Under the pieces are notes generated by a model. It ran no database searches, was not told where the DNA came from, and was given only the letters and a program-made list of their open reading frames with translations. This document shows, piece after piece, positions 1 through 64,000 of a DNA stretch of 64,000 nt. This DNA comes from Thermoanaerobaculia bacterium (GTDB lineage: Bacteria; Acidobacteriota; Thermoanaerobaculia; Multivoradales; Multivoraceae): the NCBI GenBank assembly GCA_963666565.1, contig OY762911.1, positions 3,616,001 through 3,680,000 of the forward strand, written 5' to 3'. The first letter of the stretch is position 1, and the number at the start of each line of letters is the position of its first letter. The translations under genes and the position numbers were made by a program.

Positions 1-454
1 CCCGGTCGTAGTCGGCGGCGGTGGCGGCCGCGCCGTAGCGGGTGTCGCCGACCCCGGCGGCCTCCGTCGCTTCCTCGAAGGCGCCGCCGCCCAGGTTGCG
101 GTAGAGACGGTTGCCGGGCTGGCCGGCGGCCGGGCCGCCGGATGGGGGCAAGGCGCCCACGTTGCCAAGGGCTCCTGGAACCGGACCGCTCTGCACCAGG
201 TAGACGTCGAGCAGTCCGTCGTCGTCGAAGTCGAGCAGCGCGGCGCCTCCCACCAGAAGCTCGGGGTAGTTGTAGTCGCCGGCTGCGCCGTTGCGGTGGA
301 CGAAGTCCAGGCCCGCCTCGGACGCGCGTTCGACGAAAACCGGCGCCGCCGAGGGAACCGCCGTGGACACATCCGTGCCGCCGTCCGCTTCGCCGCACGC
401 CAGGAGCACCGCAGCCGGAAGAACCAGGGCGAGGCCTTTGGAAGAACGCCGCAT
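1..454 (-). CDS. CRTAC1/ASPIC-UnbV-like FG-GAP repeat lipoprotein (5' part; runs off window start)
   Basis: Not in the ORF track. Manual translation from ATG at 454 gives MRRSSKGLALVLPAAVLLAC (lipobox) ...FVERASEAGLDFVH...GGAALLDFDDDGLLDVYLVQ, a typical CRTAC1-family start with a DxDxDG loop. Confidence 0.8.
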   Translation of the reverse strand, partial: MRRSSKGLALVLPAAVLLACGEADGGTDVSTAVPSAAPVFVERASEAGLDFVHRNGAAGDYNYPELLVGGAALLDFDDDGLLDVYLVQSGPVPGALGNVGALPPSGGPAAGQPGNRLYRNLGGGAFEEATEAAGVGDTRYGAAATAADYDR

Positions 455-539
455 GGCCGCGACAGACACTATCCGCGAGACGACGCCGGCCGCTCGCGGC
501 ATGGGTTCACGAAGCCGGTGAACAACCGGTCCGGCTCCG

Positions 540-578
540 TTGACAGGAATCGGGAACAGGTGATACAGATTTCTGTAT
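540..578 (+). promoter_or_regulatory. sigma70-type promoter and operator palindrome of vapBC
   Basis: TTGACA at 540-545; TG-n-TACAGA at 561-569; inverted repeat ATACAGA-tt-TCTGTAT at 563-578 overlapping the ATG at 577. Confidence 0.7.
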
Positions 579-816
579 GAAGACCACACTGAACTTCGAC
601 GACCGCCTGATCAAGGCGGCCAAGGTACGCGCCGCGGAGGATGGCGAACCGCTGACCCGGCTGATCGAGCGGGCCATCCGGCAGTACCTGCGGCCACCAC
701 AGCGGGCCGAGGAACCGTTCAAGCTGAAACTCGTCACGAAGCGGTTCCGTACCATGCCGGGTGTTGACTTCGACGACCGCAACTCCCTCTACGACATCAT
801 GGACGGCCTCGATTGA
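577..816 (+). CDS. vapB: VapB-type ribbon-helix-helix antitoxin
   Basis: 79 aa, MKTTLNFDDRLIKAAK RHH-like start; overlaps the PIN toxin gene by 4 bp. Confidence 0.85.
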   Translation: MKTTLNFDDRLIKAAKVRAAEDGEPLTRLIERAIRQYLRPPQRAEEPFKLKLVTKRFRTMPGVDFDDRNSLYDIMDGLD

Positions 817-1244
817 TCGCCGTCGATACGAACGTCCTCCTTTACGCCCATCAGGACGGTTCTCCAAGGCAACGTGCGGCACAGGGGATCCTCGCCGCCC
901 TGGCTGGGACCCTGACGCCCTGGGCAATCCCCGTCTTCTGCCTCGGCGAGTTGATGCGCCTGCTCACGCATCCGCGGCTGGTCACCCCGTCCTACTCGCC
1001 GGAGAAGGCCTGTGAGACTGTTTCCAACCTGCTCGAGGCGCCGAGCGTCGTACTCCTGCGGCCGGGACCGCACTATGCGCAACTCCTGCTCGAGGCCATC
1101 CGCGAGGTGAACGCCGTCGGCAACCTCGTCTTCGACGCCCAGATCGTGGCGCTCTGCCGTGAACACGGCGTCTCCAAGCTGTTCACGGAGGATCGCGACT
1201 TCGACCGCTTCAAGGGACTCCGGACGGAGAAACTCAAGTTCTGA
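813..1244 (+). CDS. vapC: VapC PIN-domain toxin
   Basis: MIAVDTNVLLYA...E...DAQIVA...TEDRDF PIN acidic residues. Confidence 0.92.
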   Translation: MIAVDTNVLLYAHQDGSPRQRAAQGILAALAGTLTPWAIPVFCLGELMRLLTHPRLVTPSYSPEKACETVSNLLEAPSVVLLRPGPHYAQLLLEAIREVNAVGNLVFDAQIVALCREHGVSKLFTEDRDFDRFKGLRTEKLKF

Positions 1245-1321
1245 ACTCCCGATCTCGCCTGTCCGGAGCCGGAGGAGCCGGCACGGCGACCGAATAGACT
1301 CGCCCGAGGAGGACTCGCCTC

Positions 1322-1813
1322 ATGTCCACGCCACAGCACCGCGGCCATCGCGCCCGATTCGCTCGCGAGACGGCGCTGGCCGCCCTCGTCATCGGCGCCG
1401 CTCTGGCCGCGATTCCGGCCGCCGCGGCCGAGAAGGACCCGGTCTTCACGAGCCGCGGCAACCTGGCCATCCGCGGCCACGACCCGGTCGCGTACTTCAA
1501 GGAAGGCAAGGCGGTCAAGGGCGACAGGGACTTCACCCTCGGCTGGCAGGGCGCCGACTGGCGGTTCGCCAGCGCCGCGAACCGGGACCTCTTCGCCGCC
1601 TCGCCAGAGAAGTACGCGCCGCAGTACGGCGGCTACTGCGCCTGGGCGGTCAGCCGCAACTACACCGCTCCTACCGACCCGGACGCGTTCACCGTCGTGG
1701 ACGGCAAGCTCTACCTGAACTACAACCGGAAGGTCATGGAGCAGTGGCTCGAAAACCGCGACCGGAACATCGAGAAGGCCGACGGCAACTGGCCCGCGGT
1801 GCTCGAGGAGTAG
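1322..1813 (+). CDS. secreted YHS-domain protein
   Basis: Signal peptide; GHDPVAYF, WRFASAANRDLF, PEKYAPQYGGYCAWAV motifs. Confidence 0.88.
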   Translation: MSTPQHRGHRARFARETALAALVIGAALAAIPAAAAEKDPVFTSRGNLAIRGHDPVAYFKEGKAVKGDRDFTLGWQGADWRFASAANRDLFAASPEKYAPQYGGYCAWAVSRNYTAPTDPDAFTVVDGKLYLNYNRKVMEQWLENRDRNIEKADGNWPAVLEE

Positions 1814-1945
1814 CCGCTCATCCCCCTACACGTCCTGGCTTCGCCTTCACCGCGCGGAGGCCATCCTCCGCCGCCCTCTGACCGCGCCGTCGCTTCCGGG
1901 CGGACGCGGGCGGAGTGCCCGCGGATCGTCCGTGGCGTTCCTTTG

Positions 1946-1986
1946 GCCGCCCTCGGCGGCAAGCGGGTCAGAAGACCCGCGCACCG
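1946..1986 (+). repeat. REP-like palindromic element (family A, with accessory GCCGCC hairpin)
   Basis: GCGGGTC-AGAA-GACCCGC-GCACC preceded by GCCGCCCTCGGCGGC; near-identical copies at 10843, 16758, 29599. Confidence 0.75.
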
Positions 1987-2037
1987 ACGGCCTGGCGAGC
2001 CGACGTTTCGTTGTGCATCAAGTGGCGGGGGCCCTCG

Positions 2038-3291
2038 ATGAAACTGCTCGCCTTCAGCGACGTTCACCTGGACTCGAAGTTCGGTTGGGCGACCCGGGAA
2101 GTCGCCCGCCGGCAGCGCCAGCGGCTGCGCGAGGGGGTGGCCTGGGCGTTCGAGCAGGCCCGGGAGGAAGGCGCCGCCGCGGTACTGATCGGCGGCGACC
2201 TCTTCGAGCACGAGCTCGTATCGCCGGACACGGTCGACTTCCTCCGCAGGACCTTCGAACGGTCCGGCCTCCGTGTCTTCGCCGCCCCGGGGAATCACGA
2301 CCCCGCCTCCGGGGAGAGTCCCTACCGACGCGACGACTGGCCGGACAACGTCCACATCTTCCGTGAGACGAACTTCACCGGCGAGCGCCTCGCCGACGAG
2401 GTCACGATCTGGGGCGCGGCGCACCGCAAGCCGGTCGACACGCCGAGCTTCTTCGACGACGGCTTCCGAGTCCCGGGCGGCGCCGGCGTTCACGTCGCCG
2501 TCTTCCACGGCGAGGAGCGGAGCGCCGCCTTCCAGGGCCAGTACCGCCACGCTCCGTTCGAGAGCGCCCAGATCGCCGCCGCCGGCTTCGACCACGCCGT
2601 GGTCGGCCATTCTCACAACCCGGCCGACCGTCCGCACTGGACCCGGCTCGGCTCGCTCGAGCAGCTCGCGTTCGGCGGCGCCTGGGGCAACGCCGCGATC
2701 CTGGAGATCGTGGACGGCCGCGTGACAGCGCGGCGGCTCGACCCGCGGCCGCCCGCGCTGCACAGCCTGAGCGTGGACCTGACGGACGCGGAGAGCGCCG
2801 ACGAGGCGCGAACCCTGGTCGCCGGCGCACTCGCCGAGCTGGTCGGCGCGGCCCGCGTCCGGCTGACCGGCGAGCCCGACGGCCTCCCCCTCCACGCCGA
2901 CGACTTCGCCGCCGGCGCCTTCGATCCGCCGGACGGAATCGACCAGGTGTTCGTCGACGCGTCCGGGCTGGCGTCTCCCTACGACCTGGAGCAGATCGAA
3001 CGGGAACCGACCGTCCGCGGCATGTTCGTGCGGCGCGTTCGCGAAGACGGCCTCGACCCGGAGACCGAGCGTCTCGTCCTGCTCGCCGGCCTGCGCGCCC
3101 TCGACGGCCGGGACATCGGCCTCGTGGACGAACTCCGCATGAGGGCCGGCACCGAGCAAGGAGCCTCGGCCGGAGCAGCCGAAGCGGCCGAAGCAACCGA
3201 AGCAGCCGAAGCGGCCGCGATCGTCACCGCGACCGAAGCGGCTGAAGCGGCCGAGGCGGCCGCGACCCAGGCCGAAGAAGCGTCTGCATGA
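2038..3291 (+). CDS. Mre11/SbcD/YhaO-like metallophosphoesterase nuclease
   Basis: SDVHLD, GGDLFE, PGNHD, FHG, VGHSH motifs; start moved to ATG 2038 (MKLLAFSD). Confidence 0.9.
   Translation: MKLLAFSDVHLDSKFGWATREVARRQRQRLREGVAWAFEQAREEGAAAVLIGGDLFEHELVSPDTVDFLRRTFERSGLRVFAAPGNHDPASGESPYRRDDWPDNVHIFRETNFTGERLADEVTIWGAAHRKPVDTPSFFDDGFRVPGGAGVHVAVFHGEERSAAFQGQYRHAPFESAQIAAAGFDHAVVGHSHNPADRPHWTRLGSLEQLAFGGAWGNAAILEIVDGRVTARRLDPRPPALHSLSVDLTDAESADEARTLVAGALAELVGAARVRLTGEPDGLPLHADDFAAGAFDPPDGIDQVFVDASGLASPYDLEQIEREPTVRGMFVRRVREDGLDPETERLVLLAGLRALDGRDIGLVDELRMRAGTEQGASAGAAEAAEATEAAEAAAIVTATEAAEAAEAAATQAEEASA
3169..3282 (+). repeat. 9-bp GCCGAAGCG-type coding repeat giving an Ala/Glu tail
   Basis: AAEAAEATEAAEAAA...TEAAEAAEAAA at the C-terminus of the nuclease. 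Confidence 0.7.
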
Positions 3292-6209
3292 AGATCCTCC
3301 GCGTCCAGGCCCACGACTTCGGCAAGCTGTCCGGCGCGCTGGACCTCGGTCCGGGGCTGACCGTCGTTCACGGCGCGAACGAAGCCGGCAAGTCGACCTG
3401 GCTGCAAGCGATCTTCGCCGGCCTCTGCGGCCGGCGGCGCGGACGCGGCGCGAACACGCTGGAAGAACGCGAGTTCGAGCGCCAGTACGAACCCTGGAAC
3501 GGGAACCCGTGGCGCGCGACGGTGAAGCTCCAGCTCGACGACGGACGCAGGATCGAGATCCAGCAGCGCGACCTGAAGGCGAAGGAGAGCGTCGCCCACG
3601 ACGCCGACACCGGCCGCGCGGTCGGCGACGAACTGATCTACCGCGGCAGCATCGACGGTTCGAGGTTCCTGGGACTCAACCGCCAGGTCATGCCCTCGAC
3701 TCTGGTCATCGCCCAGGGCGACATCCAGCGCCTCCGCGAGAAGAAGGGCGACGAAGCCTCGGCCCTCCGGGAGGAACTCCAGCGCGCCGCGGCCTCGGCC
3801 GGAGGCGCCGCCACCGCGGTGGAGGCGCTGAGCCGCCTGAAGAAGTACGCGAGCGATCAGGTCGGCACGGAGCGCCGCAACTCGACGAGGCCGCTGCAGC
3901 GCGCCATCGAGCGCATGGCCAGGGCCGGCGAGGAACTCGACGGGGGAAGAGCGCGCCACAGGGAACGGACGGAAATCGAGGACGGACTGCGGACGGCCCG
4001 CGACCGCGCGGAGACAGCGAAGAACCTGGTTCGCGACTGCACCCGCGTTCAGGCGAAGCGCAGGCTGGACGACGCCGACGCCCGTCTCGCCGAAATCGAC
4101 CGGTTGACCACGACGTTCCCCGACGGCCAGCCACCGGCCGGGTCGGACGAGGGACCGGACGCCGCGACGGCGAAGGAACTCCGCGAAGCGGCCTTCGAGT
4201 ACGGCAGGCGGCCCGAGGCGCCCGCCGACCTCGAAGGCCCCAGCGCCGACCGCATGGCCCGGGAACTGGCGGAACTTCCCGAGGCGGCCCGGGGCGACCG
4301 CGAACCGGCGCCCGAGGTGGCGGAAGCGGCCCGGAACTGGCGGGAAGCCCAGCAGGCCCGCGCCGTTCGGGAACGGCTCGGTCCCGGCGAGCCACCGGAG
4401 GCGGTCATCCGCAAGGCCGACGAACCGGCAGTCAGGCGCGCCCTCGCGGCGCTCGAACTGCCGCCCCCCGAAGGCCTCGACGCCGCGGAGCGGCGCGTCG
4501 CCGAGATGACCGAAGAGAACACGCTCTACCAGAAGCAGCTCGAAAAGGCTTCCGGCTTCGGCGGTTGGCCCTGGTGGGGCGCCACCGCGGGCAGTCTCCT
4601 GAGCGTCCTGGCGATGCTGGACCTGCTGCCGCGGGCGGCGGGAATCGCGGGAGCGCTTCTCCTCCTCGCCTGTTCCGTGCTGATCTACCGCGCACAGCGC
4701 CGAGTCCCCCGGCCCGATCGCGTTCCCAGCCACGAAGCGGCCGAGGAAGCGATGCAACTGCTCGACGCGAAGGCCGACCTCCGGGACCTCCGGCGCAAGC
4801 ACCGGACCCACGGGCGACAGACGGAGGCCGCCGCCCGCGGCCTGGAGTCCCTGGGCCTGCGTCCCGACGCGAACGCCGCCCGCGCCGCCCTGGACGCCCT
4901 CGGGCAGCGCGCGCGATGGGACCGTGAGCAAGCCATGTGGGAGCAGGCGGCGGCGGCCGCGCGCCGGGACGAGGCGGCGGCCGAGAGCGCCCTGCGCGCG
5001 GCGCTCGCCGGCCGTGGCGTGGAAGACGCCGAAGCGGGCGCGGCCGACCTGCTCGACCGCTACGAAGCGGATTGCCGCCGGAACCGGGCGCTCGCCTCCG
5101 GAACCGACCGGCGCGAGGCCCTCGGCGCCCGCGTGGAGGCCCGCCTGCAGATGGAGCAGGCGGCAACGCGGCAGCAGGAGCAGCGCCAGGCGGCCGAAAC
5201 GCGCTTCCGCAACGCCCTCGCCGCCGCCGGCTTCCCCGCCGACTCGACCGCGGAGTCGACCGCCTCTCCCGAGCGGTGGGCCGCCGACTGGCTGAAGCGG
5301 CGGGAGCGCCGTCTCGGCCGCCTGCGCACGGACTGGGAGCGGCTACGGAGCCTCCTCGGCGATCGGACACGCGAGGACATCGCGGCGGAACGCGACACGA
5401 TCGCCGCCGGCCTGACTGGGGGCGCCGAACCGGACGCCGCCCCGCCCGAACTCGAAGGACTGGGCGCCGACGCCCTGGAGCGGAAACTCGCCGAGGCGCG
5501 CGCCGAGGCCGCCGAGGCCGGCAACCAGGCCAGCAACCTGGAGGGCCGGCTCGCCGCCGAAGCGGAACTGCCCTCCCTCGCCGAACTGGAAGAAGAGCGG
5601 GCCGCCGCCGAGAGCGAAACGGCCCTCCTCCGACGCGCCGCCGCCGTGCTGGTGACGGCGCGGGAACACCTGGACGCGGCCCAGGACGAGGTCCACCGGA
5701 TGCTCGCGCCGGACCTGCGCGAGGCGCTCGCCAGGCGCCTGGGCCTCGTGACCGCCGGGCGTTACTCGAACGTCCGCATCGACCCCGAGGAAGGCCTGGA
5801 GGTCCGCCTGGAGGTGGAAGAGGGCATCTACCGGCCGGCCACCGAGCTGTCCCACGGCACCGTCGATCAGGTCTACCTGTTGCTCCGCATCGCGCTCGCC
5901 GAGGCCCTCGGCGACCGGACGGAGTCCGCGCCCCTCTTCCTGGACGACGCGACCGTCCACTGCGACACGGACCGCACGATGCGCTTCCTCGACCTGCTGC
6001 TCGAACTGAGCGAGGAGCGCCAGATCGTCGCCTTCAGCCAGGAGGAGGAGGTACGGGAGTGGGCCGCGGCGCGTCTCGCCGCGCAACCCCGGCACTGCCT
6101 GATCGAACTCGACGGGAACGGGCTGCCGGTTGGCGACGCCGGCGCCACGGAACCGCCGGCCGACGCTTCGCCGGACGCGGCCCCCGACGGGCAGCACTCG
6201 CTCCTATAA
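3288..6209 (+). CDS. YhaN/Rad50-like SMC-family ATPase with central transmembrane hairpin
   Basis: Walker A GANEAGKST, long coiled coils, signature LSHGT, Walker B LFLDD; ATGA overlap with the upstream nuclease. Confidence 0.88.
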   Translation: MKILRVQAHDFGKLSGALDLGPGLTVVHGANEAGKSTWLQAIFAGLCGRRRGRGANTLEEREFERQYEPWNGNPWRATVKLQLDDGRRIEIQQRDLKAKESVAHDADTGRAVGDELIYRGSIDGSRFLGLNRQVMPSTLVIAQGDIQRLREKKGDEASALREELQRAAASAGGAATAVEALSRLKKYASDQVGTERRNSTRPLQRAIERMARAGEELDGGRARHRERTEIEDGLRTARDRAETAKNLVRDCTRVQAKRRLDDADARLAEIDRLTTTFPDGQPPAGSDEGPDAATAKELREAAFEYGRRPEAPADLEGPSADRMARELAELPEAARGDREPAPEVAEAARNWREAQQARAVRERLGPGEPPEAVIRKADEPAVRRALAALELPPPEGLDAAERRVAEMTEENTLYQKQLEKASGFGGWPWWGATAGSLLSVLAMLDLLPRAAGIAGALLLLACSVLIYRAQRRVPRPDRVPSHEAAEEAMQLLDAKADLRDLRRKHRTHGRQTEAAARGLESLGLRPDANAARAALDALGQRARWDREQAMWEQAAAAARRDEAAAESALRAALAGRGVEDAEAGAADLLDRYEADCRRNRALASGTDRREALGARVEARLQMEQAATRQQEQRQAAETRFRNALAAAGFPADSTAESTASPERWAADWLKRRERRLGRLRTDWERLRSLLGDRTREDIAAERDTIAAGLTGGAEPDAAPPELEGLGADALERKLAEARAEAAEAGNQASNLEGRLAAEAELPSLAELEEERAAAESETALLRRAAAVLVTAREHLDAAQDEVHRMLAPDLREALARRLGLVTAGRYSNVRIDPEEGLEVRLEVEEGIYRPATELSHGTVDQVYLLLRIALAEALGDRTESAPLFLDDATVHCDTDRTMRFLDLLLELSEERQIVAFSQEEEVREWAAARLAAQPRHCLIELDGNGLPVGDAGATEPPADASPDAAPDGQHSLL

Positions 6210-6287
6210 TCCCGGCGCCATGTCTCCCACCGAACGCTCGGAGGACCACGCGGCGCCGACTCCGCCTCCGAGCGGGCCGCCCCATCC

Positions 6288-9200
6288 ATGCAACGTCTGC
6301 TGATCGCCAACCGCGGCGAGATCGCGGTGCGGATCGCCCGCGCGGCGATGGATCTCGGCATCGCCACCGTCGCCGTCTACTCCGAGGACGACGCCAACGG
6401 GCTCCACCTGCGGATCGCCGACGAGGCCGTGCCGCTCGGCGGCCGCGGCGTGCGGGCCTACCTGGACATCGAGGACGTCGTCGCCAGGGCCGCCGACGCG
6501 AACTGCGACGCGGTTCATCCGGGCTACGGATTCCTCGCGGAGAACGCGGAGTTCGCCGCCGCCTGCGCGGATGCAGGCATCGCCTTTGTCGGTCCGCGGC
6601 CGGAGGTCCTGGAGCTGTTCGGCGACAAGGGCCGGGCGCGCCGTGCTGCTTTCGACGCGGACGTGCCCGTCCTGCGCGGAACCGACGGCCCGACCAGCCT
6701 GGAGGAGACCCACGAGTTCTTCGCCGCCCTCGGCGAGGGCGGAGCGATGATCGTCAAGGCGCTGGCCGGAGGCGGCGGGCGCGGCGCCCGCATCGTCGAT
6801 GCGGCCGGCGACATCGAGCAGGCCTACGAGCGCTGCGCGTCCGAGGCGGAACGCGCCTTCGGAAGCGGAGGCCTCTACGTCGAGGAACTCGTCCCGCGCG
6901 CCCGCCACATCGAGGTCCAGCTTCTCGGCGACGAAGCCGGCGGCCTCGTCGACTTCGGCGAGCGGGAGTGCAGCGCCCAGCGCCGGCACCAGAAGGTGGT
7001 CGAGACGGCGCCCGCGCCGAACCTCCGCCCCGAGATCCGCCAGTCGATCGTCGACGCGGCCCTGCGCCTCGGCGGCGCCGCGAAGTACAACAGTCTCGGC
7101 ACCTTCGAGTTCCTCGTGGACGCGGCGACAAGCGGCGACGGCCCGTCCGCCGGGGCCGGCGGCCGCTTCGCCTTCATCGAGGCGAACGCCCGCCTCCAGG
7201 TCGAGCACACGGTGACCGAGGCGGTCACCGGCGTCGACCTGGTGCAGGCCCAACTGCGGGTCGCCCGCGGCGAGTCGCTCGCCGACCTCGCGCTCGACGA
7301 CCCGGACGCGCGCCGGACCCGCGGCTTCGCGATCCAGGCCCGCGTCAACCTGGAGACCCTGGACGCGGACGGCGCCGTGCGGCCGTCCTCCGGCGTCCTC
7401 GCCGCCTACGAGCCGCCGAGCGGTCCCGGCGTGCGCATCGACGGCTGCGGCTACGCCGGCTACGAGCCGAACCCGGCGTTCGACTCGCTGCTCGCCAAGG
7501 TGATCGCCCACTCGCCCTCGGACGACTTCGCCGCCGCCGTCAAGCGGGCCTCGCGCGCGCTCGACGAGTTCCGGATCGGCGGCCCGGACACGAACATTCC
7601 CTGGCTCCAGAGCGTGCTCGCGCATCCGGACTTCGAGGCGGGCCGCCTCTACACCCGGTGGCTCGACGACCACTCCGCCGAGCTGGCGGCGGCCGCCGGC
7701 AACGGGCGCAGGCCGCGCTTCGTCCCCGCCGGAGGTCCTGCCGCCGGCGGCGAGGCGGCCGTGCCGCCGGCGCCTCCCGCGGACGGCGCCCGCGACAGCG
7801 GTTTCGCCGGCGCCCGGGTCGACACGGCCGATCCCCTGGCCCTGTTCGCCTACGACCAGGAGACGAAGGCCGCGCAGTCCGGGCAGGCGGATCCGGCCGG
7901 CGGCGTCGACGCGGCGAGCCAGGCCGACGGCCCCGAAGGCGCCACCGGCGTCGCCGCGCCCATCCAGGGCACGATCGTCAGCATCGACGTCGAGGTGGGC
8001 GACGAGGTCTTGCGCGGCCAGCAGGTCGCCGTGATCGAGGCGATGAAGATGGAGCACGTGCTCCGCGCCGGCTGCAGCGGCGTCGTCAGGCAGGTCACGA
8101 TGGCTGCCGGCGACACGATCCGCGAGGGCTATCCGCTGGTCTTCGTCCAGGAAGCGGAAGGCGGCGAAGCCGCGGACGCCGCGGAGGAGATCGACCCGGA
8201 CTACATCCGGCCCGACCTTGAGGAGAACATCCGCCGCCACGCCTACACCCTGGACGAGAACCGGCCCGAGGCGGTCGCCCGGCGGCGCCGGTTCGGCTTC
8301 CGCACGCCGCGCGAGAACATCGAGCAGCTCGTCGACGCCGGCTCCTTCAAGGAGTACTGGCCGCTGATCGTGGCCCGCCAGCACCAGAAGTACAGCGACA
8401 AGAAGCTGCGGGAGTACACGCCCGCCGACGGCGTGGTCGCCGGCACCGCCTCGATCAACGGCGACCTCTTCGACGACGAGCGCTCGCGGGCGATGGTGCT
8501 CTCCTACGACTACACCGTGCTCGCCGGCACCCAGGGCGGCCGCAACCACTACAAGCAGGACCGGCTGTTCGACCTCGCCAACCGCTACATGCTGCCGCTC
8601 GTCTTCTTCACGGAGGGCGGCGGCGGCCGGCCGGGCGACGACTACACGGGGCCCCGGGTCGCCTTCGACACCTATACGTTCACCCAGTTCTCCAAGCTCT
8701 CCGGTCTCATTCCGCTGGTCGGCGTGAACAACGGCCGCTGCTTCGCGGGCAACACCGCCCTGCTCGCCTGTTGCGACGTCATCATCGCGACGAAGGCCTC
8801 GACCATCGCCATGGGCGGCCCCGCGATGATCGAGGGCGGCGGCCTGGGCATCTACACGCCGGAGGAGGTCGGCCCGATGTCCTTCCAGGTGCCGAACGGC
8901 GTGGTCGACATCCTGGTCGAGGACGAGGAAGAGGCGGTCGACGTGACGAAGAAGTACCTGTCCTACTTCCAGGGGCCGGTCGCGGAATGGGAGGCTCACG
9001 ACCAGCGGCCGCTCCGCCACGTGGTGCCGGAGAACCGGCTCCGGCTCTACGACATGCAGGAGATCGTCCACACGATCGCCGATGTCGGCTCGGTGCTCGA
9101 GATCCGGCCCAAGTTCGGAATCGGCGTGATCACCGCCCTCATCCGCGTCGAGGGCAGGCCGATGGGAGTGATCGCGAACAACCCCCACCACCTCGCCGGG

Positions 9201-9761
9201 GCGATCGACTCGGACGGGTCCGACAAGGGCGCCCGCTTCCTGCAGCTCTGCGACGCCTTCGACATCCCGGTGCTGAGCCTGATGGACTGTCCGGGCATCA
9301 TGGTCGGCCCCGACCACGAGCGGACCGCGCTTGTCCGCCACTGCGCGCGCATGTTCAACACCGGCGCGAACCTCTCCGTACCGCTGTTCGGCGTCGTCGT
9401 CCGCAAGGCCTACGGCCTGGGCGTGCAGGCGATGTGCGGCGCGAGCGCCCTGGTCGGCTTCTTCACGGTCGGCTGGCCGACAGCCGAGTTCGCCGGCATG
9501 AACATCGAGGGCGCGGTCAAGCTCGGCTACCGCAAGGAACTGGCGGCAATCGAGGATCCAGAGGAGCGCCGGCTGGAGTTCGAGCGCCGGGTCGAGGCCT
9601 CGTACGAGCGCGCCAAGGCGGTCAACGCGGCAGCCGGAGGCGGGCTCGACGACGTGATCGACCCGGCGGAGACGCGCTCCTGGATCGCCGAGAGCATGAA
9701 GCGGCTGCCGGCGCCGCCGCCCCGGACGGGCAAGAAACGGCCCTACATCGACACTTGGTAG
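6288..9761 (+). CDS. single-chain biotin-dependent acyl-CoA carboxylase (BC-BCCP-CT fusion)
   Basis: ANRGEIA, HPGYGFLAEN, GGGGRG, RLQVEH (BC); EAMKM biotinylation motif; GGGGRPGD and DCPGIMVG (CT). Confidence 0.93.
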   Translation: MQRLLIANRGEIAVRIARAAMDLGIATVAVYSEDDANGLHLRIADEAVPLGGRGVRAYLDIEDVVARAADANCDAVHPGYGFLAENAEFAAACADAGIAFVGPRPEVLELFGDKGRARRAAFDADVPVLRGTDGPTSLEETHEFFAALGEGGAMIVKALAGGGGRGARIVDAAGDIEQAYERCASEAERAFGSGGLYVEELVPRARHIEVQLLGDEAGGLVDFGERECSAQRRHQKVVETAPAPNLRPEIRQSIVDAALRLGGAAKYNSLGTFEFLVDAATSGDGPSAGAGGRFAFIEANARLQVEHTVTEAVTGVDLVQAQLRVARGESLADLALDDPDARRTRGFAIQARVNLETLDADGAVRPSSGVLAAYEPPSGPGVRIDGCGYAGYEPNPAFDSLLAKVIAHSPSDDFAAAVKRASRALDEFRIGGPDTNIPWLQSVLAHPDFEAGRLYTRWLDDHSAELAAAAGNGRRPRFVPAGGPAAGGEAAVPPAPPADGARDSGFAGARVDTADPLALFAYDQETKAAQSGQADPAGGVDAASQADGPEGATGVAAPIQGTIVSIDVEVGDEVLRGQQVAVIEAMKMEHVLRAGCSGVVRQVTMAAGDTIREGYPLVFVQEAEGGEAADAAEEIDPDYIRPDLEENIRRHAYTLDENRPEAVARRRRFGFRTPRENIEQLVDAGSFKEYWPLIVARQHQKYSDKKLREYTPADGVVAGTASINGDLFDDERSRAMVLSYDYTVLAGTQGGRNHYKQDRLFDLANRYMLPLVFFTEGGGGRPGDDYTGPRVAFDTYTFTQFSKLSGLIPLVGVNNGRCFAGNTALLACCDVIIATKASTIAMGGPAMIEGGGLGIYTPEEVGPMSFQVPNGVVDILVEDEEEAVDVTKKYLSYFQGPVAEWEAHDQRPLRHVVPENRLRLYDMQEIVHTIADVGSVLEIRPKFGIGVITALIRVEGRPMGVIANNPHHLAGAIDSDGSDKGARFLQLCDAFDIPVLSLMDCPGIMVGPDHERTALVRHCARMFNTGANLSVPLFGVVVRKAYGLGVQAMCGASALVGFFTVGWPTAEFAGMNIEGAVKLGYRKELAAIEDPEERRLEFERRVEASYERAKAVNAAAGGGLDDVIDPAETRSWIAESMKRLPAPPPRTGKKRPYIDTW

Positions 9762-9802
9762 CCGGCGGCCTTCCGGCTGGCCGGCCCGTTCACGCACGCC
9801 GC

Positions 9803-9932
9803 TTTCGACCTTCCACAGCCTTCGACCCGCCCTTCGCCTTCGACCGTCCCGTCAATCTTCGACCCGCCCGTCACCTTCGAATCGCTCTTCGCCTTCGACC
9901 CGGAAGGCGCCTTCGACCAGGAGAACTCGACC
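9803..9932 (+). repeat. degenerate ~18-bp tandem array with (C)TTCGAC core
   Basis: TTCGA(C) cores at 9804, 9821, 9839, 9858, 9876, 9894, 9912 and a partial copy at ~9927. Confidence 0.8.
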
Positions 9933-9935
9933 GCC

Positions 9936-10805
9936 ATGTCCTATGAACCGCCCAAGGTCTGGAAGTGGGACGCCGAAAGCGGCGGCCGCTTCGCCAAGAT
10001 CAACCGCCCCATCGCCGGCCCCACGCACGAGAAGGAACTGCCGGTCGGGGAACACCCCTTCCAGCTCTACTCGCTGGCCACGCCCAACGGAGTCAAGGTC
10101 ACCGTGATGTTCGAGGAACTGCTCGCCCTCGGCCACACCGGCGCCGAGTACGATGCGTACCTCGTCAACATCGGCGAGGGCAACCAGTTCTCGAGCGGCT
10201 TCGTCGCGGTCAACCCGAACTCGAAGATCCCGGCGCTCGTCGACCGCGGCACGGACCCGCCGACGCGGGTGTTCGAGTCCGGCGCCATCCTCCTCTACCT
10301 GGCCGAGAAGTTCGGCGAGTTCCTGCCCGAGGACCACGCCGCCCGCACCGAGTGCCTGTGCTGGCTGTTCTGGCAGATGGGCAGCGCCCCGTACCTCGGC
10401 GGCGGCTTCGGCCACTTCTACGCCTACGCCCCCGAGAAGCTCGAGTACCCGATCAACCGCTTCACGATGGAGGTCAAGCGCCAGCTCGACGTGCTGGACC
10501 GCCACCTGGCCGAGTCCGAGTACATGGCCGGCGACGAGTACTCGATCGCCGACATGGCGATCTGGCCCTGGTACGGCGCGCTCGCCGCCGGCAAGCTCTA
10601 CGGTTCCGCCGAGTTCATCGAGGCCCACACCTACGAGCACGTGAACCGCTGGTCGAGCCGGATCGCCCGGCGCCCCGCGGTCAAGCGCGGGCAGATGGTG
10701 AACCGGGCCTTCGGCCCGCCGGAGAAGCAGCTACGCGAGCGCCACGCCGCCAGCGACTTCGAGACGAGGACCCAGGACAAGCTGGAGCCGGCCGAAGACG
10801 ACTGA
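9936..10805 (+). CDS. yghU: glutathione-dependent disulfide-bond oxidoreductase (GST Nu class)
   Basis: YEPPKVWKW...INRPIAG, LYSLATPNGVK, NPNSKIPAL, FESGAILLYLAEKF, ERHAASDF. Confidence 0.93.
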   Translation: MSYEPPKVWKWDAESGGRFAKINRPIAGPTHEKELPVGEHPFQLYSLATPNGVKVTVMFEELLALGHTGAEYDAYLVNIGEGNQFSSGFVAVNPNSKIPALVDRGTDPPTRVFESGAILLYLAEKFGEFLPEDHAARTECLCWLFWQMGSAPYLGGGFGHFYAYAPEKLEYPINRFTMEVKRQLDVLDRHLAESEYMAGDEYSIADMAIWPWYGALAAGKLYGSAEFIEAHTYEHVNRWSSRIARRPAVKRGQMVNRAFGPPEKQLRERHAASDFETRTQDKLEPAEDD

Positions 10806-10842
10806 GGCGACATATCTCGGAGACAGCGTTTCGGGCGCGCCG

Positions 10843-10865
10843 GGTGCGCGGGTCTTCCGACCCGC
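10843..10865 (-). repeat. REP-like palindromic element (family A)
   Basis: GGTGCGCGGGTCTTCCGACCCGC between convergent genes. Confidence 0.75.
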
Positions 10866-10913
10866 CCGCCGGTGCTCCAGGGGACGGGTGCGACCGACGC
10901 CGAACCGGCGCGA

Positions 10914-11537
10914 CTACGCCCAGCCGAGCGCCCGGGCCCGATGCACGATCTGGTCCGCGGCGCCCTCGAAACCGAGACGCTCCGTGTTCAGGACGAGGTC
11001 GTAGTGGCGCGGATCGTCGCAGTCGCGGGCGTAGTATTCGCGGTGGTAGCGGATCCGGTTCGCGTCGCGCCGGGCCACCACGGCGTCCGCGTCCCGCTCG
11101 GGCACGCCGATCCCCTCGACCGCCACTCCGCGCCGGAACCCGGCGCCCGCCACGAGGCGCGCGTGCAGCGCGTCCTCGCGCCAGGCGAGAACCGCCGCCG
11201 AGGCGCGTCCCACGAACACGCACGGCCCCTCCCCCGCCATCTCGCAGACCACGCTGCGCGTGACGCGCACCAGGTTTCCCTCGCCGATCGGCTGGCCGAC
11301 CGTCTGCGCCGGCAGGAACAGGTCGGGAAGCTGGGCGCTGGCGACCCGGGCCAGCCGCTCGATGAACGCGGGCGGCCGGTCCTCGCGGGCCTGGACCTCT
11401 TCCGGCGGCACGCCGGCGCGCTCCGCCACCTCATCGATCAGCGCGTTGCCGACGAGCCGCCATCCGAGCTGCCGGGCCACCAGTTTCGCCACCTGGGTGC
11501 CGCCGGACGCGTACTGCCTGGAGATCGTGATCAGCAT
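10914..11537 (-). CDS. cytidylate kinase-like family protein
   Basis: MLITISRQYASGG, CVFVGRAS, RDANRIRYHREYY...PRHYDLVLNT; start moved to ATG 11537. Confidence 0.88.
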   Translation of the reverse strand: MLITISRQYASGGTQVAKLVARQLGWRLVGNALIDEVAERAGVPPEEVQAREDRPPAFIERLARVASAQLPDLFLPAQTVGQPIGEGNLVRVTRSVVCEMAGEGPCVFVGRASAAVLAWREDALHARLVAGAGFRRGVAVEGIGVPERDADAVVARRDANRIRYHREYYARDCDDPRHYDLVLNTERLGFEGAADQIVHRARALGWA

Positions 11538-11568
11538 CCGAGTCCTCCCTCTCGCTCCCACTCCCCCG

Positions 11569-12990
11569 TCAGGAATCCGGGTGGCGCGGTCCGCGCCACC
11601 CGCGAACCGCTTCCCGCGCCCGTCCCCCGACGCGCGGGACGGCAAGCGGTTCGCGGCGAACCGCGGCCGAATCCGCCGAGCCGCCGCGCTCGCGAGACGC
11701 GTCGGCCACGATCGCCTCGCGAAACGCCTTCACGATCGACAGGTCCATCCGCCGCAGGTCCGGACTCGCCAGGTAGAACACGACCGCCACAACCACGGCG
11801 AGCAGCGAGGCCAGCCCCACCGAGAGGGGCGCGCCCCAGACCTCGGCGAGCGCGCTGATCGGCACCGCGCCCAGCATCGGCAGGGAGAAGGACATGGTCA
11901 GAAAGCCCGAGACCCGGCCGCGCACCGAGTCCGGAATCAGCACGTGGATCGCCGTGTTGTTCAGCGTGCTGTAGATCGCCTGGAAAGCGCTGCCGGCGAG
12001 CAGCAGGGGCAGGCCCAGCCAGAACCAGGGACTGAGCGCGAAGCCCATCATCAGCAGGCCGAACGCGAACACGCTGGCCATCATCAGCCGCAGCCGGCGG
12101 GCCGAGTTGCTGCGCCAGGCCACGAAGGCCGCGCCCACGACGCCGCCGACGCCGGACGCGCCGCTCAGCAGGCCGAAGCCGCGCGGCCCGACCTCCCAGA
12201 TCTCCTCGGCGAACACGACCAGGAGGGTCTGGAACGGCATGACCAGGAACATGGGCACGAGGCCGAAGAACAGGAGCACCAGGACCAGACGGTTCTCACG
12301 CACGTAGCGGAATCCCTCCGCCATGTTCTGCAGAAGCGAACTCTCGGCGCGGTCCGCCACCGGCGCCCGGCGTACCGCCATCATTCCCGCGAGGGCCAGC
12401 GCGTAGAGAGCGATGTTGAGCGAGTAGGACGCCGTCACGCCGGCGACGGCGATCAGCGCCCCGGCCACCGCCGGTCCGACGACCCGGGTGACGTTCATCG
12501 CCGTCATCGTCAGCGCCATCGCGCCCGTCAACCGGCGGCGACCGACGACGTTCGCGATGATCGCGTTGCGTGCCGGCATGACGAACGGGAAGACGGCGCC
12601 GACGAACGTCACCTGAACCAGGATGTGCCAGAACTCCAGCCGGCCGCCCAGGAGCAGCGACAGAACGACGATCTCCGCCACCAGAACCGTGGTCTGGCCG
12701 GCCATCACCAGCGACCGCCGCTCGAACCGGTCCGCGACGACGCCTCCGACCGGCCCCAGGCCGAGCATGGACAGAGCGACCATCAAGGTCACCAGCCCGA
12801 GCGCCAGTTCGCGGCCGGTGATCGAGAAGACGAGCCACGCGCGCACGACCAACTGGCCCTGCATGGCGAGGAAGAACGTCGTGTTCGAGATGTACAGCCA
12901 GCGGAACTGGCGTTCCCGGAAGAGGCCCGCCAGACCGCCGCGGCCCGGCTGCGGCGGCCCCGGCGCCCGGGGGAACTGCTGGACGGTCAT
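11569..12990 (-). CDS. MFS transporter (MFS_3/DHA3-like)
   Basis: About 12 hydrophobic segments, GGVVADRFERR motif A, PDSVRGRV; start moved to ATG 12990. Confidence 0.88.
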   Translation of the reverse strand: MTVQQFPRAPGPPQPGRGGLAGLFRERQFRWLYISNTTFFLAMQGQLVVRAWLVFSITGRELALGLVTLMVALSMLGLGPVGGVVADRFERRSLVMAGQTTVLVAEIVVLSLLLGGRLEFWHILVQVTFVGAVFPFVMPARNAIIANVVGRRRLTGAMALTMTAMNVTRVVGPAVAGALIAVAGVTASYSLNIALYALALAGMMAVRRAPVADRAESSLLQNMAEGFRYVRENRLVLVLLFFGLVPMFLVMPFQTLLVVFAEEIWEVGPRGFGLLSGASGVGGVVGAAFVAWRSNSARRLRLMMASVFAFGLLMMGFALSPWFWLGLPLLLAGSAFQAIYSTLNNTAIHVLIPDSVRGRVSGFLTMSFSLPMLGAVPISALAEVWGAPLSVGLASLLAVVVAVVFYLASPDLRRMDLSIVKAFREAIVADASRERGGSADSAAVRREPLAVPRVGGRAREAVRGWRGPRHPDS

Positions 12991-13017
12991 CGGCTGAGAA
13001 CTCACGAGGCGGAAACC

Positions 13018-13041
13018 GGGTGCGCCGCCGTCCCCGCCGGC
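13018..13041 (+). repeat. REP-like palindromic element (family B)
   Basis: GGGTGCGCCGCCGTCCCCGCCGGC; related copies at 15704, 23787, 26935. Confidence 0.7.
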
Positions 13042-13230
13042 ATTCGGCGCGAAGCGCCGGCTTCCGGACGTGCTGCCGCGCCCGGCAGGACTATCACGGA
13101 GAGGCCGACCAGGGCTGGGCCGCGCGCTGCCGCCGCCAAACCTGTCGCAAGCTCCGGGTCTGGCCCCAGCCCCCATCTCTCCAGCAGCGTGCGCCGCGGA
13201 ACTCGCTCCGCTGCGTTACACGGCGCACGT

Positions 13231-13239
13231 TGCTAGACT
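13231..13239 (+). promoter_or_regulatory. extended -10 element upstream of tRNA
   Basis: TG-C-TAGACT followed by a GC-rich discriminator, ~40 bp before the tRNA. Confidence 0.45.
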
Positions 13240-13280
13240 CCGGCGTCCTCGCGCCGGGACCGGCCCCCTCGCGCGGCGAT

Positions 13281-13355
13281 GCCGACGTAGCTCAGTGGCA
13301 GAGCAGCTGATTCGTAATCAGCAGGTCAGCGGTTCAAATCCGCTCGTCGGCTCCA
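13281..13355 (+). tRNA. tRNA-Thr(CGT)
   Basis: Acceptor GCCGACG/CGTCGGC, D-arm GCTCAGTGGCAGAGC, anticodon arm GCTGA-TTCGTAA-TCAGC, T-loop GGTTCAAATCC, encoded CCA. Confidence 0.97.
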
Positions 13356-13510
13356 CTTTCCGGTCGATCTCCAAAGCTCCGCGCAGCCCATGAGCCACCC
13401 TCGCGTTCGCCCTCTGCGCGAAACGCTCAAGGGCGACTGTCGCACCCGCGGCCCCCGCCGGGCCCGGCTCCTGTGCGCGTCGGCCGCGACCGTACCCGGC
13501 CGGTCTCCCG

Positions 13511-13539
13511 TTGACACGCCGACCTCGGACGCTTAGGTT
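13511..13539 (+). promoter_or_regulatory. sigma70-type promoter of the PQQ dehydrogenase
   Basis: TTGACA-17 bp-TAGGTT, 26 bp upstream of ATG 13566. Confidence 0.65.
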
Positions 13540-13565
13540 GCCCGCGAACACCGAGGATCTTCAAG

Positions 13566-15689
13566 ATGAGCGAACCGACTGGACGCGCGCCGTGGGCGCC
13601 GACCACCCTCTCCGTCCTTCTCCTGCTGACGGCCGCCTGCGGCGGCGATGGCGCCGGCTCGGACACGGCGCCAACCGCCGGCAACGTCGACGACGAGCGC
13701 ATCATGCGCGCGGCCGAGGACGAGCCCGGAAGCTGGCTGACTTACGGCCAGACCTACAAGGAGCAGCGCTTCTCCACCCTCGACCAGATCACCCGCGAGA
13801 ACGTCGGGAATCTGAAGCTCGCCTGGTCCAAGCCGATCGGCGGCCGCTCCGAGCGGATGCAGGGCACGCCGCTGGTCGTCGACGGGGTCATGTACGCGAC
13901 GAACGGCTGGGGCGTGATCTATGCGCTGGACCCGGCCACCGGAGAGGAGATCTGGACGTACGACCCGCAGACGGACCGCACCTACGTGAAGTACTCCTGC
14001 TGCGGCGGCGTGGCGAACCGCGGCGTTGCGGTCTACAGGGGCAACGTCTACGTCGCCCTGTTCGACGGCCGGCTCGTGGCGGTCGACGCGGCGACCGGCG
14101 AGGAGGTCTGGGACGTCGACACATGGCATCCCTCGGCGCTCGGTCGCTTCAACATCACGGGAGCGCCCCGCGCCGCGGCGGGCAAGGTGTTCATCGGCCA
14201 GGGCAGCTCCGAAAGCGGCAAGCGGCGCGGCTACGTCTCCGCCTACGACGCCGAGACCGGCGAGCTCGCCTGGCGCTTCTACCTCGTACCCGGCGACCCG
14301 TCCCAGCCGTTCGAGCACCCCGAGATGGAGATGGCAGCGAAGACCTGGGGCGGGGAGTGGTGGAAGATGGGTGGCGGCGGCACCGCCTGGAACTCGCTCG
14401 TCTACGACGAGGAGCTGAACCTGCTCTACATCGGCGTCGGCAACGGCGCGCCCTGGTCGCGCCAGGTCCGCTCACCTGGCGGCGGCGACGACCTCTTCCT
14501 GACCGCGATCGTCGCGGTCGACGCCGACACCGCCGAGATGAAGTGGTACTACCAGACGGTTCCGGGCGACAACTGGGACTACAGCTCGGCGATGGACATC
14601 GCCCTCGGCGAAATGACCGTCGACGGTGTCGACCGCAAGGTCCTGCTCCAGGCGCCGAAGAACGGCTTCTTCTACGTGATCGACCGCGAGACCGGAGAAC
14701 TCCTGCGCGCCCACCCCTATACCGACAGGATCGACTGGGCCACCCACGTCGACATGGAGACCGGGCGTCCGATCGAGAACATGGATGTGGTCTTCGAAGA
14801 GAAGCCCCAGTGGATCACGCCCGCGAACGCCGGCGCGCACAACTGGGAGCCCATGTCCTGGGACGAGGACAAGGGCGTCATGTACTTCTACTACCACGAC
14901 TACGCGAACTTCTACGCCCTGCCCGAGGAGTTCGTGGAAACCGGGACCTACACGATCCGGCCGTGGGGACTGAGCCTTGGCGTCGCCAGCGGCGCCTACC
15001 GCGCAAAGCTGGAACAGGACGCCGGCCCACGGCCCGAGGACAGGGGCTTCCTCGTCGCCTTCGACCCGCTTTCCGGCGAGAAAGTCTGGGAGAACCGGCT
15101 GCCCTCGGCCTTCAACGGAGGCGTTCTCGCAACGTCCACCGGCGTGCTGTTCCACTGCGGCGGCGGTGGCGACTTCAACGCCTACGACAAGGACACGGGC
15201 GAAAAGCTCTGGGAGTTCGACGCCTACGGCCAGTTCTCCTCGTCGATCGTCAGCTACATGGAGGGCGGCACGCAGTACGTCGCGACGATGGTCGGCGGCG
15301 GTCGCGGGTACGACCGGCCAGGCGAGCTGCTCGTCTTCTCGCTCGACGGCGAAGCGACCCTGGCCGAGCCGCCCGAACGGGACTTCTCCATCCCGGAACA
15401 GCCGCCCCTCGTCGCCGGCGCCGAGACGATCGACCGCGGCAACACGCTGTACCACGAGCACTGCGCGCTCTGCCACCGCGGCCTCGGCCAGACCTCGATC
15501 GTCGCCTCCGCCTCGCCCGACCTGCGCTTCATGTCGCCCGCGGTCCACGACGACTTTATGGCGATCGTCCAGGACGGCCTGCTGCCGCTCGGCATGCCCG
15601 GCTACGCCGAGCTCTTCGACGAGGAGGCGACGACCGCGATCCACCAGTTCGTCATCTCGAAGGCGCTGGAACTGCGGGACGCCCGGTAG
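13566..15689 (+). CDS. quinohemoprotein (type II) PQQ-dependent alcohol dehydrogenase, lipoprotein
   Basis: Lipobox TAAC; vicinal CC in SCCGGVANRG; GGGTAW, DNWDY, QAPKNGFFYV, GAHNW; C-terminal CALCH heme c site and distal Met (GMPG). Confidence 0.93.
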   Translation: MSEPTGRAPWAPTTLSVLLLLTAACGGDGAGSDTAPTAGNVDDERIMRAAEDEPGSWLTYGQTYKEQRFSTLDQITRENVGNLKLAWSKPIGGRSERMQGTPLVVDGVMYATNGWGVIYALDPATGEEIWTYDPQTDRTYVKYSCCGGVANRGVAVYRGNVYVALFDGRLVAVDAATGEEVWDVDTWHPSALGRFNITGAPRAAAGKVFIGQGSSESGKRRGYVSAYDAETGELAWRFYLVPGDPSQPFEHPEMEMAAKTWGGEWWKMGGGGTAWNSLVYDEELNLLYIGVGNGAPWSRQVRSPGGGDDLFLTAIVAVDADTAEMKWYYQTVPGDNWDYSSAMDIALGEMTVDGVDRKVLLQAPKNGFFYVIDRETGELLRAHPYTDRIDWATHVDMETGRPIENMDVVFEEKPQWITPANAGAHNWEPMSWDEDKGVMYFYYHDYANFYALPEEFVETGTYTIRPWGLSLGVASGAYRAKLEQDAGPRPEDRGFLVAFDPLSGEKVWENRLPSAFNGGVLATSTGVLFHCGGGGDFNAYDKDTGEKLWEFDAYGQFSSSIVSYMEGGTQYVATMVGGGRGYDRPGELLVFSLDGEATLAEPPERDFSIPEQPPLVAGAETIDRGNTLYHEHCALCHRGLGQTSIVASASPDLRFMSPAVHDDFMAIVQDGLLPLGMPGYAELFDEEATTAIHQFVISKALELRDAR

Positions 15690-15703
15690 CCCAGTCGGCC
15701 ACC

Positions 15704-15727
15704 GGGTGCGCCGGCGCCCCCGCCGGC
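15704..15727 (+). repeat. REP-like palindromic element (family B)
   Basis: GGGTGCGCCGGCGCCCCCGCCGGC just after the stop codon of the PQQ gene. Confidence 0.7.
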
Positions 15728-15770
15728 ATCCGGGCGAGCCGCGAAGCGTCGAGCCGTACACTCAGGCCCA

Positions 15771-16703
15771 ATGAACCTCGTCCTCGACTGCGATCCGGGC
15801 CTGGACGACGCCGTCGCGATCCTGGTCGCCGCGCACTACGCCGACCTGATCGGCATCACGACGGTCGCCGGCAACGTCGGGATCAACCGCACGACCCGGA
15901 ACGCGCTCGCGGTCGCGCAGATCGCCGGCCTGGACGTGCCGGTCCATCGCGGCGCCGGGATGCCCCTCGCCGGGGAGGCCGCGGACGGCAGCCGGATTCA
16001 CGGCGAGACCGGTCTGGGCAACGCGGTTCTGCCCGACCTGACCCGGTCCGAAGCCTCGGACGACGCGGTCGGCTACCTCTGCGACATCGCCCGCTCGGTC
16101 GACGACCTGCATCTCCTGGCCATCGGCCCGCTGACGAACGTCGCGCTGGCGCTCGAGCGAGATGCCGACCTCCGCAGCCACCTGGCTGGCCTGACCATCA
16201 TGGGCGGCAGCGCGGGCGCCGGCAACATCACGTCCGTCGCCGAGTTCAACGTCTGGGCCGACCCGGAGGCCGCGGCGGCCGTCTTCGAGAAGGCCGCGCC
16301 CGTGACCATGGTCGGCCTGGACGTGACGAGCACGGTGCTCTTCGGCGGCGAAGAGACCGCGAGGATGCGCACCGCGGGAACGCCGGCGGCCAACCTCGCC
16401 GCCGCTGTCGCCGACTTCCTCCGCGACCGCTTCCGGCAGTACGTCGGACAATCGGTCGTTCCGCTGCACGACGCGACCGCCGTCGTCGCTGTGACGCATC
16501 CTCATCTGTTCGAGCGTTCGCGCCATCCGGTCGCGGTCGAGGTGCAAGGCGAGATCACCCGCGGCATGACCGTCGCCGACCTGCGGCCGCCGGCTCTGAT
16601 CGAAGCGATCGGCCCCGCCGGCGTGCCAGCAAGCGACGTCGTCTGGGACGCCGAGGTCGACGCCGCCAGGGAGCTGATCGTCGAAGCAGTGCTGGCCTCT
16701 TAG
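15771..16703 (+). CDS. nucleoside hydrolase (inosine-uridine preferring family)
   Basis: DCDPGLDDA, IHGETGLG, GPLTNVA, AEFNVWADPEAA, PLHDA. Confidence 0.93.
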   Translation: MNLVLDCDPGLDDAVAILVAAHYADLIGITTVAGNVGINRTTRNALAVAQIAGLDVPVHRGAGMPLAGEAADGSRIHGETGLGNAVLPDLTRSEASDDAVGYLCDIARSVDDLHLLAIGPLTNVALALERDADLRSHLAGLTIMGGSAGAGNITSVAEFNVWADPEAAAAVFEKAAPVTMVGLDVTSTVLFGGEETARMRTAGTPAANLAAAVADFLRDRFRQYVGQSVVPLHDATAVVAVTHPHLFERSRHPVAVEVQGEITRGMTVADLRPPALIEAIGPAGVPASDVVWDAEVDAARELIVEAVLAS

Positions 16704-16757
16704 GAGTGTTCGCAGCGAGTCCGCTGCGCTGTCGCGCATGGAACGGCCCGTCCGCTG

Positions 16758-16780
16758 GGTGCGCGGGTCTTCCGACCCGC
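16758..16780 (-). repeat. REP-like palindromic element (family A)
   Basis: GGTGCGCGGGTCTTCCGACCCGC, identical to the 10843 copy, between convergent genes. Confidence 0.75.
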
Positions 16781-16904
16781 TCACGGGCGGGGCCGCGGAG
16801 CGGCGCAGCCCGCACGAAAGAGCCGCCGGCCAGAGACCGGCGACCGCACCACCCGAGGCCGGCTCCGCTCTGACAGAGCTCCAACAGGCTTGGCGGCGCT
16901 GACG

Positions 16905-18335
16905 CTAACGGTCGGCCAGACGCTCCGCCCGCTGGTCCATGTCGTTCTGGTGCAGCACCAGGTGATCCACCGAACCGTCCTTGCCGCGCCCGAACGTGAT
17001 CTGCGCGTCCACAACGCGGTAGAAGTACTTCGTCCCGGATTCGGGAAACACCTCGAAGCGCGGCTGCCCGGTGAGCTGGACGAACAGCCGGTCGCCCTCG
17101 CGGGTCACCGTGAAGACGACGTTCTCGGCGAGCTGATAGCGGCCGACGTAGTCGTCGTAGACCGCCGGATCAACCTCGACAGCCGTCCGGAGCGCCGGAG
17201 GCACGACCAGCCGATAACGCGAGTCCAGCAGGTGGAACCCCAGGTCGTCCACACTGTCGCCGGAGTTCGACAGCACGACGACGCCGGTCCGCGATTCGAG
17301 GTCGAAGCCGAGAAAGGAGCGGTAACCGCCGGTGCCGCCGTTGTGCCAGTGGAGTTCCCGGCCATGACCGCTGCGGATGACCCACCCGAGTCCGATTCGC
17401 ATGCCAGGCGCCCCGAAGTCGCGCCGCGGCTCGTGAGCCGCCGCCATCGCCTTCCGCACCCGCGAGTCGGACACGTCGTCGCCCACGGCCTCCGCCGGCT
17501 GCCGGTCCGCCGCGAGATTCGCTTCCACGAAAGTCAGCATTTCGTTGACCGTGGACCGCAGCGCCCCCGCGCCCGCGAGGGTCGGCAGATCCCAGTTCGC
17601 GACCGGCCTGAGCTGAACGCTGTGGCCGATCGCCAGCCGTTCCCGCTGCGACGGCGACAGGACGATCGAGGTGTCCGACATCCCGAGCGGCTCGAGTAGC
17701 CGCTCGGACACCAGGCTCTCGTAGTCCGTCTCCTGGCTCAGAGCCAGAGCGTGGCCCAGAAGACCGGTGCCGAGATTCGAGTATTCGACCTCCGCTCCAA
17801 TGTCCCGCTCCAGCTCGTGAGATGCGAGGAACTCGTAGAGCTGAGCGACCGTGTAGTCGGCGTAGGGATTCCCCGCATCGGCCGGCCGAAAGTTGTTCGG
17901 CATGCGCGGCAGACCAGAGCTGTGCGTCGTCAGGTGCAGCAACGTGATCTCCGCGCCGTTCCGCGTCGGCACGGCGACGTCCGGCCCGAGCAGACGCTGC
18001 ACCGGCGTCTCGAGATCGAGGGCGCCCTCACCCGCCAGGTCCGCCAGCAAGATCGCCGTGAACACCTTGGTGATCGAACCGATCTCGAACACCGTGTCGC
18101 CGTCCACTTCGGTCGGGTCGTCAGTCGCAAGCTGACCATGGGCGACCACCCGCCGGCCTCCTGGTTCGACAACACCGACCACGATGCCGACGCTCCGTTT
18201 CTGCTCGTCGATCCGGTTCACCAGGATCTGGCGAATCTCGTCGTCGTCTGGGATCGCGGCTCCCTCCTGAACCGCGAAGCAGACCGCGGACACCGTAAGG
18301 AGTCCGAAGAAGAAGGCGTTGAATCGTCTGGTCAT
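16905..18335 (-). CDS. secreted serine hydrolase (class C beta-lactamase/PBP family) with C-terminal DUF3471-like domain
   Basis: SxxK (GSITK), YSN, WHNGGTGG; signal peptide. Confidence 0.9.
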   Translation of the reverse strand: MTRRFNAFFFGLLTVSAVCFAVQEGAAIPDDDEIRQILVNRIDEQKRSVGIVVGVVEPGGRRVVAHGQLATDDPTEVDGDTVFEIGSITKVFTAILLADLAGEGALDLETPVQRLLGPDVAVPTRNGAEITLLHLTTHSSGLPRMPNNFRPADAGNPYADYTVAQLYEFLASHELERDIGAEVEYSNLGTGLLGHALALSQETDYESLVSERLLEPLGMSDTSIVLSPSQRERLAIGHSVQLRPVANWDLPTLAGAGALRSTVNEMLTFVEANLAADRQPAEAVGDDVSDSRVRKAMAAAHEPRRDFGAPGMRIGLGWVIRSGHGRELHWHNGGTGGYRSFLGFDLESRTGVVVLSNSGDSVDDLGFHLLDSRYRLVVPPALRTAVEVDPAVYDDYVGRYQLAENVVFTVTREGDRLFVQLTGQPRFEVFPESGTKYFYRVVDAQITFGRGKDGSVDHLVLHQNDMDQRAERLADR

Positions 18336-18435
18336 CCGGAAACCTCCCCTGTCTGGTGGCGCGGAGTGGAACTCGCCAGCCCGGCCATACTGCTATACGC
18401 ACGCCGCGGAGCTTTGATCCGTATCATCTGATCCC

Positions 18436-19065
18436 ATGTGCGGCCGCTACACGCTCCGCTCGAAGGCTCGATCGGTAGCCGCCCACTTCGAGCTGAACGA
18501 ACTGCCGGACCTCGAACCCACATACAACATCGCGCCGACCCAGGACGTGGCTGTGGTCGCACTGAACCGCGAAGGCCGACGCACGCTCGGCACCATGCGC
18601 TGGGGCTTCCCGAGAAAACGCGGTGGACCCCAGATCAACCTCCGGGACGACACCGCGGTGGAAGCGTCCAGGTTCCGGAACCTCCTCAGCCGCCGCCGTT
18701 GCCTCGTCATCGCCGACGGCTGGTACGAGTGGCAAGTGCAGCCGGAAGGCTCCAGGCTGCCTCACTACATCCGTCTGCCGGGCGGCGGTCCCTCCGGTTT
18801 CGCCGGCGTCTGGAACCGGACACCCGACGGTCTGGCCTGCACGATCATGACCTGCCCCGCCAGCGAGCCGATCGCCCCGATCCACAACCGGATGCCTGTC
18901 ATCGCCCAACCGCCGTACGAGCAGTGGCTGGACGGCCCGCTGCAGGATCCCGATACCCTGGGAGACCAGCTTGAGACCTACACCGGCGAACTCGAGTTCT
19001 TCCCCGTCTCGACGCGAGTCGGCAGCTACAAGAACGACGACGCGTCGCTGATCGAGCCCATCTGA
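18436..19065 (+). CDS. SRAP/HMCES (YedK-like) abasic-site protecting protein
   Basis: N-terminal MCGRY, YNIAPTQ, ADGWYEW, IHNRMPVI. Confidence 0.93.
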   Translation: MCGRYTLRSKARSVAAHFELNELPDLEPTYNIAPTQDVAVVALNREGRRTLGTMRWGFPRKRGGPQINLRDDTAVEASRFRNLLSRRRCLVIADGWYEWQVQPEGSRLPHYIRLPGGGPSGFAGVWNRTPDGLACTIMTCPASEPIAPIHNRMPVIAQPPYEQWLDGPLQDPDTLGDQLETYTGELEFFPVSTRVGSYKNDDASLIEPI

Positions 19066-19093
19066 CCAACGAGAACGCCCGCGCCCAAGACCC

Positions 19094-22000
19094 TCAACCG
19101 GCTGCGTTCCCGCCCGCTCTTTGCAGTCCGATCGACCGCCAGACGAAGTACATCGCCGGGAAGACGAACAGCACCCCGAGAAACACCGTCACCAGTCCAC
19201 CGACCATGGGCGCCGCGATCCGCTTCATCACGTCGGCGCCGGTGCCGGTCGACCACAGGATGGGCACCAGGGCGACGAAGGTCGTCAGCACGGTCATTGT
19301 GATCGGTCGCACCCGCCGGACGGCGGCCTCGGTCACGGCTTCCCGGAGGTCGCGCAGGGTGTTCATCGTCCCCGAGCTCCTCCGTTCGCCGTAGACGAGA
19401 TCGAGATAGAGCAGCATCACGGACCCGGTCTCCGCCGCGAGTCCCGCGAGCGCGATCATCCCGACCCATACCGCCACCGACCAGTTGTAGTTGAGCTGGT
19501 CGAGCAGCCAGACCGAACCGACGAGCGAGAACGGCACCGCCGAAACGATGAACGCGGTCTTGATCACCGAGCGAGTGCTCAGATAGAGGAGCGCGAAGGT
19601 CAGAACGAGGGTGAGCGGAACGATGAGCAGGAAACGGTCGCGCGCCCGCTCCATGTACTCGTACTGCCCCGACCACAGCAGCGTGTAGCCCGGAGGCAGC
19701 GCCACCTTCTCGGCGACCTCCTCGCGGGCGCGGCGGATCCAGCCGCCGATGTCGCTGCTTTCCAGGTCGACGTGGACCCAGGCGTTCGGCCTGGCGCCCT
19801 CCGACTTGATTCCCGGCGGTCCGTCCCGGAACTCGATCGCCGCCACCTGGGCCAGCGGCACCTGGACGCCGCCCGGCGCGGTCACGAGGACCTGCTCCAG
19901 GGCCTCCGGATCGTCCCGCAGTTCCCGCGGATAGCGCAGGTTGATCGGGTAGCGCTCCAGACCCTCCACGGTCCAGGAGACGTTCATGCCACCGACCGCC
20001 GACTGAATCGTGTCCTGGATGTCGGCGATCCGCAGGCCGAAGCGCGCGGCCGCCTCCCGGTCGATGTCGAAGTCGAGGTAGGCGCCGCCCATCACCCGTT
20101 CGGCGTAGGCCGTGAGCGTGCCCGGAAGCGGTTTCACCACCGCCTCGACCTGTTCCGCGAGCTGCTCCAGCATCTGCAGGTCCGGGCCGCCGAGCTTGAT
20201 CCCCACCGGGGTCTTGATCCCGGTGGACAGCATGTCGATCCGGGTCTTGATCGGCATCGTCCAGGAGTTGGTGACGCCGGGGAACTGGAGCGCCCGGTCG
20301 AGTTCGGCGATCAGATCGTCCGGGGTCAGGCCGGGACGCCACTCGTCCTGGTCCTTCAGCACGATCGTCGTCTCCAGCATCGAGAGCGGCGCCGGATCGG
20401 TCGCCGTCTCCGCCCGGCCCACCTTGCCGAACACGGTCTCCACCTCCGGGAAGCTGCGGATGATCCGGTCCGTCTGCTGGACGATCTCCCTGGCCTTCCC
20501 GATCGACACGCCGGGCAGGGTCGTCGGCATGTAGAGCAGGTCGCCCTCCCACAGGGGCGGCATGAACTCGGACCCGATCCGCTTGAGCGGTACGAGGCTC
20601 GAACCCAGCACGGCGAGCATCAGGACGACGACCAGCCAGCGCAGCCGCACGGCGCCCGCGACCAGCGGCCGGTAGACGAAGCGCAGGAGCCGGGACAGCG
20701 GATTGCGATGCTCCGGGACGATTCGCCCGCGCACGAACCAGAACATGAGCACCGGCACCACGGTCACCGCGACCACCGAGGCCATCGCCATCGAGTAGGT
20801 CTTGGTCAGGGCGAGCGGCTTGAACAGCCGGCCTTCCTGGGCCTCGAGCGTAAACACGGGCAGGAAGGACATGGTGACGACCAGCAACGAAAAGAAGAGG
20901 GTCGGCCCGACCTCCTGGGCCGCGCGCAGCACGAGGTCGAAGCGGGACCGCTTGCCTCCCGCCTCGACGTCCTCCTCGATGTGACGATGCACGTTCTCGA
21001 CCATGACGATGGAAGCGTCGACCAGCACACCGATCGAGATCGCTATGCCGCCCAGCGACATGATGTTCATACCGAGTCCCTGGGCTCTCATGACGACGAA
21101 GGCCAGCAGCACGGAGATGGGAATCGGCAGGATCGCCACCAGCGCGGACCGGAAGTGAAACAGGAAGAGAAGGCACACGACGGCCACGACGATCGACTCC
21201 ACGATCAGCGTGTCCGTCAACGTCGCGATGGATCGCTCGATCAGGCCGCTGCGGTCGTACGCGACCGAGATCTCCACGTCGTCCGGCATGCCGCCGGCGA
21301 GCTCGTCCAGGCGTTCCTTCACCCGTTCGATCGTGGCCCGGGTGTCGGCGCCCGAGCGGACGACGACGATGCCGCCGACCGTCTCGCCCTCGCCGTTCCA
21401 GTCGGCCAGGCCCCGGCGAATCTCCGGCCCGATCGTGACATGCGCGACGTCCCGAAGCAGTACCGGTACCCCGCCCGGGCCGGATGCGAGGACGATCGTC
21501 TCCAGGTCCCGCAACTCCTGGATGTAGCCACGCCCGCGGACCATGTACTCCCGTTCCGCCATCTCGATCAGCCGGCCGCCCACGTCGGCGTTCGACTGCT
21601 CGATCGCCTGCCGGACGACGGGCAGCGAAAGGCCGTAGGCGCGCAGCCGGACCGGGTCCACCTCGACCTGGTACTGGCGCACGAAGCCGCCGATCGAGGC
21701 GACCTCCGAGACGCCCTCGACGGTCAGCAGGCCGTACTTCAGGTACCAGTCCTGGAGCGAGCGCAGCTCCGCCAGGGACCGCGAATCCGAGTTCAGCACG
21801 TACATGAAGGCCCAGCCGACGCCGGTCGCGTCCGGCCCGAGCTGCGGCGAGACGCCCGGCGGCAGCCTGCCCTCGAGCCCCGCCACGGACTCGAGCACCC
21901 GGGAACGCGCCCAGTAGAGATCCGTGCCGTCCTCGAAGATGACGTAGACGAAGGAGAAGCCGAAGAAGGAGTAGCCTCGGACCACCTTGGCGTAGGGCAC

Positions 22001-22225
22001 CGAGAGCATCGTCGAGGTGATCGGGTAGGTCACCTGGTCCTCGACCACCTGCGGCGCCTGCCCGGAGAACTCGGTGAACAGGATGACCTGCACGTCCGAG
22101 AGGTCCGGTATCGCGTCGATGCGGGTCGTCCGCACGGACCAGACCCCGGCCGCCACCGCCACGATCAGGCCCCCGGCAACCAGCAACTGGTTGCGCAGCG
22201 ACCATTCGATGATCCGGTTCAGCAT
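19094..22225 (-). CDS. cusA: CusA-family heavy-metal RND efflux permease
   Basis: DAIPDLSDVQVI, LGPDATGVGW, EFMPPLWEG, TDPAPLSMLET, IDMLSTG (Met triad region), MKRIAAPMVGG. Confidence 0.95.
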   Translation of the reverse strand: MLNRIIEWSLRNQLLVAGGLIVAVAAGVWSVRTTRIDAIPDLSDVQVILFTEFSGQAPQVVEDQVTYPITSTMLSVPYAKVVRGYSFFGFSFVYVIFEDGTDLYWARSRVLESVAGLEGRLPPGVSPQLGPDATGVGWAFMYVLNSDSRSLAELRSLQDWYLKYGLLTVEGVSEVASIGGFVRQYQVEVDPVRLRAYGLSLPVVRQAIEQSNADVGGRLIEMAEREYMVRGRGYIQELRDLETIVLASGPGGVPVLLRDVAHVTIGPEIRRGLADWNGEGETVGGIVVVRSGADTRATIERVKERLDELAGGMPDDVEISVAYDRSGLIERSIATLTDTLIVESIVVAVVCLLFLFHFRSALVAILPIPISVLLAFVVMRAQGLGMNIMSLGGIAISIGVLVDASIVMVENVHRHIEEDVEAGGKRSRFDLVLRAAQEVGPTLFFSLLVVTMSFLPVFTLEAQEGRLFKPLALTKTYSMAMASVVAVTVVPVLMFWFVRGRIVPEHRNPLSRLLRFVYRPLVAGAVRLRWLVVVLMLAVLGSSLVPLKRIGSEFMPPLWEGDLLYMPTTLPGVSIGKAREIVQQTDRIIRSFPEVETVFGKVGRAETATDPAPLSMLETTIVLKDQDEWRPGLTPDDLIAELDRALQFPGVTNSWTMPIKTRIDMLSTGIKTPVGIKLGGPDLQMLEQLAEQVEAVVKPLPGTLTAYAERVMGGAYLDFDIDREAAARFGLRIADIQDTIQSAVGGMNVSWTVEGLERYPINLRYPRELRDDPEALEQVLVTAPGGVQVPLAQVAAIEFRDGPPGIKSEGARPNAWVHVDLESSDIGGWIRRAREEVAEKVALPPGYTLLWSGQYEYMERARDRFLLIVPLTLVLTFALLYLSTRSVIKTAFIVSAVPFSLVGSVWLLDQLNYNWSVAVWVGMIALAGLAAETGSVMLLYLDLVYGERRSSGTMNTLRDLREAVTEAAVRRVRPITMTVLTTFVALVPILWSTGTGADVMKRIAAPMVGGLVTVFLGVLFVFPAMYFVWRSIGLQRAGGNAAG

Positions 22226-22229
22226 CGGA

Positions 22230-23750
22230 TCAGCGCCCGTGGTTGCCGTGGGCTTCGTGCGGATCCACGGTTTCCTCAGCCTCGGAGGCCGAGTGGCCCT
22301 CGTGGTCCATGTCGTGACCCTCGTGGCCCATGTCGTGGCCCTCGTGGCTCATCTCGTGGCCTTCGTGCCCCTGGGCTGCGCCCTCCGGCGCCGAGGCCGC
22401 ATCCAGCATCTGTCGGACCGCCGCCCGCAGCCTGGACTCCGAGTCGAGCAGGAACTGGGACGACGTGACGACATCCTCGCCCGCCGCGACGCCCGAGCGG
22501 ACCTCGGCCAGACCGCCGGCAGTCTGGCCCAGCTCCACCTCGCGCGGCTCGAAGCGGCCGCCGCCCATAGCCACGATGACAACGCTCCTCCGTCCCGTCC
22601 GCAAGACGGACTCGGTAGGAATGGTAAGGGCTCCCGGAACGAGGACCGGATCGAAGACGACGGTGGCGAACATCCCCTTGCGCAGCCGGCCGTCCGGATT
22701 CGGCACCGCGATCTTCACCGTCAGCGTGCGGGTGCGCTCAGACAGTTCCGGCTCGATGAACTCGACCGTGCCGCGGATCGTCTCGCCCGGGAAGTAGGTG
22801 AACGTCACCTCCGCCTCGGCGCCCGGGCGAATCCAGACCACCTGATCCTCGAACACCTCGACTGAAAGCCACAATGAGGTGATGTCGGCGATGTGGTACG
22901 CCTCCATTCCGGGCGTCACCGCCATTCCCTCCAGGCCCGGCATCCGCTTCATGACCAGGCCGCCGGCCGGCGCGGTAACCGTCAGGGTGCGGAAGATCTC
23001 GCCCGTCTCCTCGAGCCGCGCGATCTGCTCCGGAGAGATGTCCCAGAACGCGAGCCGGGCTCGTGCCGCGTCGACCAGGGCCTCCGCCCGCAGCCGGGCA
23101 TCGTCCGGCGCGTCCTTGAACCGGCCCGCGTAGCGGATCGCCGAGAGGAGTTCCTGCTCCGTCTGGACCAGTTCGGGCGAGTAGACCTCGAACAGGCCCG
23201 CGCCCTCGGCCACCGGCTCGCCCACATGATTCACATGGACTTTCTCCACCCAGCCGTCGTACTTCGTCGTCACGGTGACCATCCGCTCCTGGTCGTACTC
23301 CAGGTAGCCGACGGTCCGGATCTCGTGGCGCAGGTCGCGCCGGGTGGCCGTTTCCGTACGGACGTTCATGTTCTGGACCACGGCCGGGTCGATCAAGACC
23401 GTCGTGCCGGCGCCGAACGCCCGCTCCGCCTCGTCGGCGTAGACCGGCACGTAGTCCATCCCCATCTCGTCCTTGGCCGGCACGGGCGACGTGATCGTCG
23501 GGTCCATCGGGTTCCGGTAGAAGAGGACTTCCCGTTCGCCAGCCACGACGTCAGCCTCACCGTCCCCAGCGGCAGCCGTCATCGGCCCCGCGTGGTAGCC
23601 GACAGTGCGTTGCAGCCAGGAATCGACCGGATGCAGACCCAGGGGATCGAAGAACAGGAGGAAGAAAAAGGCGAAGCTCCCGACCACCCAGGCCACACCG
23701 CGCAACCAGGTCCCAAGCGGCCCGCCGAATCCGTTCGCGTCGTTCGTCAT
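22230..23750 (-). CDS. cusB: CusB-family periplasmic adaptor with heavy-metal binding domain and His/Met-rich tail
   Basis: YRNPMDP...DEMGMDYVP, YSPELVQTEQE, QFLLDSESRL; adjacent to cusA. Confidence 0.9.
   Translation of the reverse strand: MTNDANGFGGPLGTWLRGVAWVVGSFAFFFLLFFDPLGLHPVDSWLQRTVGYHAGPMTAAAGDGEADVVAGEREVLFYRNPMDPTITSPVPAKDEMGMDYVPVYADEAERAFGAGTTVLIDPAVVQNMNVRTETATRRDLRHEIRTVGYLEYDQERMVTVTTKYDGWVEKVHVNHVGEPVAEGAGLFEVYSPELVQTEQELLSAIRYAGRFKDAPDDARLRAEALVDAARARLAFWDISPEQIARLEETGEIFRTLTVTAPAGGLVMKRMPGLEGMAVTPGMEAYHIADITSLWLSVEVFEDQVVWIRPGAEAEVTFTYFPGETIRGTVEFIEPELSERTRTLTVKIAVPNPDGRLRKGMFATVVFDPVLVPGALTIPTESVLRTGRRSVVIVAMGGGRFEPREVELGQTAGGLAEVRSGVAAGEDVVTSSQFLLDSESRLRAAVRQMLDAASAPEGAAQGHEGHEMSHEGHDMGHEGHDMDHEGHSASEAEETVDPHEAHGNHGR
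22293..22367 (-). repeat. 21-bp coding tandem repeat encoding HEGH(D/E)Mx
   Basis: HEGHEMS-HEGHDMG-HEGHDMD-HEGH at the CusB C-terminus. Confidence 0.85.
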
Positions 23751-25219
23751 CTCTCCGTCCCTCCCTTCTCCGCAAGGCCGCCGACTGGGTGCGCCGGCGT
23801 CCCCGCCGGCTGCCGCCGAAGGCGGCTGGACTGGCGCGCCGGCCGCAAGGCCGGCTCCTCTCCGAGGACCGCCAGCGATCTGCCGACGGCCCCTTCCAGT
23901 TCCGCGAGGCCGATCAGGTAGTCGGCCCTTGCCCGGTCGGTCGCCGTCTGCGCCTCGAACAGGACGTGCTCGGCGTCGAACAGGTCGAGCGTGTTGAGCG
24001 AACCGGCGATGTATCCGGCCTCCGCCGACTCCAGCGCCTCCTCGGCCTGCACCACCAGCAGATCCTCCAGCAGCCGCAGCCGTCTCCAGGCCAGCGGCAG
24101 CCGCTGCGTCAGGTCGCCCACCTCCGACTCGACGGCCAGTTCCGCGGCACGCCGCTCATCGACCGCGTGGGAACGCAGTTCGAGCGCCTCCTGTACCGCC
24201 GCCGCCCGGCTGCGCCGGCGCAGCGGCAGCGTGACGCCGCCGCGTATGCCGAACACGTCGTTCCCGTTGCCGGCCGGGGCCAGCAGGCGGGCGGCCTCGT
24301 CGTCGCGCGGGGTCACCAGCGTGTACGTGACGCCGACGTTGAAGTCGGGTTTCCTGGCCATCCGGGCCAGGCCTTCCAGCGTTTCTGCCCGGGCGAGTCC
24401 GGCCTCCGCCGCGCGCAGCTCCGGCCGCGACGATCGCGCCAGAGCCGCGAGGCTCCCGGCCTCCAACGCCGCTTCCTCGATTGCTACCAGCAGGGAACTT
24501 CTCGCGACCGGCGCAGCGGCAGGCCGGTCCCGCAACGAGTTGAGCCGCGCGCGCAGGGCGGCTTCACCGAGATCCAGATCGACGAGCGCCCGCTCGGCGC
24601 GCGTGATCTCTGCCTGCAGCTTGAGCACGGCCTGAGTCGAGCCCACGCCCGTCGCATACCGGGCCTGGGCGACCTCCTCGTGCTGGACGAGGTGCTCCAG
24701 GAAGGTCTCGGCCGTCTCCCTCGAGCGGTCGAGAAACGCCAGCTCGTGGTAGAGCCGCCTGACCTCGGTGACCAGGCGTAGCCGATCCGCCTGCACGCCG
24801 TGCTCCAGCGCGACCGCACCGTGAACCGCCGCTTCCTCCCGCAGATCCAGCTTGGCCAGCCACGGCAGCGGCTGGCTGTAACCGAGCATGAGCCGCTGCG
24901 GCCCGACTCGTGTTTCCGGCGGAGCGAGGAAAGCGGTCGCCTCCGCCATCGGTTCGGGCAGGGAGGCGACCTGGGGCGCTTTCTGCGCCGCCGCCCGCGC
25001 CCTGGCGAAACCAGCCCTGAGGCCCGGATTCCGCTCCAGCGTCTCCTCGACGAGCGCGCGCAGCGCTTCATCAGCGATTCCCTGGGCGACGCGGTCCGCC
25101 GGCGCCCGGTCCGGAAGGGCGCTCAACCCGTCCGCTTGGCCGGTCTCGGCCATCGATGTTCCTGCCCAGCCGACCGTCAGCAGGACGGCGGCGAGCAGCC
25201 AAGGCGTATGTCGAACCAT
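23747..25219 (-). CDS. TolC-family outer membrane efflux protein (CusC-like)
   Basis: Signal peptide, helical OEP repeats (RNPGLRA, RPELRAA), directly upstream of the adaptor and RND genes. Confidence 0.88.
   Translation of the reverse strand: MVRHTPWLLAAVLLTVGWAGTSMAETGQADGLSALPDRAPADRVAQGIADEALRALVEETLERNPGLRAGFARARAAAQKAPQVASLPEPMAEATAFLAPPETRVGPQRLMLGYSQPLPWLAKLDLREEAAVHGAVALEHGVQADRLRLVTEVRRLYHELAFLDRSRETAETFLEHLVQHEEVAQARYATGVGSTQAVLKLQAEITRAERALVDLDLGEAALRARLNSLRDRPAAAPVARSSLLVAIEEAALEAGSLAALARSSRPELRAAEAGLARAETLEGLARMARKPDFNVGVTYTLVTPRDDEAARLLAPAGNGNDVFGIRGGVTLPLRRRSRAAAVQEALELRSHAVDERRAAELAVESEVGDLTQRLPLAWRRLRLLEDLLVVQAEEALESAEAGYIAGSLNTLDLFDAEHVLFEAQTATDRARADYLIGLAELEGAVGRSLAVLGEEPALRPARQSSRLRRQPAGTPAHPVGGLAEKGGTER
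23787..23826 (+). repeat. REP-like element (family B plus GCCGCC-GAA-GGCGGC hairpin) inside the 3' end of the TolC ORF
   Basis: GGGTGCGCCGGCGTCCCCGCCGGC-T-GCCGCCGAAGGCGGC. Confidence 0.7.
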
Positions 25220-25297
25220 CTGATTCCTCCGCGGAAACGTGTTCTCCGCGGCCGCCCGCTTCCGGGGGCGACCGCTCCGACTCGCTTCAGCGGAGGA

Positions 25298-25663
25298 TCA
25301 GAGCAACAGGGCCGAGTACAACCTGTAGCGCGGGACAGCGGGCGGCGGGTCTCCGTCGCAGGCGAGCACCGCGGCCGCGAGGCCACGGCTTTCAGGCGCG
25401 TCCGGCGCCGTGCCGACCAGGGCAGGCGGGTCGATGTCGGCGGCGGAGCCAGGGAGAATCCCGGCCGTAGCGGGATCGACGGACTCCGCGGCGCAGCAGC
25501 CCGTCATCACCATCTCGGTGTGCCCGCAGGACGCCGCCTCATGGGCCGCCTGCATGGTGCAGGGGTCCTCGGACGCGGCGAGCGAGACACACATTCCGGC
25601 CACCGGCGCCGCCAGGACGGCAAGCGCCAGGAACGAACCCGCAAGCCTGAAGGTAGTGCTCAT
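25298..25663 (-). CDS. small Cys/His/Met-containing leader protein upstream of the cus operon (HYC_CC_PP/DUF2946-like architecture)
   Basis: 121 aa; N-terminal hydrophobic segment, six Cys including CC, C-terminal PPP...YRLYSALLL; TACAAT 7 nt before the ATG. Confidence 0.65.
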   Translation of the reverse strand: MSTTFRLAGSFLALAVLAAPVAGMCVSLAASEDPCTMQAAHEAASCGHTEMVMTGCCAAESVDPATAGILPGSAADIDPPALVGTAPDAPESRGLAAAVLACDGDPPPAVPRYRLYSALLL

Positions 25664-25821
25664 CGCGACTATTGTACGCCTTTCACTCGGTTCGGCCATA
25701 CTCCGGCCATTCCCCGCAACCCGGTTGGCGCGACCCGCGCCAACCGCGTCTCAGTCCGTGCGCCCGTCATCGGGCGCACGGATGACACGCACGCCACCCC
25801 GTCCAGATTCCGGAGGTCTCG

Positions 25822-26925
25822 ATGATTGCTCCCCACGCCCTGACCCGCACCGCCCTGACGCGCCGCGGCTTTCTGCACACGACCGGCGCCCTGGCCGGCG
25901 CGTTGGCGCTGCCCGGTCTCGCCCGCGGCGCCGATGTCCGGCCGGCGCCCGGCATGCCGGCGCCCCGGTTCGTGCAGACGAACGGCATCCGCATGGCGGT
26001 CTACGAACAGGGCTCGGGGCTTCCAGTCGTCCTCTGCCACGGCTTCCCCGAACTCGCGTTCTCCTGGCGATTCCAGCTTCCGGCGCTCGCCGAAGCGGGA
26101 TTCCGCGCCATCGCCCCCGATCAACGCGGATACGGCCTGACCGACCGCCCGAAGGACGTCGCGGAGTACAGCCTGAGGCACCTCTGCGACGACATGGCGG
26201 GGATGCTCGACGCGCTCGAGATCGACAAGGCCGTCTTCGTCGGCCACGACTGGGGCGGAGGGGTCGTCTGGATGATGGCGCGGCTGCATCCGGACCGCTG
26301 TCTAGGCATCGTCGGCGTGAACACGCCGGGCGGACGGCCTCCCGGCATGCCCCGCCGGCAGCCGACCGAGGAGCCCCTGATCGTCCGGTCCGAGAACTAC
26401 TACACGGTCCAGTTCCAGGAGCCCGGCCGGGCCGAGAAGGCTCTCTCCGCCGACGTGCGCAAGTCCTTCGAGATGCTGCTGCGGCGCGGCTACATCTGGG
26501 ACGTTGAGGCGTTCAAGGCGATGCCGGCGGACTCACCCGAACGGCAGATGGACCTGCTCCGGATGCTGGACCGGGAGGACTACCCCGGCGAAGTGTTCCT
26601 GTCCGAGGAGGCCCTGGACTACTTCACGGAGACCTTCGAGACCACCGGCTTCACCGGCGGCCTCAACTGGTACCGCATGGCGGGAAGGCCCTTCCCGGGC
26701 ATCGAGAACGCGAAGTGGGAGATCGACGTGCCGTGCCTCTACATCGGCGCCGAGAACGACGTCATCCTCCGGCCCTCCTCCGCCGACGGCATGGAGGACT
26801 TCATCGACGACTTCGAGAAGTACACCGTCATGGACTGCGGCCACTGGACCCAGCAGGAGAAGCCGGAAGAGACGAACCGGGTGCTGATCGACTGGCTGCG
26901 GCGAAAGATCGCGCAGACCGCGTAG
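25822..26925 (+). CDS. Tat-exported alpha/beta-fold epoxide hydrolase
   Basis: TRRGFL Tat motif; HGFPE, DQRGYG, GHDWGG, GLNWYR, CGHWTQQEKP. Confidence 0.9.
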   Translation: MIAPHALTRTALTRRGFLHTTGALAGALALPGLARGADVRPAPGMPAPRFVQTNGIRMAVYEQGSGLPVVLCHGFPELAFSWRFQLPALAEAGFRAIAPDQRGYGLTDRPKDVAEYSLRHLCDDMAGMLDALEIDKAVFVGHDWGGGVVWMMARLHPDRCLGIVGVNTPGGRPPGMPRRQPTEEPLIVRSENYYTVQFQEPGRAEKALSADVRKSFEMLLRRGYIWDVEAFKAMPADSPERQMDLLRMLDREDYPGEVFLSEEALDYFTETFETTGFTGGLNWYRMAGRPFPGIENAKWEIDVPCLYIGAENDVILRPSSADGMEDFIDDFEKYTVMDCGHWTQQEKPEETNRVLIDWLRRKIAQTA

Positions 26926-26934
26926 CTACACACT

Positions 26935-26958
26935 GGGTGCGCCGACGTCCCCGTCGGC
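26935..26958 (+). repeat. REP-like palindromic element (family B)
   Basis: GGGTGCGCCGACGTCCCCGTCGGC, with a compensatory A-T pair relative to other copies. Confidence 0.7.
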
Positions 26959-27007
26959 ATCCAACGAGCCGCGGAGCGGCGAGGAAGGTGGTGACCCGAG
27001 CCGCCTC

Positions 27008-27964
27008 CTACTCGCCGACACGTTCCCACGTCAGAGCGTCCTGGACCGATCCCCCATCGACTTCGCGAGCCGGCGGCTTCAGTGTCAGGGTGCCGTCCCC
27101 GAACTCGTAGCCGCGCCGTGCGTCCGAGCCGATACAGCCGGGGAACCAGCAACCGGGCCGCTGGTGGACGACGAATCCCTCGTCCGCGTGGATCGTGTAC
27201 GGCCCGAAGTAGCTGACGTAGCTGCTCATCGCGGCGGCGGCCTCCTCCGCCGTCGGGCGGCCGTCGGCGAAGAGCTCCCGGCCCGGACGGACCAGGTGAA
27301 CCGCCATGTGGCCGGAGGCCGTGTAGACAATGAAGCCGTCCTCGTAGGTCCGTTGCACCGGCAGCGCCGCGCCCGAGTCGTCGGTGCGGTCCAGCCGCGC
27401 GAACTCCCAGAAGCCGATGAAGCGGCGGTGCTCGTCCGTGAGTTCGGCCAGGTCGGACAGCCGCGTCCAGGTCAGCCGCACGACGCCGCCGTCGGCGCCG
27501 GCGGGTGGCTGCAGAGTCAGGCGGTCCTCCTCGAATTCGTAGTGACGGACGTAGTCCGAGCCGGCGCCGCGCGGGTTCATGCTCGCCCGCAGGTGGTGGG
27601 TGACGGTGCCCGCCTCCGGGTCCACCGTGAAACCGCCGAAGTAGGACGTGTACGACCGGTAGGCCGCCAGGATCTCCTCGGGTGTCGCCTCGTCACCCGC
27701 ATACGGCGCCTGATCGGCGCCCTGGATGACGACACCCATCGTTCCGGCCGGGTCGTACATGATGAAGCCGGTCGACGACTCGTTGCGCGAAAGCTCTTCG
27801 CCTTCGCCCGAGTAGCGGACGATCGACGCGAGCTCCCAGGCGCCGTGAAACGGCGCGCCCGGGTCGTCGGCCGCGGCCGGGGCCGGCGACTGGTCGGCGG
27901 GGGGACTGGCACAGCCACCAAGCAACAGGGCGACGCCGGCAAGGGCACAGTGAATCGAACGCAT
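27008..27964 (-). CDS. lipoprotein with two tandem lipocalin-like (Lipocalin_5) domains
   Basis: Lipobox LGGC; two repeats of GxWE...GFIxY...GxM...Y.SYFG.(F/Y)T...R.YEF...LTL.PP...LTW.R. Confidence 0.85.
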   Translation of the reverse strand: MRSIHCALAGVALLLGGCASPPADQSPAPAAADDPGAPFHGAWELASIVRYSGEGEELSRNESSTGFIMYDPAGTMGVVIQGADQAPYAGDEATPEEILAAYRSYTSYFGGFTVDPEAGTVTHHLRASMNPRGAGSDYVRHYEFEEDRLTLQPPAGADGGVVRLTWTRLSDLAELTDEHRRFIGFWEFARLDRTDDSGAALPVQRTYEDGFIVYTASGHMAVHLVRPGRELFADGRPTAEEAAAAMSSYVSYFGPYTIHADEGFVVHQRPGCWFPGCIGSDARRGYEFGDGTLTLKPPAREVDGGSVQDALTWERVGE

Positions 27965-27966
27965 GG

Positions 27967-29499
27967 TCAGGATCCTCCCAAGTCAGTGGCATCGGCATCC
28001 GGGAACCGCCAGTTCGGCGGCGGCTCGAATCCTTCCATGCCCTCGCCGAAGGACCCCACCGGGTTCGGCGGTTGCAGGGCGCGGAATCCCCGGGCCTTCT
28101 CGAGGAGACGCGCCGCCACGTCCGGATGGTCCGTAACCAGGTTCCGTTCTTCGAAGGGATCCTCCTCGATCCGGTACAGAAGCTGCTCGGACGCCGGCGC
28201 CGATCCGGGTCGGTCGAGCGGCGGGCCGATGACGACGAGCTTCCAGGCGCCCGACATCACCGACACTTGCTCCCGCTCCGGGTTCTTCTGGCCGACGAAG
28301 GAGTACAGGTCGCGCGCCGGTCCGTCCACGTCCGCGCCGGCGAGCACGTCGCGGACGTCCCGGCCGTCGAGCTCCTTGCCGCCGTGGTCGTTCAAGCCGG
28401 CGACGCCCATCAGGGTCGGCAGGATGTCGATGTAGGCGACCGGCGGCTTCACGCGGCCGCCGCCCGAGATGCCGCCCGCCGGCCAGCGCGCCGCCGCGGC
28501 GACGCGCGTGCCGCCCTCGAACACCGTGCTCTTCGTGCCCCGGTAAGGCCCGTTGTCAGCGGCGCCGAGGCCGCCGCCGTTGTCGCTGAAGAAGAGGACG
28601 AGAGTGTTCTCCGCGATGCCGCGATCGTCCAGCGCCCGAAGAATGCGACCCACGCCCTCGTCCAGCGCGTGGACCATCGCGGCGTGGACGCGACGGTCTT
28701 CGCGGCGCTGCTCCTCCGGCGGCAGAGGCCAGCCGGCGGTGACTTCCTCCCAACTGCGCGGCGGCTCGACGGCGTCGAGGTGCGCGTAGCGCGGCAGGTC
28801 CTCCGCCTTGGCCTGCAGCGGAGAGTGGGCCGCGTTGAACGGAACGTAGAGGAAGAACGGCGCCTCGCCGCTCGCGTGCCGGTCGATGAACCGGACCGCG
28901 TGCTCGGCCACCAGGTCCGTGACGTAGCCCTCTTCGTCAGCCGGCTGGTAGCCGTGAAACCAGTCCCGTTCTCCGAACCGCGCCTTCGTGAAGTAGTCGA
29001 TCGACGTGTTGTGACCGACGAACTCCGTGAAGCCGCGCCGCAGCGGGTGGTGCTCCCGGCGGACGTGGCCCAGATGCCACTTGCCGAAGACGGCTCGGTG
29101 CTCATAGCCGGCCCTTGCCAGCACCTCGGGCAGGGTGACCTCCGCGGTGTCCAGCCCGAAGTCCTGCCAGGGTGCGATGACGTTCCGCATCAGCCCGTAG
29201 CGAATGGGATAGCGGCCAGTCATCAAACCCGCCCGGGTCGGCGAGCAGATGGGCGCCGTGTAGAACCGATCGATCAGCACCCCCTCGGCGGCGATCCGGT
29301 CGATGTTCGGGGTCGCGATCTCGCCGCCGTGGAAGCTGACGTCGTGGCGGCCGAGATCGTCGGGGACGATGAGGACGATGTTGGGGAGAGGCGCTGAGGC
29401 CGGCGCCACCGGCGTCAGCGAGTCGTCGCAAGCGGCGACAAGGAGCGTCGCGGCGACCGCCAGGGACGCCTGGAAGAGACGGACCGAAGGGCGGAGCAC
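27967..29499 (-). CDS. arylsulfatase (formylglycine-dependent), lipoprotein
   Basis: PNIVLIVPDDLG, CSPTRAGLMTGRY, GKWHLG, FFSDNGG; lipobox VAAC. Confidence 0.93.
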   Translation of the reverse strand: MLRPSVRLFQASLAVAATLLVAACDDSLTPVAPASAPLPNIVLIVPDDLGRHDVSFHGGEIATPNIDRIAAEGVLIDRFYTAPICSPTRAGLMTGRYPIRYGLMRNVIAPWQDFGLDTAEVTLPEVLARAGYEHRAVFGKWHLGHVRREHHPLRRGFTEFVGHNTSIDYFTKARFGERDWFHGYQPADEEGYVTDLVAEHAVRFIDRHASGEAPFFLYVPFNAAHSPLQAKAEDLPRYAHLDAVEPPRSWEEVTAGWPLPPEEQRREDRRVHAAMVHALDEGVGRILRALDDRGIAENTLVLFFSDNGGGLGAADNGPYRGTKSTVFEGGTRVAAAARWPAGGISGGGRVKPPVAYIDILPTLMGVAGLNDHGGKELDGRDVRDVLAGADVDGPARDLYSFVGQKNPEREQVSVMSGAWKLVVIGPPLDRPGSAPASEQLLYRIEEDPFEERNLVTDHPDVAARLLEKARGFRALQPPNPVGSFGEGMEGFEPPPNWRFPDADATDLGGS

Positions 29500-29582
29500 G
29501 ATCCGTCTAGGTTACACACGGAGGTACGCCGCATCGCCCGGAACAATGCGGACGCCGGCCTCTGGCCGGCGACTTTGTTGAC

Positions 29583-29622
29583 GCCGCCTTCGGCGGCAGC
29601 GGGTCAGAAGACCCGCGCACCG
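29583..29622 (+). repeat. REP-like palindromic element (family A with accessory hairpin), followed by GGCGCACC x3
   Basis: GCCGCCTTCGGCGGC-A-GCGGGTCAGAAGACCCGCGCACCG, then ggcgcacc tandem copies to ~29650. Confidence 0.75.
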
Positions 29623-29655
29623 GCCGGCGCACCGGCGCACCGGCGCACCCAGTGT

Positions 29656-30813
29656 TTACGCTTCGCGGAGGAGATCGGTGATCTTCTGCCGCGAGGCGCC
29701 GAACGCCGGCAGCAGACCGCCAAGGACGCCGGTCACCGTGGCCAGGAAGATGCCCGAGAAGAGGGCGAACGGCGTCGTTCGCAACTGGAACGTGATCTCG
29801 CTGAAGGTCACCTGGTTCATCGTGCCGGTCTGGATCGCGTTGAGCGGCAGGGACAGCAGGGCGCCGAAGCCGCCCGCGACTACTCCGAGCAGCACGGCTT
29901 CCAGGAAGAAGCTGCCCATGATCGAGCGCCGCTTGAAACCGAGGGCGCGCAGCGTGCCGATCTCGCGGGCCCGCGCGGCGACCTGCGCGTACATCGTGTT
30001 CGCCGCAGCGAAGCAGGCGCCGATCGCCATCAGCACAGCCAGCACGTTGCCGAGGACGATGAACTGACCCGATGACGTTTCCGACTGGAGCTCGTAGTAC
30101 TCGGGTTCCGTCAGGGCCTGCACATGGAGCCGCTGGTCGGCCTTGACCGTCTCGATCAGGTCGCTCGCCGCGGCCGGAGACGCGGCCTGTAGCCGGGTCG
30201 AGGAGTAGAAGCCGCTGCGGCGGAACGAGTCGCCCAGATCGCGGTAGTCGCCCCAGATCTCGGAGCCGTGGGCGCCCACGCCGGCGAACGTGCCGACGAC
30301 GCGGAACGTGTTCCGGCCCAGTTCGCGCTCGTCGCCGACCCGCAGGCCGAGCCGCCCGGCCAGGCTGCGGCCGACGACGATCTCGCCGCGACCCGGCTCG
30401 AAGACCCGGCCCTCGGTGATCTCGAAGCCCGGCCGGAGGGCGAACGCTCCGGGCTCGACGCCGCGGACCATCACGTTCGTCTCGGTGCCGTCGATCCGCT
30501 TGAAGATCTGGATCGTCACGGTTTCACCGGAAGCCATCACCGCGCCGTCGGCCGTTCGCTCGACGCCGGGCATGGCGGTCAGCAGGCGGTGGCTCTCCTG
30601 CGCGTAGGAACTCTCCATCTCGGCGCGGGTGCCGTCCCGCATCACGATGACGACGGAAGGGTCCCCGGTGTCCGCGAACGCGGCCCGCAGGCCGCCGGCG
30701 AGGGCGAGCACGCCGATGTAGACCAGGACGACGAAGCCGATCGAGGCGAGGGTCATGAACGCCACGCCACGCCGCTCGAACAGGTTGCGGTAGGTGTACT
30801 TGATCGGGATCAT
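29656..30813 (-). CDS. MacB/FtsX-family ABC transporter permease
   Basis: YTYRNLFERR, periplasmic domain, REIGTLRALGF, 4-TM pattern. Confidence 0.9.
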   Translation of the reverse strand: MIPIKYTYRNLFERRGVAFMTLASIGFVVLVYIGVLALAGGLRAAFADTGDPSVVIVMRDGTRAEMESSYAQESHRLLTAMPGVERTADGAVMASGETVTIQIFKRIDGTETNVMVRGVEPGAFALRPGFEITEGRVFEPGRGEIVVGRSLAGRLGLRVGDERELGRNTFRVVGTFAGVGAHGSEIWGDYRDLGDSFRRSGFYSSTRLQAASPAAASDLIETVKADQRLHVQALTEPEYYELQSETSSGQFIVLGNVLAVLMAIGACFAAANTMYAQVAARAREIGTLRALGFKRRSIMGSFFLEAVLLGVVAGGFGALLSLPLNAIQTGTMNQVTFSEITFQLRTTPFALFSGIFLATVTGVLGGLLPAFGASRQKITDLLREA

Positions 30814-30841
30814 GCTGCCTCCTCGCGCATGCCGCTCATCG

Positions 30842-31987
30842 TCAGAGCCGCCTCAGTCCGTCGACGATCTTGAGCCTTGCCGCCGCCACCGCCGGGAAGA
30901 CGCCGCTCAAGAGCCCCACCGAGATGCCGATCGTGACCGCCGTAACCAGCACCTGGGCATCGAGCGCGAAGCCGCCGAAGCCGAAGCCCATCTGCTCCAG
31001 GAACGGCGTCGCGCCCCGAATCGCGACCGCCGTGAAGCCGAGACCGAGCGCGGAGCCCAGCACGCCGACCGCGAGCGACTCGCCGATCACCATGCCCAGT
31101 ACCTGGTTGCGCCGGAAGCCCAGGGTGCGGAGCACGGAGACCTCGGTGGTTCGTTCGCGCGCCGCCATCGCCATCGTGTTCGCGGTGATCAGGAAGATGG
31201 AGATGACGATCGCGAGCCCGATCATCGAGAAAAAGAACTGGATGTTGCCCAGCATCTCCGTAAACGAGGCCGCGAACGCCTCGGCGGTCTCCGCCCGCAC
31301 CTGGTTGTCCGAGTTCTCGAACATCGCCTCGGCGGCGGCGATCACCGCGGGCGCACCCTCCGGGTCGTCGAGCCGCAGCCAGTACGTGCCGTTCTGGCCC
31401 GGGTTGCCCATCGCCTCCTCCACGTAGCGCCGGTGGAAGAAGATCTGGCGCTCCTGGCCCGGCTCGTCGAACTCGAAGATCGCGCGCAACTGAAGCTCCA
31501 CGTCGACAGGGAAGATGTCGCCCTTGATCGTGATGATGTCGCCGATCGACCATCCCTGGATCTCGGTCAGCTCGCGGCCGGCGGCGAAGGCGGTGCGCTG
31601 CGCCGCGAACGCCTCGTACTCCTCCTCGTTCCAGGCGTAGTCGTAGAAGACGCTGCGGAAGGTCTCCGGATCGACCGTGAAGCGGGGGAAGAAGTTCTCG
31701 GGGCGCTGGTCCTTGTAGACGCCCTGGAACCAGTTCTGGGGCGTCACCGCGATTACGTTGTCGATCGTCCGAAGCCGCTGCTCGTACGCCTCGGGCAACG
31801 GGAAGGTCAGCGAGATCGCGTTGCGCACGACCAGCCGGTCCTGGAAGTCCGACTCGTCGGCGAAGCTCAACGCGTCGTTGACCACGCCCAGCAGCGAGAG
31901 GATGAACAGCGCCATCGCCAGGCTGGCCATGGTCAGGAAGGTGCGGCGCTTGTTGCGCAGCAGGTTGCGTCGAATCAGCTTGATCAT
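30842..31987 (-). CDS. MacB/FtsX-family ABC transporter permease
   Basis: RNLLRNKRRTFLT, ANTMAMAARERTTEVSVLRTLGF. Confidence 0.9.
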   Translation of the reverse strand: MIKLIRRNLLRNKRRTFLTMASLAMALFILSLLGVVNDALSFADESDFQDRLVVRNAISLTFPLPEAYEQRLRTIDNVIAVTPQNWFQGVYKDQRPENFFPRFTVDPETFRSVFYDYAWNEEEYEAFAAQRTAFAAGRELTEIQGWSIGDIITIKGDIFPVDVELQLRAIFEFDEPGQERQIFFHRRYVEEAMGNPGQNGTYWLRLDDPEGAPAVIAAAEAMFENSDNQVRAETAEAFAASFTEMLGNIQFFFSMIGLAIVISIFLITANTMAMAARERTTEVSVLRTLGFRRNQVLGMVIGESLAVGVLGSALGLGFTAVAIRGATPFLEQMGFGFGGFALDAQVLVTAVTIGISVGLLSGVFPAVAAARLKIVDGLRRL

Positions 31988-32682
31988 GAGGCGGCGTCCC
32001 CTTCCTCCGACACCAGTTGCCCCTTGTCGAGCCGCACGAGCCGCTTCGCCCGCGCCGCCGCGTTCGGATCGTGGGTCACCATGAGAATCGTCTTGTTGAA
32101 CTGCTCGTTCAGTTGACCGAGGAGGTCGAGGATCTCCCGCCCGGAGTCCGCGTCGAGATCGCCGGTCGGCTCGTCGGCGAGCAGCAGAGTCGGGTCGGTG
32201 ACGATCGCCCGGGCGATCGCCACCCGCTGTTCCTGGCCTCCCGATAGCTGCCGCGGGTAGTGCTTCATCCGGTTCTGCAAGCCGACCACGGAGAGCGCGG
32301 TCTCGACCCGTCGCTTGCGCGCCGCCCGCGACCCGCGCCGGAGCGTCAGCGGCAGTTCGACGTTCTCGTAGGCGGTGAGCACCGGGATCAGATTGTAGAA
32401 CTGGAAGATGAAGCCGATGTGCCGCTGGCGCCAGCGGGCGAGCTTGCTCTCGTTCATCCGGCTCACCTGTTCGCCGGCGACGACGAGATCTCCGCTGCTC
32501 GGCTGGTCGATGCCGGCGAGAAGGTTGAGCAGCGTGCTCTTGCCGGAACCGGACGGCCCCATCAGGGCGACGTAGTCGCCCGCCTCGACGTGCAGGGTGA
32601 TGCCCTGGAGCACCTTCAGTTCGAAGGCGTCGCGCCGGTAGTTCTTCGTCACATCGTGCATCGCGACGACGGTTTCAGCCAT
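31984..32682 (-). CDS. ABC transporter ATP-binding protein (LolD/MacB-like)
   Basis: [32 protein letters not shown]. Confidence 0.95.
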
Positions 32683-32809
32683 CTATCTGCTCCCTCGTTT
32701 CTGTCTGTCCCTCGTTCCAGGAACTTGCGCCGCGGAACGCAGCGACGCGAGTCTACGGCTCACGCTCCAGGGAGAGGTTCGGATGGGCCGACACATCGGT
32801 CTCGGAACG

Positions 32810-34045
32810 CTAGGAGGCCTCGCGCACCCGCAGGCCCGGCGTGAGTTCCGGTGTCGGACTTCGCACGACGACCTCGCCGCCTCGAAGGCCCGACAACACC
32901 TCGAACCGGTTGCCGTCCTGCTCCAGACCGAGTTCGATCGGCGCCCGCTCCAGGCGGCCCTCGTTCAGCAGCAGGACGTAGTCGCCGCCGCCGTCATTCG
33001 CGACCGCCTCGGCGGCGACCAGGATCTTCGGTTCCGCCCGGAGCGCCGTCTCGTCGACGCCCTCCTGGAGGAAGGTGACGCTGCAGCTCATGTCCGGCAC
33101 CAGGCGTTCGTCCCGGTCGTCGATCGTCACCTTGACCTGCACGACGGCCCGCTGGCGGTCGGCCGTCGGCACGATCTGCCGCAGCGCGCCGCGGTACTCG
33201 TGGTCGGGCACGGCGTCGACCTTGATCGTCGCCGGCTGGCCGAGCTGGATCCGGGCGATGAAGCTCTCGTTGATGTCCGCCTCGACCTCGAGCGAAGTCG
33301 GATCGGCGATCCGCACGAGCGCGCCCGTGGCCTGCTGGCTGGTAAATCCTCCCGGCGCGACCATCTCCCCCACTTCGACCGTCCGCTCGATGACCACTCC
33401 GTCGACCGGGGCGTGGATGACCGTGTAGGCGAGCTGCGCCTCGATCGACTCCAGGTTCGCCCGCGCCGTGCCCACCTGGGCCCGCGTCACGTGGAGCTGG
33501 GTGACCGCCGCGTCCAGGTCGGCGGAGGGCGCGACGCCCGCCTCGACGATGCGCCGCTGGCGGGCCTCCTCCCGAATCGCATCGGCCAGCCGCGCGGTCG
33601 CTTCGATCAGCGCCGCCTGGGCGCGCCGCACCGCCGCCTCGAGGTCGTCGCTGTCGAGCACCGCGATCACGTCTCCGGCCGCGACCGCGTCGCCCTCATC
33701 GACGTGGAGTTCGGTGATCCGGCCGATGATCTTCGCCCCCACCGCCGCCCGCACCCGCGCGTAGGTGTAGCCGGTCGCGGTGAGCACGGTGGACGCCTGC
33801 TCCGGCGTCAGGCGCTGGACCGTGGCCGTCTCCACCTCGGGCATGAGGTAGGGCACGTACTGGTCGGGCGGCAACCGGTAGACGGCGAAGACCGCCGCGG
33901 CGGCGAGCACGAGGAGGATCCCCCACTTGACGAAGCGTCCCCGCCGGGGACGGTATTCGTACTCGTCGTCGTCGCGCAGGATGGACAGATCCGGCCGCGG
34001 CGGCGGCGATTCCGAGCCGCCGCCCTCGTTCGCCAAGGCGCTCAC
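32810..34045 (-). CDS. MacA-like periplasmic adaptor (membrane fusion protein)
   Basis: N-terminal TM, VDEGDAV and IHAPVDGVV lipoyl halves, hairpin, beta-barrel. Confidence 0.9.
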   Translation of the reverse strand: MSALANEGGGSESPPPRPDLSILRDDDEYEYRPRRGRFVKWGILLVLAAAAVFAVYRLPPDQYVPYLMPEVETATVQRLTPEQASTVLTATGYTYARVRAAVGAKIIGRITELHVDEGDAVAAGDVIAVLDSDDLEAAVRRAQAALIEATARLADAIREEARQRRIVEAGVAPSADLDAAVTQLHVTRAQVGTARANLESIEAQLAYTVIHAPVDGVVIERTVEVGEMVAPGGFTSQQATGALVRIADPTSLEVEADINESFIARIQLGQPATIKVDAVPDHEYRGALRQIVPTADRQRAVVQVKVTIDDRDERLVPDMSCSVTFLQEGVDETALRAEPKILVAAEAVANDGGGDYVLLLNEGRLERAPIELGLEQDGNRFEVLSGLRGGEVVVRSPTPELTPGLRVREAS

Positions 34046-34163
34046 CGGCGTACCGCCAGCCTCGGCGGACGCGCGCCGCCGGCAGATCGTTCCATGCTGC
34101 GCATTCTATGGTCCTGGTCTACGCGATGCGGGCGCGTTGGTTTCGGGCCGGGCCGCCTTCCAG

Positions 34164-35330
34164 CTACTCCCCTGGGGCTCGGCGAAGGTGCTCGTCCGTC
34201 ATGAACACGTACTCCGTCACCTGCCGATAGGTCTCGCCGGGCCGCAGTACCGTGCTGGGGAAACCGGGCTGGTTCGGGGAATCGGGAAAGTGCTGGGTCT
34301 CGAGGCATAGACCGCCCCGATGCAAGTAGGGTCGACCGCTCTTGCCGACCAGGGCGCCGTCGAGGAAGTTCCCGGTGTAGAGCTGCAAGCCCGGCGCGGT
34401 GGTCGTGACCAGGAGCAACCGCCCGCTGGCCGGCTCGTGGAGCCGCGCCACCGGCGCCGGTTCGTCGGCGGCCTCGGCGGACCGGTCGACCACCCAGTTG
34501 TGGTCGTAGCCGCCACCGAAGCCGAGTTGCTCGAAGTCGTCGTCCACGCGGTCGCCGATCCGAGTCGAGCGAGTGAAGCTCATTGGCGTCCCCGCAACGG
34601 ACGCGATCTCGCCCGTGGGAATCAGATTGGCGTCGACCGGAGTGTAGGACCCGCTGACCAGGCTGAGTTCGTGGTCGAGGATGTCCCCCTCGCCTTCCCC
34701 CTTCAGGTTGAAGTAGGAGTGGAAGGAGAGATTGACGACGGTGGGCCTGTCGGTCGTTGCCTCGGCTTCGATGCGGAGCTCGCTGATGCCCAGGATGTAC
34801 CGCACCTCGAAGTCGACGTTGCCCGGGTAGCCCTCTTCGCCGTCCGGGCTCCGGTAGCGGAGCGCGACGCCCCTGCCGTGCTCGGTCCGTATCGGTTCGC
34901 CGTCCCAGACCACCCGGCTGAGTCCGCGGACGCCGCCGTGGAGGCTGTTCTCTCCGTCGTTCCGCGGCAGCGTGTACGCCTCGCCGTCGAGCGTGAAGCG
35001 GCCGCCGGCGATCCGGTTCGCGTAGCGGCCGACGATGGCCCCGAAGTACGGGTTCGTGTCCGCGACGTAGGACTCGAGGTCGTCGAAGCCCAGCACCACG
35101 TCCGCGAAGCGGCCTTCCCGGTCCGCGGCCGTCAGCGACACGATCGCGCCGCCGAACTCGGCGATCTCGACGACCGTGCCGGAACGAGACTCGAGCCGGA
35201 ACAACTCGACCTCCTTGCCGTCGACTTCGCCCCAGGGGCGGCTGGTCACTTTCACGAAGAGTCCCGCGTCAAGAGAACACCCCCCGGCCGCCAGCGCGGC
35301 CGGCAAGGCAAGCGACACGAGGAAGCGCAT
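34164..35330 (-). CDS. galM: aldose 1-epimerase (mutarotase) with lipoprotein signal
   Basis: [31 protein letters not shown]; lipobox AGGC. Confidence 0.92.
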
Positions 35331-35394
35331 GAGACACGGCGCAGACTACCGAACTTGCTTCGCGGCCCACCGTCGCGCAGACTCGGGGACAGCC

Positions 35395-37044
35395 ATGCCC
35401 GATTTCCAGCACCAGCGCACCTTCGAACACCGCGGCGACGAGCCGGAGTACCGGCTTCTCACCTCGGACCACGTCCGCGTCGAGTCCGCCGGCGGCCGCG
35501 AGACCCTGCACATCGATCCCGAGGCGTTGCGGCTGATCGCCCGCGACGCGATGGACGACATCGCACACCTGCTGCGGGCCAGCCATCTGGAGCAGTTGCG
35601 CCGCGTCCTCGACGACCCGGAGTCGTCGGCGAACGACCGCTTCGTGGCGATGGAGCTGCTCAAGAACGCGAACATCGCGGCCGGCCGGGTGCTTCCCGGC
35701 TGCCAGGACACCGGCACCGCGATCGTGCTCGGCTACAAGGGCCAGGACGTCTACACCGGCTTCGACGACGAGGAGGAACTCTGCCGGGGCATCTTCGACG
35801 CCTACCGTGAGCGCAACCTGCGCTACTCCCAGATGGCGCCGCTGTCGATGTACGAGGAGAAGAACACCGGCACCAACCTGCCCGCCCAGGTCGACCTCTA
35901 CGCGGCGCGCGGTGACGAGTACCGGTTCCTCTTCGTCGCCAAGGGCGGCGGCTCGGCGAACAAGTGCTTCCTGTACCAGGAAACGAAGGCGATCCTGAAC
36001 CCGATCTCGCTGATGAACTTCGTCGACGAGAAGCTGCGCACGCTCGGCACGTCGGCCTGCCCGCCCTACCACATCGCGCTGGTCGTCGGCGGCACCTCGG
36101 CCGAGGCGACGATGAAGACGCTGAAGCTCGCGACCTGCCACGCGCTGGACGACCTGCCGACCAGCGGCAACGAACGCGGCCGCGCCTTCCGCGACCCGGA
36201 TATGGAGCGCCAGATCTTCGAGCTCTGCACCCGCATCGGCATCGGCGCCCAGTTCGGCGGCAAGTACTTCGCCCACGACGTGCGGGTCGTCCGGTTGCCC
36301 CGCCACGGCGCCTCGCTGCCGGTGGGCCTCGGCGTGTCCTGCTCGGCCGACCGCCAGATCCTGGGCCGGATCAACCGGAACGGCGTGTTCCTGGAGCAAC
36401 TCGAAGAGAACCCGGCGAAGTACCTGCCCGAGATCGACGAGGACGAACTCAGCGGCCAGGTCGTGGCGGTCGACCTGAACCGGCCGATGGACGAAATCCG
36501 CGCCGAGCTGTCGAGGTACCCGGTCGCCACGCGGCTGGCGCTCACCGGCCCGATGGTCGTCGCCCGGGACATCGCCCACGCCCGGCTCAAGGAACTGCTC
36601 GACCGCGGCGAGGACCTGCCCCGGTACTTCAAGGATCAGCCGGTCTACTACGCCGGTCCCGCGAAGAAGCCCGAAGGCAAGGCGTCCGGCTCGTTCGGGC
36701 CGACGACCGCGGGGCGGATGGACCCCTACGTCGACCTGTTCCAGAGCCGCGGCGGCAGCATGGTCATGCTGGCCAAGGGCAACCGCTCGCCCGAAGTCCG
36801 CCGCGCGTGCGAGAGGCACGGCGGCTTCTACCTCGGCTCGATCGGCGGCCCGGCGGCCGCCCTGGCCGAGCAGAGCATTCGCAAGGTCGAGTTGCGGGAG
36901 TTCGAGGACCTGGGGATGGAGGCTATCTGGCAGATCGAAGTCGAGGACTTCCCCGCCTTCATCGTCATCGACGACAAGGGCAACGACTTCTTCGCTCCGT
37001 TCGCCAAGTCGGGCGCCGTGGCGATCGGCGGCGGGCGGTCCTGA
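35395..37044 (+). CDS. fumA: class I (Fe-S) fumarate hydratase
   Basis: [34 protein letters not shown]; start moved to ATG 35395. Confidence 0.95.
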
Positions 37045-37061
37045 AGGACGAGGCGGCAGCC

Positions 37062-38525
37062 ATGACGAACCTGAAGACGTCGGCCGGACTTCGGCGCAAG
37101 CCCCCATCTCCTTCGGGCAGGCGCCGCTCTGTCGCTCGGCGCCGCTCTGTCGCTCGGCCCCGCTCCGCGTCGGCCCGCCGTGGCCTGGAGCTGGCCCCGC
37201 TTCTCGGGCTGCTCGCGTTCGCCGCGGGTCTCCCGGCCGCGGCACAGCGAGCCACCTATCCGCCGGAGGAGTTCGCCGAACGACGGGCGCGCCTCTGCGA
37301 GCGTCTGGGCGGCGGCGCGGTGCTCATGTTCTCGGAGACGATGCCGCGTTACGGCGCCCGTTTCCGCCAGGACCACGACTTCTTCTACCTGACCGGGTAC
37401 GAAGGGCGGAACGCGGTGCTGCTGCTTGAGGTCGACGGCTGCGAAGCCCGGCTCTACCTGCCCCACCAGGGCGACCGGGAGAAGTTCATCGACGGCCCGA
37501 ACTGGCTCTACGCGCCGGAGAAGGCCGAGGGAACCGGCTTCGAGGTCGACCACCTCGCCTACCTGCCCGAGCACTTGGCCCGGCGGCGCGGCCGGCTGCC
37601 GGGAGAGGCCGGGAAGCTCCTCTGGATGCGCCTCGGCGAGCGCGACGAACTCGACCTCGCCCGCAGCGAGAAGGGCCTCTACCTCGGCCGGCGCGAGCAG
37701 AACCCCTGGGGCGGCCAGCCCACCGAGCAGGCCCACCAGATCGCGACGATCCGCGGTCGCTACCCCTACGCCGAGCTGCGCGACCTGACGCCGCACCTCG
37801 ACCGGCTGCGGACGATCAAGACGCCGCGCGAGATCGAGATCCTGCGCCGCGCCGGCAAGGTCAGCGCCGACGGCATCGCGGCTGCCATCCGGGCGACCCG
37901 CGCCGGCGGCTGGGAGTACGAACTGGAGGCCGCCGCCAAGCACGTCTTCCTGAAGCACGGCGCCGAGATGGAGGCGTACCCTGCGATCGTCGGCTCAGGG
38001 CCGAACGGCCTGATCTGGCACTGGGTCAGGAACGACCGGCAGTTGCAGACCGGCGACCTCGTCGTCATGGACTACGGCGCCTCCTTCGCCTACATGACGA
38101 TGGACATCACGCGCACCTGGCCGGTTACGGGCAAGTTCGACGAAGTCCAGGAGCGCGCCTACCGCGCCGTGCTCGAAGCGCAGAAGGCGATCATCGCCGC
38201 CATGCGCCCGGGCGTCACCCGGCGCGAGACCGCCGCGATCTGCCGCGAGATCTACGACCGCTGGGGCTTCGAGGACAAGCCCGCCCACGGCGCCGGCCAC
38301 TTCGTCGGCCTCTCGGTCCACGACGTCGGCGACGGCTCCCTGCCCTTCGAGCCGGGCATGGTCATCGCCGTCGAGCCGATCCTCGAGATCCCCGAGCGGA
38401 ACATCCACATCCGCATCGAGGACACGGTGCTGATCACCGACGGCGAACCGGAGATCCTGAGCGCCGCAGTGCCGAAGGAAGTCGATGCTCTGCTGGCGCT
38501 GGTGGGTGGAGAACCCCCTCCCTGA
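37062..38525 (+). CDS. Xaa-Pro aminopeptidase (M24B) with signal peptide
   Basis: FFYLTG; metal ligands MDYG, DITRT, GHFVGLSVHD, VEP, RIED; start moved to ATG 37062. Confidence 0.9.
   Translation: MTNLKTSAGLRRKPPSPSGRRRSVARRRSVARPRSASARRGLELAPLLGLLAFAAGLPAAAQRATYPPEEFAERRARLCERLGGGAVLMFSETMPRYGARFRQDHDFFYLTGYEGRNAVLLLEVDGCEARLYLPHQGDREKFIDGPNWLYAPEKAEGTGFEVDHLAYLPEHLARRRGRLPGEAGKLLWMRLGERDELDLARSEKGLYLGRREQNPWGGQPTEQAHQIATIRGRYPYAELRDLTPHLDRLRTIKTPREIEILRRAGKVSADGIAAAIRATRAGGWEYELEAAAKHVFLKHGAEMEAYPAIVGSGPNGLIWHWVRNDRQLQTGDLVVMDYGASFAYMTMDITRTWPVTGKFDEVQERAYRAVLEAQKAIIAAMRPGVTRRETAAICREIYDRWGFEDKPAHGAGHFVGLSVHDVGDGSLPFEPGMVIAVEPILEIPERNIHIRIEDTVLITDGEPEILSAAVPKEVDALLALVGGEPPP
37121..37158 (+). 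repeat. perfect 18-bp tandem duplication in the peptidase N-region
   Basis: GCGCCGCTCTGTCGCTCG x2, encoding RRSVAR-RRSVAR. Confidence 0.8.
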
Positions 38526-39798
38526 CGAGCCGAGCCACCAGGGTCAGCTTTCCCCCGGCATCCAGGCAGTCGGGCAGATCCTCGATGGCGAACTCGTCAG
38601 CCGTCGTCGCGAACCGGAGCGCCGGCCACACGCCGGCCGGCAGCCTGAGTTCCCGGCCACCGAACCGGAGGAGGCACGACTCCCCGTCCGTCACGGCTTC
38701 GGTAAGCAGCCCGGCCCGGCGCCTTACCCGCGAGCGGGGCGTCAGCCGGTCTCCGTGGAGCCGCTGGCTGAGCAGGTCCGTGAACAGGGGTACGTCGGCG
38801 GCGAGGACCTCGTCCGCGAAGCGGCGCCACACGACCTCGGCATCGAATCGCGACTGCACGAACGCCAGCTTCTCGCCGAACAGGCGCTCTCGCTCGGCCA
38901 GGGGGAACTCCTCGCGAGCGAAGTCGCGAGGAAGATTCCGGCGCAGCGATTCTTCCTCGAGCGCCGCCGCGGCGACGCTCTCGACGAGGAACTCGGCCCA
39001 CGTGAACGCCGTGAGCCCGAGCGTGACGTGCAACGACGTCTGCCCTGTCGAACGGGCCGAGTGCATCAGACCTCGTGGAAGGTAGAGGGCGCTGCCCGGG
39101 CCGAGCTCGAACTCCTCGCTGACGTCGCCGGGAGGCGTACCGCGTTCGAAGCCCTGGCCCCGGAGTGGCAGTTTCACCTTGGTGTCGTAGATCGACCACC
39201 GCTTGGTGCCGCTGATCTGCAACACGAAGACGTCGTGGGTGTCCCAATGCGGGGCGAACCCCTGCGCCTCGGGCGGCGTGAGATACACGTTGGTCTGGGC
39301 CCGCGACGAGAAGCGCCGTCCGAGCGCGCCGCACAACCGAGCCAGCGTCGGTACGCGCGTTTGAAGCTGGTTGAAGATGACGGTCGCGCCGTCGTCGAAG
39401 TGCCTGGCGACCTCAAGCGGCTGGACCCTGCCGGCGTCGTTCGCGTACTCGCGGGAGGCAACGTCACCGTCGGCACGAATCAGCTTGATGTCGCGATGAC
39501 CGGCCGAGTGGGTGCCGAGCACGGTGTCGAGGTCGCTCACCGAGAGCAGCCCGGCGTAGTACGCCGGCGCGTCGCGCCGGATGTGAAGAAACCGTTGCTC
39601 GTAGTAGTCGTTCTCGAACTCCGCCGGCGGCAGCGGATCGAGGAGCCAGGCGAACCAGTCGCGGTCGTGACGTCCGACCGCCCGCGGTCGGGCGCTCGGA
39701 CCGTGACGCTGGTGACGCGCGGACGCGCCGCCAGGGTTCGCCGATCCCGGCCCGGTGTGGTCCGTCGTCATCCGGGCGCTTCCTGCGTCGTGGTCCAT
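38434..39798 (-). CDS. JmjC/cupin_4 Fe(II)/2-oxoglutarate oxygenase (NO66/YcfD-like protein hydroxylase)
   Basis: NVYLTPP.AQGFAPHWDTHDVFVLQISGTKRW...LYLPRGLMH (HxD...H triad plus Lys); C-terminal winged-helix-like LVARLVREG. Start uncertain (39798 or 39771). Confidence 0.88.
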   Translation of the reverse strand: MDHDAGSARMTTDHTGPGSANPGGASARHQRHGPSARPRAVGRHDRDWFAWLLDPLPPAEFENDYYEQRFLHIRRDAPAYYAGLLSVSDLDTVLGTHSAGHRDIKLIRADGDVASREYANDAGRVQPLEVARHFDDGATVIFNQLQTRVPTLARLCGALGRRFSSRAQTNVYLTPPEAQGFAPHWDTHDVFVLQISGTKRWSIYDTKVKLPLRGQGFERGTPPGDVSEEFELGPGSALYLPRGLMHSARSTGQTSLHVTLGLTAFTWAEFLVESVAAAALEEESLRRNLPRDFAREEFPLAERERLFGEKLAFVQSRFDAEVVWRRFADEVLAADVPLFTDLLSQRLHGDRLTPRSRVRRRAGLLTEAVTDGESCLLRFGGRELRLPAGVWPALRFATTADEFAIEDLPDCLDAGGKLTLVARLVREGVLHPPAPAEHRLPSALRRSGSPVRRR

Positions 39799-39842
39799 CG
39801 TGGTTCGTTCTCGCGCATTGGCTCCGGCAATCGGGCCGCAGC

Positions 39843-39908
39843 TTGACACCCAAGGCCCGCATCTCTACCATACCGGACTCAGTCGGTCTCATTTTCCGAA
39901 CTCAGGAG
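39843..39908 (+). promoter_or_regulatory. near-consensus sigma70 promoter and RBS of the small Tat-lipopeptide gene
   Basis: TTGACA(39843)-17 bp-TACCAT(39866); AGGAG at 39904-39908; direct repeat CCG(G/A)ACTCAG at 39873 and 39896. Confidence 0.75.
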
Positions 39909-39915
39909 CAAGGTC

Positions 39916-40164
39916 ATGGGCAGATCCGAGAACAGCGAGCCTGAAGTCAATCGTCCCGGCACGCCGATGTCGCTGACGGACGAGGACATCGCCACTGTCC
40001 GAGTCGATCGCCGCTCGTTCCTTTCTCGCGCGGTCGCGGTCGGATCGCTCGCGGCGGCCGCCGCCTTGACGACGGCCTGCCCCGGCGGGACCGACTCCGA
40101 CGGCGAGGGCGACGCCGCTGCCCCGGCCGAATCCGAGCAGGCGACGGACTCCGATCAGCAGTAG
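39916..40164 (+). CDS. small Tat-signal lipopeptide with acidic 28-aa mature part
   Basis: Own promoter and RBS; DRRSFL twin-arginine motif, hydrophobic stretch, lipobox-like TTAC; mature CPGGTDSDGEGDAAAPAESEQATDSDQQ. Confidence 0.8.
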   Translation: MGRSENSEPEVNRPGTPMSLTDEDIATVRVDRRSFLSRAVAVGSLAAAAALTTACPGGTDSDGEGDAAAPAESEQATDSDQQ

Positions 40165-40169
40165 AAGCG

Positions 40170-41312
40170 CTGTCCCTGCGCAGGGCGATCTTCTGGATCC
40201 ATCTGGCGGTCGGCGTCGCCGCCGCCGTCGTTGTCCTCATGCTGGCGGTGACCGGCGTGATCCTCACCTACGAGGCGCAGCTCAACGAATGGGCGCTGCG
40301 CGACTATCGCGCGGACCCGCCCTCCCCGGGCGTCGCGCCGCTCGGGCTCGACGACTTGATCGCGCGCGTCTCAGGCGGGCCGGCCGCCGGTCTCGTCACT
40401 TCCGCCGCGTTGCACAGGGATCCGCGACAGCCGGCGGTCGTCGGGCTCGACGATGGCGCCACCGTCTATGTCGACCGCTTCACCGGCGAGCGGCTGGGCA
40501 ACGGCGACACGCGGACGCGACGCTTCCTCCGCGGCGTCATGCACTGGCACCGGTGGTTCGCCCTCGACGGGGAGCACCGGATCATCGGCCGGACGGCGGT
40601 GGCAATCGCCAACCTCGGGTTCCTGTTTCTGCTCGTCAGCGGGGTCTACCTCTGGTGGCCGTCGACCCGCAGCCGCGCCGCCTGGAAACACGCCCTGTGG
40701 TTTCGGCCGCGCCTCAGGGGACGGGCGCGCGACTACAACTGGCACAAGGTGATCGGCTTCTGGTCGGCCGTTCCGCTCGTCATCATCGTCTTCAGCGGGG
40801 CCACCATCTCGTATCAATGGGCCGCCGACCTCGTCCATCGGCTGGCGGGCGACACGCCGCCGTTTCAGCAGTCGCCGCGGCCGCTGTCGGACGCGCGGGA
40901 GACTCCCTCCGTCGCGCCGGACCCGGTGACCCCGCTCTTCGAGCTGCAGGCACTGGCCGCGCAGGCCGCCGCCGAGACGCCCGGATGGCGGACGCTCACG
41001 ATCGACCTTCCCGAGGCGATTCACGATCCCGTCGTGGTCACGGTCGACCGCGGGACGGGCCGCCAGCCGTCGAAGCGCGAGGACCTGCTGTTCGACCGGG
41101 CGACCGGCGAACTGGTCGGGCGCGCCGGCTATCCGACCTTCACGCGCGGCTTCAAGATTCGCCGTTGGCTGCGGTTTGCCCACACCGGAGAGGTGTACGG
41201 CGTGGTCGGGCAGACGATCGCCGGCCTCGTGTCCCTCGGCGTAGCCGTCCTGGTCTGGACCGGTCTCGCGATGAGCTGGCGCCGTTTCTTCGGCCGCACC
41301 GGCCGGACCTGA
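40170..41312 (+). CDS. PepSY-associated TM helix protein (iron-uptake/ferric reductase-like)
   Basis: LRRAIFWIHLAVG, VYVDRFTGE, MHWHRW, SGVYLWWP, YNWHKVIG, LRFAHTGE; conserved His residues. The first helix lies upstream of the first ATG (40239). Confidence 0.88.
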   Translation: MSLRRAIFWIHLAVGVAAAVVVLMLAVTGVILTYEAQLNEWALRDYRADPPSPGVAPLGLDDLIARVSGGPAAGLVTSAALHRDPRQPAVVGLDDGATVYVDRFTGERLGNGDTRTRRFLRGVMHWHRWFALDGEHRIIGRTAVAIANLGFLFLLVSGVYLWWPSTRSRAAWKHALWFRPRLRGRARDYNWHKVIGFWSAVPLVIIVFSGATISYQWAADLVHRLAGDTPPFQQSPRPLSDARETPSVAPDPVTPLFELQALAAQAAAETPGWRTLTIDLPEAIHDPVVVTVDRGTGRQPSKREDLLFDRATGELVGRAGYPTFTRGFKIRRWLRFAHTGEVYGVVGQTIAGLVSLGVAVLVWTGLAMSWRRFFGRTGRT

Positions 41313-41388
41313 CGGCCCACGTCCCCCATGCAACGCGGGCCGCCGCGCCTTCCCGCCGGCCCAGGAACTGCGGAGACGGATTCGAAGC

Positions 41389-42495
41389 CTACTCGGCGCC
41401 GGTGCTGGCGCCGCTCAGGGCCTCCGACTCGAGGAGGCGGGCGCCGCGGAGGGTGCCGCCCATCGAGTAGTTGCCTTCGTGGCAGGCGTACTCGTAGACG
41501 AGGCCGTCGGCGGCCTTCCACAGGTACTCGCCGGTCCACGGCGCTTCCCAGACGGTGTCGTCCTCGACGGTGAAGTTGTAGATCACGTTGCCATCGTGCT
41601 GCACGGAGAAGCGCTCGACGACGTGGGTGTTCTCGGAACCGCCGCGGAAGCCGCGTCCGCCGACGCGGAAGTTCGTCGTGTCGACGACGAGGGTGTCGCC
41701 TTCCCACCAGCCGATCGAGTCGCCCAGCCACTTCGTGACCTCGGGACCCGGATGCTCCGAGTTCAGGCGCACGATGCGGGCGTCGTGGATCATCTCGAGC
41801 AGGATCATGACGTGAGTCTCGGTCTGCACGATCCGCTTGTAGTTGTTGTACAGGCTCGGGAACGTCGGCGCGGCGCCGGTGAAGCCGGCGAGGCAGCGCT
41901 CGCTCGTGGGGAGCGACTCGGGGCCGTCGTAGGGGCCGGGGCCGTCGTGCTCGACCCACCAGGCCGTTCCGTCATTCGGACGGATGAGGCCGGCGAGAGC
42001 GGTCCTCATCCGCTGCTGCGCCGCCGCCGTCATGGACGGCATCCGGCCGTTCGGCGGATCGATGATGATCGAGGTCGGGATCTGCCCGTCGACCAAGTAG
42101 GTGTCGGTTCCCCGGTCGATCCAGAACAGGTTGTAGCCGCCGACGTTGCCGGCGCCGAACTCGTTGCCGCCGCCGGCGGTGTGTTCCAGACCGACGACCT
42201 TGGCCCCGCCCTCGGGCGGCGCCTCGCGGTTCGCGTCCGACTGGGCGACCGCGCCTTCCTGGATCAGCCGCTCTTCCTCCGCGATCTCCGCGGCTTCCTC
42301 GGGCGTCAGGTACGCCCGCTCGCCGAGATGCACCGGCCGCTCCAGCGGAGTCAGCGTGGCGGCGTCGTAGGTGCCGGTCAGGTCGGGACGGCCGCTCGCG
42401 GTTCGTGGAATGTCGTCGCTCTGCGCGGCCAGGGCCGGGGCGAAGGCGAGGGCCAGAACGAGAACCGAAGACAGGCTTGCGGTGCGCTTCATCAT
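41389..42495 (-). CDS. conserved secreted hypothetical protein
   Basis: Signal peptide; PRTASGRPDLTG, ERCL, GDSIGWWEGDTLVVDTTNF, YEYACHEGNY motifs of a widespread uncharacterised family. Confidence 0.8.
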   Translation of the reverse strand: MMKRTASLSSVLVLALAFAPALAAQSDDIPRTASGRPDLTGTYDAATLTPLERPVHLGERAYLTPEEAAEIAEEERLIQEGAVAQSDANREAPPEGGAKVVGLEHTAGGGNEFGAGNVGGYNLFWIDRGTDTYLVDGQIPTSIIIDPPNGRMPSMTAAAQQRMRTALAGLIRPNDGTAWWVEHDGPGPYDGPESLPTSERCLAGFTGAAPTFPSLYNNYKRIVQTETHVMILLEMIHDARIVRLNSEHPGPEVTKWLGDSIGWWEGDTLVVDTTNFRVGGRGFRGGSENTHVVERFSVQHDGNVIYNFTVEDDTVWEAPWTGEYLWKAADGLVYEYACHEGNYSMGGTLRGARLLESEALSGASTGAE

Positions 42496-42605
42496 GGGAA
42501 ATCTCCAGTGGATGCAGGGTCGATAGGCCTAGTGTACTCCAGAGAAGCTGGCCGGCGGGCTGTGAGAACGACCCGGCCACACCGGCCCGTGCGAGGGGAG
42601 CTCTG

Positions 42606-43910
42606 CTACGGCGAGGCCCCTTGGTCGGTCGGACTCCTCGCGGCTTCCGCCGCCCGGAGGACCCGCAGGAAGTTGCCGCCCCAGATCTTCGCGATGTCCT
42701 CTTCGCTGTAGCCGCGCTCCAGCAGGCCGACGGTGACGCCCAGTGCCTCGCTCGCGTCCGCGAAGCCCTCGACGCCGCCGCCGTGGTTGAAGTCCGTCCC
42801 GATGCCGACGTGGTCCACGCCGATCCGGTCGACAATGTAGTCGAGGTGGTCGAGCATGGCGTCGACGCTGCCGGGGCCCAGCAGGTCGCCGATCGACTGC
42901 GTGAAAGCGGCCCTGGCCTCGGGATCGTCGATCTCCCAGTAGAGCTCGAAGGGATAGAGGTAGTCCTCGAGGACGCCGGCCGCGCGCCGCGCCTCGCGGA
43001 GCGCCTCGTCCAGAGCGGCATCGTTCGAGTCGTAGAGGTAGCCCCGGAACGGGCAGACGTGAATCACGCCGCCGCCCGCGCCGATGCCGTCGATCTCCTC
43101 GTCGCTCAGGTTGCGGCTGACGTCGGTGAGCCGGCGCACGTTGGAGTGGCTCGCGATGACCGGCGCCGTCGAGACGTCCAGCACCTGCAGGGTGGCGTCC
43201 CGCGACAACTGCGTCACGTCGACGACGCCGCCCAGGGCGTTGATCCGCTCGATGGCCGCGACGCCCGGGTCGGACAGGCCGCCGTGCTCGGCCGCTTCGT
43301 GCGTGCCCTTGGCCGCGTCGAAGACGGGCCGCGACGAGTCGGCGAAGTCGTTGTGCCCCATGTGGGTGAGCGCGAAGACGCGGGCGCCGGCCCGGTGGAA
43401 CTCGTCGAGCGCCGAGACGTCCGTGCCGAGGATCATCGCGTTCTGGAAACCGAGGACAAGAGCCGCCTTGCCCTGCTCGTGGGCGGCGACGATCTCGTCG
43501 GCGGACAGCGCGACCACCGCGTCGTTCGCCGGATCCGCCGCCAGCGCGTGGACGGCCGCCACTTCCGCGTCCGCCCTCGCCCGCGCCGCGGCGTACCCTT
43601 CCGGCGTCCGCGGCCCGGGCCCGACCGCGACCGACATGACGACCGCGTCGACGCCGCCGGCGTGCAGCTTGGCCGGCGCGACCTGCGACAGCCCGTCGTC
43701 GCCGACGTAGGGGGACGGCGCGTCGGTAAGTTCGGCGTCCGCGTGGGCGTCGAGAACGAGTACGCGCTCGTGGATCGCGCGGGCCCGTTCCAGCAGTGCT
43801 TCCGGCGACGCGGCGGCGTCCGACGCGCTCTCGCTCCCGGGACCGCCGCAACCGACGCAGAGCAAGGCCGCGGCGACCGTCAGGGACCGGAACTTCGCGT
43901 TTCCTCTCAT
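42606..43910 (-). CDS. membrane dipeptidase (M19) lipoprotein
   Basis: DAHAD, ASHSN, RNLSDEEI, HVGIGTDF, WGGNFLRV; lipobox CVGC; start moved to ATG 43910. Confidence 0.88.
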   Translation of the reverse strand: MRGNAKFRSLTVAAALLCVGCGGPGSESASDAAASPEALLERARAIHERVLVLDAHADAELTDAPSPYVGDDGLSQVAPAKLHAGGVDAVVMSVAVGPGPRTPEGYAAARARADAEVAAVHALAADPANDAVVALSADEIVAAHEQGKAALVLGFQNAMILGTDVSALDEFHRAGARVFALTHMGHNDFADSSRPVFDAAKGTHEAAEHGGLSDPGVAAIERINALGGVVDVTQLSRDATLQVLDVSTAPVIASHSNVRRLTDVSRNLSDEEIDGIGAGGGVIHVCPFRGYLYDSNDAALDEALREARRAAGVLEDYLYPFELYWEIDDPEARAAFTQSIGDLLGPGSVDAMLDHLDYIVDRIGVDHVGIGTDFNHGGGVEGFADASEALGVTVGLLERGYSEEDIAKIWGGNFLRVLRAAEAARSPTDQGASP

Positions 43911-43936
43911 CTCTTCAGCCCTCCCCGGACCATCCG

Positions 43937-44956
43937 TCACGACGCCACGCGCACGATCCGCGTCCCCACGTTGCCGCCGGCCAGCAGATCGACGAACGCC
44001 TCCGGCGCCCGCTCCAGACCCTCGAAGACGTCCTGCTTCGGCACCAGTCTGCCGGCCTCGACCCACTCGCGCATCCGGGTCCAAGCCTCCGGATAGCGTT
44101 TCGCGTAGTCGAACACGAGGAAGCCCTCCATGCGGACGCGGAAGTTGATCAGGAGGCCCGGGACGCCGAACGGTCCCGGCGACGGCTTGGACGTGTCGTA
44201 CTGGGAGACGACGCCGCAGCAGACGATGCGGCCACCGACCTTCATCCGCCGCAGCGCGCTGCCAAGGACCTCGCCGCCGGTGTTGTCGAAGTAGATGTCG
44301 ATGCGATCGGGCGTCGCCTCGTTGAAGTCGCTCCGGAAGCTCGGGCTCTTGTAGTCGACGGCAGCGTCGAAGCCGAGCTCCTCGGTGAGCAGACGGCACT
44401 TCGCCTCGCCGCCGGCCACGCCGACGACGCGGCAGCCGACGACCTTCGCCATCTGGCCGACAAGGTGGCCTACCGAACCGGCGGCGGCCGAGACGAGGAC
44501 GGTCTGCCCTTCCTTCGGCTCGCCCACGTCGAACAGCCCGAAATACGCCGTCAGCCCGTTCGTGCCGTAGACGCCGAGGTGGTGGGCCGGGTCACCGCCG
44601 CTGTCGCCCTCATCGACGAGACGGACCTTCGCCGCCTCGTGTAACGAGTAGTCCTGCCAACCGGCGGGACAAACGACGAGCGAGCCGACCGGAATCTCAT
44701 CGTCATTGGACGCCTCGACGCGAGCGACCGCGGTGCCGCTCATCACGACGCCCGCACGAGGCGCGCCGGCGTAGCTCGCGCTGCCCTGGAGACCCGCCCG
44801 CTGGCCGGCGCCGATCGTGATCGCGAGCGTGCGGCACAGCACCTCGCCCTCGCCCGGCGCCGGCGCCGGCGCCTCGACGGTCCGCAGCGCGTAGTTGCCG
44901 GGCTCGAGCCGGTCCGTCGGCAGCGAGTCGATGATGATCTGGCGGTTCTCGGTCAT
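43937..44956 (-). CDS. NADP-dependent oxidoreductase (PTGR/CurA-like, MDR family)
   Basis: GLTAYFGL, VSAAAGSVG, YFDNTGG, CGVVSQY, GGNVG. Confidence 0.92.
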   Translation of the reverse strand: MTENRQIIIDSLPTDRLEPGNYALRTVEAPAPAPGEGEVLCRTLAITIGAGQRAGLQGSASYAGAPRAGVVMSGTAVARVEASNDDEIPVGSLVVCPAGWQDYSLHEAAKVRLVDEGDSGGDPAHHLGVYGTNGLTAYFGLFDVGEPKEGQTVLVSAAAGSVGHLVGQMAKVVGCRVVGVAGGEAKCRLLTEELGFDAAVDYKSPSFRSDFNEATPDRIDIYFDNTGGEVLGSALRRMKVGGRIVCCGVVSQYDTSKPSPGPFGVPGLLINFRVRMEGFLVFDYAKRYPEAWTRMREWVEAGRLVPKQDVFEGLERAPEAFVDLLAGGNVGTRIVRVAS

Positions 44957-45008
44957 GGCTGGCTCCGGGGATCGTGGGTTTCACCGGCCGCGCGCCGGTC
45001 GCGGCACC

Positions 45009-45608
45009 CTATCCTCCGCCGCCGTCGCCCAACCGCTTCTCGATCCGCAGCAGCGAGTCCCTGATCTCGCCCAGCAGCTTCGCCGATTCCACGCTCGCCT
45101 CGCCCTCCGCGGCCGTGGCGGGCGCCGACGCGGATGACGCTGCCCCAGCCCTCCCGATCCGCTCGCGTTGCGCCAGAACGGCCGCGCGGAACTCCTCGGT
45201 CCCCTCGATGCCGACCAGCTTGATCAGGCTGCCCGGACCGGACTGGCCGGCCGTCTCCACCGACAGACCGCGCAGGCCGAGGTGCCGCATGATCGGCCCG
45301 TGGGACATCGCCAGATCCGTGATCTTGTCCAGCGGAACCGTCTTCTCCTGCCGCACCAAGACGCCCCGCGCGACGTGGAGGTTCTTCTCGGTCAGCACGC
45401 AGCGAACGCGCTCCAAGTAGCGGCCCGTCAGGGCGTGGCCGATGGGAAACCAGAGGATGAGAAGGGGTATCCCGACGATGCTGACGGTCAACACGAACGC
45501 ACCCGTCAGCAACCAGTAGGTGCGCACCCTCGGGTTGAAGGTCGCCTCGCGGAGGATCGGCTCCTCGCCCGTGTGCAGGTCCGGATCGGCCATGGCGCTG
45601 TCGTTCAT
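45009..45608 (-). CDS. bPH_2 (YdbS-like) membrane protein
   Basis: TM hairpin, RGVLVRQEKTVPLDKITD...GPIMR...VETAG; GGAG RBS before ATG 45608. Confidence 0.82.
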   Translation of the reverse strand: MNDSAMADPDLHTGEEPILREATFNPRVRTYWLLTGAFVLTVSIVGIPLLILWFPIGHALTGRYLERVRCVLTEKNLHVARGVLVRQEKTVPLDKITDLAMSHGPIMRHLGLRGLSVETAGQSGPGSLIKLVGIEGTEEFRAAVLAQRERIGRAGAASSASAPATAAEGEASVESAKLLGEIRDSLLRIEKRLGDGGGG

Positions 45609-45882
45609 GCGCGGCTCCCTGGTCAAGCGGTTCGCCGGTGTGGCGGCGGCGCTCCACATGCGGCGTCCGACCCCGCTGCCCGGCGCCTTCGAGAGTACCT
45701 TGCCTGTCTTTCGGTTCGTCCGGCGAGACGATCGGGCAGAGCCGCGTCTTCCGGATCTCACTGCCAGTGACGCGCTCATTCCGACGTGCCAGTTCGACCA
45801 CGGCATCGGCTCGTTCTCCATGAACCCGGTCACGGTTTCCAGTTCCGCATCGACGCTGATCGACATCTGAGACACGTTACAC

Positions 45883-45911
45883 TCGACAAATACGCCTTTT
45901 TTCGGTACTTT
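45883..45911 (+). promoter_or_regulatory. promoter of the AbiE operon (probably leaderless)
   Basis: TCGACA-17 bp-TACTTT ending 6 nt before GTG 45918. Confidence 0.6.
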
Positions 45912-45917
45912 TCATGA

Positions 45918-46721
45918 GTGAGATCCACGCCAACCCGCCCTCGGGCAGCCGACCTGCTTCGCGACTGGGCCTCCCGCGGTCGCTATCACTTCTCGACAGA
46001 GGAACTCGCCGACGAACTCGGCGTATCGCTGACGGCAGCGAGGTCGGGGCTCAGGCGTCTCAAGAGGAAGAGGCTCGTGGCGACTCCTTACCGAGGCTTT
46101 CACGTCGCTATCCCGCCAGAGCACCAGAGACTCGGCTGTCTGCCCGCCGAGCAGTTCGTGCCTCAACTCATGGGCCGGCTTGGAGTCCCCTACTACGCCG
46201 GGCTCTTGACGTCCGCTCGATACCGCGGCGCCGCACACCAGCAGCCGCAGGTCTTCCAGGTCGTCGTCCCCAGGAACCGGCCGCCGATCCACTGTGGACT
46301 GGTCAAGGTCGCCTTTGTCGCTCGCCGCAACGGAGCGGCGATGCCGACAGAGAGGGTGAACACGCCGCGAGGCTTCCTCCGGATCGCTTCTCCCGAGGCC
46401 ACGGCCTACGACCTCGTCGGCTACCAAGGGCACTGTGGCGGGCTTGAGAACGTTGCCACTGTTCTCTCGGAACTCGGAGAGAGTCTGGATCCGGCAAGAC
46501 TCTCGTCGCTCGGCGAGTTCTCGCCCATTCCCTGGTCCCAGCGGCTCGGTTTCCTCCTCGACCTGGTCGGGCATTCGTCCCGGTCCAGGTCCCTCGCCGA
46601 CTTCGTGGAGAATCGCGCGACGGCAACAGCGGTTCTGGTCCCCGGCGGAAGCAAGGCCTCCGCCAACCGCAATGCACGCTGGAAACTCCTGGTCAACGCC
46701 GACCTGGAACCGGACCTTTGA
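45918..46721 (+). CDS. abiEi: type IV TA antitoxin, AbiEi family
   Basis: GRYHFS N-terminal wHTH, YYAGLLTSA..GAAHQQPQVFQV, SPEATAYDLV, SQRLGFLLD, RWKLLVN. Confidence 0.88.
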   Translation: MRSTPTRPRAADLLRDWASRGRYHFSTEELADELGVSLTAARSGLRRLKRKRLVATPYRGFHVAIPPEHQRLGCLPAEQFVPQLMGRLGVPYYAGLLTSARYRGAAHQQPQVFQVVVPRNRPPIHCGLVKVAFVARRNGAAMPTERVNTPRGFLRIASPEATAYDLVGYQGHCGGLENVATVLSELGESLDPARLSSLGEFSPIPWSQRLGFLLDLVGHSSRSRSLADFVENRATATAVLVPGGSKASANRNARWKLLVNADLEPDL

Positions 46722-46837
46722 TCCCCGCGGACTTCATCGCCGAATGGCGGGAGCAGGTCCCCTGGGTTCAGGAGTCGCAGGTGGAACAGGATCTGGTCAT
46801 CAGCCGAGCCCCCTGGAAGGGGATCAAGGAAGGCTGA
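46718..46837 (+). pseudogene. abiEii: AbiEii nucleotidyltransferase toxin remnant (large internal deletion)
   Basis: TTGA overlap with abiEi; translates MIPADFIAEWREQVPWVQESQVEQDLVISRA-PWKGIKEG*, only 39 aa. Confidence 0.8.
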
Positions 46838-47008
46838 CGATCACGGCCGCAGCCGTTGAAGAAGCGTCCCGCCATCGGTCCGAGGTCCGAAGCTCAACCC
46901 CGGGAACCAGTGCCTGCACTGGCGACTTGCCCCGCGCCAGATCCCGGCGGGACGATAGGATGCGCCCTTGTCTCCAGGACAGGTTTCAGGAGCGAAGGAG
47001 GAAGGCGG

Positions 47009-50000
47009 ATGAGAGTTCCGGCCGCGCCGGCATTGGTACCGATCGTTCTACTGGTCCTGGCGGCGCTCGTCGCCGGCTGCACGCAGGGCACGGGCGCCGA
47101 AGCCCAGGAAACCCCGAGTGCCGTGCCGCTACGGGCCGTTCAGGACGAGGAAACCGGCTCGATCTCGATCTACCGGGAGGGCGAAGAGGAACCGATCGTC
47201 ACCCAGAACGCCGGCGCGGAGCACCGGCCCTTCCTCCACCCGATCGTCGCTCCGGACGGCAAGGGTCTGGCCACGGAGTACAGCCCGGGCCACCACCCTC
47301 ACCAGACCGGGCTCTACTGGGGCTTCACCCGGGTCAACGGCGAGCCGATGGATGCGGACACGCTCCGCCAGTGGTTCTACCGCCGCGACAAGCCGGAGGA
47401 CATCGCCCGCGCCGTCGGCCGGGACTACTTCCACAACCCCGGCGGCGACTACTGGCGCCGCGAGTCGTCGTCCGTCGTGACCGAGTCCGGGACCGAGGTG
47501 CAGTGGCAAACGGTCTACGGCATGCTGGACGCCGACGGCAAGGCCTTCATGACCGAGACCCAGAACTGGTCCATGCGGGCCGAGGAAGACCGCTTCATCC
47601 TCGATCTCGAGTGGGCCGGCGAGGCGCACACCGAAGTCTCGATCAACGAGATGTCCTACGGCGGCATGTTCCTGCGCATGCCCTGGCACAAGGACATCGC
47701 CGGCGAGGCCGTCAACGCGGCCCGCCAGCGCAACCGGCAGGCCGAAGGCCAGCGCGCGATGTGGGTCGACGTCGGCATGCAGGTCGAGGGCCGCGACGAC
47801 CTGCTTCATGTCGCCATCTTCGACCACCCGATGAACGCCGGCTTCCCGCAGACCTGGCGCGTCGACGGCCAGCTCGGCGTCGGCCCGGCGCGGTCACGGA
47901 TGGGCGACTGGCACATCCCCGAGGGCGCGACCGAGGTCATCCGCCATCGCCTGATCGTCTACACCGGCGAACTGAACGACCTCGAACTGACGGAGGACTG
48001 GGAGGACTACACCGGGGCTGCCGAGGGCTCCTACTCGACGTCGTCGCTATGGGGCATCGCCCAGCGGGAAGCGAAGCAGGAGAAGTTCCTGACCCCGGAA
48101 GAGGCGGTCGATGCGATGACCGTGCGCGAGGGATTCAAGGTGAACGCCTGGGCCTCGGAGCCCATGATCACCCAGCCCATGGCCTTCGCCTGGGACGACC
48201 GCGGCCGCATGTGGATCGCCGAGAACCGCGACTACGAGACCCGCGGCCGCGGTTTCTCCGGCTCGGGCGACAGCCGCATCCTGATTCTCGAGGACACGGA
48301 CCGCGACGGCGCCGCCGACAGCAAGAAGGTCTTCGCGGAGGGCATCCCCTTCCCGGCGGCGCTTGCGGTCGGCTTCGACGGCGTCTTCGTGGGCGCGCCG
48401 CCCCACCTGCTGTTTCTCCCCGACCGCGACGGCGACGACGTCGCCGACATGGACGACGCCGAGATCCTGCTGACCGGCTGGGGCATCCGCGACCGTCACG
48501 AGACGATCAACAGCTTCCACTGGGGGCCCGACGGCTGGCTCTACGGCCTCGAAGGGTTCGCGACGCCCTCCAGGATCCGCAAGCCGGGACCAGACGAGAC
48601 GATCTACGGCCACAACGACCCCTTCCCCGACGACCTGTTCGAGTACGACGGCGTCGACATCAACGGCGGCGTCTGGCGCTACCACCCGACGAAGGACCGC
48701 TTCGAGGTCGTGGCCCACGGCTTCAGCAATCCGTGGGGCATCGACTACGACGCGAAGGGCCAGATCTTCATCACCGCCTGCGTGATCCCCCACCTGTTCC
48801 ACGTGGTCCCCGGCGGCATCTACCACCGGCAGGGCGGCAGCCACTTCAACCCGTACGTCTACGGCGACATCCGCACGATCGTCGACCACCGCCACCGCTC
48901 CGCGCACGGCGGCGCCCGCGTCTACCTCTCGGACGCCTTCCCCGAGGAGCACTACGGCCGGCTCTTCATGGCGAACATCCACGAGCACGCGGTGCTCTCG
49001 GACGAACTCGAACCCAGGGGCTCCGGCTTCGTCGCCCACCACGGCGAGGACTTCCTGCTGGCCAACAACAAGCAGTGGGTCGGCTTCAGCATGGAGATCG
49101 GGCCGGGCGGCGACGTCTACGTCCTCGACTGGCACGACGCGGATATCTGCGGCAACGACGTCCAGCACAAGGAGACCGGACGGATCTTCCGCATCACGCC
49201 CGAGCAGTCCCTGGCGGACGACTGGGAGGGCCGCTACGACGACGTCAAGACGATGTCGAACGACCAACTCGTCGAGCTGCAGCTCTCGAAGAGCGCCTGG
49301 CACGCGCGCCGGGCGCGGGTCGTCCTCCAGGGCCGCGCGGCCAGCGGCGAAGTCGACGCCCCGGTCCACGAGACGCTGCGCGAGATGTTCGCGTCGAACC
49401 CGGACGGCGACCTGCGCCTGCGGGCGATGTGGGCGCTCCACGTCACCGGCGGCTTCACGTCCGGCGAGCTGACGACGGCTCTGGACGACGAGGACCAGCA
49501 CGTCCGGGCCTGGGCGATCCAGCTCCTGACCGAAGACCACGACGCGCCCGCCGCCGCAACGGAGAAGTTCATCGAGCTGGCGGACCGGGACGCTTCGCCG
49601 ATCGTCCGCCTCTACCTCGCGGCGGCCCTCCAGCGCGTCGAGCACGACGTCCGCTGGTCGATCGCCGAGCACCTGGTCATGAAGGGCGACGACGCGGACG
49701 ACCACAACATTCCGAAGATGATCTGGTTCGGCATCGAGCCCCTCGTTCCCGAGGACCCGAAGCGTGCCCTGCGGCTGGCCAGGACCTCGCAGATCCCGAT
49801 GCTCACGGAGAACATCGCGCGCCGCGCGGTGGACGCGGACGAGCTGAAGTTCCTCGTCACCTCGCTCGACGACCGCTCCGAGGCCCGGCCGGCCCTGCTC
49901 CGGGGCATGCTGGCCGGACTCGAAGGTCAGGTCTACGCCGAGCCCCCGGACAACTGGGAACGGGTCCACGGCCGGCTGAAGCGCGACCGCAACGTCGCCG

Positions 50001-50944
50001 ATCTCGCCCTCCAGGTCGAGCAGCAGTTCGGCGGCGTCGAGGTCGCGCGGCAGTTCCTCGCCACGCTCGACGACGAGAGCGCGGCGCCCGAAGATCGGCG
50101 ACGGGCCATCCAGGGCCTGGCCGACCAGCAGCACCAGGCACTCCGCGAGCGGCTTCCGGCCCTGCTGGACGAACCGGAGCTGCGGATCGCCGCGATCCGC
50201 GGCTTCGCCGCGTTCGACGGAGGCTGGGAAATGGGGTTGCTGCTGATGGGGCGCTACGAGACCTTCAACGCAGACGAGAAGCTCGCCGCCGTCCAGACCC
50301 TGTCCTCCCGCCCCATCTACGGCAGGATCCTGATGGGGGCGATCGACAAGGGAGGCGTCCCGCGGCGCGACGTGCCGGCCTACGTCGCCCGTCAGCTCCA
50401 CCGCGTCGTCGGCAGCGGCTTTCTCGAGGTCTGGGGGCCGATCACCCGGGTCTCCAGCGAGAAGGCCGCGGCCATCGCGAAGTACACGACGATCTTGAGC
50501 GACGACGCGATCGCCGCGGCCGACACCGACCGCGGCGAGCAGATGTTCACCGAGCTTTGCGCCGTGTGCCACCAGATGTTCGGCGAGGGCGGCCTCATCG
50601 GTCCCGACCTCACGGGATCCAACCGCACGGAACTCGACTACCTGCTGACGAACATCCTCGACCCGAGCGGCGACATCCAGGACGTCTACCAGACACTGAT
50701 GGTGACCACCCGGGACGGCCGCACCTGGTCCGGCACCGTCGCCACCAAGAGCCCCCGCTCCCTGACCCTGCGCGTCGTCGGCCAGGACGAAGTCGTCATC
50801 GCGCAGTCGGATATCCAGTCGTTCGACTACTTCCCGCTCTCGATGATGCCGGAGGGGCTGCTCGATCCGTACGACGACGACGAGGTGACGGACCTCGTGG
50901 CGTACCTGATGACCGCGCAGGAAGCGAACGAGCAGGGCCCGTAG
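47009..50944 (+). CDS. lipoprotein: PmoA-like (DUF6807-type) domain + PVC-type beta-propeller dehydrogenase domain + HEAT repeats + cytochrome c
   Basis: Lipobox VAGC; HPHQTGLYWG, YGGMFLR; WDDRGRMW, WGPDGWLYG, GFSNPWG; CAVCH...IGPDLTG...SMMPEGL; start at ATG 47009 after AGGAGG. Confidence 0.88.
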   Translation: MRVPAAPALVPIVLLVLAALVAGCTQGTGAEAQETPSAVPLRAVQDEETGSISIYREGEEEPIVTQNAGAEHRPFLHPIVAPDGKGLATEYSPGHHPHQTGLYWGFTRVNGEPMDADTLRQWFYRRDKPEDIARAVGRDYFHNPGGDYWRRESSSVVTESGTEVQWQTVYGMLDADGKAFMTETQNWSMRAEEDRFILDLEWAGEAHTEVSINEMSYGGMFLRMPWHKDIAGEAVNAARQRNRQAEGQRAMWVDVGMQVEGRDDLLHVAIFDHPMNAGFPQTWRVDGQLGVGPARSRMGDWHIPEGATEVIRHRLIVYTGELNDLELTEDWEDYTGAAEGSYSTSSLWGIAQREAKQEKFLTPEEAVDAMTVREGFKVNAWASEPMITQPMAFAWDDRGRMWIAENRDYETRGRGFSGSGDSRILILEDTDRDGAADSKKVFAEGIPFPAALAVGFDGVFVGAPPHLLFLPDRDGDDVADMDDAEILLTGWGIRDRHETINSFHWGPDGWLYGLEGFATPSRIRKPGPDETIYGHNDPFPDDLFEYDGVDINGGVWRYHPTKDRFEVVAHGFSNPWGIDYDAKGQIFITACVIPHLFHVVPGGIYHRQGGSHFNPYVYGDIRTIVDHRHRSAHGGARVYLSDAFPEEHYGRLFMANIHEHAVLSDELEPRGSGFVAHHGEDFLLANNKQWVGFSMEIGPGGDVYVLDWHDADICGNDVQHKETGRIFRITPEQSLADDWEGRYDDVKTMSNDQLVELQLSKSAWHARRARVVLQGRAASGEVDAPVHETLREMFASNPDGDLRLRAMWALHVTGGFTSGELTTALDDEDQHVRAWAIQLLTEDHDAPAAATEKFIELADRDASPIVRLYLAAALQRVEHDVRWSIAEHLVMKGDDADDHNIPKMIWFGIEPLVPEDPKRALRLARTSQIPMLTENIARRAVDADELKFLVTSLDDRSEARPALLRGMLAGLEGQVYAEPPDNWERVHGRLKRDRNVADLALQVEQQFGGVEVARQFLATLDDESAAPEDRRRAIQGLADQQHQALRERLPALLDEPELRIAAIRGFAAFDGGWEMGLLLMGRYETFNADEKLAAVQTLSSRPIYGRILMGAIDKGGVPRRDVPAYVARQLHRVVGSGFLEVWGPITRVSSEKAAAIAKYTTILSDDAIAAADTDRGEQMFTELCAVCHQMFGEGGLIGPDLTGSNRTELDYLLTNILDPSGDIQDVYQTLMVTTRDGRTWSGTVATKSPRSLTLRVVGQDEVVIAQSDIQSFDYFPLSMMPEGLLDPYDDDEVTDLVAYLMTAQEANEQGP

Positions 50945-51074
50945 TGTTCCGCCTGAGAAAGCCGGATGCAGGCAAGGAGCCCTGGCGCAGTCCGTTGCCT
51001 CCGATGAGGGACCCACGGCCTGGTTCGCGGGCCTCGCGGATGCCGCCGCCCGGGTTGCCAGGAGCGACAGGAAG

Positions 51075-52187
51075 ATGACGAACGTCGCCATGATCGGCCT
51101 CGGCTTCGGCGCCGAGTTCATCCCCATCTACCAGTCCTGTCCCGGCGCCAACGTCCACGCGATCTGCCGCCGCGACGAAGCGGAACTCAACCAGGTGGGC
51201 GACCAGTTCGGGATCGAGCGTCGCTACACGGACTACGACGACGTGCTCGCCGATCCGGACGTCGACTACGTCCACATCAACACGCCGATCCCGGACCACG
51301 CCTGGATGTCGCTTGCCGCGCTCGACGCCGGCAAGCACGTCATGTGTACCGTGCCGATGGCGACGACCGTCGACGACTGCCGCAAGATCGTCGAGAAGGT
51401 CGCGGAAACGGGCCTCAGGTACATGATGGCCGAGACGGTCGTCTACAGCCGCGAGTTCCTGTTCATCAAGGAGCTGTACGACAAGGGCGAACTCGGCGAC
51501 ATCCAGCACCTGGCGGCCTCGCACCCGCAGGACATGGACGGCTGGCCGTCCTACTGGGAGCGGATGATCCCGATGCACTACGCGACCCACGTCGTCAGCC
51601 CCTGCCTGGGCCTGGTCGACGGCCTGGCCGAGTACGTGAGCTGCTTCGGTTCAGGCGTCGTTCGCGACGACATCGCGGAGAAGTCCGGCAACCGCTTCGC
51701 CGTCGAGACCTGCCACATCAGGGTCAAGGACAGCGACCTGGTCGCCCACATCTGGCGCTTCCTCTACGACGTCGCCCGGCAGTACCGCGAGAGCTTCGAC
51801 GTCTACGGCACGAAGAAGAGCTTCGAGTGGACGCTGATCGAGGACGAACCCCACGTCCTGCACACCGCGAAGAAACCCGAGCCGGAGATCCCGGAGAAGG
51901 TCGAGGTGCCCGACTACGCGCACCTCCTGCCGCAGGAGATCCGGCACTTCACCCTGCCCCAGGAGATCCACGACGCGGAGCATCTCTCCTTCATCCAGGG
52001 CGGCGGCCACGGCGGCTCCCATCCCCACCTCGTCCACGAGTTCCTGAGCGCGCTCGGCGACGACCGCGATCCCTGGCCGAACGCGGTCACCAGCGCCAAC
52101 TGGACCTGCGTCGGCATCTGCGCCCACGAGTCCGCCAACAAGGGCGGCGAGATCGTCCGGCTGCCCGGCTTCACGCTCGGAGCTTGA
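51075..52187 (+). CDS. Gfo/Idh/MocA family oxidoreductase
   Basis: GLGFG Rossmann motif, HINTPIPDHA, GKHVMCTVPM, GHGGSHPHL. Confidence 0.9.
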   Translation: MTNVAMIGLGFGAEFIPIYQSCPGANVHAICRRDEAELNQVGDQFGIERRYTDYDDVLADPDVDYVHINTPIPDHAWMSLAALDAGKHVMCTVPMATTVDDCRKIVEKVAETGLRYMMAETVVYSREFLFIKELYDKGELGDIQHLAASHPQDMDGWPSYWERMIPMHYATHVVSPCLGLVDGLAEYVSCFGSGVVRDDIAEKSGNRFAVETCHIRVKDSDLVAHIWRFLYDVARQYRESFDVYGTKKSFEWTLIEDEPHVLHTAKKPEPEIPEKVEVPDYAHLLPQEIRHFTLPQEIHDAEHLSFIQGGGHGGSHPHLVHEFLSALGDDRDPWPNAVTSANWTCVGICAHESANKGGEIVRLPGFTLGA

Positions 52188-52230
52188 AACTGCCTACCCC
52201 CAACGCAACGGACCGCCTTCAGGAGGGCCA

Positions 52231-53664
52231 ATGAACAAGACGAAACTACTGATCGCGAGCTTCCTCACCATCCTGGTTGCCGGCCTTGGCACGGCGGTCC
52301 GGGGCGGCCTCCTTCTGGAGTGGGGCACGGCGTTCGGCTTCACGCAGACGGAACTCGGACAGATCACCGGCGGCGGCTTCGTCGGCTTCGGACTCGTCAT
52401 CCTCGTCGCCAGCGCGTTCCTCGACCGCTACGGTTACAAGCCGTTCCTGCTGGGCGCGGGCGTTCTGCACGTGCTGTCGGTCGTCGTGGCCGTCGCGGCC
52501 ACCTTCGTCTACAACGGATCGATCGAAACGAACCCGGACTTCGCCCGTGCCGGGGCCTACTTCTGCCTGTTCTGGGGCGTCTTCATCTTCGCGGTCGCGA
52601 ACGGCATCTGCGAAGCGGTCATCAACCCGCTGGTCGCGACCCTGTACCGCAAGGAGAAGACCCACTACCTGAACATCCTGCACGCCGGCTGGCCCGCCGG
52701 CCTGATCTGCGGCTCTCTCCTGGGTATCGGCCTGATCGGCCGCGTGCGCTGGGAGATCGTCCTCGCGCTCTATCTCGTTCCGACCCTCATCTATGTCCTG
52801 ATGATGGTCAAGGAGAAGTTCCCCACGTCCGAGGCGGCCGCCGCCGGCGTCAAGTTCGTCGACATGGTCAAGGAGTTCGCGGCGCCCATGCTGCTCTTCC
52901 TGCTCGTGCTCCACGTCTGCATCGGCTACGTCGAGCTCGGCACGGACAGTTGGATCGTCAACATCATGGACACCGTCCTCGGCGGCAAGGGGTTGTTCAT
53001 CCTGCTCTACACGTCCATCCTGATGTTCGTGCTGCGCTTCTTCGCCGGCCCGATCGTTCACCGGATCAATCCGCTCGGCCTGCTGTTCGTGAGCGCCGTC
53101 GTCGCCGCCATCGGCCTCTACTCGCTCGGTTCGCTCGCAGGCGCGGTCACCGTCATGATCGCCGCCACGATCTACGGCGCCGGCAAGGCCTTCTTCTGGC
53201 CGACCATGCTGGCCGTCGTCTCCGAGCGCTTCCCGCGCGGCGGCGCCCTGACGCTGGGCGCCGTCGGCGGCGTCGGCATGCTCTCGGCGGGGCTGCTCGG
53301 TGGACCGGGCATCGGCTACCTCCAGGACCGGCACGCCTCGCAGCACCTGCTGGAAAACAGACCCGCCGTCTACGAGGAGTACAAGGCCGAAGGCACGAAC
53401 AGCTTCCTGTTCTTCGCCCCGGTCCAGGGCCTCGACGGCTCGAAGGCCGGCCCGGTCATGGAGAAGGCGAAGGACTTCAGCATCACGCTACCGCCGGACG
53501 AGCAGGCGGTGCGCGACGCGTCGTTCCACGGCGGCCAGACCGCCCTGCGGATCACCGCGGCCATACCCGTGTTCATGGCGCTCGGCTTCCTCTACCTGAT
53601 CCTCCACTTCCGGCGTGCAGGCGGCTACAAGCAGATCGAACTGGAGGCGCAGCAGGAGACCTGA
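52231..53664 (+). CDS. MFS transporter (sugar/fucose permease-like)
   Basis: About 12 TM segments, DRYGYK, EAVINPLV, FFWPTML. Confidence 0.88.
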   Translation: MNKTKLLIASFLTILVAGLGTAVRGGLLLEWGTAFGFTQTELGQITGGGFVGFGLVILVASAFLDRYGYKPFLLGAGVLHVLSVVVAVAATFVYNGSIETNPDFARAGAYFCLFWGVFIFAVANGICEAVINPLVATLYRKEKTHYLNILHAGWPAGLICGSLLGIGLIGRVRWEIVLALYLVPTLIYVLMMVKEKFPTSEAAAAGVKFVDMVKEFAAPMLLFLLVLHVCIGYVELGTDSWIVNIMDTVLGGKGLFILLYTSILMFVLRFFAGPIVHRINPLGLLFVSAVVAAIGLYSLGSLAGAVTVMIAATIYGAGKAFFWPTMLAVVSERFPRGGALTLGAVGGVGMLSAGLLGGPGIGYLQDRHASQHLLENRPAVYEEYKAEGTNSFLFFAPVQGLDGSKAGPVMEKAKDFSITLPPDEQAVRDASFHGGQTALRITAAIPVFMALGFLYLILHFRRAGGYKQIELEAQQET

Positions 53665-53697
53665 AAGGAACCGCGCGACCGAAGGCCTGCCCACACG

Positions 53698-53784
53698 ATG
53701 ACCGACCTGCTCGGCGCGGCGCCGGGTCTCTACGAGTCGGTGGAAGACATCGACCGGGAGATCGAGGACGGGCGAGCGGAGTGA
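53698..53784 (+). pseudogene. possible antitoxin C-terminal remnant
   Basis: MTDLLGAAPGLYESVEDIDREIEDGRAE*, resembling acidic type II antitoxin tails. Confidence 0.35.
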
Positions 53785-53912
53785 GGCCTCGTCCGTCGTG
53801 AGTCGTCGCGTGCGGGCGCTTCAGGACCTGGACGGCTGAGGACGAAGGGGGCTAGCGCCTCGTGGTCCGGCGCGTCCTTCCGGTAGCCTCCACCGTCTGC
53901 CAACGCCCCAAG

Positions 53913-56900
53913 ATGCCCGATTCGCCACTCAGTGAGCTGCGCGGCAAGCGCAGGATCACGGTTCCCCTGGATGCCGGCCGGGCACCGACCTTGGCCGCCG
54001 CTGCCGAAGTCGTCCTCGGCGACGACCCGCATGGCGGCGAGCTGCAGGTCCTGATCGCGAAACGCCACGGAGCCGGCGACCCGTCGATCCCGGAGCTCCG
54101 CACGCTGCATCGCTGGCGACAGGGCAAGAGGACGTTTCCACTGGTGACGGTGATCCGCCCTGACACGGAAGAACCGGGGACGATCAGAGACGTCAGCGCC
54201 GCGACTGGCGCGGAAACCAACCAGCCGAGCCTGCTGACCGACCGCGGCGACGAAGCCTCGTTTCGCCAGCGCTGGCTCAGCGGGCAGGGAGGTTTCTCCG
54301 AAGAGAGTGCAACCGGCGAGCCGTCCTGGGTTCTCGTGCTGGGACCGGACCTGGAGGTAGCCCCCGCACGACTTCCCGAGGAACAGGCGGCGCGGATGCT
54401 CCAGGCCGCCCTCGACGAACCGTCCGCGGTTTCGGCCCGGCGGCGAATCGTCGGCCTGCTGAAGCAGTCGGCGGGAACCGGAGACGACACCGGCACGCGC
54501 CCCGGCATGAACAACGCCGGTCTCTTCTCACGGCACTACCTGGTCCGATCTCTGCCGGGCGAGGCACGCTGGACGGCGGCGCGGCGGCGCGCGCGGCTGC
54601 TGCTTGACCGACGCGGCATGGACCTGATCCGCGGCCTCGGCTTCCGGATCGGCGATCGATTCGATCAGGCTCTCGTCCTCTTGGGCAAGAACAGCGGACA
54701 GCGCGCAGTCGCCGTCCTTCTCGAACGAACGGAGACCTTTGAAGCCGGGAGCGGGCGTCTCGGCATGTCGCCCGCCGCCTACGGTCTGGACAGGGCCTCG
54801 AAGCGTGGCGCGGAGTGGCTCATCCTGCTCCGAGGCGATCAGATTCGCCTCTACGCCACGAAGCCGGGAACGGGGGTCGGCAGCCGAAGCCCGGTAGACA
54901 CATGGTTCCAACTAGACCTCGCCGCGCTCGCCCCGGAGGACGCCGGGTACCTGGACCTGGTCTTCTCCGCCGCCGCTCTCTCGCCGGAGGGCGCCGTCGC
55001 CAACCTGCTCGCCAGATCGAGGCAGTTCGCCACCGACCTCGGCGATCGTCTCCGGCAGCGCGTGTACGAGCGGGTCATTCCCGGCCTCGCCGTTGGCGTA
55101 GCGGAAGCGCTGGACCGGCTGCCGGGGCGCGAGGGGTCGGGCGACCTGAGCTACGCCTACCGGCTCAGCCTGCGGATCTTCTTCCGGCTCCTCTTCCAGG
55201 CCTACGCCGAAGACCGCGGCCTCCTTCCCTACGGCCGGAACGATCGCTTCGACCTCCACTCCCTGAAGCGCCTCGCCGTCACGCTCTCCTCCTCCGACAG
55301 GCCAGCCGCGACGTTCGACGCCGGCGCCACCACCCTGTGGCGCGACCTCCAGACGATCTGGAAGGCGATCGACAAGGGCGACCGCGGACTGGACGTCCCC
55401 GCCTACAACGGTGGCCTGTTCGACGCGGACCCCGGCTTCCGGCGCGAGGGTACGGACCTCGCGGACATCGAACTCGGCGATGACTGCATCGGGCCGGCCC
55501 TGCGCGACCTGCTGGTCGACGAGACTCCGGACGGCGACGTCGGCCCCGTCGACTTCCGGTCACTCTCCGTGCGCGAGTTCGGGACGATCTACGAAGGGCT
55601 GCTCGAGTCCGAGTTGAGCCGGGCAGACATGGACCTGACGATCGACAAGAAGAACGTCTACGTGCCCGCTCGGCCGAAAGACGAGGTCGTCGTCCCGAAG
55701 GGTGACGTCTACTTCCACAACCGGTCCGGCGAGCGCAAGGCGACCGGCTCCTACTTCACGCCCGAGTTCGCGGTGGAGCACCTGTTGGACCACGCGCTGG
55801 AGCCAGTCCTCGCGGAGCACCTGAAGCGCGTGGAGAAACTGCACGACCGGGGCGACCACGCGAGCGCCGCCGAGGCCTTCTGGGACTTCCGCGTCGCCGA
55901 CATCTCGATGGGCTCGGGCCACTTCCTGATCGCGGCCGTCGACCGCATCGAGCGGGGGATGCGCAGGTTCCTGGCGGACCGCCCGCTCGCCAGCGTGAAC
56001 GACGAACTCCGCCGGCTCGAGCGCAAGGCGCGCGAAGCGCTCGGGTCCCCGGGCGACCGCCGGCGGGACGGTCCCGAACTCGAGCCCTCGACGCTGCTCC
56101 GCCGCCAGATCGCCCGCCGTTGCATCCATGGCGTGGACGTGAACGAGACCGCCGTTGAGCTCGCGCGGGTCGCGGCCTGGATCCACACCTTCGTGCCCGG
56201 CTTGCCCATGTCGACGCTCGATCACAACCTCGTCCGCGGCGATTCGCTGACCGGTATCGGCACGGTGGACGAGGCGCTCGACGTGCTGGACCCGGATCGG
56301 GGCACTGCACAGGGGTCGCTGTTCTCGCAGCCGATCGAGGAGGCCATGGCCGAAGCGGCCGAGGCGCTCGGAGAGGTGGCCGCTGCTCAGGAAGCAGACA
56401 CGGCGGAGGTCCTACGGAATCGCGAGGCGCTGGAAGACGCGAAGGCCCGAGCCGTGCCGGCCCGCCGCCTCTTTGACGCCGCGGTCGCGGTCCGGCTGGG
56501 CGTTGCCGAGACTAAGGCCGTGGGCGACGTAGAGGCGATCGCCAGGATCGCCGACCGGCCCGAGGTCGAAGGCGAGATAGAGCGCCTGCAGCCGGTCCAC
56601 ATGCCGCTTCGGTTCCCGCAGGTGTTCGAGAGAGAGTCGCCCGGGTTCGACGTTCTGATCGGGAATCCGCCTTGGGAAGAAGCAACGGTGGAAGAACTCG
56701 GGTTTTGGACAGCCCGGTTTCCCGGTCTCAAGGCACTGAGGCAGCAAGAGCAGATCCCGAGAATCCAACAGATCCGCCAAGACCGTCCGGATCTGGTGAC
56801 CCACCTAGACAACGAGGTCTCCCGTGCCCAGCGCCTCAGGAATGCACTCCACGCCGGCCCGTATCCCGGCATGGGAACCGGTGACCCAGACCTCTACAAG

Positions 56901-58322
56901 GCCTTCTGCTGGCGCTTCTGGCACGTCGTCCGGGAGGACGGCGCCTTCGGCGTCGTGCTTCCCGGGTCGGCACTCACGACCAAGGGGTCGGCCAACTGGA
57001 GAAAGGCGGTCTTGAAAGGAGGCGCATTCTCCGACTTGACGCTGCTGGCGAACAGGAACGAGTGGGTGTTCGAGATCGACCCAAGCTACACGATCGGCTT
57101 GGTCACCGCGCGGAAGGGACGCGATCACAGTGGCGTCCTTCGGCTCCGCGGCCCCTTCGACGACTTGGCCTCCTATCGACGCGGAGCGAAGGCCACCGCG
57201 ACCGAGATCCTGGTCGAGGAGTTCCTGACCTGGACGAAGACAGCCTCGATCCCCGCCGTCCCCAGCGATGAGGCACTCAGGGTGTTCCGTCGCATGTGCG
57301 CCCATCCACGCCTAGATTTCGCCTCAGAGAATCAACCGGAACCTGCGCGCACCTCGGGTTTGGTGTCGACTTGGCGAGCGCGCCCAGCGACCGAATTCCA
57401 CGCCACCAACGACAAGCGGTTCTTCCGGCTCGATGTTCCGGCCATCGACGTGTCCGACCGCGGCGCCAGCTTGACGCGACCAACGGCAAGCGACACAAAG
57501 GACGGGCCATCCCTTTGGCCCGTCTACGGGGGCCGGTCCTTTCACTTCTGGAAGCCGGATACGGGTGAGTACTACGCTTGGGCCGATCCAGGCCGCATCG
57601 TCAAGGTACTCCAGAAGAAGCGGCTGCGGGGCCAACGTACCAGCACTTCGCCCTTCAGAGAGTTCAGTCACGAATGGGCGGCCGATTCGGCCACCCTGCC
57701 CTGCCTTCATCCTCGGGTCGTCTTCCGCGACATCGCGGCAGCCGCACGCCCACGCGCCGTCATCGCGGCCTTGATCCCGGGAGAAAGGGTCATCACCAAC
57801 AAGGGACCGTACCTACTGTTGCCGCTGGGAACAGAAGCGGACGAGGCCTTTCTCGTCGGCATCCTGAGCTCCATGGTCCTAGATTGGTTCGCCCGGAGAC
57901 TAGTGAAACTGAATCTGAGCTTCTTCATCTTCAACGCTCTCCCCATCCCCCGGCCCGAGTTCGACGATCGGGACCCCAGCTCCCCTGGCATCCGGCTCCG
58001 CACCCGCGTGATCGAGATCGCCGGCCGCCTCGCCACGGCCGAGCCGGACCACCCGGGCTTCCGCGAGTGGGCCGCCGCGGTCGGGGTTGATGCAGGTTCC
58101 GTCCGTTCGGAGGCCGAGAAGAACGACCTGATCGAGGAACTCGACGCCGTGGTAGCGCTGCTCTACGGGCTCGACGACGCGGATCTGACCGTCATTTACG
58201 ACACGTTCCACACCGGCGCGGACTACTCGGATCGCTGCCGGCGTGTGATCGAACACGCACGGGCCTGGCGGAATCGCCTCGGATTTTCGGTCGGCGACTC
58301 GGGTTCAGGCGACACACCGTGA
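53913..58322 (+). CDS. large N6-adenine DNA methyltransferase (type IIG/Eco57I, DrmMI/PglX-like) with C-terminal TRD
   Basis: YNGGLF, GTIYEGLL, RKATGSYFTP, motif I DISMGSGHFL, GVDVN, motif IV GNPPW, DLYKAF; start 53862 or 53913. Confidence 0.92.
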   Translation: MPDSPLSELRGKRRITVPLDAGRAPTLAAAAEVVLGDDPHGGELQVLIAKRHGAGDPSIPELRTLHRWRQGKRTFPLVTVIRPDTEEPGTIRDVSAATGAETNQPSLLTDRGDEASFRQRWLSGQGGFSEESATGEPSWVLVLGPDLEVAPARLPEEQAARMLQAALDEPSAVSARRRIVGLLKQSAGTGDDTGTRPGMNNAGLFSRHYLVRSLPGEARWTAARRRARLLLDRRGMDLIRGLGFRIGDRFDQALVLLGKNSGQRAVAVLLERTETFEAGSGRLGMSPAAYGLDRASKRGAEWLILLRGDQIRLYATKPGTGVGSRSPVDTWFQLDLAALAPEDAGYLDLVFSAAALSPEGAVANLLARSRQFATDLGDRLRQRVYERVIPGLAVGVAEALDRLPGREGSGDLSYAYRLSLRIFFRLLFQAYAEDRGLLPYGRNDRFDLHSLKRLAVTLSSSDRPAATFDAGATTLWRDLQTIWKAIDKGDRGLDVPAYNGGLFDADPGFRREGTDLADIELGDDCIGPALRDLLVDETPDGDVGPVDFRSLSVREFGTIYEGLLESELSRADMDLTIDKKNVYVPARPKDEVVVPKGDVYFHNRSGERKATGSYFTPEFAVEHLLDHALEPVLAEHLKRVEKLHDRGDHASAAEAFWDFRVADISMGSGHFLIAAVDRIERGMRRFLADRPLASVNDELRRLERKAREALGSPGDRRRDGPELEPSTLLRRQIARRCIHGVDVNETAVELARVAAWIHTFVPGLPMSTLDHNLVRGDSLTGIGTVDEALDVLDPDRGTAQGSLFSQPIEEAMAEAAEALGEVAAAQEADTAEVLRNREALEDAKARAVPARRLFDAAVAVRLGVAETKAVGDVEAIARIADRPEVEGEIERLQPVHMPLRFPQVFERESPGFDVLIGNPPWEEATVEELGFWTARFPGLKALRQQEQIPRIQQIRQDRPDLVTHLDNEVSRAQRLRNALHAGPYPGMGTGDPDLYKAFCWRFWHVVREDGAFGVVLPGSALTTKGSANWRKAVLKGGAFSDLTLLANRNEWVFEIDPSYTIGLVTARKGRDHSGVLRLRGPFDDLASYRRGAKATATEILVEEFLTWTKTASIPAVPSDEALRVFRRMCAHPRLDFASENQPEPARTSGLVSTWRARPATEFHATNDKRFFRLDVPAIDVSDRGASLTRPTASDTKDGPSLWPVYGGRSFHFWKPDTGEYYAWADPGRIVKVLQKKRLRGQRTSTSPFREFSHEWAADSATLPCLHPRVVFRDIAAAARPRAVIAALIPGERVITNKGPYLLLPLGTEADEAFLVGILSSMVLDWFARRLVKLNLSFFIFNALPIPRPEFDDRDPSSPGIRLRTRVIEIAGRLATAEPDHPGFREWAAAVGVDAGSVRSEAEKNDLIEELDAVVALLYGLDDADLTVIYDTFHTGADYSDRCRRVIEHARAWRNRLGFSVGDSGSGDTP

Positions 58323-61300
58323 CGACGACGCCGAGTGGCGCCCGCGCCATCTTCCCTCCCGTTTTCGCCACGAACCGGCCGGAACGGGGCGAGACGGTCG
58401 CGGCCGAGATCAACCGATTGCTCCGGGGCAAGCGGAAGTCCCACCGCGCCCCGCAGCCCGTCGCCATCGCGACGGCCTACCTCAATCCGGCTGGCATCGC
58501 GTTGCTGCTCGACGAACTGGAGCGGGCGCCCCGGGTCCGTTTGCTGCTGGGCGCGGAACCGGACCGGGCAACGGCGCGGCCGACGACGGCCGGGCTGAGC
58601 CTCAAGGACCTCCACCAGGCCCTCCGGCTGCACGAGGCCTGGCTCGCCGCCGAACGGGACCTGACGGGCTTCTCCCGCGAGGCGGACGGCGCTGCGCGGA
58701 GGCTGGTCGAGTGGCTGCGCTCGAACGATGCCGGCGACGGGCACAGAGTCCAGGTCCGCCGCTACGAGGACGGCTTCCTGCACGGCAAGGCGTTCCTCGT
58801 GGAGCACGAGATGGAGCCCGCCGTGCTCGCGGGTTCCTCAAACCTGACCCACGCCGGACTGATGACGAACGCCGAGCTCAACCTCGGCTATCCGTCGAGC
58901 CAGCACACCCACCTCGTGCAGGGCTGGTTCGGGTACTTCTGGGAGCATTCGGCGCCGTTTCCGCTGGCCGAGATCTACGCCTCGCGCTGGGATCCTCATT
59001 CCCCCTGGATCGTCTTCCTCCGCATGCTCTGGGAGCTCTACGGCAGGGATCTCGAAGCGGACGACCGTGCGGCGCTAGCCGAGGAGCTCAGCCTGACGGC
59101 CTTCCAGCGCGACGGCGTGGCCCGCGCGCTGCGGTTGCTCAAGGCGAACGGCGGCGTCCTGGTCGCGGACGAAGTCGGGCTCGGCAAGACCTTCATCGCT
59201 GCCGAGATGATCCGCAGGGCGACCGAGGAGAACCGACAACGGGTGCTGGTGCTGGCGCCGGCCGCGCTCAAGGAGAGCATGTGGGATCCCTTCCTCGATG
59301 GACACGGATTCTCCCGCCGGGTCCAGTGCATGTCTTACGACGAACTCCGGGTCGCCTGGCAGCGCGACGAGGAGGACACGCGACGGCGGCTCGACGACTA
59401 CGCGCTGGTCATCGTCGACGAGGCACACAACTTGAGAAACCCGCAGGCGCAGCGGACGGAGACGGTCGCAGCGCTGGTCGGCGGAGAGCATCCGAAGCAG
59501 GTCGTCCTGCTCACGGCCACTCCGGTCAACAACAGTCTGGGCGACCTCCACGCCCTGGTGTCGCTCTTCATCCGCAACGACGCGTTCTTCGCCCATGCCG
59601 GCATCCCGTCGATTCGCGGCTACATCGCGGAGGCCGAGCGCATCGACCCGGAGTCGCTGTCGCCCGAACGCCTGTTCGATCTGCTCGACCGCACGACCGT
59701 CCGCAGAACGCGGAGCTTCGTCAAGGACCACTATCGGAACGACCGCTTCGTCGGCCCGGACGGCACGGAGCAGACGATCACGTTCCCCACGCCCGCGCTC
59801 CACCGACTCGACTACGAACTCGACGCGGCAGGCGAAGCGCTGCTCGATGCCGTCACCCGCGCGCTGGACTCGCCGGACGAACCCGGCGGAGAGCAGCCAG
59901 GCGGGACGGAGGCCGCGGCCGACCCGGACCGGCTGATTCTCGCCCGCTACACGCCGGACGCATACAGGCGGCGCGGCGGCAAGGAATACCGGACACAGCT
60001 CTCGAACGCCGGCCTGCTCCGCTGCGCCCTGCTCAAGTGCCTGGAGTCCTCGGCGGCGGCTCTCCGGTCGACGCTGGGCACGCTGATCCACTCGCACGAG
60101 GCGTTCCTCGAGGCTCTTGGCGCTGGCTGGGTGCTGACGGGCGACGCGCTCAGGGACTGGATCGCCTCCGATGCGGAGGATCTCGAAGAGCACATCGCTT
60201 GGCTCGATGATCGCTCGAAGTCCGGCGCCGCCGAGGCTTCCGAGTACCGGGCGGCTGACCTGGGCGCCGACGTGCGGGCCGACCTAGCCCTGCTGGAACG
60301 ACTGAGCGCCCTGGCCGAGGCGGCTGCGGGCCAGGCGCGCGAACCCAAGTCCGAACGACTCGTATCCCGCCTGCGCGAGGTGGCCGCCGAGGCGCGGACG
60401 GTCAGCCGCGAGGGAATCGCCGCCTCCGACCGGCGCAAGACGATCGTCTTCACGAGCTTCGTCGCCACGGTGCGAGACCTCCAGGAACGGGTAAGGCAAG
60501 CGGTTGACGCCGCGGTGCCCGACGACCCGCTCTCCGACTTCCGCGGCCGACTCCCCGGGCAGCCGATCCACGGGCAGAAGACCGGGGTGGACCAGCACCA
60601 CCGGGCACGGGTCCTCGGACGCTTCGCGCCCAGGACCGCCGGCTCGGGGCACGAAGAGGATCGTTACGACCTCCTGTTCTCGACCGACGTTCTCTCCGAA
60701 GGCGTCAACCTCCAGCAGGCCGGACGGATCGTGAACTACGATCTGCCATGGAACCCGATGCGGGTCGTCCAGCGGCACGGGCGCATCGACCGCATCGGGT
60801 CCTCCCACCGACGCATCGCCCTCGACTGCTTCTTTCCCGCCAGCAGGCTCGAAGAGCTGCTCGACCTTGAACAGCGCCTGCGCCGCAAGCTGGCCCTGGC
60901 CAACGCCGCGGTCGGCACGGGCGACGTGCTGCCCGGGGTCGACTCCGGTGCCGGCCAGGTCTTCAGCGACACGACGCGGGACCAGATCATGGAAATCCAC
61001 GACGAGGACGCGTCCATCCTGGAACACGGCGGGCAGCACCGGGCGCTCTCCGGCGAGGAGTATCGGCATCGCCTGCGCCAGTCGATGAAGCCGGACGCGG
61101 AGCGAGGGGAGGTCCTGGGCCTGCCCTGGGCCTCCGGGTCCGGCTTCCGCAATCCCGGCACGAGGCAGTCCGGTTTCGTCTTCTGCATTCGTGTCGGCCA
61201 ATGCCGGACCGAGGCCGCCTCACGTTCCCGGAGCAGACCCTCTGCCCCAAGCCGACGCCCGACCTGCGGCCGGGCGGACTGCGAAGTCTGCCGCCGCGAT

Positions 61301-61843
61301 CCGTTCTTCCGCTTCGTGCCCACCTTCGCGGACTGGCGGCCGCTCAGGGACGGCAAAGGCGACCCGATCGTGGAGCGCGACACTCTCCAGGCGCTGATCG
61401 CCGCCGACCCGGTTCGGGAGGACACTGCCCGTGAACTCTCCTCCACGGCCTACGACCGCGCGTTCGACGCCTGGGACATCGCCCGACGCGACGTCTGGGA
61501 GGAGTGGATGCGTCTCGTCGACCCGGCGAACCTGCAGCCGGACCTGCCGAAGGCGTTCCGCGACGCGGCGGAACTGCTCCACCGTCATGGCACGGAGGCG
61601 CTCGGCACGGACGAACTCGAGAAGCTCATTCCTCGATTCCAGACCGTGCCCACAGCGCGGGTTCAGCGCGACGTGCGCGCCATCCTGAACGCGGACGACG
61701 AGAACGAGGCGAAGGTCCGCCGCCTTCGGGACTTCGCGCTGCAGACCGGTCTGAAGCGACCGACGCCGGTCGAACCGCTGCCCGAAGTGGCCGAGGAAGA
61801 GGTTCATCTCGTCGCCTGGATGGCGATAAGGGCCGGCGCGTAG
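58319..61843 (+). CDS. PLD-nuclease domain fused to SNF2-like SF2 helicase
   Basis: ATAYLN, LHGKAFLVE...GSSNLT...NAELN (PLD); ADEVGLGKT, DEAHN, LTATP, SEGVNLQ, YDLPWNP, QRHGRIDRIG; GTGA overlap with the MTase. Confidence 0.92.
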   Translation: MTTTPSGARAIFPPVFATNRPERGETVAAEINRLLRGKRKSHRAPQPVAIATAYLNPAGIALLLDELERAPRVRLLLGAEPDRATARPTTAGLSLKDLHQALRLHEAWLAAERDLTGFSREADGAARRLVEWLRSNDAGDGHRVQVRRYEDGFLHGKAFLVEHEMEPAVLAGSSNLTHAGLMTNAELNLGYPSSQHTHLVQGWFGYFWEHSAPFPLAEIYASRWDPHSPWIVFLRMLWELYGRDLEADDRAALAEELSLTAFQRDGVARALRLLKANGGVLVADEVGLGKTFIAAEMIRRATEENRQRVLVLAPAALKESMWDPFLDGHGFSRRVQCMSYDELRVAWQRDEEDTRRRLDDYALVIVDEAHNLRNPQAQRTETVAALVGGEHPKQVVLLTATPVNNSLGDLHALVSLFIRNDAFFAHAGIPSIRGYIAEAERIDPESLSPERLFDLLDRTTVRRTRSFVKDHYRNDRFVGPDGTEQTITFPTPALHRLDYELDAAGEALLDAVTRALDSPDEPGGEQPGGTEAAADPDRLILARYTPDAYRRRGGKEYRTQLSNAGLLRCALLKCLESSAAALRSTLGTLIHSHEAFLEALGAGWVLTGDALRDWIASDAEDLEEHIAWLDDRSKSGAAEASEYRAADLGADVRADLALLERLSALAEAAAGQAREPKSERLVSRLREVAAEARTVSREGIAASDRRKTIVFTSFVATVRDLQERVRQAVDAAVPDDPLSDFRGRLPGQPIHGQKTGVDQHHRARVLGRFAPRTAGSGHEEDRYDLLFSTDVLSEGVNLQQAGRIVNYDLPWNPMRVVQRHGRIDRIGSSHRRIALDCFFPASRLEELLDLEQRLRRKLALANAAVGTGDVLPGVDSGAGQVFSDTTRDQIMEIHDEDASILEHGGQHRALSGEEYRHRLRQSMKPDAERGEVLGLPWASGSGFRNPGTRQSGFVFCIRVGQCRTEAASRSRSRPSAPSRRPTCGRADCEVCRRDPFFRFVPTFADWRPLRDGKGDPIVERDTLQALIAADPVREDTARELSSTAYDRAFDAWDIARRDVWEEWMRLVDPANLQPDLPKAFRDAAELLHRHGTEALGTDELEKLIPRFQTVPTARVQRDVRAILNADDENEAKVRRLRDFALQTGLKRPTPVEPLPEVAEEEVHLVAWMAIRAGA

Positions 61844-61892
61844 CGTGCCAGGGGGACACGGCGGCGGCCGGTCAGGCCCGTCCGCACCGCCC

Positions 61893-62306
61893 TCAGCCGC
61901 CGTGAGTGCCGGGTGCCGCCTGGAGATCGAAGAGGGGCACGCCCATGGCTTCCGCAGCATCCGCCATCCGCCCGTCGTAGGTGGCGAGCTCGATCTGCCT
62001 CCGCTGCCGAAACAGGTACTCGGCTGTAGCGAGGTGTAGCGCGTCGCGCGTCCGAACCGGAACGGGGAACGCTTCGAGAGCCCGCTCGAGAGTCAGCGGC
62101 CACAGTTCAACCATCGCGACTCCATCGAGAAGCTCCCGAGCCTGTTCGCCAAGGGACTCGCCGCGGAAGCGGGAGTGGAGTACGACCCACACCTCGTACT
62201 CAAGAAGCCGGCTCGAGACGATCTCGGCCTTCCAGAACCGCTCTGGAGGGCGCCGCACTTCGACGAAGAGGTGCGCGAGCAAGACGGAACTGTCGACGTA
62301 GATCAA
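61893..62306 (-). CDS. vapC: VapC PIN-domain toxin
   Basis: MIYVDSSVLL, LLEYE, RTRDALHLATA, TYDGRM. Confidence 0.9.
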   Translation of the reverse strand: MIYVDSSVLLAHLFVEVRRPPERFWKAEIVSSRLLEYEVWVVLHSRFRGESLGEQARELLDGVAMVELWPLTLERALEAFPVPVRTRDALHLATAEYLFRQRRQIELATYDGRMADAAEAMGVPLFDLQAAPGTHGG

Positions 62307-62599
62307 AGCCGGTCACTTCGCACGTCGTCCAGAACCTCCATGAGTTCGTCGAGGCTCATGATCGGCGCGGGCTTCGGCGGCGGACCCGCGAACGGCTTCA
62401 GGGGCGGCGTCAGGATGCCCTTCCGCATCATCTCGGCGAGCTTCGCGTCGGCGAGCATCCGGCTTCGCTCTCGACGCGGCGGGCCGAGTTCGGCAACGAT
62501 CCGGTCGCGATTCGTGACCAGCACGGTCTCTCCACCGGCTGCGATGCGGACGTACTCGCTGAGCTTGCTGTTCAGCGTCTTGAGGCCTACGGATCTCAT
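62303..62599 (-). CDS. Phd/YefM-family antitoxin
   Basis: MRSVGLKTLNSKLSEYVRIAAGGETVLVTNRDRIVAELGPP; 4-bp overlap with vapC. Confidence 0.88.
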   Translation of the reverse strand: MRSVGLKTLNSKLSEYVRIAAGGETVLVTNRDRIVAELGPPRRERSRMLADAKLAEMMRKGILTPPLKPFAGPPPKPAPIMSLDELMEVLDDVRSDRL

Positions 62600-62603
62600 G
62601 GCC

Positions 62604-62636
62604 ACGAAAGTAGCTACTAGTAGCTGCTTTCGTCAA
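62604..62636 (-). promoter_or_regulatory. promoter and 30-bp operator palindrome of phd-vapC
   Basis: ACGAAAGTAGCTACTAGTAGCTGCTTTCGT (one mismatched pair); minus strand TTGACG-18 bp-TACTTT, 7 nt before ATG 62599. Confidence 0.8.
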
Positions 62637-62745
62637 GGCCCCCGCCGGCAAGTCGCGCTCGCGTTCCGGCGAGTCGCGGCCCGGATCCCGGCGGTCCCCT
62701 CCGATCGCCGCTTCGCCCGGAGGCCCGCAGCCGGAGAAGGCGCCG

Positions 62746-63213
62746 CTATTGCGACGCAGCCTGGTAAAGCTCGATCTCGTAGCCGTCCGGGTCGTGGAAG
62801 AAGACGATCGTCGGCGGATTGTCGCCGGGAATCGTGACCCACCGGAGCGTGGAACCGGCCGCCTTGGCCTTCTTCGCGAGAGCCTTGGCGTTCGCCGTGT
62901 TGACGATGATCCGGCCGTAGCTTCCCTTGCCCTCAGGGAGCGGATCGTCGTTGAAGTGCGCCAGAACGAGTGTCGCGCCACCGCCCGGCGGCGCCAGACC
63001 GATCTCGATCACGTCGTTCCCGTCGGACGGATACGTCCACACGCGCTTGAAGCCCAGCACTTCGGCGTAGTACTTCTCGGACCGCTCGAGGTCCGCCACG
63101 TTGATGGCCACCAGCGCCAACGAAGCGTCGGACTTCTCGTCTCCCGCCATCAGCGGGGCACTCACGCACAACAACACCGCAAACACCAAGGCCCGAACCG
63201 CCCACTTCGACAT
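62746..63213 (-). CDS. secreted VOC/glyoxalase family protein
   Basis: Signal peptide; INVADLERSEKYY..VLGF, FFHDPDGYEIEL. Confidence 0.88.
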   Translation of the reverse strand: MSKWAVRALVFAVLLCVSAPLMAGDEKSDASLALVAINVADLERSEKYYAEVLGFKRVWTYPSDGNDVIEIGLAPPGGGATLVLAHFNDDPLPEGKGSYGRIIVNTANAKALAKKAKAAGSTLRWVTIPGDNPPTIVFFHDPDGYEIELYQAASQ

Positions 63214-63284
63214 CCCAAGCTCCCTTCTGAGCATCAGACTCACTGTCAACAGAGGCAGGCGAGCATAGCGCGCCGAGGGCCGCG

Positions 63285-64000
63285 CTACTCCACCGGATTC
63301 GCGGCGATGAACTCGTTGATGATCCCCGCCAGTTCCTCGCCGTGCGTCTCCTGGATGAAGTGGCCCGCGCCTTCGACCTTGACGTGCGGCTGGCCCTGGG
63401 CGCCGGGGACTCGCCTCTGGAACGGCACCTCGCCGCCGCGCGTGATCGGGTCTCTGTCTCCGTAGGCCGTCAGGAAGGGCTTCTCCCAGCGTTCGAAGAC
63501 TTCCCAGGCCTTGCGGTTCGCCTCGTTCGCCGGATCGTCGGCGAAGACCGGCACACGCTGCGGCATGATCAGCGCCCCGGCCTTGTAGGCCGGCTCGGGA
63601 AACGGCGCATCGTAGGCGGCCGCGATCGACGGGTCGCCCGTGTTGGTCGCCAGCATGCGGCCCGTGGGAATGTCTCCGGCGTCAATCATCGCCTGGTTCC
63701 TGCGCTTCCAGCGGATGAAGGCGCTGTTCTCCGGGAAGTCCTCCGGGCCGGCCGCCCCGCCGACCGGCAGGCCTCCGTTGGAGAGGACGACCCGCGCGAA
63801 GCGCTCCTCGTTCTCCGCCACCACGCGCAGGCCGATCAGGCTCCCCCAGTCCTGGCCGAAGAAGGTCGCCTGCCGCAGGTCGAGCGCCTCGACCAGCTCG
63901 GTCATCGCGTCGACGTGGAACTTGTAGGTGTGGGTGTCCATGCTCGCCGGCTTGTCGGAGCGCCCGAAACCGATGAGATCGGGCACGATGCAGCGATGGC
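63285..64000 (-). CDS. haloalkane dehalogenase (3' part; start beyond window)
   Basis: PDLIGFGRSDKP, GQDWG nucleophile elbow, AYDAPFP, GAGHFIQE. Confidence 0.9.
   Translation of the reverse strand, partial: HRCIVPDLIGFGRSDKPASMDTHTYKFHVDAMTELVEALDLRQATFFGQDWGSLIGLRVVAENEERFARVVLSNGGLPVGGAAGPEDFPENSAFIRWKRRNQAMIDAGDIPTGRMLATNTGDPSIAAAYDAPFPEPAYKAGALIMPQRVPVFADDPANEANRKAWEVFERWEKPFLTAYGDRDPITRGGEVPFQRRVPGAQGQPHVKVEGAGHFIQETHGEELAGIINEFIAANPVE

Follow-up and report, generated by a model that had tools for sequence, protein, structure and literature searches.

A mobile gene cassette of certain Acidobacteria with the features of a RiPP-like, enzyme-modified peptide system, possibly for metals

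The window analysed here, a 64,000-nucleotide stretch of DNA from a Thermoanaerobaculia bacterium (contig OY762911.1, positions 3,616,001 to 3,680,000 of the forward strand), contains a gene for a small acidic peptide with a twin-arginine (Tat) motif, lying between a divergent JmjC oxygenase gene and a downstream PepSY_TM gene. Does this arrangement encode a ribosomally made peptide that is modified by the oxygenase, exported and used to handle metal, as the original prediction of a RiPP-like metallophore had it? Linkage, leader and enzyme clade support a RiPP-like precursor with a JmjC partner, while the siderophore part of the claim meets contrary evidence.

The peptide gene (39916–40164, plus strand, stop codon included) encodes 82 aa. 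A promoter scan of 39600–41600 gave a single promoter-like site, compared to a mean of 0.1 for shuffled sequences: a sigma-70-type TTGACA-17-TACCAT promoter (39843–39871, plus strand), followed by an AGGAG ribosome-binding site (39904–39908, plus strand) 7 nt 5´ of the ATG. In an alignment of 18 diverse loci, the -35, -10, ribosome-binding site and ATG are conserved and the GGAG core is invariant; no Fur-box-like element was seen by eye in the conserved intergenic part of this alignment. We detected 92 homologues of the ORF (E ≤ 0.01), and among 60 distinct sequences the differences from the window in the leader block are distributed over codon positions 1, 2 and 3 as 339, 221 and 779. This bias, the homologues and the conserved promoter, ribosome-binding site and ATG together indicate that the ORF is more than a chance reading frame, and on these sequence comparisons it is a genuine conserved gene with conserved expression signals. 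Two metatranscriptome contigs (364 and 379 nt, from two runs of one study) span positions 39893–40288 of a ~95%-identical relative; since RNA libraries may hold DNA, they are a hint of transcription at most.

The peptide leader (residues 18–36; 39967–40023, plus strand) is composed of an n-region, (M/T)SLTDEDI(A/T)TVRVD, which in the window ends ...SLTDEDIATVRVD, and the twin-arginine motif RRSFL, with L20, R32, R33, S34 and F35 invariant (alignment A1). A hydrophobic region (40024–40080, plus strand) extends up to Cys55, invariant in 36 of 36 sequences. The LTTA-C sequence there is a lipobox of the permissive type only, with Thr instead of Leu at -3 from the Cys, which counts against lipidation, and searches of Pfam and NCBIfam gave neither a TAT_signal nor a lipoprotein match for the peptide. 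The source genome encodes TatC, Lgt and LspA, and the chances that Cys55 is lipidated by Lgt and LspA seem to us evenly balanced. The acidic core after Cys55, PGGTDSDGEGDAAAPAESEQATDSDQQ (40081–40161, plus strand), carries TDSD twice (40090–40101 and 40144–40155; residues 59–62 and 77–80). Counted from Cys55, the last 28 aa include 8 acidic and 0 basic residues, and the peptide is His-free. Relatives have from one to more than six (Q)ATDSD units, in one case as an 18-bp unit repeated 4.6 times. Every feature that had been named for this gene, from the promoter and AGGAG to RRSFL, the Cys, the 28-aa acidic part and the two TDSD motifs, could be located in the sequence.

The JmjC gene (38434–39771, minus strand) encodes a ROX/NO66-type Fe(II)/2-oxoglutarate (2OG) oxygenase of 445 aa when read from the ATG at 39771, the likely start by comparison with homologues; the open frame extends to a GTG at 39849 (38434–39849, minus strand). 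At its 3´ end the gene overlaps an M24 peptidase gene that runs convergently and terminates at 38525. The protein matches JmjC_2 (PF08007; E 2.6e-26, 92.1 bits, cut-off 22) and, among known ROX enzymes, NO66 (E 1.8e-36), MINA53 (1.3e-30) and, far more weakly, YcfD (4e-5). All 25 sequences compared share H175, D177, H237 and K190 (numbered as in the 445-aa form), which align with the metal and 2OG site of NO66; in Foldseek, the structural model aligns with NO66 over its full length. These alignments place the full-length enzyme among ROX oxygenases of the NO66/MINA53 type, its HxD...H/K site being intact, and its gene is divergent from that of the peptide, as originally claimed. It has in common with NO66 (RIOX1), MINA53 (RIOX2) and YcfD (RoxA) the PF08007 domain, the HxD...H triad, the 2OG-binding Lys and the succession of JmjC, helical and winged-helix domains, but differs from them in being accessory, horizontally mobile and paired with a gene for a small leader-bearing peptide.

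In structure comparison, the best matches of the JmjC C-terminal domain are ROX winged helices (Z 10–12.3). The matches that come after these, also with Foldseek, are nearly all RiPP recognition element (RRE) domains (Z ~6–7.7), among them PbtF (7.7), MccB (7.2), McbB (7.1), PqqD (7.0) and TbiB1 with leader (7.0), with the caveat that an RRE-like fold is common to all ROX enzymes and that Z 6–8 is the tool's 'possibly common arrangement' range. As modelled, the winged helix thus resembles RREs, and one report describes PF08007 domains fused to RRE-like folds, with bacterial homologues occurring in RiPP-like contexts (PMC12710340). A model of the JmjC-peptide complex, as the original prediction had suggested, scored 0.52, whereas the highest score among 3 controls was 0.00; at least 54% of contacts are shared between runs, and the partner pLDDT is at least 50. 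Of 80 solved complexes, 58 attain the mark, as do 2 of 110 mismatched pairs; passing scores of 0.60 or less came from only 7 of the 80 solved complexes and from both of the mismatches that passed. We read the predicted complex as weak support for binding.

Linkage of the three genes, also foreseen originally, was borne out across genomes. Among 63 species-level loci (L021–L083) searched by tblastn with the window's proteins, the JmjC gene lies beside a peptide homologue in 62 (60 divergent and 2 upstream on the same strand; L080 is without it), and a PepSY_TM gene follows the peptide in 54, with diverged copies recognised by Pfam in a further two (L047 and L049). Clustering of the ORFs at the 63 loci gave JmjC in 59 and PepSY_TM in 56, the next commonest family being found in only 16; there is no further conserved neighbourhood gene in this set. 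Within the genus, 13 of 37 genomes carry the peptide (E ≤ 1e-5) and 14 carry JmjC, namely the 13 peptide carriers and one genome (G031) in which a diverged peptide precedes JmjC. One genome (G000) has a single JmjC_2 and a single PepSY_TM gene, both at this locus, while two others (G033 and G013) retain the flanking genes and have unrelated genes in place of the cassette. These distributions support the peptide and JmjC as a co-inherited accessory pair in the genus. JmjC and peptide are also paired in all of the diverged cassettes found (L013, L081, L082, L084 and L092), the L092 contig being only 2.9 kb, ending ~350 nt past the peptide and standing outside the PepSY_TM presence/absence tally.

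More distant JmjC homologues point to the same kind of system. RiPP enzymes adjoin four of six loci with 29–38% identity: a LanC-like gene (L086), LanB N- and C-terminal domains with an ABC transporter (L087), Lant_dehydr_C with a precursor-like ORF (L088) and a radical SAM gene (L090). At the fifth (L089), JmjC adjoins a peptide with a homologous leader, while the sixth (L085) has neither next to it. The gene neighbourhoods thus support other members of the JmjC clade residing in RiPP clusters. The leader studied here and that of the peptide next to a JmjC of 38% identity are homologous (hhalign probability 90.6%, E 1.3e-6), and a leader profile search matched 87 representative clusters, 84 of them ≤ 200 aa. 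Across this family the cores vary, with D-x-D recurrent in the inspected sequences and one related core type that is Lys-rich (DPD), its members lacking the Cys; conservation of the leader reaches deeper than that of the mature part. That the n-region behaves as a RiPP leader, conserved in front of variable cores, is supported by these alignments.

Because of the linkage, the co-inheritance, the clade and RRE-like fold of JmjC and the leader family with its variable cores, we consider a RiPP-like reading, with the Tat n-region as leader and JmjC as tailoring hydroxylase, well supported, and JmjC probably modifies the window peptide. JmjC-type RiPP hydroxylases are known: BipG acts on Orn in biphenomycin (PMC12707348), and CzlI on Phe in curacozole, where activity needs core-flanking sequences (PMC11575548). 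In both of these systems, as here, a JmjC-class Fe/2OG enzyme gene lies beside a precursor peptide, on which BipG and CzlI act. The BipG and CzlI clusters are described as having further RiPP enzymes and ordinary leaders, whereas in the present cassette JmjC is the only partner enzyme, a Tat signal peptide serves as leader and the core consists of a D-x-D repeat. The targets given for the nearest characterised enzymes are His (NO66, MINA53), Arg (YcfD), Orn (BipG) and Phe (CzlI), none of them Asp, and that Asp is the residue modified is a tentative assignment.

The PepSY_TM gene (40170–41312, plus strand) encodes a membrane protein and putative di-haem reductase (PF03929, E 3.5e-49). The claim that it starts 5 bp past the peptide stop was right as to the frame, which begins there; the codon at 40170 is CTG, and the frame has no ATG, GTG or TTG 5´ of 40239. 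A start at 40239 would cost one of four invariant His (H11, H127, H192 and H338, in 53 distinct sequences), and profile position 1 corresponds to residue 9 of the frame from 40167. Arg residues near both termini are conserved as well. In three lineages without a PepSY_TM ATG, the gap between peptide stop and PepSY_TM start is 2–11 nt, and from the sequence, translation of PepSY_TM appears to be coupled to that of the peptide. No solved chain matched in sequence at E ≤ 0.01. The protein shares PF03929 with the reductases FoxB, FpvG and CrpH, and its four His lie at the membrane boundary in positions similar to those of the bis-His ligands that hold the two haems in FoxB (bioRxiv 10.1101/2021.01.28.428567; PMC13038864). 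It differs from the three in its CTG start and in an operon that has no TonB-dependent receptor and encodes a peptide as partner rather than a siderophore-uptake system.

We propose that the Tat signal peptide of the 82-aa precursor doubles as its leader. JmjC would bind the n-region beside the twin arginines in the cytoplasm, probably by its RRE-like C-terminal winged helix, and would hydroxylate the Asp-rich D-x-D core before export, β-hydroxy-Asp being the likeliest product. After export by Tat, the signal would be cleaved at the invariant Cys, with lipidation by Lgt and LspA probable at this step, and in the periplasm the tethered acidic peptide would have as its partner the di-haem reductase PepSY_TM, translated together with it. 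Its likeliest role would be that of a carrier of a reducible metal, for example Fe(III), discharged by the reductase. We infer that Asp is hydroxylated, that the Cys is lipidated and that the peptide binds a metal which PepSY_TM reduces; a metal-handling role of the peptide together with PepSY_TM is possible, though with some reserve, and the whole scheme of a mobile, RiPP-like cassette with an Asp-hydroxylated, Tat-exported metal carrier is a tentative first choice. β-Hydroxy-Asp is an Fe(III) ligand and occurs in siderophores of marine bacteria, and there are marine siderophores with lipid tails; the Asp hydroxylases of the CinX type and of siderophores belong to other 2OG oxygenase families. 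CinX of cinnamycin is an Fe/2OG hydroxylase of Asp in a ribosomal peptide (PMC11575548), like the reaction that may occur here. Another parallel would be with TorD, DmsD and NapD, in that a cytoplasmic protein stays on a long conserved Tat n-region until maturation is done. Proofreading chaperones of this type escort large cofactor enzymes without modifying them, and for binding of JmjC to the n-region the predicted complex offers weak support.

Against a siderophore are the lack of any conserved TonB-dependent receptor, iron transporter or iron-uptake gene near the cassette at the 63 loci, the related cassettes without PepSY_TM and the Lys-rich core type. An unlikely though serious alternative accepts modification by JmjC and takes the D-x-D cores as Ca(2+)-type cation-binding or envelope/host-interaction modules rather than redox-metal carriers. 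PepSY_TM would then be a lineage-specific accessory that, in the main type of cassette, for example keeps a metal site or the surroundings of the peptide reduced. In its favour, what never varies is the pairing of JmjC with the peptide, while PepSY_TM was not found in the stretches examined around L013, L081, L082, L084 and L089, the last having an ICMT/PEMT-type methyltransferase gene in its place. Many cores are CDxD...CDxD or GDP/DPD, presumably similar to the Asp-rich repeats of thrombospondin type 3, which bind calcium, and the Lys-rich DPD cores are poor chelator candidates. However, the main type retains PepSY_TM in 54–56 of 63 loci with the apparent translational coupling to the peptide (2–11 nt in the three ATG-less lineages), and known PepSY_TM proteins reduce periplasmic ferric siderophores, with reduction of copper also proposed (bioRxiv 10.1101/2021.01.28.428567; PMC13038864).

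It is also conceivable, but improbable, that the peptide is an unmodified small acidic Tat lipoprotein, an accessory subunit or metal chaperone of PepSY_TM, and that JmjC targets a ribosomal protein or the reductase and is linked by co-regulation only. The full ROX architecture of the enzyme, whose greatest similarity is to NO66 and MINA53, both ribosomal hydroxylases, and the weakly supported complex would fit this, as would the pyoverdine system, where PepSY_TM reductases work with small accessory proteins. However, 23 of the 37 genomes in the genus lack JmjC, as do 391 of 401 genomes sampled in the phylum, which argues against a housekeeping ribosome modifier. As to a grouping with the YcfD/L16 hydroxylases, the enzyme is of the ROX family but much nearer to NO66/MINA53 than to YcfD, and it is no housekeeping gene product. 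JmjC moreover keeps a leader-bearing peptide even without PepSY_TM, its distant relatives are in RiPP clusters and the leader is more deeply conserved than the mature part. Hydroxylation within the signal peptide (at Arg or Asp of TVRVDRRSF, for instance), with O2, Fe(II) or 2-oxoglutarate supply gating Tat export, is very improbable: Arg hydroxylases are known among ROX/JmjC enzymes (YcfD) and conservation reaches deepest in the n-region and RR, even among partners of JmjC proteins with as little as 38% identity, where the cores change completely. But a constant leader before a changing core is what RiPPs usually show and calls for no gating by hydroxylation, D-x-D recurs in each core type, and literature searches on bacterial ribosomal oxygenases and on RiPP precursors, each in connection with twin-arginine motifs, turned up no precedent.

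Collectively, the cassette of a JmjC oxygenase and a Tat-leader peptide found in certain Acidobacteria looks like a new kind of ribosomal, enzyme-modified peptide, possibly for metals.

The segment is high-GC chromosomal DNA (G000:C1:3616001-3680000 in the source genome). Within it, a convergent M24 aminopeptidase gene and a gene for a secreted protein of no known family flank three genes. The minus strand encodes a JmjC_2 oxygenase (open frame 38434-39849; PF08007, E 2.6e-26), and the plus strand an 82-aa ORF without a Pfam family (39916-40164) and a PepSY_TM protein (homology at 40170-41312 with the frame open further upstream; PF03929, E 3.5e-49). The near-consensus promoter and ribosome-binding site ascribed to the small ORF in the original prediction were both found, the former as TTGACA-17-TACCAT at 39843-39871 on the plus strand, the sole such site in 2 kb where 0.1 would be expected, and the latter as AGGAG 7 nt ahead of the ATG. 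The n-region, the part of the leader before the twin-arginine motif, has SLTDEDIATVRVD as its last residues, ahead of RRSFL, and Cys55 precedes a 28-aa tail with eight acidic residues, no basic ones and TDSD twice, as first described. We collected 92 homologues of the peptide (68-141 aa) at E <= 0.01. Across a 36-sequence alignment, L20, R32, R33, S34, F35, R38, G43 and C55 are invariant, and the consensus is SLTDEDITTVRVDRRSFLSRAVAAGS...ALTAACPGGTDSDG, after which (Q)ATDSD units occur in varying number. Differences from the window in the leader block of 60 distinct sequences are distributed 339/221/779 over codon positions 1/2/3, a skew that indicates selection acting on the peptide reading frame, and the -35, -10, GGAG and ATG are kept in an alignment of 18 diverse loci. 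The small ORF is a real gene. Metatranscriptome contigs of 364 and 379 nt (two runs of one study) cover 39893-40288 in a ~95%-identical relative, a hint of expression across the peptide region; the RNA-library contigs otherwise cover only the short piece 39668-39711, with nothing else of JmjC or PepSY_TM, and, as contigs, can show neither absence nor level of expression. Tandem Repeats Finder reported no array in the window's peptide gene, while arrays do occur in relatives, and a look-up of the peptide in the ESM Atlas returned small unnamed clusters only.

The intergenic alignment (window 39772-39915) contains two further conserved features. A hairpin-like short element of GAGACTCAnTCTC type is conserved directly after the -10, and the palindrome GAGCGCTC stands beside the JmjC start in most relatives, the window having GGGCGCTT at that place. 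Both could be regulatory sites. Inspection of this alignment by eye revealed no Fur-box-like element.

The proposed co-occurrence of the leader with both neighbouring genes was borne out among the 63 loci, one genome per species, returned by a pattern scan. By tblastn with the window's proteins, JmjC adjoins the peptide in 62/63 loci and PepSY_TM lies downstream of it in 54/63; two tblastn-negative loci (L047 and L049) have a diverged PepSY_TM by Pfam. The JmjC gene is divergent in 60/63 loci, on the same strand upstream of the peptide in L081 and L082, and lacking in L080. Clustering of all plausible ORFs from the 63 loci placed JmjC in 59 and PepSY_TM in 56, against 16 for the family next in frequency, and the trio alone is conserved. 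Record titles among the related loci include Acidobacteria, Vicinamibacterales, Holophagales, Bryobacterales and Candidatus Multivorans, and many of the Acidobacteriota records have titles suggestive of marine-sponge metagenome bins. In one locus (L071), the peptide gene is separated from the PepSY_TM gene by a reverse transcriptase/maturase gene of a group II intron (5798-7342). Genes of a PQQ-dependent dehydrogenase family, present in 7/63 loci by ORF clustering, were also seen a few kb from cassettes (L047 8807-10135, L049 8676-10076 and L092 5-532). We considered the secreted 368-aa neighbour (41389-42495, minus strand), which has no match in Pfam or PDB, as a fourth component and rejected it: it occurs in only 16/63 loci, and with ~30 matches in the source genome alone its presence at the locus was taken as incidental. 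Copies of this family are partly in tandem in the source genome (for example, G000:C1 4388391-4399779).

Within the genus, the peptide was detected at E <= 1e-5 in 13/37 genomes, weaker matches being Tat-signal-like stretches within open frames of 374-687 aa. JmjC was detected in 14/37, namely the same 13 and one more (G031), in which a diverged peptide precedes JmjC. JmjC_2 and PepSY_TM are each encoded exactly once in the source genome, at the window locus. Two genomes without the cassette (G033 and G013) retain the flanking fumarase, M24, 368-aa and dipeptidase genes, with ADP-ribosylglycohydrolase and hydrolase genes occupying the cassette site. In an even sample of the phylum, JmjC was found at E <= 1e-20 in 10/401 genomes, and copies of ~80% identity occur in another family of the phylum. 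Diverged peptide-JmjC cassettes lie beside phage-type integrase genes in L013 (182-1192) and L084 (4433-5758), and an orphan peptide gene lies beside a HEPN/DUF499 gene in L080 (6532-9696); these neighbours point to mobility. Given the patchy distribution of JmjC, the intact flanks where the cassette is missing and the integrases, we conclude that the cassette is a mobile accessory element. Ribosome modification is the known role of bacterial ROX-type JmjC oxygenases, and the same patchy phyletic pattern argues against a housekeeping role of that kind for this one. In genome G399 (L091, 3291-4500), a JmjC of 53-55% identity is broken over two frames and the leader peptide was not found nearby; this is probably a decayed copy of the cassette.

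The oxygenase belongs to the JmjC_2/ROX family (92.1 bits against PF08007, cut-off 22). The HxD...H triad described as intact is present as H175/D177/H237 in the 445-aa form with its likely start at 39771. Together with K190 these residues are invariant in 25 JmjC sequences and align with the metal and 2OG residues of NO66 (HYD...H, K). As to a grouping with the YcfD/L16 hydroxylases, which the original prediction had named as an outcome that would count against it, the enzyme is itself a ROX-family member, and its nearest solved relatives by sequence are human NO66 (E 1.8e-36) and MINA53 (1.3e-30), compared with E 1.8e-11 for B. subtilis YxbC and 4e-5 for E. coli YcfD. An AlphaFold2 model of moderate confidence (mean pLDDT 66.6) aligns over its full length with NO66 (441-460 columns in Foldseek), and the C-terminal 108 residues, modelled separately (pLDDT 79.8), match the C-terminal domains of MINA53 and NO66 with Z 10-12.3, giving the three-domain ROX architecture with its terminal winged helix. 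After the ROX entries, this C-terminal domain matches near-exclusively RiPP recognition element (RRE) domains (Foldseek E 0.03-0.14), with Z 5.8-7.7, values that sit under 8 and so may reflect a common arrangement; the fold is also found throughout the ROX enzymes. The highest were PbtF (7.7), MccB (7.2), McbB (7.1), PqqD (7.0) and TbiB1 with leader peptide (7.0), with TigE, ThcOx, LynD, TruD, NisB, MibB and a lasso B1 protein below TbiB1. The RRE-like result agrees with PMC12710340, which describes RRE-like folds fused to PF08007 and bacterial homologues in RiPP-like contexts. At its 3´ end (window 38434-38525), the JmjC frame extends ~20 codons beyond the stop of close relatives and shares 92 bp with the end of the convergent M24 aminopeptidase gene.

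More distant relatives of the oxygenase were also found in RiPP surroundings. In a survey of six JmjC loci of 29-38% identity, four adjoin RiPP enzymes: a LanC-like neighbour in L086 (2773-5340), N-terminal and C-terminal LanB domains plus an ABC exporter in L087 (65-6944), Lant_dehydr_C in L088 (1442-4087), where a small upstream ORF has the look of a GG-type leader with a Cys/Trp-rich core, and a radical SAM neighbour in L090. The JmjC_2 homologues in the lanthipeptide-type clusters (L086-L088) show 32-35% identity. The fifth locus, L085, has neither a RiPP enzyme nor a leader-homologous peptide beside JmjC. The sixth, L089 (2781-5389), comes from another family of the phylum (38% identity) and has JmjC preceded by a same-strand peptide, whose leader, NLTDEQIVTERKLGRRSFL, is homologous to that of the window (hhalign probability 90.6%, E 1.3e-6) and whose Lys-rich core lacks Cys and contains ADPD three times. 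JmjC is followed there by a membrane methyltransferase gene of ICMT/PEMT type, which may provide a second tailoring step. Closer to the window, JmjC is 52-58% identical in the diverged cassettes L013, L081, L082 and L084. Their peptides, and that of L092, the one contig found with a degenerate leader pattern on metagenomes, read ...TV(R/K)xDRRSFL...AC...CDxD...CDxD. A short precursor gene thus also adjoins the enzyme in L013, L081, L082, L084, L089 and L092, as expected of a RiPP.

Searching 1.84 billion proteins with a profile of the leader block gave 87 representative clusters, of which 84 are <= 200 aa. At least four styles of core occur among them: repeats of TDSD, repeats of D(V/I)TRxGDP, Lys-rich repeats of DPD, and cores with a CDxD at each end. 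A D-x-D element is common to all inspected family sequences. In this wider family the cores differ from one another, but R32 and R33 never vary and L20, T27, S34, F35 and L36 hardly do. A conserved leader, variable cores and a dedicated enzyme alongside are the pattern of a RiPP system, and we consider it likely that JmjC and the peptide are an enzyme-substrate pair of this kind in which the Tat n-region serves for recognition. Structure prediction of the JmjC-peptide complex, each partner given as an alignment, scored 0.52, the best of three controls reaching 0.00 (contact agreement between runs at least 54%, partner pLDDT at least 50), where the mark used is reached by 58/80 solved complexes and 2/110 mismatched pairs and, at <= 0.60, by only 7 of those 80 complexes and both passing mismatches. 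The prediction, which reported no interface, lends weak support to binding.

Twin-arginine signals have a (S/T)RRxFLK-type consensus and a moderately hydrophobic region, and lipoboxes follow the consensus L-[AST]-[GA]-C. In the peptide, DRRSFLSR followed by AVAVGSLAAAAALTTA, a 16-residue hydrophobic stretch rich in Ala, Gly and Ser, fits the former, and RRSF is invariant in 36/36 sequences. The lipobox reads L-T-T-A-C in the window and L-T-A-A-C in the family; positions -1 and -2 fit, and -3 is Thr with Leu at -4, a permissive match. The Cys is invariant in Cys-bearing peptide types and missing from the Lys-rich relatives. TatC, Lgt and LspA are all encoded in the genome. Pfam and NCBIfam searches with the peptide at E <= 0.01 reported solely a sub-threshold match to CU044_5270, the curated signal models being silent.

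The PepSY_TM protein scores 168.6 bits against PF03929 (cut-off 28.8, profile positions 1-295). In 53 distinct sequences, H11, H127, H192 and H338 (numbered from the CTG at 40170) are invariant, as are Arg residues close to both termini and several Trp, and the context of the hydrophobic segments places two His at each membrane face. These four His resemble the haem ligands of FoxB, for which bioRxiv 10.1101/2021.01.28.428567 describes two b-haems on four conserved transmembrane His, with Arg/Lys contacting the propionates; in CrpH, according to PMC13038864, the same His are retained and copper reduction is proposed. No solved chain matches the protein by sequence at E <= 0.01, which makes it a distant subfamily. 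The gene had been said to start 5 bp after the peptide stop. The spacing was confirmed but a canonical start codon was not, since position 40170 is CTG. Most homologues start with ATG (MSLRR...). In the window (40162-40241) no ATG, GTG or TTG precedes 40239, and a 20-nt deletion turned the ATG into CTG and left the peptide stop 5 nt upstream. A different deletion had the same outcome in L003, L006 and L022, and a third ATG-less lineage (L034, L037 and L043) has AAG at the start position, with the peptide stop overlapping; the ATG was thus lost independently in both of these lineages. In these lineages the gap to the peptide stop is 2-11 nt with an identical frame offset, and the PepSY_TM reading frames are unbroken, with an excess of differences at third positions. 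Starting at 40239, where the first canonical codon lies, would cost H11. Collectively, this suggests that PepSY_TM translation is coupled to the peptide ORF by termination-reinitiation and so tolerates loss of the start codon, which would tie the reductase to the peptide. In the contigs of the RNA libraries, which come from a relative, the junction is of the 20-nt ATG type, unlike the window. That the two ORFs are one frameshifted gene was rejected, as most homologues have a separate ATG at gaps of 22-407 nt in any frame and a fusion would, we reason, invert the PepSY_TM topology.

What the modified product might be is less clear-cut. Asp recurs in every core type, and Asp as the residue hydroxylated by JmjC is a possibility that we rate somewhat below even, because His, Arg, Orn or Phe is the residue modified by the closest enzymes so far characterised. 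As a ligand for hard metals, beta-hydroxy-Asp would be chemically sensible, and the composition of the mature peptide (8 acidic and 0 basic residues of 28) is that of a putative metal binder. Linkage to metal uptake was not found, neither a TonB-dependent receptor nor a transporter being conserved with the trio, and a TonB-type barrel was present in one locus (L067) among the loci with Pfam-scanned neighbours. We regard a tethered chelator served by a reductase as a tentative model, because its link to redox metals comes solely through PepSY_TM, in the main type of cassette only, with no conserved uptake genes. One chief rival has the peptide hydroxylated but used for something other than redox chemistry, for instance calcium-type binding or a function in the envelope; the constancy of the JmjC-peptide pair favours it, and the retention of PepSY_TM in most loci counts against it. 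A second, the unmodified peptide as an accessory lipoprotein of the PepSY_TM reductase, has to be set against JmjC adjoining a leader-bearing peptide also where PepSY_TM was not found. The third is that JmjC hydroxylates the signal itself and gates export; the strong conservation of the leader is compatible with it, and the recurrence of D-x-D across core types speaks against it. Returning to hydroxylation of core Asp, we lean slightly against the whole chain from modification to metal discharge. A fuller version would have the NO66-like ROX oxygenase dock on the Tat n-region, which would double as RiPP leader, and turn D-x-D Asp into beta-hydroxy-Asp, occupying the RR motif until finished. 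The lipoprotein pathway would then cleave and acylate the product to give a ribosomal, membrane-tethered siderophore-like lipopeptide, from which a dedicated di-haem PepSY_TM reductase, coupled to it in translation, would discharge Fe(III), and the CDxD, GDP and Lys-rich DPD relatives would make up a large class, so far unrecognised, of hydroxylated peptides exported by Tat. Taken jointly, these steps are unlikely.

JmjC tailoring of ribosomal peptides is already known, in what is a young field. To our knowledge, BipG and CzlI are the only JmjC-class enzymes tied to ribosomal peptide natural products. BipG hydroxylates Orn (PMC12707348) and CzlI hydroxylates Phe (PMC11575548). Our literature search returned nothing joining JmjC and PepSY, or ribosomal oxygenases and twin-arginine signals, with the proviso that supplements could list related clusters. 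In the portions of the literature available to the search, no RiPP precursors with natural Tat leaders appeared either, the matches, going by title and abstract, concerning engineered display and lantibiotic machinery. New here are the ROX-type enzyme, the Tat signal as leader, the D-x-D cores and the coupled PepSY_TM. If the pairing is correct, a NO66-like bacterial ROX would gain a small dedicated peptide substrate that is simple to test, a secretion signal would be seen to act as a leader in biosynthesis too, and a family would be opened that comprises at least 87 sequence clusters, with members short enough for synthesis. If the metal reading also holds, the cassette would be a genetically encoded, surface-tethered chelator-plus-reductase module and a new metal-acquisition route in Acidobacteriota.
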